From the NCBI RefSeq assembly GCF_031769215.1, contig NW_026781862.1:620001-684000 (forward strand): a stretch of DNA of 64,000 bases, written 5' to 3'. Source of the DNA: Ylistrum balloti (taxonomy: Eukaryota). Shown piece after piece: positions 1 to 64,000 of this stretch. The position numbers and the translations under genes were made by a program. Positions within the stretch are counted from its first letter, which is position 1, and each line of letters opens with the position of its first letter. The notes beneath the pieces were generated by a model. That model ran no database searches. It saw only the letters and a list, made by a program, of their open reading frames with translations, and was not told the DNA's origin.

Positions 1-851
1 AGTAACATATATCCGTCACACTGCTGTACTGTAGTAGTACTGTAACACTGCTGTAATGTAGTAGTACTGTAACACTGCTGTACTGTAGTAGTACTGTTAC
101 ACACTGCTGTACTGTAGTAGTACTGTAACAATGCTGTACTGTAGTAGTACTGTAACACACTGCTGTACTGTAGTAGTACAGTAACACTGCTGTACTGTAG
201 TAGTACTGTAACACACTGCTGTACTGTAGTAGTACAGTAACACTGCTGTACTGTAGTAGTACTGTAACACTGCTGTACTGTAGTAGTACTGTTACACACT
301 GCTGTACTGTAGTAGTACTGTAACAATGCTGTACTGTAGTAGTACTGTAACACACTGCTGTACTGTAGTAGTACTGTAACAATGCTGTACTGTAGTAGTA
401 CTGTAACACACTGCTGTACTGTAGTAGTACTGTAACACACTGCTGTACTGTAGCAGTACTGTAACACTGCTGTACTGTAGTAGTACTGTAACACTGCTGT
501 ACTGTAGTAGTACTGTAACAATGCTGTACTGTAGTAGTACTGTTACACACTGCTGTACTGTAGTAGTGCTGTAACACTGCTGTACTGTAGTAGTACTGTA
601 ACAATGCTGTACTGTAGTAGTACTGTTACACACTGCTGTACTGTAGTAGTGCTGTAACACACTGCTGTACTGTAGTAGTACTGTTACAAACTGCTGTACT
701 GTAGCAGTACTGTAACACTGCTGTACTGTAGTAGTACTGTTACACACTACTGTATTGCAGTAGTACTGTTACACACTGCTGTACTGTAGTAGTACTGTTA
801 CACACTGCTGTACTGTAGTAGTACTGTTACACACTGCTGTACTGTAGTAGT
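1..851. repeat. Tandem array, 29-31 bp unit (ACTGCTGTACTGTAGTAGTACTGTAACAC), about 28 copies, continues past window start
   Basis: Read directly. On the minus strand the unit is the last 7 codons, stop codon and 4 nt of the adjacent TRIM-like CDS. Confidence 0.97.
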
Positions 852-2404
852 TTTACATTGTCATCCTCAAACACTACCCACAGAACATCCTCCCTGTCTA
901 CACCTACTTCCCATGCCCCCAGTGGTTCTGTGTATATGATTCTGAGGAACTCACCACCTCCACTGAGGAGTAGGACCCTACAGTTGCTTAAATCCCCTAT
1001 GATGAGGTTCCCCACACTGTCATACACCACACACCAGGGGTTAAATAGTTCATCTTCTGTTTCTGGTGTTTGTTTATATGCACTGGGGATGTCACCTCTA
1101 TATACAAACAGTTCCTGGAAATCAGCATCCATGACAACAACATGTCTGTCTCCATCACCACTGTCACTTTCATCGTTGAAATCAATCACTGTGACATTGT
1201 GAGTTACTGGACACTCTGCCATCTTGTACAGTGTATGTAGTAATGGTTTCCGTGTCCTTCTGGTCATTGTAGTGAGCACCATTTGACCTTGTGTGGTAAA
1301 TTTCGAGATGTGCTTGTTCATTCCAACAATGATATGGTTACTGGCTGTAACACATATACACCTGGGGAACTCCTTGGTTCTGAATTTGTTTGTAAGTTGT
1401 CCTGATGCCAGTTCCATAATGTTTTTTTTCTCGTCACAGACCCACAGTGTGTGTGTTGTGGGTGATAGACTGATGTAATTGATGACAGCCGTATGTTTGA
1501 CCTCCTGTACTACTTTACCCTCCCTGTTTAAGAGAGTTAATGTATCACTTAAATAGTTACAGGTCCACACCTGACCATCAGTGGTGGGACATACAGACGA
1601 AATGCAACATGGAGATTCCCATTCCTTCATCACTATGGTCTCTAACCATAGTTTTTTACTTGTCACTGCTTTCTTCCCTTTTACTCCTGTTTGTTGTTGT
1701 TTAGAGGATTGCCCCTGTTCATCTGGTGCTGAGACTGACCGATCCTGGTCAATCGATGTTTGACCTGAGGTGGTAACTGTCCCTAAGGCCTGTTGTAGAT
1801 AATGGTGAGGATTTGTGTTAGGTGTGAAGCTGGTTGTACCTAGGACAGGTTTTACAGGGAAATTTAATGAGGGATATATTTCTGTGTCATAGATGTCCAG
1901 GTGAGAACCACGTTGAAGGGTCACCTGACAATCCTGTAATTGTTGTTTCAGCTGTTTGTCGTACATCTCCAGTTCATTTTTGTATTTCTGTATCAGCCTA
2001 GTGTTGTCCTCTTCCATCTGTTTATAAATAGAGAGTGTCTGTGTTGTATGTAGATCGAGTTCATGTTTTAATTTATCTGTTTGAGTTTTTAGTTGGAGTG
2101 AAAGTTTCTCAAAATTACTGGTGTTGTCTTTAAGTAGTATATCAGCAGAGGTGATATATTCCCCGACTTTTACCAGGTCATTTTGTTCTGTTTTTTCAAT
2201 GAAGTTTTCAATATCTTGTTTCTTTTGAGGAGTAATTGCACTGAGCTGACAAACAGGGTGACTTCCGTGAGTTGTCAACATACATGTTAGGCAGATAAGT
2301 TGATCACATTTCTCACAATAAAGATCCAGTTGCCTCCCTTTATGTTCACTACAGGTGGACTGACCTTTTGGATGGAAAAAGGTTTGATTGATAGGTGTTG
2401 CCAT
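827..2404 (-). CDS. RING-less TRIM-like protein (B-box, coiled coil, NHL/SMP-30-like beta-propeller), about 525 aa, single coding exon
   Basis: Open 535-codon ORF. B-box pattern CSEHKGRQLDLYCEKCDQLICLTCMLTTHGSH, then heptad-rich region, then propeller repeats (NPWCVVYDSVGNLIIGD). Acceptor TTTTTGTCCTTTCAG ends at 2423, so the likely start is MATP at 2404, not 2434. Confidence 0.88.
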   Translation of the reverse strand: MATPINQTFFHPKGQSTCSEHKGRQLDLYCEKCDQLICLTCMLTTHGSHPVCQLSAITPQKKQDIENFIEKTEQNDLVKVGEYITSADILLKDNTSNFEKLSLQLKTQTDKLKHELDLHTTQTLSIYKQMEEDNTRLIQKYKNELEMYDKQLKQQLQDCQVTLQRGSHLDIYDTEIYPSLNFPVKPVLGTTSFTPNTNPHHYLQQALGTVTTSGQTSIDQDRSVSAPDEQGQSSKQQQTGVKGKKAVTSKKLWLETIVMKEWESPCCISSVCPTTDGQVWTCNYLSDTLTLLNREGKVVQEVKHTAVINYISLSPTTHTLWVCDEKKNIMELASGQLTNKFRTKEFPRCICVTASNHIIVGMNKHISKFTTQGQMVLTTMTRRTRKPLLHTLYKMAECPVTHNVTVIDFNDESDSGDGDRHVVVMDADFQELFVYRGDIPSAYKQTPETEDELFNPWCVVYDSVGNLIIGDLSNCRVLLLSGGGEFLRIIYTEPLGAWEVGVDREDVLWVVFEDDNVKLLQYSSV

Positions 2405-2620
2405 GATGAAGATCAGAGAAATCTGAAAGGACAAAAATTACTAGTTATATATATTTATAGATGCTGAAATAACAAGAAACTAACACTGTCACAAGATGAT
2501 AAAACACCCCAGAGAGATACTGGTGCTCACCATTGTTTGATATTAATCTGTTATTCAAAAATTTGATTTTTCTCTTCTTGCCTCCATTTCAAATTTTCTC
2601 AAGGTTTAAAAGTTATTTTA

Positions 2621-3536
2621 TCAAGAGGCCAAGTGACCTTGACAGTCACCTGAGATAAGCAATGTTGAATATAAACATTAAACGGTAGTTATCAAGTGTC
2701 ATGAAATAGAAAGTGTGACAATGAATATAGTAGTCAGTATCTATACATGCATACCTTCAAACCTGTCATCCTATACTAATGATTCTTACAAAGTTTTTTC
2801 CAGCATTATGCTCAAACAGGCAATTTTTTTATGAAAATTACAGTAAAGTTTAAAAAAAACTTCCTTCCCAGGAAGAAATATGAGACCCATTTTGGTATTT
2901 AAAGCACCTTCCATGCTTCCATTCATACAGAGCGTTTGATTCTACCATACCTGAGTGTTGAGAAGGAATTTTTTAAAATTTAAGTCAATTTGACCCCTTT
3001 TGGCCCCACCCATCAGCCCCCGGGGGTCAGTCAGGATCAATAAGGGCATACCATCAAGTTGTTATCCTTCACTCACAATTCTAATCACGTTTGAAATATT
3101 TCAATGGAAATTAAACAAATTACACTCAGAAATCTATTTTTCCTATATAAATTATAGTAAACTTTATCCCCTCCCCACAGGGAAATGCGAGACCCTGGGG
3201 CCATAAAATTCACAATTTTGGTAAAGCACCTTAAGATTCATGAAGAGTATTTGATTCTTTCATCTCTGAGTATTGAGAAGAAAATTTTGAAATCCAAGTC
3301 AATTTGACCCCTTTTCGCCCCACCCCTCAGGCCCCTTTGGGGTAGAGACTGTAAAATTCACAATTTTGTTTGGTTCATCTTAGGCCAGGAAAGATTTCTG
3401 CAAATTTTATTGAAAATGGATTAGGAGTTTTTGAGAAGAAGTCAAAAAATGTTCAAAAGTTTACAGATGCACAACACGTCACAAGAAGGTGATTGCAATA
3501 GGTCAACATGAGAATTTGTCTCAGGTGACCTAAAAA
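2621..3536 (-). mobile_element. Non-autonomous Helentron-associated (HINE-like) interspersed repeat
   Basis: Minus strand starts TTTTAGGTCACCTGAGACAAATTCTCATGTTGACC. Other end reads CAAGAGGCC...TCACCTGAG. Same family start recurs at 56440 and 59155. Confidence 0.65.
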
Positions 3537-3539
3537 GTT

Positions 3540-3920
3540 GTTTCTCTGATAAATTCCAAAATTAAACGGGCAGATTTAGGGACAAAAAGGGAACCTACAT
3601 ATGAAATCTGAGAAAGATCTGTTATTTACATCTCAAGAAATTGCAATAACTAACTTTCATTGTCAAAATGCAAGATGGCTACATCTGTTAAAGCCATTTT
3701 GTTTTTTGTTTTTTTCTGATCAAATCCAAAATCAAAAGACAAAAGGGCACAACTAGACACTTAGAGAAACCTACATGGATAAAATAAATCTAGTACTTTT
3801 CAAGAAATAGTGATAGCTGGAGCTGTTCACAGACGGTTGAGAGGCAAACAATTGATGGACGACAGACCACGGACGTAGGGCATTCTAAATAACCCACTAC
3901 CTGATGATGGTGTGCTTATG
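3540..3920 (-). mobile_element. HINE-like repeat fragment, same family as 62079-63700
   Basis: Reverse complement AAGCACACCATCATCAGGTAGTGGGTTATTTAGAATGCCCTACGTCCGTGGTCTGTCGTCC matches the 5' hairpin and CGTC tract at 62083-62150. Confidence 0.65.
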
Positions 3921-4564
3921 AAATGTGTACAAGCATTGTATGTGTAAGATTGAGAGACATAATGTTATTGACATGTATATTCTGGTACATTTCACAATTT
4001 CATATTATAGTCCTTTCTTTAAATAAACGGATAAATACCTGGTTGTGACTAGTGATCCACATGTGCGAACTACCAGATAATATTAGTTCCTTGTTGTGGG
4101 TCGTTGCTATCAGTGACGATCAGGTGGGTAAATTGCACAGGTGACCTGTCGAAATTATTTTTAAAAGTTCTGCAGTTAAACTGTGGCGTAGTGTCAGATA
4201 ACTACTGTGTTGACACGAGGTAATTTTACCTCTTTCTCATTAGATATCGAGCTAACTCCTGCCCTACATCAATATCAAAATTAACTTTCCACTTTCCTTC
4301 ACCGTACTGATGAAATATTCATATTTTTGTTTAAAAACATACATATATAGAAACTATATGCGCATATCAATTACAAAACCAATTAAGTAAAAAAAACTAA
4401 GGGAATAAAAAATACACATTTGTGGTATACTCCAAGACCACGATACGGTGAATCATTTATGTGTAATTTACGGGATTCGTATCCTTAATGTTCGATAGTG
4501 GTAGAATAATTTTTAACCAATCAAATCAAAGAAAGAGCATTGCTGCAGAAAACAATATGGCATC

Positions 4565-7500
4565 ATGATGAACGAACCTATTCGCCGACCTGATCAAATA
4601 TCTCCCAAATCGAGTCCCCGGGGGTCTCGCTCACCGGCCTACCCCCGCGCGGACTCGTCTGGGACCCTCAGAACCACCATCAGTCTGGGAAGGGTGCCGT
4701 CGGTGATACATTCTGGACCTTTCTATCTCGTGAAAGATATGGGGTCTGGGACAGCCAGTGAGTTCACTTCAGCACATGTACATGTTGTTATATTTGGCCA
4801 CTTGACAGCTGTATCCGGCCGAGCGAATATACTTTCAAGTTGCTCCATGTTGATGTATTATTGATCCATTGTCCATTTTAGAAACACTTCCTTGAAATTG
4901 ACATCCTTCATATTAGCAACCCGCTGAACAAAACAAATGAATAATTCCTAAAAAGAGTATAGACGAAATTAGAAACCATTCAGACTGTGTTATAGGGAAT
5001 TTCGTTTATTCTTATTTGTAGAACGTAAGATTGCTTTTTTATACCTTTTTACAATGTAAGTCTATGAACACTTAAATTGCGAACGACAATTCAACAGTCT
5101 AACACTACCTGCATCGGTCTGTTTCAAGTAGTTCTGTGTAGTGCCAGGCTGTTATTAGTGTAACTGGTAATGGCAATGCAATTTAATTTCTAAGCAGAGT
5201 AACTGGACACACTGGAATGACTTAAGCTAGCAAACTAAAGGTCTGAAATGGCTAGTGAGGCAAATCAACTTGTTTTACTTTGAAATGAATCCAAGACTTC
5301 TGGGTACATTGCGCATGCAGGAATTATTTTTTAGTTCACTGCACCCAAGGTGGATTTTTTTCTACCTTTTATGAACACCTCTGTTCTGTCTCTAAAATGA
5401 GTGTAGTCAATGAAAATGTATGTACCTATAACAGCATAATAAATATGAATATGAATCAGAGACTTTCTTTCACTCTGCACCAAATCAGTTTTATTTGTAG
5501 GGAAGCAATCAGACACAACACCAGTAACATTCAGAGTCACTCAAGGCATCTTTGGGCCCTACTGTTTTCCTCATTTACATTATATAATGACTTTCATGAT
5601 GACAACATCATGTACAAGACAATATACAACATATGACACACTGAAACTACAATAAGACCTTGAGGCAGAATGACAATGAGAGACAGACTGACTTTTGACC
5701 TTTCATCGCAACAAATGCAACATCATTAGCATCGTATCAAAATGCAACAAATACATCACAATAACAACTCCATAACCATGCACTAGAACACACAGAATCA
5801 AGCAAATATTTAGTTATTTCATTACAAAAAAACCTACTCTGAGACAAATACAGCAACAACATCATAGCAAACACACAAAAAAAATCATTAGATTTTCAAT
5901 ATATGTAACTTGAAAATTAGCTCTATACAAATAAAAGGACATGCATACAAAGTACCAACTTTACCCAAACTAGATAGAATTCTGTACCCCTAAGAAGACC
6001 GCAGTATGTAGTGTACAGTAGGTCAGGACCAGGAACATATCATGTGGGAACTGGAAGAAAGGTGTAATAGAGGCTAATCTATTGTTAACAGCAAGCTTTT
6101 GTGTTCACTGAGCCGTGAAATCTGTGAAGCCCCTTCTCCTCACTTATAGCTGTTTTCTAATCTTGTTTACATGTGCTCAATTAAGTTCTATGTCAAAGCT
6201 AGCTTCAACTAAATGCTGGCTAGCCTAACTAGAACTTATAAAATGTAGGGTGATATTTCAGTTGTAAATAACATAAACATGTATTTTGTTTAAAAAATAT
6301 CAAATGTTTGTTGAAATTATTTGTCATAAAAGTTAACATGTTCAGTTTAAAGGTTTTTCAGCCTTTTGCTACTGTTTATTTTGAAAATATTTCTGTATCT
6401 ACTTAAAGTGTGTGCATATATATGCATATCAAGTCAACAGTAGTTACCAGGTGACTCAAATTCTCCTATCCATCTATTTTATGTCTCTGGCCTATTTGTA
6501 TTTACATTATGCCCATAACATGATAAATTTGTTTATATACTCCATCAGTATGCAAATTAATCATTTTCAGGAAACATTCCATCTTTTCAAACTGTTCTTA
6601 TTATCAGTACCATGACTTATGGAGCTACTTTTTGGGAATCACATGAAAGCTTCATTATAAGAGCATGTTATAGATTAGTATGGAGAGAGTCGGATTGATT
6701 GTAGCAGAATGTGTTCCAGGGTGATGAATTTTTCGCAGTACTGGATGTATTTTATAGAATTATAGTAATGAGAAATAGAGCATAATAAAAGCAACATGGA
6801 ATAGTTTTGAATTTTGAAGGAATTATGGTTTCACTTTCACCATGACCCCATATAATGGTACATCAAGGTCTGTTACCCAGTATGAAGGTCTGTTGGAAAT
6901 ACAACCCTACTCTGTATTTACATAATTTAGCTTCAAAGCAGTTACAGGAATGATCAGTGAATGCATGATTTCGATAAACTGACATGATCCTATTCAACAA
7001 ACCATCCCCGAGTATAGAGTTGATACAGTATATAGGTTATAACTTAAGTGACTCGCAACATCACACAGAATACATATGATAGACACTTCAGGGATGCAGT
7101 AATGAAGCTTATATTGATGGAGGTTCATTTTTCAAATGAGTGCCACTGTTGAATAACATAGTTAATTTTCTTACAACAATATGAAGGGAAGTTGATTTAG
7201 TTGATATTGTTGAATGTTAAATAGATCACAAATCTCAATATAATGATCCTTGTCATGTATAGTTTACTGCTGGATAAAGGGAGATAATTATTAATTACCC
7301 ACCATAACTACCTTATCTACACCTAGTAATATGTTATTGTTATTGCAATAATATATTATGCATGTAGCCATCAATAATATCTGTAAGCCCTGCCCTATAT
7401 GGGCTCTGTTTTGGACTTACAAAACCTTGTTTTTTCATTCCACATACTTTGATTACAATTTTTAATGTGGCATCATTAAAATTTCTGCAGATGTGAAGTG

Positions 7501-7914
7501 TACACCATTTGTACTGTACCAGATACCCTGAAGGTTTTGTCCACCTATGAAAATGCATACTTATGTTATTACTTCACTGTATGATTTTCTTATGTTAATA
7601 GATCCATCAGAGATGACTGGGAGTAACAACCTGATCATCCATTATGATCTAGAACATTCCTACAGCAAGTTCTGTAAGAAAGAGGGTAAAGAAGAACTCA
7701 GTGCATTCCTACCCAATCTGCCTGGCTACATAGATGCCCCCGGTATCAATGATAACAGGTATGAGTCCGTAGCAAAAGAATATTACTATTATTAAAACTA
7801 TCCATAAGCTATAATAGGTTTTTGTGTAAGGGAAAAAAATCTTGATGGCTTTTATAAATCTTTGTAATTGTTTTGATATGTCTTTCTTTCTTTCTTTTTT
7901 TTCTTTCTTTTTTT

Positions 7915-7950
<36 letters not shown>

Positions 7951-10919
7951 TCACTTGAAGGATAAAATATCCAATGTTTTGTTATGGATTATGGAAGAAT
8001 TAGATTTAAAACTTTATGTTATGTTAGGTGTTTATCTTTTAATATGACAAGGGAACCACATATTGCTATTGATACATATACCAGGTAGTCCAGGCCTGGA
8101 CTTACTACAGGATAATAAAATAGGATTGGCCTGCAATCCAACATTACTGGATGAATATTGTAATGATGTTACTTATATCCTGGCACCAGTTGTCTTACAT
8201 GAACAAAGAATAGAACCATATTTGTTTATGCTTTACATAATCTAAATTATTCTGACATTAAATAACTTTTATATAGTGGTCTGGATGGACTAGTACTCCA
8301 AGCTGATATATAAGTCATTAGAATGTCAGAATAATTTGGTCTGTACTTAACATTGTAAATTATATCTGTTCATAATAACAAACATTTAAATTCTTTTTTC
8401 CAGCTCTCTCCGGTCTCTAATAGATAAACCCCCCATCACTGGAAAGGAATTAAATCCTCTGTCTAACAGTTCTTTGACAGGCTTCCGTCTCCACCCTGGA
8501 CCAGTACGTATTACACGACCTCAGGCCAATATGTGGCATTTAGTTGAAGCCTTTTTATAAATATGAAGTATTTTACAATGATTGATGACGTTTGAAAACT
8601 ATCAATATTATTGATTTTTTATACTATTAGATTTGCATTTCTATGACAAATGATGAAATTGATACAAGTAATATTCTGATCTCAAAAATTCAAATGTTGA
8701 TGAATATCGAAAGCATTCGGTTGTGTAATTGAATTAATTGCAGAAATTACTTCTAAAAAGCAATTACAATGTCAAAATAAAACTCTTCTTCTTTTTCAAA
8801 TGATGAAATTTTAAACTTCTACAGAGTTCTTACTTAAAATGCAGAGATACTGAAAGATAACACACTCTCGTTGTCTTTCTGATGTAAACTGAAAATGCAT
8901 GAATATTAATAGTAAAATGTAAGAATTTGGATTTTTAAAAAAAATTGATAAAGATTTTGTGCATTTTGACACAATAATGTACCTGAAAAAAGAAGAATCT
9001 ATCACTTGTGTATGTTAGAGATTGATCAATCTCATTGTCAGGCTGACATTCTGTAACATCTCATCAGTGTCAGGCTGACATTCTGTCAAATCTCAGTGTC
9101 AGGCTGACATTCTGTAACATCACATCAGTGTCAGACAGACATTCTGTAATATCTCAATGTCAGGCTGACATTCTGTAACATCTCAGTCTCATTCTGTCAT
9201 TCTGTAATATCTCCTTGCTGGATGAGATTTGTCACAGAATGTTAGCCCTTAACTTAAATGAATCCATCTCAAACACAAATAATGATCAGATCCTCTGTTA
9301 GACTGTGTTATCTTCTCTGTTCTGAGATATCAGGCAACAGAGAATTTTCAGTTTTATTTTCAATTTTAATTTGTAAATTTTAATTACATAGTTATCAAAA
9401 TGCTGAAGTAACATGCTACTGTATATCAAGAATGTTTTAAGGAAATTTTTGTAATAAAAGAAAATTTTGACTTGTTCGTTTTTCAAATAGTGCTTTGATA
9501 TATGCAGTAATGTCAGCTCTTTACATTATTCTTTTAGCTGCCAGAACAGTATAGGTTTATGAACCAGATGCCAAAGAAAAAGCCAAAACCCAAGCGGAAA
9601 AAAGATGAAAAAACAAGTGCTTTGCAGGACTATCCAGGTGCGGAAGGGTTATTGATAATATTTAGTTGTATAGGATTGTTAAAGCGACAGAAAATAATAA
9701 ACTGATGTTCCCCGTCTTGTTTTCTGATTTCTCCTTATTGAAATTTTGACCCTAAAAGACATCAGCTCTATAATAGATAATATACTGTAATTGAAAACAT
9801 TACTTTGAAATGAAGTTAGATACAAGAAAAATTGGGATTTGTACTGTGTAGGCGTTTTTGTTGAAATTTTGCTGTTGACACTGCTTGATTGAATGAATTG
9901 ATATCATTTTTCTTACTTTTTAAAATCTTTCGCTCATCTTGTCGTCTAATATTGTCATGATACATGCATTGATATTAGACATCAAAGACTCTTGCTTTCC
10001 AATGGACAGTGGTGATATTAGCATAAAACAATCAAGGATAGATACAATGTGATGTGAAGAAGATAATTGTGAAACATTTGTAGATTACGTAAATAATTTT
10101 GCAATGCAGTAATGCTATTTTGTCTGAATAACATATCAATCCTAAGTATGTTATATATGTATAGATATATATATCTGAGACATTATATTCTTGTTTACAG
10201 ATAATCCCGTAGAAAGTGGCCATGATAAAAAGACAAAGAAACCAAAACATGATACAGAGAAACAGAAACGCAAAAAGAAGAAAAAGAAAAAAGTGAAGGA
10301 AAAAGATGAAGGTAAAATTTCACTACAGATAGTGCTGGTTTGTTTCTTGAGAAATCTCAATTACTCAAATGTTTTGGGAACACACATGATTCTGTTTATA
10401 TCCCTACCCTGCTGAAAGATCTCAATGACTCAGTGTTGTGGAGAAGAAAGATAATAACCACTGTTTAAGATTTCACACTGCTTTGAGGACTTCACAAATG
10501 AACATTTAAGGGAAGAAACAGTGTTTAAAACTCCAATCTGTGATATCAGTGACTCAACATTACAGGGAAAAAATAATTAAAACATTGCTCATAGAAACAA
10601 CATTGTTCATAATTACATTTCATAACTAAATTTTCCTTCAAGATCTTGTGAATTGAATATTACAAGCAAGAATATTATAAACACCTTCCCCTCATCCATG
10701 ATCTTTTTATTTTATTTTTTTTTTTGTCAATTGGGGGGTGTGGCCCGCTGATCTGAAATCAAAGTATGCATATGATTATCCTTTTCTCCTGATGGGATTT
10801 CCATGTGGAATGTTTCTTACATACATGATTAGTACTATGAGATTGTTAGGATTTAGTAAGTGATTATTTCATTAGTTAACATCTCTTTGTTTTTTTCCAT
10901 TTCAGAGTCACAGTCCTGA
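4565..10919 (+). CDS. MED19: Mediator of RNA polymerase II transcription subunit 19, join(4565..4757,7602..7758,8404..8503,9538..9637,10201..10311,10906..10919), 224 aa
   Basis: Recognised motifs SPKSSPRGSRSP, DSSGTLRTTISLG, HSGPFYLVKD, MTGSNNLIIHYDLEHSYSKF, LSAFLPNLPGYIDAPG, SSLRSLIDKPPI, GFRLHPGPLPEQYR and a Lys-rich tail. All introns GT-AG with compatible phases; total 675 nt is divisible by 3. The last exon frame is less certain (see findings). Confidence 0.95.
7882..7952. repeat. (TTTC)n-type microsatellite in MED19 intron 2
   Basis: Read directly. Confidence 0.95.
9040..9215. repeat. Tandem array, about 28-32 bp unit (CAGTGTCAGGCTGACATTCTGTAACATCTCAT), about 6 copies, MED19 intron 3
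   Basis: Read directly. Confidence 0.9.
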
Positions 10920-12164
10920 ATCTGGTTTAGTATCTGTAGATCTGTGTTTTAAAGTGCAATACATGTAGAAGTGGAGTCTACAACCCTGTCAGAGCTGGCC
11001 TGGTTTTAATATACTAATTAAGGATGTTGTCTGGATTATGTGAGATTTGTGACATGCTTTGGATAAGAACAGGGTTTATCTGCTCATGTGACTGATTTTG
11101 GACTACACTGCCGTGTGACTGTTGTCATGTGACTGATTGGTTGTGTGACTGATTTTACATTACACTGAAATATACTTGGTAATCTTGATCATGTAATGAT
11201 TTCAACATACACTGAAATGTTTTCTTGGATGTATGACTGTGTGAAAACAAGAGGGTACTTTGACACTGGAGTCAACTGGAGTCACATGTTAACCTGGATA
11301 TGTCTTAGCTGAATATACTGGATTGTCAGTTCTGGATTTGTCCTTCCAGATATTCATTGTACTCATCAAACTGGAGTAATGTTAGTACTGGTGCTTGGAC
11401 AATTATTGGAATGTCATTGTTCATTTGTTATCTGTAATGTTGATTGGAGAAAGTGGATTTTTTGTAGTCGCTATCTCTCAAACAATATCAGAAACCATTC
11501 TTTGGTAGCTTTTACTGTCTCAGGTTAGAAGTTCTAAGTGACAGGTTAAAAACAGTTATGAATTTTGATGGCATAGCATAAGATATTCATTTCAAAATGC
11601 AAAAACTTTGAACTACTTACATGTATGAATGTTTATTTTTCCTATAGAGAACTAGATTAAGGTTTGTAATACATATGAACCAGTTTTAAGGTGAGTCTGA
11701 CATGTCTATCCAATGACATGGACTTGGTGTGTATATGGGAAAGAGACTTGATGTTAAAGATTTTCTATGCCCAAGTCATAACATGTTAATGAGAAGTTTT
11801 TCTATGTAATAAAATTGAAATGTGTATTTATCACCCTTGTTCTTTTTTACTTATTTGCCTTAGTAATTGGTAACTGTAGATACCTAAAAATGAAAAAGCT
11901 CCAACACAGAACTAACCACAGGGTACTTAGGATGTTTTGTTGGCAAGACAGAACAATGTGTATTACCCAAAATCTTCTGATACATCATCAAAATGATTCA
12001 GAAATACGAAATTGACCTGTGTCTATTCGAACAACAGGAAACGGAAAAAAAAAACAAAATAGATTCATCATAATGCTAGCGTGTATGGCTGATGATTAAA
12101 ACATTCATTTTTTTGTTTTTTTTTTGTTTTTATCTCCAAACTATCATATATGACCGACGACTCT

Positions 12165-12323
12165 TACATATAACTATTTGAAGGGAGGTAATCCAATATG
12201 GCGGATGTAGAACTCAGGAATGATAACCCCAAGAATGGCATGTTCCTGCATATAATGTGCACCCCCTTTTTGACACGACAGTTTTAGCTTGAAAAAGTGT
12301 GCACTATACCGGAAATTTACTGT
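12165..12323 (-). mobile_element. Possible end of a Tc2/pogo-type MITE
   Basis: Reverse complement TACAGTAAATTTCCGGTATAGTGCACAC...GGGGGTGCACATTATATGCAGG resembles Tc2-group termini as I recall them. The second terminus was not found. Confidence 0.35.
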
Positions 12324-12728
12324 AGTCACTAATGGTTTCGTGATATCACTATTGTACACAAGAATGTGTATTAGTCACTAATGGCTTCGTGATGTCACTA
12401 TTGTACACAACAATGTGTATTAGTCACTAATGGTTTCGTGATGTCACTATTGTACACAACAATGTGTAATAGTCACTAATGGCTTCGTGATGTCACTATT
12501 GTACACAACAATGTGTATTAGTCACTAATGGTTTCGTGATGTCACTATTGTACACAACAATGTGTATTAGTCACTAATGGTTTCGTGATGTCACTATTGT
12601 ACACAACAATGTGTATTAGTCACTAATGGTTTCGTGATGTCACTATTGTACACAACAATGTGTAATAGTCACTAATGGTTTCGTGATGTCACTATTGTAC
12701 AGAACAACTGGTATTAGTCACTAATGGT
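12322..12728. repeat. Tandem array, 49 bp unit, about 8 copies
   Basis: TAGTCACTAATGGTTTCGTGATGTCACTATTGTACACAACAATGTGTAT recurs at 49-nt spacing (e.g. 12421, 12470). Confidence 0.97.
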
Positions 12729-13139
12729 AACTGATTCATCAACAACCATAGTGACATTGTCAATAAGCAATCAGGAATGAGAACAAAATTTTACAATTTC
12801 ACTTCTTCATTTTTAAAATGCAATTTATTCAGTTAAAAATTATTATTCCATTGACCAAAAATTTGAATGTCAGATGATGTTATACACACCCTACTGCTTC
12901 ACTGTTGTCTGCAAACATAAACAAGAAAGATGACAACCTTCATTGGCAGCACCAAAGACAGCAATGGACAATCTTCCACATGTAGAGTGATTTGAATAGG
13001 GATTAGTATGTGTCTGAAGAAGCAATAGAAATGGCCAATAACATAAATAAGGCATGACTATAACATTGAAGCCTACCCCATTTCTTGTGCCAGTGATGAA
13101 TGCCAATCCACTTTTGGTTTATCAGTCAATAAACCTTAA

Positions 13140-15130
13140 TATTATTAGTAATATCTTTCACTGTATTGTGATAATTTTCATTTGATTGATTTGTTAAAAC
13201 CTTAAAATGACTTCTTCTCGTTAACCGAATGGTGCAGAAGCGTGGTATGTGGTTGATAGGTGTCTTAGACGAAGCTCAACAAAGTTGGCTAAAAGAAATG
13301 ACCTTGACCATTATTCAAGGTGACTGGGGTCGAATTTGTTAAAACATCAAAACAACTCCTGATTAACCAAGAGGCCTTCAAACATGTTTCAAAGATGAAA
13401 CTCCACAAAGTTTGTTAAAATCATTCCTGATAAAACAAAATACCCAGAAGCTTGATATTTGGTTCCTAGGATGACACACATCACACTTTTTGAAATGACA
13501 TTGACATACACAGTAGTCAAATTTGTGAAAACATTCAAAGAAAAATACCCAGAAACATGATATTTGACTGAGAGGTTCCTAGGATGAAGCATGATGAAGT
13601 TTGCAAAAATAAATTACCTCCATTCATATTCAAGTTACAGTGGTCAGATTTGTTAAAAACAAGATCTTTTGATTGACCAAAAGGCCTTCTGGTGTTTGGC
13701 AGAGAATCCTGATTAATTGTTTGAACAGAAATGACCTTGACCCTTATTCAAGATCACAGGGGTGTTCAAACCTTTAGTCAACTTCTGGTTAACCAAAATA
13801 CCTAGAAGTTCATGATATTTGACTGATAGATTTAAAAAAGAAATGATGTTCAAGGCAACGTGAGTCAAATTTGTTAAAATCTTAGATGGTATGGCTTCTG
13901 ATTAACCAAGAGGCCCTGAAACATATTTGGTTGCTAGGTTCCGAAGATGAAGCTCAACAAAGTCTGAAAAGAAATTGCCTTCAGCCTTTCAAGCAACTTT
14001 TGATTAACCAAAATACACAGAAACATGATATTTGACTGATAGGTTTCTAGGATGAAGCACAACGTTGTTTGCAAAAAGAAATGGCCTTGACCAATAATCA
14101 AGGTCACATAGTTCAAATTTGTTTAAATCTGTACATGACTTATTCTGGCTAGCCAAGTTGTCTATTAGTGGGATATTTGGCTGATGTTCATGGAATAAAG
14201 GCACACAATTTCGAAAAGGAAAGGTCATAGGGAACAATGTTGTTGAAACCTTCAAATACTCTACGATGAATTGCCAAAAGTTCCAGAAGTATGATATTTG
14301 GCAGACATGTTCATGAGATGAAGCTTATATAGAGAATACATTGTCAGTGTATTATAATATAAGTTGTATTTTGGTGAGGGTGAAGAAAATCAAAAGACTG
14401 CCACTGCAATTTTTCCATTTAAATGACTTCTTCTTAATAACCAAAATGCTCAGGTTACTGATGTTGTGCATTGAATGAAGGTCTACCAAGTTCGTTCCAA
14501 GTGAATCACCTTGACTCACTTTCAAGGTCACATGGGTCAAATGTGGTAACATATTCAAAGGACTTTTTTTTTTATAATCATATGGCCGAGGGGGTCGACA
14601 TTGGTTGGGCATGTAACATGATGAAGGACTGGCAAGTTTGTTCAAGTGAATAACATTGACCCCCTTACAAGGGTATGGGTCAAAAGTGTTAACTAACAAC
14701 TTCTCGGTAACCAAAAGGCCAGAGGTTATCATATTGGGTCTGGAGCATGCTGGATAAAGGGCTATCAAGCTTGTTTAACCGGATGACCTTGACCAACTCT
14801 CCAGGTCACATAGGGTAAACTATTCATTTTTTTATTTTTTTTTTTTTTATTTTTTTCTCAATAACCGAAACTCTGAATGTTCTGATATTGGCATTGTTAC
14901 ATGCTGGGAGGAAATGATGAAACGAATGACCTTGATCAACTTTTAAGATCACAGGAGTAAAATGTGTTAAGAACTTTAAATTTCTGCTTTTCAATATATG
15001 TGAACGGAAGTGCATAAAGGTTACTATTTTATTAGTGATATCTTGTTTACTTTTCTCTTTGATTTTTGCAAGGTACATCGCTGGAAGTACCATAACTATT
15101 CATATGTAAGTCACTGTGATCTATATTTCG
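13140..15130. mobile_element. Cluster of decayed interspersed repeats with GACCTTGACC / GGTCAAGGTC cores (HINE/MITE-like)
   Basis: Recurrent GACCTTGACC, GGTCAC and AAATTTGTTAAAA motifs with internal degenerate periodicity. Boundaries approximate. Confidence 0.55.
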
Positions 15131-16156
15131 ACAGTTGGGATATTGGGTAAAACTACTGTTTCTAACGCATTTCTCTTTTCTCACATAGGATCTGCAAATA
15201 TAGTGCGCTTATGTATTTGATAAAAGGTTATTCACAATCCATATTATGACTGCTTCATTTATGTGTGGGTGATTCTCAAGAAAGAAGATTATGACACCCA
15301 TTTCTAACTTAACAAAAGAAATTCTGTAGTGACTTGGTCAGTAGAACATCGCATTGTAACCTCGGTCCTATGTTATGGTTGTCTTCTTGGGCAATATACC
15401 TTTATATTACGGACCTCCCGCATGTTGTTCAGTGGTGTAGCCACCAAACACTACAAGAAGGCCTTCTTCAAAATTACTATCACTGTTCTCTTGGGGCGAT
15501 ACCCTTCCCCCTCTCAAAAAATCAACGGCATGACAATGTGTCATGTGTTATTTTTGGTATGATGTAGAAGTAGGGGTGCTTCAATTGAGTCAATTTCTTT
15601 GCAAGTAGAACTAGGTTGTTAAATATTATCAGTGTATAACATATCTCTCTAGAAGTGCGAAATTGTATCTAAGAATTGCCAACCTCCGGACAGCTTTAAA
15701 TACGCTGTAAATTGGTGGACCAAATATTTCAGAGCCTAGCGATGGTCATTTGATAAAACGCGCCGTGGCTATTTCACAACCAGCGACACTAGCAAGCATT
15801 ATCATACATTTGAATATGCTTATGCGAGTCACGTGAGGGACATTTTAAAATTACGTATGTTAGAACACGTCGCACCTGCTGTATGTGGATGGACGTTCAG
15901 GTTGTATGTATTTATTTTTCTTTTATTTTGATTTACAAATATGTACGCCGGTTGAGAAACTGAAGACTTACTACATCTATCTCTGGTAATGATACAACAA
16001 GTTTCGCTTTGATTACGTGATGATTTAATCCTAGATAACCCTATACCTGCACTTAAGATGTTGAAACTATTATCATGTTATAATATTGTCGTTGTCTGAG
16101 ACGAAACAGTCACTGAAATGTCTAACCGGACTGAAGTATGAGACTATATGTAACCA

Positions 16157-16414
16157 CAGGGGCTAACTCAATGAAAATGTCTATTTATCAAATAATTTCG
16201 TTTCCAGAAGTTGAGCTGGCCACCATACTAACATAACGCACGCCGAGTTACATATCAATTCATATAGATTATATATCAATTCCTCGATTTTTCATTACTT
16301 TTTTCGAATTAATATTTTCCTGAAAAAAAATATCGTGTGCGAATATAGTGGCCAGTTAAATTTCTGAAAACGAAATTATTTGAATACTAGACATTTTAAT
16401 GAGTTAGCCCCCTG
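16157..16414. mobile_element. 258-bp MITE with about 70-bp imperfect terminal inverted repeats
   Basis: Left end CAGGGGCTAACTCAATGAAAATGTCTATTTATCAAATAATTTCGTTTCCAGAA. Reverse complement of right end CAGGGGGCTAACTCATTAAAATGTCTAGTATTCAAATAATTTCGTTTTCAGAA. No clear TSD. Confidence 0.85.
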
Positions 16415-18881
16415 TTTAAGTAATCCAAACATACTCAATTTGGAAAAAACGAAAATACCTTATGCTTTAGGGAAACGAAACTCAATCATTTAGCATGAAT
16501 TCATGTATTACATGCCTGAATTGAGGAACCTTAGAGCTTATCTCGAAACTCTCCAAAGATTGAAGGTCACAGAGTACATCATACTCATTAACCTTGGACA
16601 GTAGCACGTGAGCGCGTGAGCGCGTGATCGTGAAAGCAGTGTAGGAAAAGAGGACACGAAGTCTCTGATTAGAACATGTGGACCCAGCAACAAGTTACAT
16701 GTATTTGGATCCCGATTGATAACATTTTAGAGACACCCTATCTCAACTACAAAAAACTGACAGAAGCCGAAATTTCCATCGATGAAGACAATCTATCTAT
16801 CGATCGATCGATCCGGCACTCTCCAGTACATACCGCTTTACCAAGAAAAGTAAAAAATCTTCGTCGGAAAATAAGAAAAAGTTCTATATGAATTCGTATA
16901 ATTTCGACAGGAATGAAACAAGAAAGAGAGAGTTCTTTAACGATTGAATCTTGCTTGAATTATGTCAATGCTTGTCGAAACAGAATATAAGAAATTACAT
17001 AATTAATAGTAATTATATATCGTTTTTCGGCAGTTAAAACCAGACTGAAAATTCTTTGTCAAACAGATCTCAAACCGTAAGTAAGTTTGTAGCGGGAGGT
17101 AATGAGAACAGCTTCTGATTCCTTCTATTGACTTCATTACAAGTCGAACAACATATGATGTACATATCGTCGTATTATTTAACCACACGGCATTCTATAC
17201 GGTTTTCCGTGATAAATTATCATGTGTGCACAATTCTTCCAGATGGAAACAGTATGCTTCGCAAACTGTTTTGCTGTAATTCATTGAAAGGATTGACCCA
17301 ACAAACCTGAATTCAGACTCGCCATAGATCATTTATGTGTGTGAAGTTTGATGAGAATCCCTCAAAGAATGACGGTGTTAGAACGCTGACAAAAAGTTTG
17401 GAAAATAGTAACAATAACTTTGACCTAAAAAACATGAGACTCGAACTTTTGATGAAAATTCCTTAAGGAATGAAGCTCACCCTTGTGTTGACAAGTGACT
17501 TTTATAGACGCCGGTTTATCAACTTACCAGAGTTCAAGTTCAGCTGTAGTTATATACCCCCAATAATCTCAACTCATCCTTAAATATATATATACTTATC
17601 TATACAATACAAATGTACTTTGTATGTATCGATAATAAAGACTTGTTACCTACATCTCTCTCCCTCCCCTCCTCCCTCCCTCTCTTTCTCTCTCACGTGT
17701 TGTATATATTCAAGTTCTACTGGGAAAAGGTTTGATATAAGTTGTAAATCTTGTTTCAAATATCAACGTACATATCTATTAGGCTACATATTTTTATGTT
17801 CATAAAGCTACCAAGGTTTCATGAAGCTATCAAATTTCTCGCGTTTTGTTGCTCCGCGGTCTCTCTACACTCGTTACATCTCGGCAGATTGCGTACGTAG
17901 TTACATGGAGTATCGGAATCAGCCGAGATTTGCCGAATAGTCTTTACTTTCACTTTGCATTTGATCACGAGATGTTTTGACCACGTAGAGGTAGGTCCCA
18001 CATGTGTAATAGTAACGACACATTAAGGTTCGTAACAAAGTTTATTGTTGGAAAATACCTCCTTGGTTTCAATTGCGGATACGAGGCCAAACTGTTGTAA
18101 CTTGTAGTGTTTTATATATCTATGATGATTTGGAGGTCAGCCATTTTTTTACAGGAACTGCAAATACATATTGGCATATATGGTTTTGTTTCCCTGATAT
18201 AAATCGATAAAATGACACGGGGTTATGAAGTAAAATGATACGACAATTAACATTGATTTTACTAACACTTCGCTTTGTAAGTTTTACTTGTAAGAGTAAA
18301 TTTGTTGACAATTTTACTATGTGAAGATTTTCTTTAGAGTTATCCCCCTTTAAGTAACGTGAAGTAAACGTTTTCTATTTCTGTTAAATCATTTGACTAC
18401 TAATAAAAAAATGATTTTAAGTGATAGCCATTCATTCCTAGTTATTATTTTATCTATGAGAAAGGCAGTTACTCTGTAAATATAATTACATTCAAGTGTA
18501 ATTGTTGATTTTGAATAAATGGTTTAATTATGCAAATGTCCTGACTCTTGTGATTCACAAGACTGTCAGGTACATAAAATCGGGCTAACATCTGTACTCT
18601 GAACGTTGCCAGAGAATCGACACACATCGATTAGAAAATGTCCGGTGACGGGCAGAGTCACGGAGATGAGACAAATTCATCATCATCTATACTCTGTGAT
18701 CTTAAATTAATTTTAGATAATCTCAGCCTATCATAACACTTTCTATTTCAACGTAACTTATCGTACCTTTCATAATCCTTCTGATTCAGCATATTATCAC
18801 AAATCATAACAAGCAGAAAAAGTTGGTATAGCAAATAGGTGTATTTGGAAGAATAGAGTTGGAATCACAGAAAGCAAACGA

Positions 18882-19022
18882 CATTTGTTATGTGATGAAT
18901 TAAACTTAGTGTGATTCGAAAGGCTTTCAAAACGGGACAACAAAAAACAAATTCACCTGCACAAAACTAACCATTTGTTATGTGATGAATTAAACTTAGT
19001 GTGATTCGAAAGGCTTTCAAAA
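18882..19022. repeat. 51-bp direct repeat, two copies 90 bp apart, upstream of TANGO2
   Basis: CATTTGTTATGTGATGAATTAAACTTAGTGTGATTCGAAAGGCTTTCAAAA at 18882 and 18972. Confidence 0.92.
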
Positions 19023-19620
19023 TGGTGGCCCATGTGAGGATTGTCCACTCTTAAGATCCCCCTGTATTGACTTGTCTTAAAAAGAGTAGGCGTGATAACG
19101 TCGGTGCCGGGTCTAGAGATAGTGTCAGACTATATAGTTTTTTCTTCAAAATTACCCTAGCACCAATCAAAAACTAGATAGAATTTATAAATCTATAATT
19201 CCCATTATTTTCTGTAGTGACAAAAGATAAATGATTTCAAAATTTTACCATTTTGAAATTTTGTTTCTTTTGATTTGGAGTCCGGGAGATGTAATCATTT
19301 ACACAATAATAACATAATCTATTGTCAGTTTTAACCGTTGAAAACAATTGTTTTTTATCTGAAATGTGACATTTGATTATAATAGTTTTGTACACAGGCA
19401 GTTCAACTATTGTTATCAATTGAATTACAAATACTTTAATGGAATCATATATATGAATTTGACAGTTTTGTGGACTTTGTGATGAAAACTGTTACCAGCA
19501 TTTTGTCTTACTGACAAGTGTACTATTATTACAGAAGATGTCACTGCTGATGATGATCCACAGACAATACCTTTGACCTCTGACCTTTTTGACCCTTGCT
19601 TTCACATTAAACTGTCAACC

Positions 19621-22600
19621 ATGTGCCTCCTCTTTGTGTATGTGTGTGACACAGCTGCTGATGATGACTATCGTCTAATTATTGCTGATAATCGAGATGA
19701 GTTTTGGGACAGACCAACAAATCTGGCAGAATTCTGGGGGCCCCAAGGCGAAATAATCAGTGGTAAGTGACAAATATTTATAATATTTAAGTGATGTTAA
19801 TATTTTTGTCTGGAGTTTAGCCATCCGAGATTCAAGTTCTTGTTTCCTGGTTTGGTGATTTCTTCCTTCTCTCTATTGGTCATTACACCTGTACTAGTGA
19901 TCTGAATTTAACTTCATGTGGTTAAAATTTTCCTCAGATATTATTCAAATAATCAAAATTAGATACTAAGCTACAGATTCCAAATCAGTATCATTTTTAC
20001 CAGAAAGAAACACAAACATAACATACTTAAGATTTATCTGAGTGTAAATTTTTTGTTCATAAAATGATAGAAAAATGAGAGTAATTAAAATAAGAGTTCC
20101 TTTCTGACAATATGAGATTTTAGATGAGTCTTTGCTGTGACAAAAAGGTAGTCCATTCTTTACGACGAGTGTATCAAAATGTTCAGTCTGTATCTGATAG
20201 TTCTACAAATGTTCAACTCGTGTCTTAATTAGGAAATATACTTAGTTGTGCTCTTATATATTTAGAAATAATAAATCCTTTCCCACACTTATCTGTAAGT
20301 AATTCCTAAATTTATATATATGGCAATAAAATCGCACAGTTGTGCAATAGAACTGCACAAATCTGCAGTAACTTATTTCATCCGATTTTTTTTTCGTGCA
20401 TACATTACACATTGTGTGATTCCACCACTGTATATATGTATATGTATCAAGTTAATGCACTTTCATATTCTAGAGCCTATTTTTAGAACATATCTTACCA
20501 ATTAATTCTAATTATTTGCAGGTGTTGATATGGAACCAGGAAGGGAAGGGGGCACTTGGATGGCCGTATCAAAAGTTGGGAAAGTAGGAGTACTTCTCAA
20601 CATCTTGGGTAACCTGGATAAAACCAAATCTGGTAGAGGTAAATACTTATTTTAAGCTACACTAATTGTAGAATTCAATGACATCAGATGATGTCATGTG
20701 GACAAACCTGTGTTATTGTTATATTTACTCGTGTTATTGTAATATTTGCCAGTGTTATTGTTATATTTACATGTGTTATTGTTATAATTACATGTGTTAT
20801 TGTTATATTTACATGTGTTATTGTTATATTTACATGTGTTATTGTTATATTTACATGTGTTATTGTAATATTTGCCTGTGTTATTGTTATATTTACATGT
20901 GTTATTGTAATATTTGCATGTGTTATTGTTATATTTACATGTGTAATTGTTATATTTACATGTGTTATTGTTATATTTACATGTGTTATTGTTATATTTA
21001 CTCATGTTATTGTTATATTTGCATGTGTTATTGTTATATTTGCCTGTGTTATTGTAATATTTACCTGTGTTATTGTTATATTTACCTGTGTTATTGTTAT
21101 ATTTATCTGTGTTATTGTTATATTTACCTGTGTTATTGTTATATTTGCCTGTGTTATTGTTATATTTACATGTGTTATTGTTAAATTTACTCATGTTATT
21201 GTAATATTTGCCTGTGTTATTGTTATATTTACCTGTGATATTTACCTGTGTAATTGTTATATTTTCCTGTGTTATTGTTATATTTACATGTGTTATTGTT
21301 ATATTTACCTGTGTTATTGTTATATTTGCCTGTGTTATTGTTATATTTACATGTGTTATTGTAATATTTGCTTGTGTTATTATTATATTTACATGTGTTA
21401 TTGTAATATTTGCCTGTGTTATTGTTATATTTACCTGTGTTATTGTTATATTTACTTGTGTTATTGTAATGTTTACATGTGTTATTGTTATATTTACCTG
21501 TGTTATTGTTATATTTACATGTGTTATTGTTATATTTACATGTCTTATTGCTATATTTATCTGTGTTATTGTAATATTTACCTGTGTTATTGTGATATTT
21601 ACCTGTGTTATTGCTAAATTTGCCTGTGTTATTGCTAAATTTGCCTGTGCTATATTTACCTGTGTTATTGTTATATTTACCTGTGTTATTGTTATATTTA
21701 CCTGTGTTATTGTTATATTTACCGGTGTTATTGTTATATTTACCTGTTATTGTTATATTTACCTGTGTTATTGTTAAATTTACTTGTGTTATTGCTAAAT
21801 TTGCCTGTGCTATATTTACCTGTGTTATTGCTATATTTACCTCTGTTATTGTTATACTTACCTGTGTTATTACTTTATCTGCCTGTGTTATTGTTATATT
21901 TACCTGTGTTATTGCTAAATTTGCCTGTGTTATATTTACCTGTGTTATTGTTATATTTACCTGTGTTATTGTTATATTTACCTGTGTTATTGTTATATTT
22001 ACCTGTGTTATTGTTAAATTTACCTGTGTTATTGCTTAATTTGCTTGTGCAATATTTACCTGTGTTATTGCTATATTTACCTCTGTTATTGTTATACTTA
22101 CCTGTGTTATTGCTATATCTGCCTATGATATTGGTATATTTATCTGTTTTATTGTTATATTTATTTGTGTTATGGTGACATTCACTTCCAGGTTCACTGA
22201 TCATTGATTACTTGAAAGGAGACCTAACTGATGACCAGTATATAACACAGAAGATCATGCCAATCCACCAGGAGTTCAACCAATTCAACTTAATTCTTGC
22301 AGACATCAGGTAAGTACACAAGTAATGTGTTATGATCTACCTGAATTGTAAAAGAATGAATATCATGCTCTCTATTTGTGATATAACCCTTCCTTAACTG
22401 TTCTGGACAAAAAATCAGGTTCTAAATAGTCTCTTAAATTTAAAAAAAGATAAGCTTGAAAGATTTATGTCATTAACAGTATTTTTAATACTTCTGATTC
22501 TGATTTCAGACCAAATACAACACGTCTTAGCTACTACAACAACAAAACAAACACATTAAGGAATCTTCCCAATGGTAAGCAGACCTAGATGTCACATTTC

Positions 22601-25085
22601 TATTGTTGACACCAGACATAAAATGGTTTCTTTCCTAATGGTAAGCAAATGCTTCACAATACTATTGTAAAACAACCGATATAACAGATTCGGTTACCAA
22701 TGGTGAGCTAACCATTTACAATTCCATTGTAAACACCTGACATAACAGATTCTCTTCCCAATGGTAAGCCAACCATTTACAATTCCATTGTAAACACCCG
22801 ACATAACAGATTCTTTTCCCAATGGTAAGCCAACCATTCACAATTTCATTGTAAACACCTGACATAACAGATTATTTTCCCAATGGTAAGCCAACCATTC
22901 ACAATTCCACTGTATACATCTCAGATGCCACTGGTTCCCTTTGTAATGGTTATTTCAATTGCTTATGTCTGACACATCATATTGTCTTTCCATTTGAAAT
23001 CAATTTCCATCATTAACCTTGAAAGACATAAAACTTGCTGTCTTATTAAAAAAGTTGTCCCCCATGGAATATTTTCTGCAGGTTGGTAACATATGTATTA
23101 GAGGTTCTTATATCACAACCAGTTAGAAAGGAATGTGTGACATGTCTACACTATCACTTTCTTTAGACAAATGAAAGTGTGAAGCACTCCTGTTTATTTA
23201 GTACAGGCCCAGTACTTAACAGTCTTTCATGCTGTATTTGGTGTGAAAATGCTTCACACTGGTGATAATGTCTGATGACAGTGACAGTGTAGTCATGAAA
23301 TTGTCACACATAATTTTACTTATTGGTTGTGATGAAAGAACTACAATATTTTCATTCTCTGTAAAAAAATTTCCGGACTTTTTTTCTTTGACGGCTATAC
23401 AACTGCATTTACACACAATGTTGGTAATTATACATGTACATCTCTAATATGGAGTAATTCAATAAGTTAATGATTTAATTGGAATGTCACAATCTGAGCT
23501 CTACATGTAATACATTTGAAATATATAAAATATATGTAAATATCTTGAAAACTGCTATTCAGGTAAGACAGATTTTCGAGCCCCAACAGATTGATGAAAT
23601 GCTTCTTTTGACAAAATTGATCATTGCCAGGAGTGTATAGCTGTGATAATTCAACCATGGATGAGCCATGGCAAAAGTCTGTCCATGGCCAGGCCGCCTT
23701 CACCAAGGTCGTCAAAAACCACGGCAGGAAAACAGACAAGGACACGTTGGTCAAGTCTCTCCTGGACATCCTGTGTGACTCAACTAGGTCAGTTGCTTTG
23801 TGTCACTCGGTTGTATGCAATGAGTTGAATGAAATGGTGCCATTGATGGCTTGGCTTTCTTGAAGTGATTATGAAGCATACAAAATGAGATATGACAAAG
23901 CTGATCATGTGGTATTTCTGTTGTTGACAGGTTTCCAGATGATAAACAATTACTGAAACAAGCTATTATAAGTTATACTCCAGATGATATCCGCCTGGAG
24001 AGGAGTGCAGCATTTGTTTGGTCCCCATCCATCAGATATGGCACAAGGTGTGTGACCTTACAATAACACCATGGACAACCTGTAATTGAGAAAGTCATGG
24101 TACATGTAGGATTCTGGGATATGTACATACAAAGGATGATAAATGTAGGATTCTGGGATATGTACATATAAAGGATGATAAATGTAGGATTCTGGGATAT
24201 GTACATATACAGGATGATAAATGTAGGATTCTGGGATATGTACATATAAAGGATGATAAATATAGGATTCTGGGATATGTACATATACAGGATGATAAAT
24301 GTAGGATTCTGGGATATGTACATATAAAGGATGATAAATGTAGGATTCTGGGATATGTACATATAAAGGATGATAAATGTAGGATTCTGGGATATGCACA
24401 TATAAAGGATGATAAATGTAGGATTCTGGGATATGTACATATAAAAGATGATAAATGTAGGATTCTGGGATATGTACATATAAAGGATGATAAATATAGG
24501 ATTCTGGGATATGTACATATAAAAGATGATAAATGTTGGATTCTGGTTATTAAACCTTAAACATCACATTCACATAAAGGACCATATTATCACAAACAAG
24601 TTTGAGTTTCAAGGTTTTAGGGTCAAGGTTAAAGTCACTACTATTACTACTTTTAGTTCTACTGTCAACATTCTAGAACATGTAGCTTAATTTCTTGAGG
24701 GATTTTGGTCATACACCTGGCCATTTTCTTCACTGCTGCACTTGATGGAACCATAACAGGATTTATATCATTTTGTGATGCTTTCTCTAAGCTACTAAAT
24801 GCCTAAATCTGAGCTATAAGTAGACAAGTATCCTTTCATATACTTATATTTTCTGATGTAGTTTTCAGACCTGCTGCACACAATTGAACCAAATTATTTC
24901 TTATAAAGGAATCAGCATTGTGATTTTACCGTTTCTGTTTCAGAACCAACACAATATTACTTGTAGACAAATTTGGAGAATGTGAGTACATCGAGCGGAC
25001 ATTTAAAATCCCTGTGGACCCAGAAAACCCTGACTGCCAAACAAAGTCCTACAAGTTTCAAGTGATGCCTCAGAACAAACTGTGA
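19621..25085 (+). CDS. TANGO2: Transport and Golgi organization protein 2 homolog (NRDE family), join(19621..19762,20522..20638,22192..22309,22510..22574,23631..23787,23931..24047,24944..25085), 285 aa
   Basis: MCLLF start, NRDEFWDRP, GVDMEPGREGGTW, GRGSLI, FNLILAD, PW, YGTRTNTILLVD and EYIERT follow the TANGO2 motif order. All introns GT-AG, phases consistent, total 858 nt. Confidence 0.96.
20706..22170. repeat. Tandem array, 21 bp unit (TGTGTTATTGTTATATTTACC/A), about 70 copies, fills most of TANGO2 coding intron 2
   Basis: Read directly. Explains the spurious repetitive ORFs at 20678-22204. Confidence 0.97.
22560..22955 (+). repeat. Tandem array, about 61 bp unit, each copy carrying the TANGO2 exon-4 end and 5' splice site (CCCAATG|GTAAGC)
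   Basis: Donor-like GT at 22575 (used in the model), 22641, 22703, 22764, 22825, 22886, and a degenerate one at 22949. Confidence 0.9.
24103..24545. repeat. Tandem array, 39 bp unit (GTACATATAAAGGATGATAAATGTAGGATTCTGGGATAT), about 11 copies, TANGO2 last intron
   Basis: Read directly. Confidence 0.97.
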
Positions 25086-25254
25086 TATTGTCCTGTTTAT
25101 TTATTTTTTTACTTCATTAAGTCACCAAAATCGTATGAAATGTGATATTAAATTCATTCAGGAGACTCCAATTGTTAATATTTATCCAAGGTTTTTTCCG
25201 AATAACATATCATAGCTCTTTTGCTTAGTGTATTTAGCAACTTAAAATAAATAT

Positions 25255-25790
25255 ACTTATGTTTTAAACATTCTTATGAACAATTTAGGAGTTATTGCCC
25301 TTTGTTATTTTTCATACTTAAATTGTCCGGAGGATTACAGTGAAACTATCAGAGGAATCAACATTAAACTTCATAGGTAGATAGATATAAACAAGAAGTG
25401 CAGAGCACCAGAATCCTTACTTTCTTTTGAATAAGTTAAGAGTTATTGCCCTTTGTTATTTTTTAATATTTAAATTTTGTCCAAAGCATTACACTGAAAC
25501 TTTAAGAGGTAGAAACATGAAACTTCATCAACAATCTCAACAGATCTCAACAAGGTGAAAGGCAATGCACAATAACCATCACTCTTTCTTGCACAATTTT
25601 GAAGTTATGGCCCTTTGTTGTTTTTCATTACTTAAAATTTGTCTGGAGCATTACCACTAAAACTATGAGAGATATCAATACAAAACAAAAGGTTGAAAAT
25701 CTCAATGAGAAGGAGGGCAGTGCACTAGAATTATGATTATTTCATTACCCTTTAATTTTCACACTTCAATTTTGTCCCAATTCAGGAAAA
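25255..25790. mobile_element. Decayed interspersed repeat with internal GAGTTATTGCCCTTTG repeats
   Basis: Three degenerate copies of GAGTTAT(T/G)GCCCTTTG...AAATT(T)TGTCC at about 160-180 bp spacing, as seen in HINE-like elements with internal satellites. Confidence 0.5.
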
Positions 25791-38735: not shown

Positions 38736-41700
38736 AATCTTATGGACTGATATTTTGCCATTGTTTAATCGATTGAAGTTATGAAGGAAATCTCTGAGGC
38801 CTGTATCAATATATTATATAGCTTTACCCCTAAAATCAAAATTCTCTGACGAAACATTTGTCTTTAACGTTTTGCAAAATGTATACAGAATATAAAACAA
38901 TAAATATCAACAGCTCTAGGAGATACATCATATAAAGGTAAACGTGGCGCATGTCGCGGGCATAGGACATCCATAGTACAGAAATCAAATTAACGTGAAG
39001 CAATGCTATGAAACAATAAATAATAAATAAAAACAAAAAACAAAATTGTCACAGGACCAAAATGTGCATTGTTGGAAAGGAACGCAAGTCATATCGCTGT
39101 ACTCTTTGATAAGGTACTTTACACGTGCTCGGATCCACTGTACATGGAATGCGTATCTCTCGTCAAAGTTTTATGGAGAATTGAGTGTACAAGCATAATA
39201 GCCCTGCTGTTACCAGTACAGGTGAGGTGACTCACAATACACATCACACAATACCGAGACAACTTACCTGTGTCACTTACACCTGATTATTGACAGCAAG
39301 CACATGGCTTTAAATTTGTCGACAATTGGATGGTCTTTACGGGTCTAACATAACAGAAAGATCAGTACACACAAAGTTCTGTTCGAGTGAGGACATTATG
39401 TATTAGGAAGATCGTGCGGGACACCAAAACCTTCCAAACTTTGCATTTGGATATGTAACAACAGGTAATGATTTTATCATTATCACATCTGTACATTTGA
39501 AATGATCAGCATGCAGACTTATTTAAGGTGTAAGGCCAGAAGGCAATATTGATTACCAATAGTAAACATTGATTGATGGTATTTTATTTATCCATTTCAA
39601 AACAAACATTTATTTTCTTAAGTTCTTGTGTTTATATTGTATTTTGCCAGATATTGAAGTTGAACTTTACAAATCATTTACACTCACTTGCAAAGTTAAT
39701 ACAACATGTAAAATTTGTCAGCAGTTGGAGGTTTGATAATGCTAATTACTTTTAGGATAATAGTGAAAGATATGGATTTCATTGCACGATAATACGTATT
39801 GTGGCGCCAATAGGAAACGATAACCGAATCGTTCTACAATGGATTCAATTCCTAATTTATCAATTACCTGAAATCATGTATACAAGCACATTAACCAGGT
39901 AAGTTAAAATAGGCAAAACACATCAGTGTCCTTTAATCAATCATAGCGTAACATTGTTCTAAAATTGTTGATTCTGATTAATGTATTATGTAATTTATTA
40001 ATGTAACATTAAAGTTCTGTTGAATTTTTGACAGAACCATGAAAACTGTCATAGGTTATGACTGAACCGTTTTAAGTCCTACATACTCAAATTTGTTTTC
40101 TGTATATTTCTAAAACTCCTGCGATTACCGTTTTACGATAAGGACTTTTTTGGTGTAGTACAGAAATGGGAAATTCCTTTGATGAATTAAAGGTTTCGCT
40201 TAGTCAAAGAAAAAGGGAAGAAATAATTAAATTTATTTTTCAATTTGAAAGAGAAAAGCAATAATAAAAGAGAAACATAGCGCATGATTTTTATCATTCT
40301 GTCTAGGCGGGACACGAACACGGAAATAGGAGATTTATAAGGCTATCTGAGTACGTGACCGGGTGTATTCGTACAACGGGTACTCAAGGCGATCCCTGGT
40401 ATACATTCTGTTGTTAATGACTTTCTGAAAGACACTTAAAGTTTCCCCTGGTGAAATGGAGTAGTAACGAGGGCTTGGATAAAACATTAATGACCCATTC
40501 AGTGTTAACGAGTGTGTGTATGTACCTCCCAAAGTGATGAAATCATTGCATTAGATATATCGGTGTATAGAACGTGACATTGTCATAATTTACTGGAAAA
40601 GGTAAACAAATATGTTCATTTCCGCATCTAATATAGAAAGGAGCTGTAATATATGTATATATATATAACGCTCATTTTGCTTTTAAATGACAGAAAAATG
40701 TTATTAGACAACTTTGCTATTTTTTATATGAACGTTTTTTTTTAAATAAATTTTAGGTTTTTAGAAGTACTTGTCATTGAAAAATCTTTCGTTTGAACAA
40801 GAATGATACAGAGACTAGCAATAAAAATACCAAATACAAACAAGCCAGAGTAAGACTTGTATCTCGTATTGATTAAGCTGAAAATCAAAACACATCCAAA
40901 CGCTAAGGGAAGGCATTGAATGTCCTTCAATACAGAATGTCTAAATTATATGGTTACAAGTATACAATTGTCACGACTTGTATTCATTAAGGCAAAATAT
41001 TTCAAACCAGAAACAAGAAGTGAAATAACATGTATCGACGTATGATTAGTTTTTTCGCAATAAGACTGAAATGCCAATTAGTTATTTAAACGCCCCCTAA
41101 TGGTACAAGTACCACGTGATAACAATTAAAATTCAATAGCCGGGCAGATCTAGTGCGTGATAATTACAACTATTAGTTGTAATAGACAAATAAAACAATT
41201 CTTTTATTAACGCAGAGAAAGTATGCCAAAAAGAGACAAATATTTACTGTTTACACTGACTACAATAATAAACAAAATTTTGTTCCACACAGTTAGCTTG
41301 ATAAGTAGAATAATAATGATTTTAACAAAAGACCTTTTACTGTATTTTAAATATCTTGTCATTAACAATATTTTACAATGATCACTCTTAGATAAACTTT
41401 CGTTTATTTCTTAATGTCAAAAGCTGTTTCAGCTACAAAGTAAACTATTTCACATGCAACGATCTCAAATATTTTCATTATCGTACATATTATTCTTTAA
41501 CATATCAACTTTGTTCCGTTAGGCGACGACTATTCTGATAGACCCTCCCTTCACAATGGTATTAGCTTTATACTTAATTGAACTTTATCCAAATATTTAG
41601 AGATTATATCATACGGGCCTCTGTCTAATACCGTTATGCATGCCTCAAGCGTAAAGTCAATGTACTTCGGACTATAATCATATAAGTAGGAAGTATTTCA

Positions 41701-42979
41701 ATTGGTTATGTGGATGTATTTACATTTTTATAAGGGATCACTCATTTTAGTCATTCCTAGCCGAATAGCTATAGAAAAAGGAAAAAATGGTATATAAGCT
41801 GCAAGTAGGGTTTTAATATAACTCGCTAAAATAACATTTCTATCACCATGGAAGTATTTATGAGAGTTGATGGCACATTAACTCAGGCTGTGTTAGATAA
41901 ATCATTTTTACTTATCTCATATTTAACAACATCGGTACATACACACAAGCGTTAATCGTCATAGCTACTTACTGACAATGCTTATGACCTCTTGAACTGA
42001 TTACAATATGCGTATCTGACTTCAAACGCGCAAACATGTATTTTAAAGATCGTTATTTCCCTCCGTTATTAATTTTATATCAATTGAATTTAGAATAATT
42101 AATTATAATAAGCATTAAATAAATAGGATATTGAACTATTTGTGTAATATTATTCCCCTATCGTGTATTAATTAGTTAACGTTACAACAAAAACGTTACA
42201 ATAATAAACACGTAAAGTAGTATCCTCACAATAAGTTTATCATTTGTCTTTGTTCGGTCGAAGTTCAACATTGCTGCATAGTTTATTTAAGCTAGCAAAT
42301 CAAATAGAGAAGTCCTTTAAGTCATTTTCTGACATCATTGAGATCTTACACCATCCCTTTTTCTTTGGGGTGTTTATGGTCGTCGCAATGACTTCTTTAG
42401 ACCCGACACCATATTATCTTTTGAGGAAGTTATATGGTCATCATAATGACTTTATAAAGAAAGTTTCTATCTTGTGCGGTATGCAGGTGGACATGTTTAT
42501 GCTATCAAGTATACCGGATTGTTCTTTTGTTGTTTACTTGGTTCTCATTTGGAATCTTTCGTACTTAGATTTACCAAGATATACAATGTACAAAGCATTT
42601 GCGTCGACGCCGTCGACGAAGCAGAAGGCGCTTACTACTCTGAAACACCTTAATATCCTCGTGTCTTTTCAATGATGTCCATGTGAATAGCTTTTATTCA
42701 TATTTTGCAACTATATCATCGAATTTTCATTTGATTTGATATTCATTCTGTTAATTTGTCGACATTTTCTTTGTTTTGTTTTTAACATTATGTGAATTCA
42801 TTTCCATCGCGTGCCTTGGAAATCGTGGTTTTAAATGTGTCCTACATCTTGCCCGCCTGAATGGGTTTTTTTTCTTCATTAATAACCAAAGCATGTTAAA
42901 CATGGGTATAATTAAGCCAGTAACATATAGATGTTCTATTTTCAGAAATACTAAGCCCGTTTTCCACACCTAGCGAAGA

Positions 42980-43954
42980 ATGGGGGAGCTTGTCCGGAGA
43001 CTTGATTACGAGCGACGAGCAAGTCACTTATTCAAGAAAGACCCAAAGGCACGATTTTTGACCAAAGAATTCAGTCAACCTGTAAAGTCTGCCAATGCTC
43101 TCGTTCAGAAATCAAAAGTGAAAGCGCTCGCAAATTTGAGAGAGGAAATGAAATATTTTGGGATAAAACATGACCAGGAAAAAGAGAATTTGGAAACTTT
43201 CCGTAAAGGACTTGGTCTGAAATCTGTCAATTTTCAAGAGTCAAGGTTTCAACAAACAAGGTGTAGGTCCTCCATGGTGGTGAAGAGTTCACATGAGTTA
43301 AGCGCTGACCGGATATTGCGTACTGTGCCAAGCAATTACGTCCTCGACTTCGGGCCTGGAAACAGGCCGATTTACACAACAAATGATCCTAAAAAGGTAC
43401 GCCGTACTCTATCCGCCTCGCACAGTCAAGCTTCGAAACCAGAACCACAACAATCTTACAGATCAAAATCGGCATTCTCACGACAATTACCACGGAATAC
43501 AAGTAGAACGCCTTCGTCTGTAAATGACAGATTATCGCAACCAGGTCATAGACAGGGATATCCATTCGCAAAGGAAGACTTACCGGGCTCTCACCATCGA
43601 CAGACAGCCGTCAGGCCCCAAAAGGTGGACACACTCAAGAGGCATTCTTCCTCGTTCTCAGATTCAGACGACGACAGTGTTTTCGAGGAAGAAAGGTTCG
43701 AAGGAGTCATCGAAAATGAAAACGACCCATTTAACAGTAACCAAAAATCATATCGTCATCTCCGTGAAGAATATTCGGTCAAATCAAAAATAATTCCAGA
43801 CACACATAAAGAGAATTTAAAACGGTTGAAAAACATCGAATTATCACATTTGCATGCTTTAGGGGAACGTGTCCACAAATTCACAGCTGGTATCCATGCC
43901 CTTGCTTCAAGAAGGAAATATGCGACGTCAGTAATCTCGCCTCTGAGCCTTTGA
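42980..43954 (+). CDS. Uncharacterised 324-aa protein: N-terminal coiled coil, basic Ser/Arg-rich disordered middle, acidic patch, short C-terminal helix
   Basis: Long non-repetitive ORF in AT-rich DNA. Upstream acceptor TTCTATTTTCAG ends at 42946; AATAAA at 44223-44228. No family recognised. Confidence 0.8.
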   Translation: MGELVRRLDYERRASHLFKKDPKARFLTKEFSQPVKSANALVQKSKVKALANLREEMKYFGIKHDQEKENLETFRKGLGLKSVNFQESRFQQTRCRSSMVVKSSHELSADRILRTVPSNYVLDFGPGNRPIYTTNDPKKVRRTLSASHSQASKPEPQQSYRSKSAFSRQLPRNTSRTPSSVNDRLSQPGHRQGYPFAKEDLPGSHHRQTAVRPQKVDTLKRHSSSFSDSDDDSVFEEERFEGVIENENDPFNSNQKSYRHLREEYSVKSKIIPDTHKENLKRLKNIELSHLHALGERVHKFTAGIHALASRRKYATSVISPLSL

Positions 43955-46900
43955 TACAATGACTACCCATGTTTAGATCGAAGACAGTGGGCCATTGTAA
44001 ATATCATTGACATAGTTTTTATTTATTTGATTAATTATTGGTATCTAGGTAACAGCAACAAGCAGGAGTACATTCGAAGTACCTGATATATTTATTGGTT
44101 ATCAAGTATCCTTTACTGGCAATGTTTCAAATAACTTTACAGAACACGGTTAGGGACATTTGCACTTATGTAATTTACAACGGCGACGTAAATCAGTTGG
44201 AGCTTCCTTACATATAGCCTGTAATAAAGACGTTTTGTTTTATTGATCCAAGGTATCATACCATCAGTAACAAGATGATATCACATTTTATTCCTGCTTT
44301 TCGACGAAGGTTTGTGTCAGTTTATATTAGTCTTGTCTTGATTTTGTAATGAAATCAGATAACATTTGAAATGAAGCTATCTTTACTTGATAAACTACAA
44401 CACACAGACTAGTATGCAGAGAGGTTTCGTTGTTATTGACCCAGCTCTGTTTAATTAATTTTATCTAACAATAAACTCACTGCATCACATAAATTACAGG
44501 CGTGAAGTTCCATCATGAATATGTATCAAAGTAATAAAGTCATTTTTTCTCCTTTTTTCATCGTATATTGTTTGTTGAAGGAGTAAGGTCTGTTTTCATT
44601 TCAACATTACCCAATTAGTTTTTTTTTATGGAACCTCCGGCATGGAAGATTGTCTATAGTTGTGACTTGTTTCAGTAATTCTGGCATGATATCTCTGAAA
44701 CCTGTCAGCCTCTGGTATATATCGTCTACAATGTGTGAGACAGTAAAGGCCTGTGGATATACGTCACTAACACACCTAACAGAACCCGTCGCTTGGGGCT
44801 GACGTTGCAGTGCGATTAACAGAGTCAAGACGTGTGTCCTTTTCCTCATTCATAGTAAGATATGTTGTGGCTTTGAGGCAACGCAGAATGTGTTCCATAT
44901 CGCGATTCCCACTAGATTGCAGTTTGTCAATCAGATACTGTTTTTTATCTGAAAGGATACATGAAAACCGTGGAATTCTCTACGAAACATCTGATATAAA
45001 ATGATCTGAGTACATCAAGCATAGCAAAAGTCAACAATATAACATGTAAAAACAATATTGTGAAACCATCTCGTACACTGTATACGTCAACTGTTGACAG
45101 TGTAGTTATCTAAACCTCACACTCAAATTTCTTCTGGTTCGATTTAAAAACGATGTTTGCTTTGAATGATAGACATTTAACATGCACCTCATTAAGAAAT
45201 CTGTTTATCACGTTATTCTTTCATACCATTCCTATTAAATGAGATAAATTCCCTGCATTGGCTTCTCATATTAACCTATGCTAATATATGTAACTTAACT
45301 AGCACCTATACACAGATGTAACCGCTAACACTCGCTAACCAAATAAGTGAATAATAAGCATGTTATTTTTTTCATATTTATATCTAATCATTTCTTGAGA
45401 GTAGCAACCATGCTTCCAACATCTTTGTTTCTGAACAATGAACTGTATTATCAGTATGAGGGGAAATCAAACATCAATCAAAGTACTGAAAGTACTGAAA
45501 GGCTAAACGTATTGAAAAATGTTCACAAATAACCGCAAAGCTATATTACTTTCCCCATACTCCTACACTTTGGAATGCAAAAATTACTAAAATAAGAGAA
45601 CCAGAGGCTATTTTTTCTTAATTTTAAGCGATTTTATATCTTCTTTAATTCTTATTTCAAATTTGACGACAATAATGTGAACAAATCAAAATAGGTAAAA
45701 AAAATATAACAAAATACACACAACCATATATTTATCGCCAACAAGCCAAAAGATAAATAGCTTTATGATGAAGTTGACAAAATAAAACCCTTGAAATACC
45801 CAAGATGTTGCAATTACTATCCTATCAATATGAGGATTTAGACAAATCGAAAGGACTTGATACTTACTTCTTTATTTTGAATGTATTGCAAAGTAATAGT
45901 CCTTTATATAATCATATTTGTAGTTAAGGAGTACACAGCATTTCAGATAGATTAAAGTGTAAGTAATTACATTAAATGTATCTACATGCCTATCTTCCTT
46001 GAAGTATCATGGTTAGACTTTTCTTCCAGTAATTATGTCTATAAAGACATAGTTCTTTGAGATTAAACCAGACTTCCATATATATACAAAATTTACAATA
46101 TTTTCACTATAGCTACCACTATTTCTGATCTCCAATGCATCAGATAATGTCACCATGACACGCTAAATGAGTGAATATGTTATGGAAATATTTCGTTCTA
46201 GTTAATTGATACTTATAAACATGTATATTTTGGGTTTTTTATACGCGCTTTGTTTGAAGGGATATTTTCATTTTAAGGAACTTTGATACACATTAACAAA
46301 CCTTGAGAAATCAGCACAACAACCTTCATCAAATAAAACTAAAAGACTAAAAATATAAGTTATAACAGAGTCAACATCATGATCAGTACAGTATTCAAAA
46401 TATATTATTCATAAATCATGAGCACCAAATGTACCTTGCCTACGACGCGCAAACTTTTTATCTTGAAAAACTTGAAAAAGTGTCATGGCGGTGGGTGTGA
46501 AAAACCTGAAAAAGTGTCATATCGGCGGGTGTGCGCGTGGGACGAACAGTCCAATTTTGTGACGTCTAATGAGGTACAATGATGTTATACATTAAGACGA
46601 TCTCGCCACAACGACAAGGATTAAAACAAAACTGATGTTCTGTTTGTAAGTTTTGTTTGTTTATAAGTGCTGTTAGTTGATAATTCAAACCAAGCCCCAA
46701 GACTAGCAACTCGCACGTACAGTGTTCTGTACGCTTACGTCATGTCGAAAATACCGTAAAATATATTGTTCAAAATTTATCAATAGTTCGACCACACTGT
46801 GCTTCTTTTTTGAAATATATAGTAATTTTTATTAGAAAAATAAACTAAGTTTGGATGCTTTTAAAATAGCGATTTGAAAGATAGCGGCATTATTAACGCA

Positions 46901-47296
46901 GAAAATCGCTGAGTGTGAGCGATATATATTCATGTTTCTATTTCGGATTTAGCTAGTATCCTACGTCATAACTGTAAATATGTTGTGAAAGATAGGATTA
47001 TATTGAATAGTTTGATGGATGGATTTATACTGTTTAAAGCATAAGTAAAATATATAATGTTAGTCATTGTGGATACAAAGATATAGTTACATTACAACGG
47101 TTAAGGATAACGCAAAATATTGATTTTCATTAATATTGGCCACGTAAGGTATGGCATTGTTTTAATATATTACTTGCTTGCTATGACGTGTCGTTTTTAA
47201 TTCGTCCGAATCAGATTAATGCAGCTGTGTCATCCTTTATATCTAAAATGGAATAATGAAAACGATAATAATATTATATTCAATACCGTGTTATAA

Positions 47297-47348
<52 letters not shown>
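47297..47348. repeat. (GAT)n microsatellite
   Basis: Read directly. Confidence 0.97.
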
Positions 47349-47349
<1 letters not shown>

Positions 47350-47639
47350 TTTGGAAAGACGAAGTACCGGTCCATGTCATTTTTATGCTCTGAACTAAAT
47401 CACGCCATCGCGTCAATACACGAATAAACATGTATGATGTGACAACAGTAGAAATGTCAAATCTAAGACAACCTTAGGGTTAGAAAGCATCTACCAAGAC
47501 TGAATAAGTGTGCCATACACAAATTCGACAGCTGTCACATGACGTCATTTTACTGTTATTCCATTTAAGCCATATAACAGAAACGATAAGGCGAAATCAC
47601 TATAATGAATTATAAACGTAAAACGGCACGCACAAAAAC

Positions 47640-48115
47640 CGCATGTGTGACCACGTGGAATAGTCCATCAAAACAACACCACATGTGTGATCACGTGGAA
47701 TAGTCCATCAAAACAACACCACATGTATGATCACGTGGAATAGTCCATCACCATAACAACACATGAGTGATTACGTAGAATAGTCCATCAAAACAACACC
47801 ACGTGTGTGACCACGTGGAACAGTCTATCAAAACAACACCACATGTGTGATTACGTAGAATAGTCCATCAAAACAACACCACGTGTGTGACCACGTGGAA
47901 CAGTCCATCAAGACAACACCACATGTGTGATCACGTGGAATAGTCCATCACCATAACAACACATGTGTGATTACGTAGATTAGTCCATCAAAACAACACC
48001 ACGTGTGTGACCACGTGGAACAGTCTATCAAAACAACACCACATGTGTGACCACATAGAACAGTCCATCAAAACAACACCACAGGTGTGACCACGTTGAA
48101 CAGTTCATCACAACA
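47640..48115. repeat. Tandem array, 40 bp unit (CACATGTGTGATCACGTGGAATAGTCCATCAAAACAACAC), about 12 copies
   Basis: Read directly. Confidence 0.95.
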
Positions 48116-48134
48116 CACGAAGAACAAGTCTACC

Positions 48135-48600
48135 CCAACATGTGGGACCAATATACCACAGCAAATGTGGGACCAGCATACCACAGCAAATGTGGGACCA
48201 GTCTACCACAGCAAATGTGGGACCAGTATACCACAGCAAATGTGGGACCAGTATACCACAGCACATGTGGGACCAGTCTACCACAGCAAATGTGGGACCA
48301 GTATACCACAGCAAATGTGGGACCAGTATACCACAGCAAATGTCGGAACAGTCTACCGCAACAAATGTGATATCAGTCTACCGCAACACGTGGGACCAGT
48401 ATACCACAACAAATTTGGGACCAGTATACCACAACAAATGTGGGACCAGTATACCACAACACATGTGGGACTAGTATACCACAACAAATGTGGGACCAGT
48501 ATACCACAGCAAATGTGGGACCAGTCTACCACAGCAAATGTGGGACCAGTCTACCACAGCAAATGTCGGAACAGTCTACCGCAACAAATGTGATATCAGT
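48135..48600. repeat. Tandem array, 25 bp unit A (GCAAATGTGGGACCAGTATACCACA)
   Basis: Spacing 48181, 48206, 48231. Confidence 0.95.
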
Positions 48601-48968
48601 CTCACAGCAGACGACGGAGCAGTATACCACAACAGACGACGGAGCAGTATACCACAACAGACGACGGAGCAGTATACCACAACAGACGACGGAGCAGTCT
48701 ATCACAGCAGACGACGGAGCAGTCTATCACAGCAGACGACGGAGCAGTATACCACAACAGACGACGGAGCAGTCTATCACAACAGACGACGGAGCAGTAC
48801 CACAGCAAATGTGAGCAGTCTACCAGTATACCACAGCAAAGCAGACACGGAGCATTGTATCAGCAGCAGGCAGACGCAGCAGTCTATCACAGCAGACGAC
48901 GGAGCAGTATATCACAGCAGACGACGGAGCAGTCTATCACAGCAGACGACGGAGCAGTATACCACAAC
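48601..48968. repeat. Tandem array, 25 bp unit B (ACAGACGACGGAGCAGTATACCACA)
   Basis: Read directly. Shares CAGTATACCACA with unit A. Confidence 0.93.
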
Positions 48969-49613
48969 ATATATCAAAAGTTTTTTCAGCAACACCCGCC
49001 GAATTAGTGATACTCCGCTTACTCAGTTTTCTAAAACATTACATGTACATTTCTTTATTATATTATATTACACTAATACACGTGACAAAAGTATGTAACC
49101 TAAAGCTGAATTATAGTTTTGATGTACTTGAAGTGGTTTTAAATTATCTGATGTAAGAAAATAACGAGATTGATTTAATCATGCTGTTGCTGCACCTCAC
49201 CGTCTAGATTTTTTTACTTTTCTTTCGGTCATTTTGGATTTTTCTCATTCGCCTCTTAAGCTTCAAAATTTAGGCCTATAACAACACTGCCCATTCATAG
49301 AAAGACGTAACAGTTGAATGATGCAGTTTCATTAATTGTTTGGCTCTACTATATCTAACCCTGAAGTTTTATCAAAAGGTGTTATTAACTTGTGTGTCTT
49401 TTGTACAATCGTTGGTTAATAACCCTGTTTTATTTTTAATTTAGCATGGCTTGATTTAAATGTACCAGTAATGTATATTTCGAGCCCTTTGGCTGTAATA
49501 TCTAATACACTGCCAAGAAAACAATCTTTGTTCAGAAATACAAATCCTGGTTTGATGTAAACATATTTTACTGCACCTAGTAGAATTGGGCACAAGTTTT
49601 ACAACTTATATAA

Positions 49614-49801
49614 NNNNNNNNNNNNNNNNNNNNNNNNNNNNNNNNNNNNNNNNNNNNNNNNNNNNNNNNNNNNNNNNNNNNNNNNNNNNNNNNNNNNNNN
49701 NNNNNNNNNNNNNNNNNNNNNNNNNNNNNNNNNNNNNNNNNNNNNNNNNNNNNNNNNNNNNNNNNNNNNNNNNNNNNNNNNNNNNNNNNNNNNNNNNNNN
49801 N
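49614..49801. other. Assembly gap (188 N)
   Basis: Run of N. Confidence 0.99.
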
Positions 49802-52800
49802 ATGTTTAAAATACTTTGTATATATGTAGATCATGCATCTGCTCCTTCTCCACGCAAGTGAAACAGGCGATACACTTTCCACATGCCTTAACTCACAACT
49901 TGCAATGTCTATCACTTCCCGTGTTTCCTTCTGGTTTGCTCATATCATATATATGTAGGTCATCATATATAATTTTATTCACCACAAGAACAAACATTTA
50001 TTAACATATAGACAAAACTTGACCATAACTGTTCGATGATATTCAAGAAATCAATACTAATCTCACTGTGTTGATATGTTCCCAGTATATTTCAAAATTT
50101 GAAATAAAAAATCCTATCGTTTCACAACGCATTTGCATATTATTGTGTTTAGTATTGTATAAAACCGTTGATATTCCTTAAAAATGAAGGATATGTCTTG
50201 TTATTATCTGTTGAATAGCCAAATAAAGTAAGTTCTACAGTAACAACACTAAACGAAACACTTACCAGTGTAAGTAGCCTATCACGGTCAAAATATTCCT
50301 GACTAACAAAGATCACGTGTTATATGTATTAACTCTTTTTACCTTATATGGGTTACATTTAGATTCGTGTGTATGTATCGTTGTGTGGTAAAATTTATAT
50401 ACATGTATAGAGGTTGAAAGAGCGTTAATGCTGAATTCGGCGTGTTTTATAAAAATCATTTTAATATATACTAGTATATGGTTTCCATGATATGGTTTAA
50501 GCATCTTTATTTGTCTGATTATGCTAAATGACTCGGAATTTATTGCATACATTCAATAAATTACATCTTACATTTATTTAATAAAAATACATAATATTAC
50601 AGTGTTGTCTTTCAGTCAAGAAATCGAAAGATCTTCCTACATCTGGATATATTCAGTACGTCAGCGTGCTTTACAATGTTTACAAGACCTCCGTTACTGT
50701 GGAAATTGTTATATTAGTTACAGAAGATAATGGCTGCTAGCGACATAGGACACAAGTTAGTATAAAACCCAAACTTGAATTGTACAAAGGAATGTCATGT
50801 GTTGTATACAGATTACCAACTTTAGCTTGAACATCTCAGAACAAACGCGGTTAGTGGAAGAGTATAAGATTTCGATATGATTGAGTAGACGTTGGAGAAG
50901 TACGAAGCTTTCATCTAATATTTTGTCTGTGACACAAAGGAAACAACAGTATATGCACTGCTTATGCATTATTTGCAGTATCTGTTGAACAGACAAGACA
51001 GCAGATACTCATCGAGGTATGACCAGGTTTCTATGGTGACAGGGTAATGAATCTATGACCACACTGTCCAGATATTGTATTGTGGTCCTTTAGCTTCGTA
51101 AAGGCTACATGATCCTGTCATTAAGTGGTCACTACAGTATGTCGTGAAACTCCTTCCGTTAACTAGTTACTGAAATTCAAGATTCTTGAGTTTAGGTTCA
51201 TGGAAAAATATGCCAGATACATTTGTAGCAGGTTAATGTGAACATCCGGCGTTGGTTTCACATTCAGAGTGGATTAATTCTATTTGGTCCAACTTGAAAT
51301 TTAAAAAGTTCGGGCGAGGATCCAAGATTTTAGGGTAGAGGGGGCACACATTTTGCTAACCTTTTTTTCAAGTACTTCGTCCAAATCCGGTTTTATCATT
51401 CTCCTGAATTTTGTTTGTTTTGTATATCAATGTCCCAGTGAGTGAAGTCCCATTTTTTAGAATTCGTCTGAGGCCATTCATGTAGCCAATACATTTAGCA
51501 CAGTCAGTTTGCGTAGAAGCAGTTACACAGATATATCCTTCAAAATCTTGTTGCTATTTTTTTTGCAAAGGGGTAATTCTCTTTCATGTGTAGATTCTGT
51601 CCTGTCCATAGCTATGTAAGTACAATTTTAGGACTGCGCCATCGATAAGATAAAAACCGCCTCTTGGATTTTACTGAAAAATCTTCTCGCTGCTTTTTTC
51701 TAAGAAGTTGAGGATCTTTTTTCGCAAACTTTGTAGGTGTATGTGTCGGGTTTCTTTCGTCCCTGGTAATTAATGTTTAGTTTTGGGTAGAATCGTCAAA
51801 AAGGTCTACAAAACAAGCAAGAAAATGCCAACATGTCATTCCTAATCCAAACTGAAAATCAACAAAACTAGGGCAGCATATAAAAAAAGTACAAGAAGCA
51901 TAAGACAGGGTGTTCTGGAAGAATAAGTATCTTTTGCTTCAGCGACGACGCTCGCCATGTAGATCTTAATAAATCCGAGTAAATAATATCACGTTCTCAA
52001 AATGAGAACAGGGTATACGACAACGAAACCAACGTGTTTCATATCTCAAAAAGAATCTTTCTCACGACGAGCGTTAAACTTCTACTTAATTTTCATCAGC
52101 CTGCATCTATTGCAACCCCGTGTTATAATTATGTCCGTAAGTTGCCGACTTCTTGGAAATCTGTCTGGCTACGCTTAGCTTCAAGGTGCAAGGTGGTATC
52201 ATCACTATCTCTATATTAATTTATGATTTCATTCAAGTAGGGACGTATATAACAGTATTCAGCGCTGCACCGAACAAAGGATGTGCTCTGTGTGTAACCT
52301 GGGTTATACTTATTCTAAATACACAAAACCAGACTCTGATTAAAATTGAAATATGCCATTTATTAAAAATAACAATTGACGACAGAAAATATGGCAATTA
52401 CAATTTCCTGTTCATTAACAATACAGTTATCAACGGTACTTAATGTTATCCAATCAGAGATATCCTAAAATATACCCAGGACTATAAAGTTGGGTATCAA
52501 ATTACGCCATCATATAGCCAATTGATGTTGGAATAAATTGCTAGCTATATCAAAAGTATTATACATCCCTGATTCAAGATGCATTTTACAAGGACAAAAT
52601 AATATAAGCAGAAGTAGGTCATTAGAACACCGATTCATATATGCTATATGAGGGGACGCAACTCCATTCTGATCATTCAAAACGAAAGTAACTTTTACAG
52701 CGATTCCTGGATCTGGTGAGGGAATTTCCGATTAAGTTGCGCGCTTACCATTAGGCCTAGTTACGTAATATCATCACTACCACGTTAAAAATAGATAAGT

Positions 52801-52931
52801 CTACCAACAAATACTGATGAAGTGTGTATATTACACGAACTTTAATCAGTTATCAGTTATTCAGATTTAACGAACAATGTCAGGCGACAGAACCAGCTAT
52901 CGGATTTTCGGTTAAAAATCTAAGCCTTAGA

Positions 52932-55900
52932 ATGGAACGGTTGAACCTGATAAACAAACGCGGCCCACGTCATCCCGAAGGAGGCTTGAAAATGGCCGTC
53001 CCAGCAGACGTTCTGTCACCCTTTAAGACTGGAATGAAGTCCTACCATCACACGCTTAAGAGAGTTATTAAGTCTCTAAGAGAAGATGATACATCCGCTC
53101 TGGAAAGAGTTTTCTATAACTTTATCATGTCACTGATTGTTACCATAGTATTTTCTAGCATCACGATGACTGCACTTTGTGGCAATTATTTTTTCTTCGC
53201 AAATAGAGGTTAGTTAAAATTAGTGACTTGTTAAATTATACACCTAAATCTTTACTTAATATATATGTAACCCTGGTAAATACTACCAGAAATATACCGC
53301 TCAGCTAGAGAGAACTTCTCTTTGGCTTGATCGGTTGATCATCAGACATGTAGTAGCTGATCAGTATTGCCTACGTATACCAAAATGTATTTTGTAAAGC
53401 TGTCCTTCCTGTACTTTTTTTCCAAAAGTCATGATAAAGTAAAGCATTTCACTATTTTCTTACTAATTAACTTTTTGCATCAGTTTTTCCTGATTACCTG
53501 ATTCATTCATCACACACACACGCACACACGCACGCACGCACGCACACACACGCACACACGCACGCACACACGCACGCACGCACACACACACACATAACAA
53601 AAAATATGTAAAGGATGGGAAAATTTAGGATAAGGGAGAGTTCCACTTTACCTTGGACATAGTAAATATATATGATAGAATAAAGGTTAAACTAGTAGAA
53701 GACTTGAGTGTGAAATTTCCATGACTACACAGTCATCTTTATGGAGAGTACTAGCACTGGTGTACATAGAGTATGAGCTGCTAAGGAATTGACCATCTTT
53801 TTTGGCTGTACTTTAATTTTATGTACACCAAGGTAAAAAATCGTGTGACAAGATGGTAAACAGATTATAGACCGAAAAATTCACAAGATAATAACAATGT
53901 CATAGACCTTGCAAAAAGTGTTCATGATACTAAACAGATCAGGAGTTCATTATACATGGCAGTGTTTGTTTTCACCAACACACCAACTGACAAAGCACAT
54001 GGTATCAGTCGGTGCCGCCTAGAGCAAGACTGGTCATGGTGAAAGAATACCAGTCTCCATATCCAAGACCTCATGGATTTATTAGAATTTGTGCTTACAA
54101 TAACATACTCTGCCTTCCAAAATACTATATATCAGCAATGGTTTGGCACAGCCATGGGCAGCCCAGTGCCTCCAGTTGTGTCCAACTCATTCCTGGAGTA
54201 CTTGAAAGAAGAGGCTATAGTTACAGCTGCTGTAGAATTTGCAAGCCCAGTCTGTTGAAGCAGTATGTTGATGACATATTGGAATTAGTCAAAAAAGGAT
54301 CACAAAAGGATTTAACTAAGCATATCCATACTGTAGATACTACCAACAGCATCAAATTCACATGTAGGGAGGAAATTGATGGCACTACCCCATTCCTGGA
54401 AACCCTTCTAGTAAAGAAAGGTGATAGTACAATCAAAGCATTGATCTATAGGCAAAAGACATGCACTGACCAAAACCTCAATTTCCGATTGCACCACCCC
54501 TTACACCAGAAGTCAGGCATTGTACGAATGTTGCTGAACAGTTAGAGACCGTTGTCGCAGAGGAAAAAGACAAGAAACAAGAACAAAAATCACATCCATG
54601 GCACCATGAAAACATGTGGATACCCTGATTGGGCAATCTAGAAATTTAACTTTTTGATGAAAGCAAGAAGACTTAGAGATGAATCAACAAAGAAAAGAAC
54701 AAATTGAAAGGACAAGAAGTCATACCTTACATCAAAGGATTGTAAGAAACCGTTTAGAGAATTTACCACAAGATATTTCCACAGCCATTTCTAACACACC
54801 CAATGAAAATGTTGCAAGAATGCGTATACAAAATTGGATGCAATAATTGCAATGCATCATATATCAGAGAAACAGGCAGGAGATTAAGGGTACAACTTGA
54901 TGAACATCAGATAAATACAGTATCTCAAGATGGCAAAAAATTCACTAGATTAGAATGGAAATGTTCTCAGTCCGAGATCAATAAATCAGCACTCACAGAT
55001 AATTCAGCAAAAGAATATCATTGACTGGGAAAATCCCAAAACAGTCAACAGAGAAAACAGCTTGGCTACTGGTTTAAGAAGCCATCTTGATACTCCACAG
55101 CAGGTCAGTACTAAACAGAGATGATGGAAGCTACAGACTCTTGCACATCTATCACCAATTGCAAGTGTTAAACAAAGCCTAGCCGAATTAACTGTAGTAC
55201 ATTGTTACCATCTGATGTATTTTTTTTGGTCTTTAATCTGTTAACCATCTTGTCATGCTTTTTTTGACCTTAGTGTACATAGGATTATAGTACAGCCGAA
55301 AATGTTGGTTGATTAATACCATCTCGTACACTACATACATCAGTGCTAGACCTAAATGGTGGTTTTGTGATAATTATTGAATTAGTATACTGCCTAACAC
55401 ATTCAACAAATACATATCAAAGATATCATTGTGATATGATTTCCTAATTACCAGTAATTTGAGAATGCAAAAACGTAATTTTTAATAAGGTAAAGATCAA
55501 ACAGTTATCAACAAAATAATTTTTCTTTAATATTGATGATTGAAATTTGTATTTTAGAACTGCATGTCTGTAGAATTGATTAATGTGAATATCAATCATT
55601 TTAATTTGCACATGAGAACAACAGTACATTGCACAGCTGATAGTTGGCATTGTCCATTTGCAATTGAATCAATAATCAAGAAGTGGAATTTGAAAGACGT
55701 CGGTAAGGCATTCATCTTACTGATAGCAGTACCACAACCGCATGAATAGAAATCTTCTTGGCTTTCTGATCGGAAACTCACCACAGGAAGATAAAGTAGG
55801 AATAAAACAATAGAGTTCTCTACTATGTTTGATTTAAACAAATGCATCACCAGTGCGTTTTATATTCTTTGCGTGTATACTTGTTTATTTTTTATCTACT

Positions 55901-58900
55901 AGGTTTCTTCTTTACTGTAGCATTTGTTTCACCGTTTGTAAATTGCTCATATCCCCAACTAATTTTCTCAAAAAATAACGAATCTTTGAATCTTTGGGTT
56001 TCATAATTATCTTCACACCATTTGGCAACTCCTTGGTTTGTAGCTGACATAGTCACTTTTATTGGCTGTGAAAAGCTAGTTCATAGAGACAGGCATGTAA
56101 ATTGTGCAGCACAGGCCAATATTGATGGTTGATTAATATCAATTTGTAAAAGCAAAAGAGATCTCTCACTTCAGGCACATGATAAACACTATTATATCAC
56201 AATGCATTCAATCTCAGCAAGTGTTGATATCAGTTAAGTTTAAATTGTTCCTTAAAATGCTTGAAAAATCTAAAATGCTTAAAATATTGACAAAACAATT
56301 TTTACAGTGTATTATTTTTTCTCAGTACAATTGTTCCTATTTATTCTGTTTGTCAAATCTGTATTATACAATTATGCAATAAGAAGGTATTATATGTACA
56401 TTTGAAAGTTGGTCCAGTTGGCAATTACAATAACCTTACTTTTAGGGTCACCTGAGACAAAATCTCATGGTGACTTATTCTAATACCCTAAATCTGGCGT
56501 CGTGTGTTGTGCGTCATGCAGTGTGCATCCGTAAACTTTAACACTTTCGACTTCTTTTCAAAAAACCCTTGATCCAAATTCAATATCATTTTGCAGAAAC
56601 CTTCCCTGGCCTAAAATGAACCAAAATTGCGAATGATACAGTCCCCACCTCCCAAGGGCCTGAGAGGCAGGGCCAAAAGTGTCAAAATAACTCACATTTC
56701 AAAAATCATCTTCTCAACACTCAGATATGGTAGAATCAAATACTCTTCATAAATGGAAGCATCTGAAGGTGCTTTCCCAAAATTGTGAATTTAATGGCCC
56801 CAGGGTCTCACGTTTTCCAGTGGGGAGGGTAGTAGTACTTTTCTGTTACAATGAATAAATAAAAGGAAAAAGAAATAAAATCTGTCACAACTGATGTTAA
56901 ACCTAAAATGAATTGATTGTTACCTAAGCAAATACAATTCAAAAACTAAATTTACATAAACAATGACATTGCTTTAAAGAAGGATCTTGATGTATGCAGT
57001 ATTTTTGCAGAATAAAGTTGTCTTGTTCATATTGATCTTGGAGTTATATTAAGAAAATTTGAGCTAGAATATTTTTTAAGATTCAAGTTCACCACTAAAA
57101 GATAATTAATTGATAGTTCTGCGACTTCGGTTTCATATCATATAGAGGAAAAACTTATTACAACTCATAATTTTGCTTATATTACAGAGAACAGTTTTCT
57201 AGTAAAAAAGCTGAATGTTTTGAGTGAAACAGAAACATCTGTCAGATTACAATGGACACAGCCAGAATTAAGAGCTGAAAGGTATGAAGTCAACATCATC
57301 AGTACTGAACTTTACATTGATGAAGCCTTTGAAGTAGATGCATGGACAAAGACCTCTGAAATCCTAGGCCGACTGACCACTGGTGGCCAGTACTTGTTTA
57401 GTGTGACATCATTTGTTACTTATGAAGATGGACAGGAAAGCCCACTAAAATCTGAGGAGATCAAAATCACGATGAGTATGTATCACTGAGCCTTTTTGTA
57501 ACTGCTTTTTGTTGGAGAGGGCGTGTTGTGGCAAGCAAATTTAAATTCATCCTGCTTTATCTTTTTCTGTTCCACATGCTTCACTACACACTTCTGTAGA
57601 TATTGGGCATTTTGCTGTACAGATGGCTGTTGTGTACTCAACATCTTTCAGTCAAAATATCTCTAGTGTATAAGCCACAAAAAATTTGAGCTATCACTTC
57701 TATTGAGTTCTTAAAAGATTTTGAAATAAAGTCTTATAAAAGGTGAATTACTTGTGTAGGAATTTGGTTTGTGATTCCTGGTATAACTGTCTAAAATAAG
57801 AATTCACCATGATCAAGTTTCTATTCTGTGATGCCCTTGGTTCATATATCAACTATGATATACCTCCCAACTTAGCAGTAAAGAGGGTAGACACAGTGTA
57901 TAGATTACGTAACCTGTTTTAAGCCCTGCATGTCTCAAGGGAGTCAACAAAAGTTTGTGTTCAGTGCAAGATATATCATGATTCCCTCAACAGATTTATT
58001 TCATTTTCTCTCCAAATCAGAAGTTACACTTCACTGTCTTCAATTCACAGGGATCATGTATGTGATCTGTAGATAAATTCTAACTGATAGCTAAGCAATA
58101 GCAAATATTCTGTAGCAAGCATGTATGTTACTTGTATAGATTTAAACTATACATGAACATACTATATGTATGTCTAAGTCTGATTGTAAACATTCCTTTT
58201 TTTTCCCCATTTCCAGGACCTTCAGCACCAGGTCCAATAGATAAACACAAGAGTCTTGTTTCCGGAGCACATGTAGAGCTGATTTGGGAGGCATCACCAG
58301 GATATGTAGAGAGTTATAGTGTTGTTTTGAAGGACTGTTACGGAGATGTGGTAACCTCAGTAATGACAGAATCAACACATCTGACCATATCACTTGACAA
58401 GCATAGACTTTCTACAGCTTATGCAGTAGAGATTTGTTCACTCTCACATGGAGAAAAAAGTGAACCTCAAACACATACCCTACGAATGAAAGGTCAGTGT
58501 TGCATTAAGGGGCATGGGGACATATACCAGTATATCCATTTCCTGTCTTTAAGAAATAGATACTTAGTTTATAATTGATCTTATTATATCCTGAACTGTT
58601 TGCAAGGTTTTCATTTCTGTTGAAAAGCATGACCTTGATGATAGAAGTTATTGATGAAAGAAGAGTTCAGGTCATTTCTTCATCTTTTTAAGTTTCAAAA
58701 TGCACAGTTTCGTGATAAATTTGCAGATTCTGATCTGAGCATTCAAGACCTTCTTGTAACAACACAGGACAGTACGTCTGCTACACTTGAGTGGAAACAT
58801 CCAGTATATATACCTGTACAGAGGTATGAAGTTCACAGGTCTCTAGCTCATTCAAGCGAAGTAAATATCATCAAAATTGCAGCAAACAGAATGCAACATT

Positions 58901-61900
58901 TCGTGACAGATCTTATGCCTGGACAAGCCTACAGATTCAAGGTGATATCAGTCCTACCAATGCAGTGTGGAAAAGAGAGAATTGTACAGTCGCAAGATGT
59001 CTCTGTCACAACACGTAAGCTGATGTTTACTATGTATGAACTAAGATATTCCTGAAATGATATTTTTTCGTCCCTTAAATTTGCTGTAACCTGTATATTT
59101 CTCCAAATAATTGACTTCCACACATCTTAAGTAATTACGGTAAATGTGTTGATTTTTAGGTCACCTGAGACAAAGTATCATGGTGACCTATTGGGATCAC
59201 CTTCATCATTGGTTGTACGTTGTACGTCTGTAAACAATTAAACATTTACAACTTCTCAAAAACCCCAGTACCGATTTCAATAAAATTTTGCAAAAATCTT
59301 CCCTGGCCAAAGATTAAACAAAATAGTAAATTATATGGTCCCCACCCAACGGGTAATTTGTTTTTATTAATTTCAATTTTTAAGCATAATTTGTTTAATT
59401 ATTTCCCATTTAAACTTGGTTAGAATAAATCACACAGGATATGATAGTTATGTAATTCACATTTTGAATTTGCTTAGCATTCTGACTTCTTGTTCATCTT
59501 GCATTAGAATTGTGTGCTAACTTTTTTCACTTTTGCAGGTTTTGTACAATACTATGTACATGGGTTCATAACACCAAATTCTTGAATAATATTTTCTGCA
59601 ATAATTCATTTGATATAAAGAACAAAAGCAGAAGAGATGATTTGGCATGTAAAACATGAAAAAAAAATTCAAATAAATGTACTTACTAGACAGGATCAGT
59701 TTGGTTGAGGTAGTCATTGTACAGTGTGTATGTATCGAGACATAAACTTTAAATTTAGAAATTGTATATGTATTAGTTTACGGTTTCTCCTTGTTGATAT
59801 AAGTTTTTGAATTTTCTGCATCCATTTGAACATACCTTATGAAATGACAAATTTATCATAATTACCTTGACGAAGCCCTCTCACAGGCAAAACTTGACAA
59901 CATGTACAAATATTGTAAAACGAACTAAAGCACCGCTAACGGAGGATGTCAGGTTGAGATTGTAGCTCTATGTTTATATGTCTAAGTCATAAGACAATCA
60001 CTTTACATACTTCGAGGTATCCACACAAAGATGATCTAGTACAAAACCGCTAAAAAAAGCATTTGGTCCTAAATTCCCCCCTAGCTAGAAGTTTACTTGT
60101 TGGGGTTTGAGAGATATTGTGTTTGTGTATAATCACCATTGACCAGAGATTGTTAAGGATTACAGGCCAAGTATTGGTCCTAAATTCCCCCCTAGCTAGA
60201 AGTTTACTTGTTGGGGTTTGAGAGATATTGTGTTTGTGTATAATCGCCATTGACCAGAGATTGTTAAGGATTACAGGCCAACTATTGACACTGCACCATC
60301 TGCATGTGATTTTCATTTTGGGTAAAGTTTCACTAGAGGTGTTGGATTGCTTAAGCATATCATAATTTGTTATAGATCTATTTCAGTTTTTAGGGGAAAG
60401 TGTTTAGTCATACTTTGAACTAGGTTTTCATAATTCTAGATTGAATAAATTTCAATGTACTTAGGTCTGTAAGTGTGCACTAGTTCATGTATATTTACCA
60501 TAATTTCCACACATTGAGCTGGCTAAATAAAAATAAGAGTGGAATTATTTTAGCTCTTTATTGCTTGGTGTAAAGTCTGTTAATTATCTATCTATCCATC
60601 TGTTAATCCACATTTCAGGTCATATGACTCGCCATCTTTGCCATCTTAAAAAAAAAATCAATTAAGATTTATCATAATATCCGAAAGGTGAGTTGAAGAG
60701 GAGATGGCCTGGTCGCGAGTTCAAAATGCCAGCTATTGCAACCATTTCGGAACATGGTTGTGCAGCTGTGTGGTTGGACTCATGAAATTTTGCTCACTGT
60801 TGCATGGAATGACATATAAATGGTCCTGCACCATATTACAGGCTTATGAAGCAGTCAGTTTTGGTATCTGTGAAAACTTTCTTGCATCTCGCTGTAACAC
60901 ATTTATGACTGACATTAATATATGATAAAATTGTTGTTTTTACAGGCCCTGCAATGCCAGGTATGGTTGATAGAGAGAAAAGCACCATCAAATCTACATC
61001 AATGGAGTTGATATGGCAAGCTTCAGAGGGTGTTGTGGATAGGTATATTGTTAAAATAGCAAGTGACTCTCCATTTAGAGAAGAATATGAGACAAATACT
61101 CCTTCTGTGGTTATAAAGAATCTAGAAGTAAATACCCGATACCAGTTAGATATCTATGCTGTCAGTGGTGAGGTGATGAGTGAGCACAAAACTGAAGTGT
61201 TGAAAACAAAAGACATAGAAGGTGAGTTCATTTCATATTTTGTTTTCTTCATATAAACGTTAATTCTATAAACACATAGTTCTGTTTGAGAAAACTTCAC
61301 ATCCAATTTGTCTATATTCCATGATGTATGATTGTATGTCACTATTTGTTTTGTTTATCTTAATAAATGTTACGTTACCAATACTTTTGCACCAGACATC
61401 AGCTTAGAATGGGTCGAGATGGGATGTAAACATTTTACCTAAAGTAGACAATGTCTGATAAATAACAGTGTTGGACTTTCCTGGAATGTGCAGCTGTCGG
61501 GTATATGTATCACAAGAATCCTGTGTATGAAAATTCAGCTACACACTTGTAGTAGAAATAAAGTCTTGTACTGCTTGGTCGGAGTTATCATAGTCTTTTA
61601 GACTCGTAGTTGGACAACAAAAAAATGTGCTCACTCTTGTATATCTAGACACTTTGTAAAATGATTAAATTCAATGCCAAAACATTCATGCACCAGTCTT
61701 CAGATCAATCAGGATCAATTTGGACAACAAATTGTTATTCCGTTATTCTGTTATACTTTTTAAGTTTGTGACTTTGACTGTGCAATGTCCTCAGATGGAA
61801 TAGGTCCCAAGTCTGTAGTGTGGTCTTGGAACTAGTTGTAAGACTAAGATTAATCAGATCATCCAATATTGAAATTTATTAATTTTGTTGAATTGTGTGG

Positions 61901-64000
61901 CTACTACACCTCGTCATCTAGTTTTGGACAATTTCTTTTGACCAGTTTCTGTTTTCCTTGGCGATCTCTTAGGTTTGTAAAAAATAGAAGCAGTATGAAG
62001 CAGTCTAGCTCTGAATTATTGAAAAGTGCTGTTCACTTACGTGTTTTTTTTTGAAAAGTGCTGTTCACTTATGTGTCTTTTTAGCCCACCATCATCAGAT
62101 GGTGGGCTATTCAAATCGCCCTGCATCCGTCGTCCGTCCGTCCGTTCGTCCGTAAACAATTCTTGTTACTGCTATTTATGGAAAAGCACTAGATGGATCT
62201 TTCTTAAATTTCATATGCATGTTACCCTCGGTCCCTAGTTATGCAGTATACCTTTTTTGGACTAATTCGAATTCAAGATGGCTGACAGGTGGCCATCTTG
62301 GAGTTTGAAAGTAAAAGTTTGTTACTGCTATTTCTTGGAAAGTACTGGATGGATCTTTCTCAAATTTCATATGCAGTTTCCCCTTGATCCCTAGTTGTGC
62401 ATTGTACCTGTGTTGGACTGATTCGAATTCAAGATGGCTGACAGTCGGCCATCTTGGATTTTGGAAGTAAAAGTTTGTTACCGCCATTTCTTGGAAAGTA
62501 CTGGATGGATCTTTCTCAAATTTCATATGCAGTTTCCCCTTGATCCCTAGTTGTGCATTGTACCTGTGTTGGACTGATTCGAATTCAAGATGGCTGACAG
62601 TCGGCCATCTTGGATTTTGGAAGTAAAAGTTTGTTACCGCCATTTCTTGGGAAGTACTGGATGGATCTTTCTCAAATTCCATATGCAGGTTCCCCTTGTG
62701 CCTTGTCCCTAGTTGTGCATTGTACCTTTTTTGGACAGATGCAAATTCAAGATGGCCGCCAGGCAGCCATCTTGGAGTTTGAAAGTAAAAGGTTGTTACC
62801 GCCATTTCTTGGAAAGTACTGGATGGATCTTTCTCAAATTTCATATGCAGTTTCCCCTTGATCCCTAGTTGTGCATTGTACCTTTTTTGGACTGATTCGA
62901 ATTCAAGATGGCAGACAGGCAGCCATCTTGGATTTTGGAAGTAAAAGTTTGTTACCGCCATTTCTTGGGAAGTACTGGATGGATCTTTCTCAAATTCCAT
63001 ATGCAGGTTCCCCTTGTGCCTTGTCCCTAGTTGTGCATTGTACATTTTTTGGACAGATGCAAATTCAAGATGGCCGCCAGGCAGCCATCTTGGAGTTTGA
63101 AAGTAAAAGGTTGTTACCGCTATTTCTGGGAAAGTACTGGATGGATCTTTCTCAAATTTCATATGCAGTTTCCCCTTGGTCCCTAGTTGTGCATTGTACC
63201 TTTTTTGGACTGATCCGAATTCAAGATGGCCGCTTGTTGGCCTTCTTTTATTTTAAAAAGAAAAATTTGGTACCGCTATTTCTGAGAAAGTACTGGATGG
63301 ATCTTTGTCAGATTTCATAGGTATTGGTTTCCCTTGGTCCCTAGTTGTGCATTGTACCTTTTTTGGACTGATTTGAAATCAAGGTGGCCCACAGGCAGTC
63401 TTCTTGGATGTCGACAGTAATACAGCACTAGCATATTTTCTTCGATATTCTATCATATTGATTCAAGACCATGTCCATTATCCACCTGTAACTGTATCTA
63501 ATAATACTTTGGGATCTTTTTCAAATGATATTTGCTAATAGGTGCTTAATAAAAACATCTTGTGCCATCATTGAGTACATTCAATGAAGACCAGTTCATG
63601 AACATTTACAACACCTGTAACAAAAAAAATAAACAAATCTTCAAGAACTGAAAACAGATCCTCAAATGGTGGGCGCCCAGATCCCTCTGGGATCTCTAGT
63701 TTTTGAAAAGTGCTGTTCACTTATGTGTCTTTTTTTTGAAAAGTGCTGTTCACTTATGTGTCTTCCAGAGAGCCCTGATAAAGGCATAAACATAAGTAAA
63801 TTAACACTATCTTGATATTCCAGTCTCTTGGGGATGCTTAACCATGGCCATGGCTACAGGATCATTAGCTGGGATTGGTGTTGTTTCATTAGCACCTATT
63901 CTTGGAGCTGTAGGATTTGGTGCTGCTGGAATAGGTAAAGGCACTTTGGCAGCAGCATGGATGTCTTCCTATGGTGGAACAGTAGCATCTGGAAGTCTGT
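52932..64000 (+). CDS. Putative TM + 4x fibronectin type III + IFI27/IFI6 (ISG12)-like protein, join(52932..53208,57188..57475,58217..58492,58727..59014,60946..61221,63824..>64000), 3'-partial
   Basis: Four symmetric phase-1 FN3 exons (288/276/288/276 nt) with W, Y and LxxGxxY hallmarks and GT-AG boundaries. The upstream exon has a hydrophobic stretch and a phase-1 donor (AGAG|GTTAGT). The final exon reads LGAVGFGAAGIGKGTLAAAWMSSYGGTVASGSL. FN3 exons are high confidence; the first exon and the fusion are moderate. Confidence 0.72.
53512..53594. repeat. (CA)n/(CACG)n compound microsatellite
   Basis: Read directly. Confidence 0.95.
53940..55150 (+). mobile_element. Decayed Penelope-like retroelement (reverse transcriptase + GIY-YIG endonuclease) in intron 1 of the FN3 gene
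   Basis: Frameshifted motifs LLEFVL..TY..FQ..YQQ.FGTAMGSPV.PVVSN, YVDD, IKFT..E...PFL, TDQNLNF..HHP, GYPDW, CVYKIGCNNCNASYIRETGRRL...EH, KSAL, IDWENPK. Confidence 0.9.
56440..56900 (+). mobile_element. HINE-like repeat fragment (TCACCTGAGAC family)
   Basis: TTTTAGGGTCACCTGAGACAAAATCTCATGGTGACTTATT followed by a GCGTC/GTGC tract. Confidence 0.65.
59155..59450 (+). mobile_element. HINE-like repeat fragment (TCACCTGAGAC family)
   Basis: TTTTTAGGTCACCTGAGACAAAGTATCATGGTGACCTATT; internal similarity to the 56440 copy (CTTCCCTGGCC.AA.AT.AA.CAAAAT). Confidence 0.65.
60063..60291. repeat. 111-bp tandem duplication (2 copies)
   Basis: TTGGTCCTAAATTCCCCCCCTAGCTAG... at 60063 and 60174. Confidence 0.95.
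62020..63768 (+). repeat. Four copies of TTGAAAAGTGCTGTTCACTTA[C/T]GTGT(C), two on each side of the HINE; the last ends in a splice acceptor (TCTTCCAG, 63768)
   Basis: Copies at about 62020, 62051, 63703 and 63736. Confidence 0.9.
62079..63700 (+). mobile_element. Apparently complete HINE/Helentron-type non-autonomous element with an internal 150/156-bp satellite (about 8 units)
   Basis: 5' hairpin AGCCCACCATC-ATCA-GATGGTGGGCT, (CGTC)n tract, central 150/156-bp repeats, 3' subTIR ATGGTGGGCG, palindrome AGATCCC-TCT-GGGATCT, terminal CTAGT. Inserted in a T run without a TSD. Confidence 0.85.
63824..64000 (+). CDS. Exon encoding an interferon alpha-inducible protein 27/IFI6-like (ISG12) domain, runs off window
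   Basis: VSWGCLTMAMATGSLAGIGVVSLAPILGAVGFGAAGIGKGTLAAAWMSSYGGTVASGSL matches the ISG12 pattern GF..AGI..G..AA..MS..GG.V..GSL. In-frame ATG at 63844 (ACCATGG). Absent from the ORF track. Confidence 0.85.

What the first reader, a model, noticed from the sequence alone, without database searches (positions are those of the whole stretch)
52932..64000. Candidate new immune protein architecture: TM + four FN3 domains fused to an IFI27/ISG12 domain
Seen: FN3 exon 4 ends in phase 1 (GAA G|GTGAGT, 61221), and the acceptor at 63823 continues in frame as EVSWGCLTMAMATGSLAGIG...LGAVGFGAAGIGKGTLAAAWMSSYGGTVASGSL. The upstream exon encodes a hydrophobic stretch (VFYNFIMSLIVTIVFSSITMTALC) and joins in phase 1. 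Established: IFI6/IFI27 proteins are small, interferon/dsRNA-induced, hydrophobic membrane proteins affecting apoptosis and viral replication; FN3 arrays are binding or receptor modules. I know of no FN3-ISG12 fusion. Inference: this could be a sensor-effector coupling a ligand-binding FN3 rod to an ISG12 membrane effector in invertebrate antiviral defence. Alternative: the ISG12 ORF is a separate gene starting at ATG 63844.
Basis: partly seen in the sequence, partly recalled or inferred. Interest (0 to 1): 0.85.

Follow-up and report, generated by a model that had tools for sequence, protein, structure and literature searches.

The report
Scallop FN3-array protein ending in ISG12
This scallop gene most likely does join a membrane anchor, four fibronectin-type-III domains and a complete IFI6/IFI27 (ISG12) domain into one protein; other scallops keep the same design under misleading names such as "tenascin-X-like", and its function is untested.

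Summary
Six exons with canonical AG/GT sites, all joining in phase 1, give a 561-aa protein (window 52932 to 64104; the window cuts the last exon at 64000). It has an N-terminal hydrophobic helix, four FN3 domains with one exon each, and a full Ifi-6-16/ISG12 domain on one terminal exon.

The deposited annotation of this scallop genome has exactly this model. RefSeq models in Pecten maximus, Mizuhopecten yessoensis and Argopecten irradians share the architecture, with about 3 to 11 FN3 domains. They are named tenascin-, fibronectin- or myomesin-like, so the ISG12 domain goes unmentioned.

Six intact genomic copies have the same in-phase donor and acceptor. The split codon stays Val through wobble changes. 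Conservation begins at the acceptor, not at the internal ATG. The last intron holds no conserved block, and both flanking exons are under purifying selection. The rival of two separate genes is therefore unlikely, about 0.1.

No transcript read could be examined here, and nothing shows an immune role. I found no paper describing this architecture.

Verdict: a real, lineage-restricted new architecture of a known family, with the sensor-effector idea still speculative.

The parts
52932..53208 (+). Exon 1. N-terminal tail of about 60 aa plus a hydrophobic helix at residues about 62-84, a signal-anchor-like TM. It ends in phase 1. Homologues start at the position of the second Met (52992, MAVP...).
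   Evidence: Kyte-Doolittle peak 2.14; AF2 helix 55-94; homologous N-terminal exons in L003 and hydrophobic N-terminal segments in P0004, P0013 and P0015.
53209..57187 (+). Intron 1 (3979 nt), with a (CA)n microsatellite at 53511-53594 and decayed ORF fragments that look like a mobile element at about 54000-55100.
57188..57475 (+). Exon 2 = FN3 domain 1 (96 codons, phase 1-1).
   Evidence: Pfam fn3 25 bits; AF2 strands 101-187.
58217..58492 (+). Exon 3 = FN3 domain 2 (92 codons, phase 1-1). It has no Pfam hit of its own.
   Evidence: About 30% identity to exon 5; AF2 beta-sandwich 199-278 at pLDDT 70-83; Foldseek alignments of about 385-400 columns to four-FN3 fragments.
58727..59014 (+). Exon 4 = FN3 domain 3 (96 codons, phase 1-1).
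   Evidence: Pfam fn3 37.9 bits.
60946..61221 (+). Exon 5 = FN3 domain 4, the 'last-type' FN3 exon. It ends ...AAA GAC ATA GAA G|GTGAGT in phase 1.
   Evidence: Pfam fn3 38 bits. Orthologous exons with the same phase-1 donor lie upstream of every intact ISG12 exon (a G|GT donor in the five scallop copies, A|GT in L002). dN/dS is 0.16-0.23.
61222..63823 (+). Last intron (2603 nt; 358-3810 nt in the other copies). It contains an inserted repeat element at 62083-63699 (156-nt unit x8), flanked by 32-nt direct repeats at 62019-62082 and 63700-63764. The acceptor is ...gatattccag|.
   Evidence: No block is conserved between species, and the short P. maximus and Logan introns hold no in-phase ATG mini-exon that is conserved.
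63824..64000 (+). Terminal exon encoding the whole ISG12/Ifi-6-16 domain. It is cut by the window end and continues to the TGA at window-equivalent 64104. AATAAA lies at window-equivalent 64379.
   Evidence: Pfam PF06140: 33.6 bits for the window part and 51.1 bits in the full protein. A profile of the domain hits human IFI27L1, PDB 2LOQ, at E 4e-7. L001 sequence. dN/dS is 0.07-0.25.

Best explanation
One gene encodes a 561-aa membrane protein anchored at both ends. It has a short N-terminal tail, a signal-anchor-type TM helix, a rod of four FN3 domains (one symmetric phase-1 exon each), and a complete ISG12/IFI6-16 domain (four Gly/Ala-rich hydrophobic helices) on a single terminal exon spliced in phase to the last FN3 exon. 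It belongs to a family seen in four scallop genomes plus one unidentified Logan contig. The two ends are constant across the family, while the number of FN3 exons varies from about 3 to about 11 by exon duplication and alternative splicing. Shown here: exon structure, domain identities, conservation of the junction, and purifying selection. Inferred, with lower odds of about 0.25: the N-terminus is cytosolic and the FN3 rod faces the lumen or exterior. The rod would act as a binding or spacing module, and the ISG12 helices as the membrane-embedded working part. By analogy with IFI6/IFI27, these helices may self-associate and change ER or mitochondrial membrane behaviour or apoptosis. Engagement or clustering of the rods would then control the ISG12 module.
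For: (1) The 58-aa window piece finds a 561-aa protein that is 100% identical at residues 470-527. This is the deposited model for this very locus and equals my independent splice model. (2) The next best hits are long proteins with the ISG12 domain at the extreme C-terminus. Pfam shows fn3 plus Ifi-6-16 in each: P. maximus XP_033747451 and XP_033731515/6, M. yessoensis XP_021346320, and A. irradians XP_069135166-172, where all six isoforms end in ISG12. (3) All six intact genomic copies from five sources share the junction. The FN3-last exon ends in a phase-1 donor (G|GT in the five scallop copies, A|GT in L002), the intron is 358-3810 nt, and the acceptor is TTYCAG|T. The split codon reads GTC, GTA or GTT (Val, wobble only; ATC in L002). 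It is followed by x-W-G-C upstream of any Met. (4) In alignment A1, invariant columns make up 5% of the intron, 83% of the acceptor, 43% of exon nt 1-14, 47% of the rest of the CDS (53/68/9 by codon position) and 7% of the 3'UTR. (5) In the window copy the Met kept by the others at codon 5 is Leu. (6) dS is 0.8 to above 2 with dN/dS 0.07-0.25 for the ISG12 exon and 0.16-0.23 for the FN3-last exon. The two A. irradians copies duplicated as a unit. (7) The last introns share no conserved block. A 1.5-kb Logan contig carries the FN3 exon and the ISG12 exon 388 nt apart, in phase. (8) AF2 gives four beta-sandwiches at pLDDT 70-85, and Foldseek's best matches are four-FN3 fragments of LAR and fibronectin. 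(9) For topology, K+R is weakly richer on the N-side of TM1, and N-x-S/T sequons are nearly absent (0-1 observed against 1.5-5 expected per protein). (10) For an immune link in invertebrates, shrimp IFI6-16 is induced by poly(I:C) and WSSV and is protective (PMC9144789), and a clam IFI27 responds to PAMPs (PMC7430831).
Against: No transcript or junction read could be examined. The gene models may borrow from one another through protein-homology evidence, so the four annotations are not fully independent. An in-frame ATG in strong Kozak context (ACCATGG, 63844) and a Met kept near the exon start in the other copies leave room for an additional stand-alone ISG12 transcript from an internal promoter. 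The ISG12 part of the AF2 model has pLDDT below 35, so helix packing and topology are not established. There is no ISRE-like motif within about 2 kb upstream of exon 1. Nothing ties this gene to infection. FN3 exon evolution shows constraint, not diversifying selection.
Confidence: 0.8

Rival explanations
1. Two adjacent genes. A TM+FN3 gene ends after exon 5, for example by intronic polyadenylation, and a small stand-alone ISG12 gene of about 85 aa starts at ATG 63844. The fused models would then be annotation or read-through artefacts.
For: ACCATGG Kozak context at 63844. A Met lies near the start of the exon in every copy. Typical ISG12 proteins are about 90-160 aa (P0008, P0010, P0011; PMC9144789). 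AATAAA at 61362 follows a short read-through ORF after exon 5. One P. maximus model (P0014) ends in an intron read-through without ISG12.
Against: Coding-type conservation begins at the acceptor, 14-20 nt upstream of the Met, including wobble-only change in the split Val codon. The phase-1 donor and acceptor match in 6 of 6 copies. The gaps are only 358 and 388 nt in P. maximus and the Logan contig, with no conserved promoter or exon block. The Met at codon 5 is Leu in the window copy. All RefSeq isoforms in three species end in ISG12. The only 'stand-alone' close relative, P0007, proved to be the terminal exon called on a short genomic contig that also carries the FN3 exon.
Confidence: 0.1
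2. The fusion is real but has nothing to do with antiviral or immune defence. The ISG12 module serves only as a multi-helix membrane anchor for a structural FN3 spacer or adhesion protein, for example setting a luminal or intercellular distance. 'ISG12' would be a vertebrate-centred name for an old membrane domain.
For: PF06140 occurs in plants, oomycetes and other organisms without interferon. Both exons show plain purifying selection. There is no promoter ISRE-like site. Rod length varies by whole FN3 units, as expected of a spacer.
Against: Invertebrate ISG12-family genes that have been tested respond to poly(I:C), virus or PAMPs (PMC9144789, PMC7430831). Lineage-specific expansion and copy turnover, with tandem copies and a decayed exon in A. 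irradians, is more usual for defence genes. Neither point concerns this gene itself.
Confidence: 0.35
3. The window copy is a decaying or non-functional copy, with its last intron disrupted by a 1.6-kb repeat insertion.
For: Inserted element at 62083-63699 in the last intron. A frameshifted ISG12 exon exists in A. irradians (L006 from 58238), so copies do decay.
Against: All six exons are intact with canonical splice sites and an open 561-codon frame. dN/dS against the orthologues is 0.15-0.25. The insertion lies more than 120 nt from the acceptor.
Confidence: 0.04

Closest known systems
ISG12 / IFI6-16 family (FAM14; Pfam PF06140): human IFI6, IFI27, IFI27L1 (NMR structure PDB 2LOQ), IFI27L2; shrimp LvIFI6-16
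   Same: The complete domain is present: 51 bits against a 29 cut-off, and a profile E of 4e-7 to IFI27L1 over the whole domain. It has the same Gly/Ala-rich hydrophobic helices and invariant motifs (LG..GF...G...G..AA.W...Q...G), and it sits at the C-terminus as in the stand-alone proteins.
   Different: Known members are small proteins of about 90-160 aa, with at most a signal peptide or TM ahead of the domain. Here about 470 residues precede it (tail, TM helix, four FN3 domains). Inducibility and localisation are unknown.
Tenascin-X / fibronectin / myomesin (the names RefSeq gives the homologues)
   Same: Tandem FN3 domains. The best structural matches are four-FN3 fragments of fibronectin and LAR.
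   Different: No EGF repeats, fibrinogen globe, FN1/FN2 modules or Ig domains (Pfam). The protein is membrane-anchored at both ends rather than secreted or sarcomeric. The names are artefacts of FN3 similarity.
FN3-ectodomain receptors (cytokine receptors gp130/IL6ST, RPTPs such as LAR, Eph receptors)
   Same: An FN3 rod attached to a membrane segment, and the idea that rod engagement is passed to a membrane or cytoplasmic module.
   Different: Those are type I proteins, with a cleaved signal peptide, one TM after the FN3 domains, and a kinase, phosphatase or box-motif tail. This protein has an N-terminal signal-anchor and a multi-helix ISG12 domain with no cytoplasmic catalytic domain.

Membership tests
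ISG12 / IFI6-16 (Pfam PF06140, FAM14) | Sequence match to the family profile above the curated cut-off | tested here: met
   PF06140 scores 33.6 bits for the window part and 51.1 bits in the full protein at residues 485-556, profile positions 6-82 of 84. The cut-off is 29.1.
ISG12 / IFI6-16 (Pfam PF06140, FAM14) | Homology to an experimentally studied member over the whole domain | tested here: met
   A profile of eight domains (A3) hits human IFI27L1, PDB 2LOQ, at E 4.2e-7, profile positions 11-91 against chain residues 21-103. The single sequence gives E 0.009.
ISG12 / IFI6-16 (Pfam PF06140, FAM14) | Small stand-alone hydrophobic protein (about 90-160 aa) with no other globular domain | tested here: not met
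   The protein is 561 aa, with four FN3 domains ahead of the ISG12 domain.
ISG12 / IFI6-16 (Pfam PF06140, FAM14) | Several hydrophobic, Gly/Ala-rich membrane helices | tested here: inconclusive
   Kyte-Doolittle windows of at least 1.4 at 471-507 and 521-561. AF2 helices at 471-491, 500-517, 526-533 and 541-560, but at pLDDT below 35.
ISG12 / IFI6-16 (Pfam PF06140, FAM14) | Induction by interferon, dsRNA or virus | not testable with these tools
   No expression data could be reached. There is no ISRE-like site within about 2 kb upstream of exon 1.
FN3 domain array (Pfam PF00041) | Profile match and seven-strand beta-sandwich fold for each repeat | tested here: met
   fn3 hits for exons 2, 4 and 5. 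Exon 3 is supported by about 30% identity to exon 5 and by the AF2 fold. Foldseek E is 2.5e-20 to LAR FN1-4 (6tpw) and 2e-19 to fibronectin Fn7B89 (3t1w).
Tenascin | EGF-like repeats and a C-terminal fibrinogen-like globe besides FN3 | tested here: not met
   Pfam on P0001-P0005 shows only FN3-type families and Ifi-6-16.
Type I FN3 receptors (cytokine receptor / RPTP type) | N-terminal cleaved signal peptide, a single TM after the FN3 domains, and a cytoplasmic signalling domain | tested here: not met
   The hydrophobic segment starts about 60 residues from the N-terminus. The C-terminal part is ISG12 only, with no kinase or phosphatase domain.

The most novel reading that the evidence does not exclude
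FN3-ISG12 proteins are ISG12 effectors gated by an ectodomain. Binding or crowding of the FN3 rods on the lumenal or outer face drives assembly of the glycine-zipper-like ISG12 helices, which then alters membrane permeability or curvature or triggers apoptosis. This would be the first case of an ISG12 domain wired to a recognisable input module. It would give a handle on the still unclear biochemical activity of IFI6/IFI27. A variant of the idea is that the rod, anchored at both ends and 4 to 11 FN3 domains long, spans and sets a lumenal distance.
Probability: 0.15. Interest if true: 0.8.

Novelty: new variant of a known kind. Interest (0 to 1): 0.5.

Why it matters
The molecular action of ISG12-family proteins (IFI6, IFI27) is still poorly defined, partly because they are tiny, featureless membrane proteins. 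A conserved natural fusion to a folded, soluble FN3 rod says which side of the membrane the domain works with. It offers a partner-finding handle, since recombinant FN3 rods could be used for pull-downs. It also shows that the domain tolerates about 470 residues ahead of it. For scallop genomics it corrects a set of misnamed genes ('tenascin-X-like', 'fibronectin-like', 'myomesin-3-like'). It also gives a candidate lineage-specific membrane or defence family to test in challenge experiments.

Tried and rejected
- Word-indexed protein searches with sub-regions of the protein (residues 375-561 and 470-561) returned nothing. I could therefore find neither transcript-derived fragments spanning the junction nor close stand-alone ISG12 proteins.
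- Exact look-ups of P0002 and P0005 were not on record. I used P0013, P0014 and P0016 instead.
- ESM Atlas searches showed no large cluster combining fn3 and Ifi-6-16. The only mixed cluster was Ifi-6-16 plus Annexin.
- Six paper searches found nothing on an FN3-ISG12 architecture or on the homologues' accession numbers or names. The Parker and Porter family paper is not held.
- An ISRE-like motif scan found 10 sites in the window against 1.65 expected. None lies in the approximately 2 kb upstream of exon 1, and one lies inside FN3 exon 2. It was not used as evidence.
- My first pairwise-identity script used a gap scheme that gave meaningless baselines. I discarded it in favour of the MAFFT alignment and invariant-column counts.
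- Pfam on the intron-1 ORF fragments gave no hit.
- P0007 was considered as a genuine stand-alone paralogue and rejected. Its contig also carries the FN3 exon, in phase.
- P0006 (4736 aa, 24% identity over 37 residues) was treated as a compositional hit and not pursued.


Full report
**What is in the sequence.** The window is AT-rich eukaryotic DNA, about 35% GC. Other notes of this scan call the genome a scallop. The contig is JAUZWB010001297.1 of GCA_031769215.1. I re-derived the gene from the raw sequence.
- The exons are 52932-53208, 57188-57475, 58217-58492, 58727-59014, 60946-61221 and 63824 onward.
- Every internal boundary is AG...GT. Exon lengths are 277, 288, 276, 288 and 276 nt, so every junction is in phase 1.
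- The spliced frame is open for 527 codons up to the window end.

**Domain identities.**
- Pfam finds fn3 in exons 2, 4 and 5, and Ifi-6-16 (PF06140) in the last exon.
- Exon 3 has no Pfam hit but is about 30% identical to exon 5.
- An AlphaFold2 model built on nine family members shows a long helix at 55-94. It then shows four beta-sandwiches (101-187, 199-278, 287-375, 384-463) at pLDDT 70-85. Four low-confidence helices follow at 471-560.
- Foldseek's best PDB matches are four-FN3 fragments: LAR FN1-4 (6tpw), and fibronectin Fn7B89 and FN7-10 (3t1w, 1fnf). The alignments run to about 385-400 columns.
- A profile of the C-terminal domain hits the NMR structure of human IFI27L1 (2LOQ) at E 4e-7 over the whole domain.
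- Hydropathy peaks lie at about 59-88 and in the ISG12 region.

- The top hit, P0001, is 561 aa and 100% identical at residues 470-527. It is the deposited model for this very locus.
- L001 is identical to the window over 11069 bases. The model equals my splice model plus 34 more residues and a TGA at window-equivalent 64104.
- The next hits are also long proteins with the ISG12 domain at the extreme C-terminus. They are P0002 (390 aa), P0003 (707 aa), P0004 (638 aa) and P0005 (1104 aa). Pfam shows fn3 plus Ifi-6-16 in each.
- These are RefSeq models from Pecten maximus, Mizuhopecten yessoensis and Argopecten irradians. They are named tenascin-X-like, tenascin-like, fibronectin-like or myomesin-3-like.
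- All twelve ISG12-bearing models and isoforms listed end in the same ISG12 domain. The full-length ones also have an N-terminal hydrophobic segment.
- From my own knowledge, NCBI's Gnomon reports several isoforms only when transcript alignments support them. I could not see that evidence here.

**Is it one gene? Comparative gene structure.** This evidence is independent of the models. I fetched the loci and located every FN3-last exon and ISG12 exon.
- There are six intact copies: the window, M. yessoensis, P. maximus, two in A. irradians, and one 1.5-kb Logan genomic contig of unknown species.
- In all six, the FN3 exon ends in a phase-1 donor (...AAR GAY ATH NAR G|GT in the five scallop copies, ...ATT AAA A|GT in L002). 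The intron is 358-3810 nt and the acceptor is TTYCAG|T.
- The split codon reads GTC, GTA or GTT, which is Val with only wobble change (ATC in the Logan copy). It is followed by x-W-G-C before any Met.
- In a six-way alignment running from -150 nt to the 3'UTR, invariant columns make up the following shares:
  - 5% of the intron
  - 83% of the acceptor hexamer
  - 43% of the 14 exon bases upstream of the conserved Met position
  - 47% of the remaining CDS, distributed 53/68/9 over codon positions
  - 7% after the stop
- Coding constraint therefore begins at the acceptor, not at the ATG.
- The Met that the other copies keep at codon 5 is Leu in the window copy.
- The last introns share no block between species. 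The 388-nt Logan intron has no ATG-initiated mini-exon with an in-phase G|GT donor. The 358-nt P. maximus intron has candidate donors in one short ORF, but none is conserved.
- P0007, the 87-aa 'stand-alone' ISG12 hit, is the terminal exon called on the Logan contig. That contig also carries the FN3 exon 388 nt upstream, in phase.
- Between species dS is 0.8 to above 2, while dN/dS is 0.07-0.25 for the ISG12 exon and 0.16-0.23 for the FN3-last exon. The two A. irradians copies differ equally little in both exons, so the pair duplicated as a unit.
- Together these results make the two-gene rival unlikely. I put it at about 0.1, mainly because no transcript read could be examined.

**What kind of protein it is.**
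- It has a cytosolic-looking tail of about 60 residues and a signal-anchor-type helix. A rod of FN3 domains follows, with an ISG12 domain as the second membrane attachment.
- The FN3 exons are all symmetric in phase 1 and alternate between two types of 96 and 92 codons. This explains how family members range from about 3 to about 11 FN3 domains while keeping both ends.
- K+R residues are slightly enriched on the N-side of the first helix.
- N-glycosylation sequons are almost absent, with 0-1 observed against 1.5-5 expected per protein. The proteins are related, so these are not independent trials.
- Both points weakly suggest that the N-terminus is inside and the rod is non-cytosolic. I treat this as inference.

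**How it may work.** What is known of the family comes from small stand-alone proteins.
- From general knowledge, IFI6 is an ER or mitochondrial membrane protein that affects apoptosis and flavivirus replication organelles, and IFI27 acts at mitochondria or the nuclear envelope.
- Among invertebrates, shrimp IFI6-16 is induced by poly(I:C) and WSSV and is protective (PMC9144789). [quoted passage not shown] Oysters carry many IFI27 transcripts (PMC4892480).
- By analogy, the ISG12 helices are the membrane-active part, and the FN3 rod is a binding or spacing module that could control their assembly.
- Nothing here tests this. There is no ISRE-like site near the promoter, no sign of diversifying selection, and no expression data.
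- A purely structural, non-immune role is a serious alternative, which I put at about 0.35.

**Novelty.** The proteins already sit in public databases, but under FN3-derived names. None of my paper searches found any description of an FN3-ISG12 architecture. No large ESM Atlas cluster combines the two families. It fails one customary feature of the ISG12 family, being a small stand-alone protein, while meeting the sequence-defined ones. I therefore file it as a new variant (architecture) of a known kind, seen so far only in four scallop genomes plus one unidentified Logan contig.

**Limits.**
- No junction reads or cDNA were available.
- The four annotations may share protein-homology evidence.
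- The ISG12 part of the structure model is unreliable.
- The species of the Logan contig is unknown.
- The taxonomic range outside scallops was not tested, because the length-restricted searches returned nothing.

Noticed in passing
window 62019-63764: A 1.6-kb insertion at 62083-63699 in the last intron. It starts with a palindromic AGCCCACCATC..GATGGTGGGC and ends with a hairpin plus CTCTAG. It carries eight copies of a 156-nt satellite-like unit and is flanked on each side by two copies of a 32-nt direct repeat (TTGAAAAGTGCTGTTCACTTAYGTGTCTTTTT). From memory it resembles the non-autonomous Helentron-type elements that carry ~160-bp satellites in bivalves. This was not tested.
   Followed up: partly
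window 54000-55100: Decayed ORF fragments in intron 1, including a 177-aa ORF at 54012-54545 and a ...YKIGCNNCNASYIRETGRRL...EH stretch. From memory the stretch looks like the GIY-YIG endonuclease motif of Penelope-like retroelements. Pfam found nothing significant.
   Followed up: partly
window 827-2434 (-): A single 535-aa ORF with a B-box zinc finger (E 2e-9) and an NHL repeat, making it a TRIM-NHL-like intronless gene or retrocopy.
   Followed up: no
window 42980-43954 (+): A 324-aa single-exon ORF that the genome annotation calls a gene (L001 49-1023). It has no Pfam family.
   Followed up: no
window, whole: The ISRE-like pattern GAAANNGAAAS occurs 10 times against 1.65 expected from shuffles. 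None lies within about 2 kb upstream of the FN3-ISG12 gene. The excess may only reflect A-rich low-complexity sequence.
   Followed up: no
L006 58238-58527 (A. irradians): A third ISG12 exon with the same acceptor, but frameshifted after five codons. It is a decayed copy lying between two intact FN3-ISG12 units inside one 84-kb RefSeq gene model.
   Followed up: partly
L003 (M. yessoensis) and L005 (P. maximus): Gene-model problems in the homologues. The 65.8-kb M. yessoensis model contains two N-terminal exons (6001, 65642) and two FN3-last exons, so it probably merges two tandem copies. In P. maximus the adjacent models P0014 (TM+FN3, ending in an intron read-through) and P0002 (FN3+ISG12, no TM) look like one gene split in two. 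Compare the complete P0013 on an unplaced scaffold, which has the same DnaJ neighbour.
   Followed up: partly
P0001, P0004, P0005, P0015 (whole proteins): N-x-S/T glycosylation sequons are almost completely absent from the FN3 rods, with 0 observed where 2.3-5 are expected per protein. This is unusual for an extracellular FN3 array and unexplained.
   Followed up: partly
window 60063-60287 and 53511-53594: A 111-nt unit repeated twice at 98% identity in intron 4, and a (CA)n-type microsatellite in intron 1.
   Followed up: no
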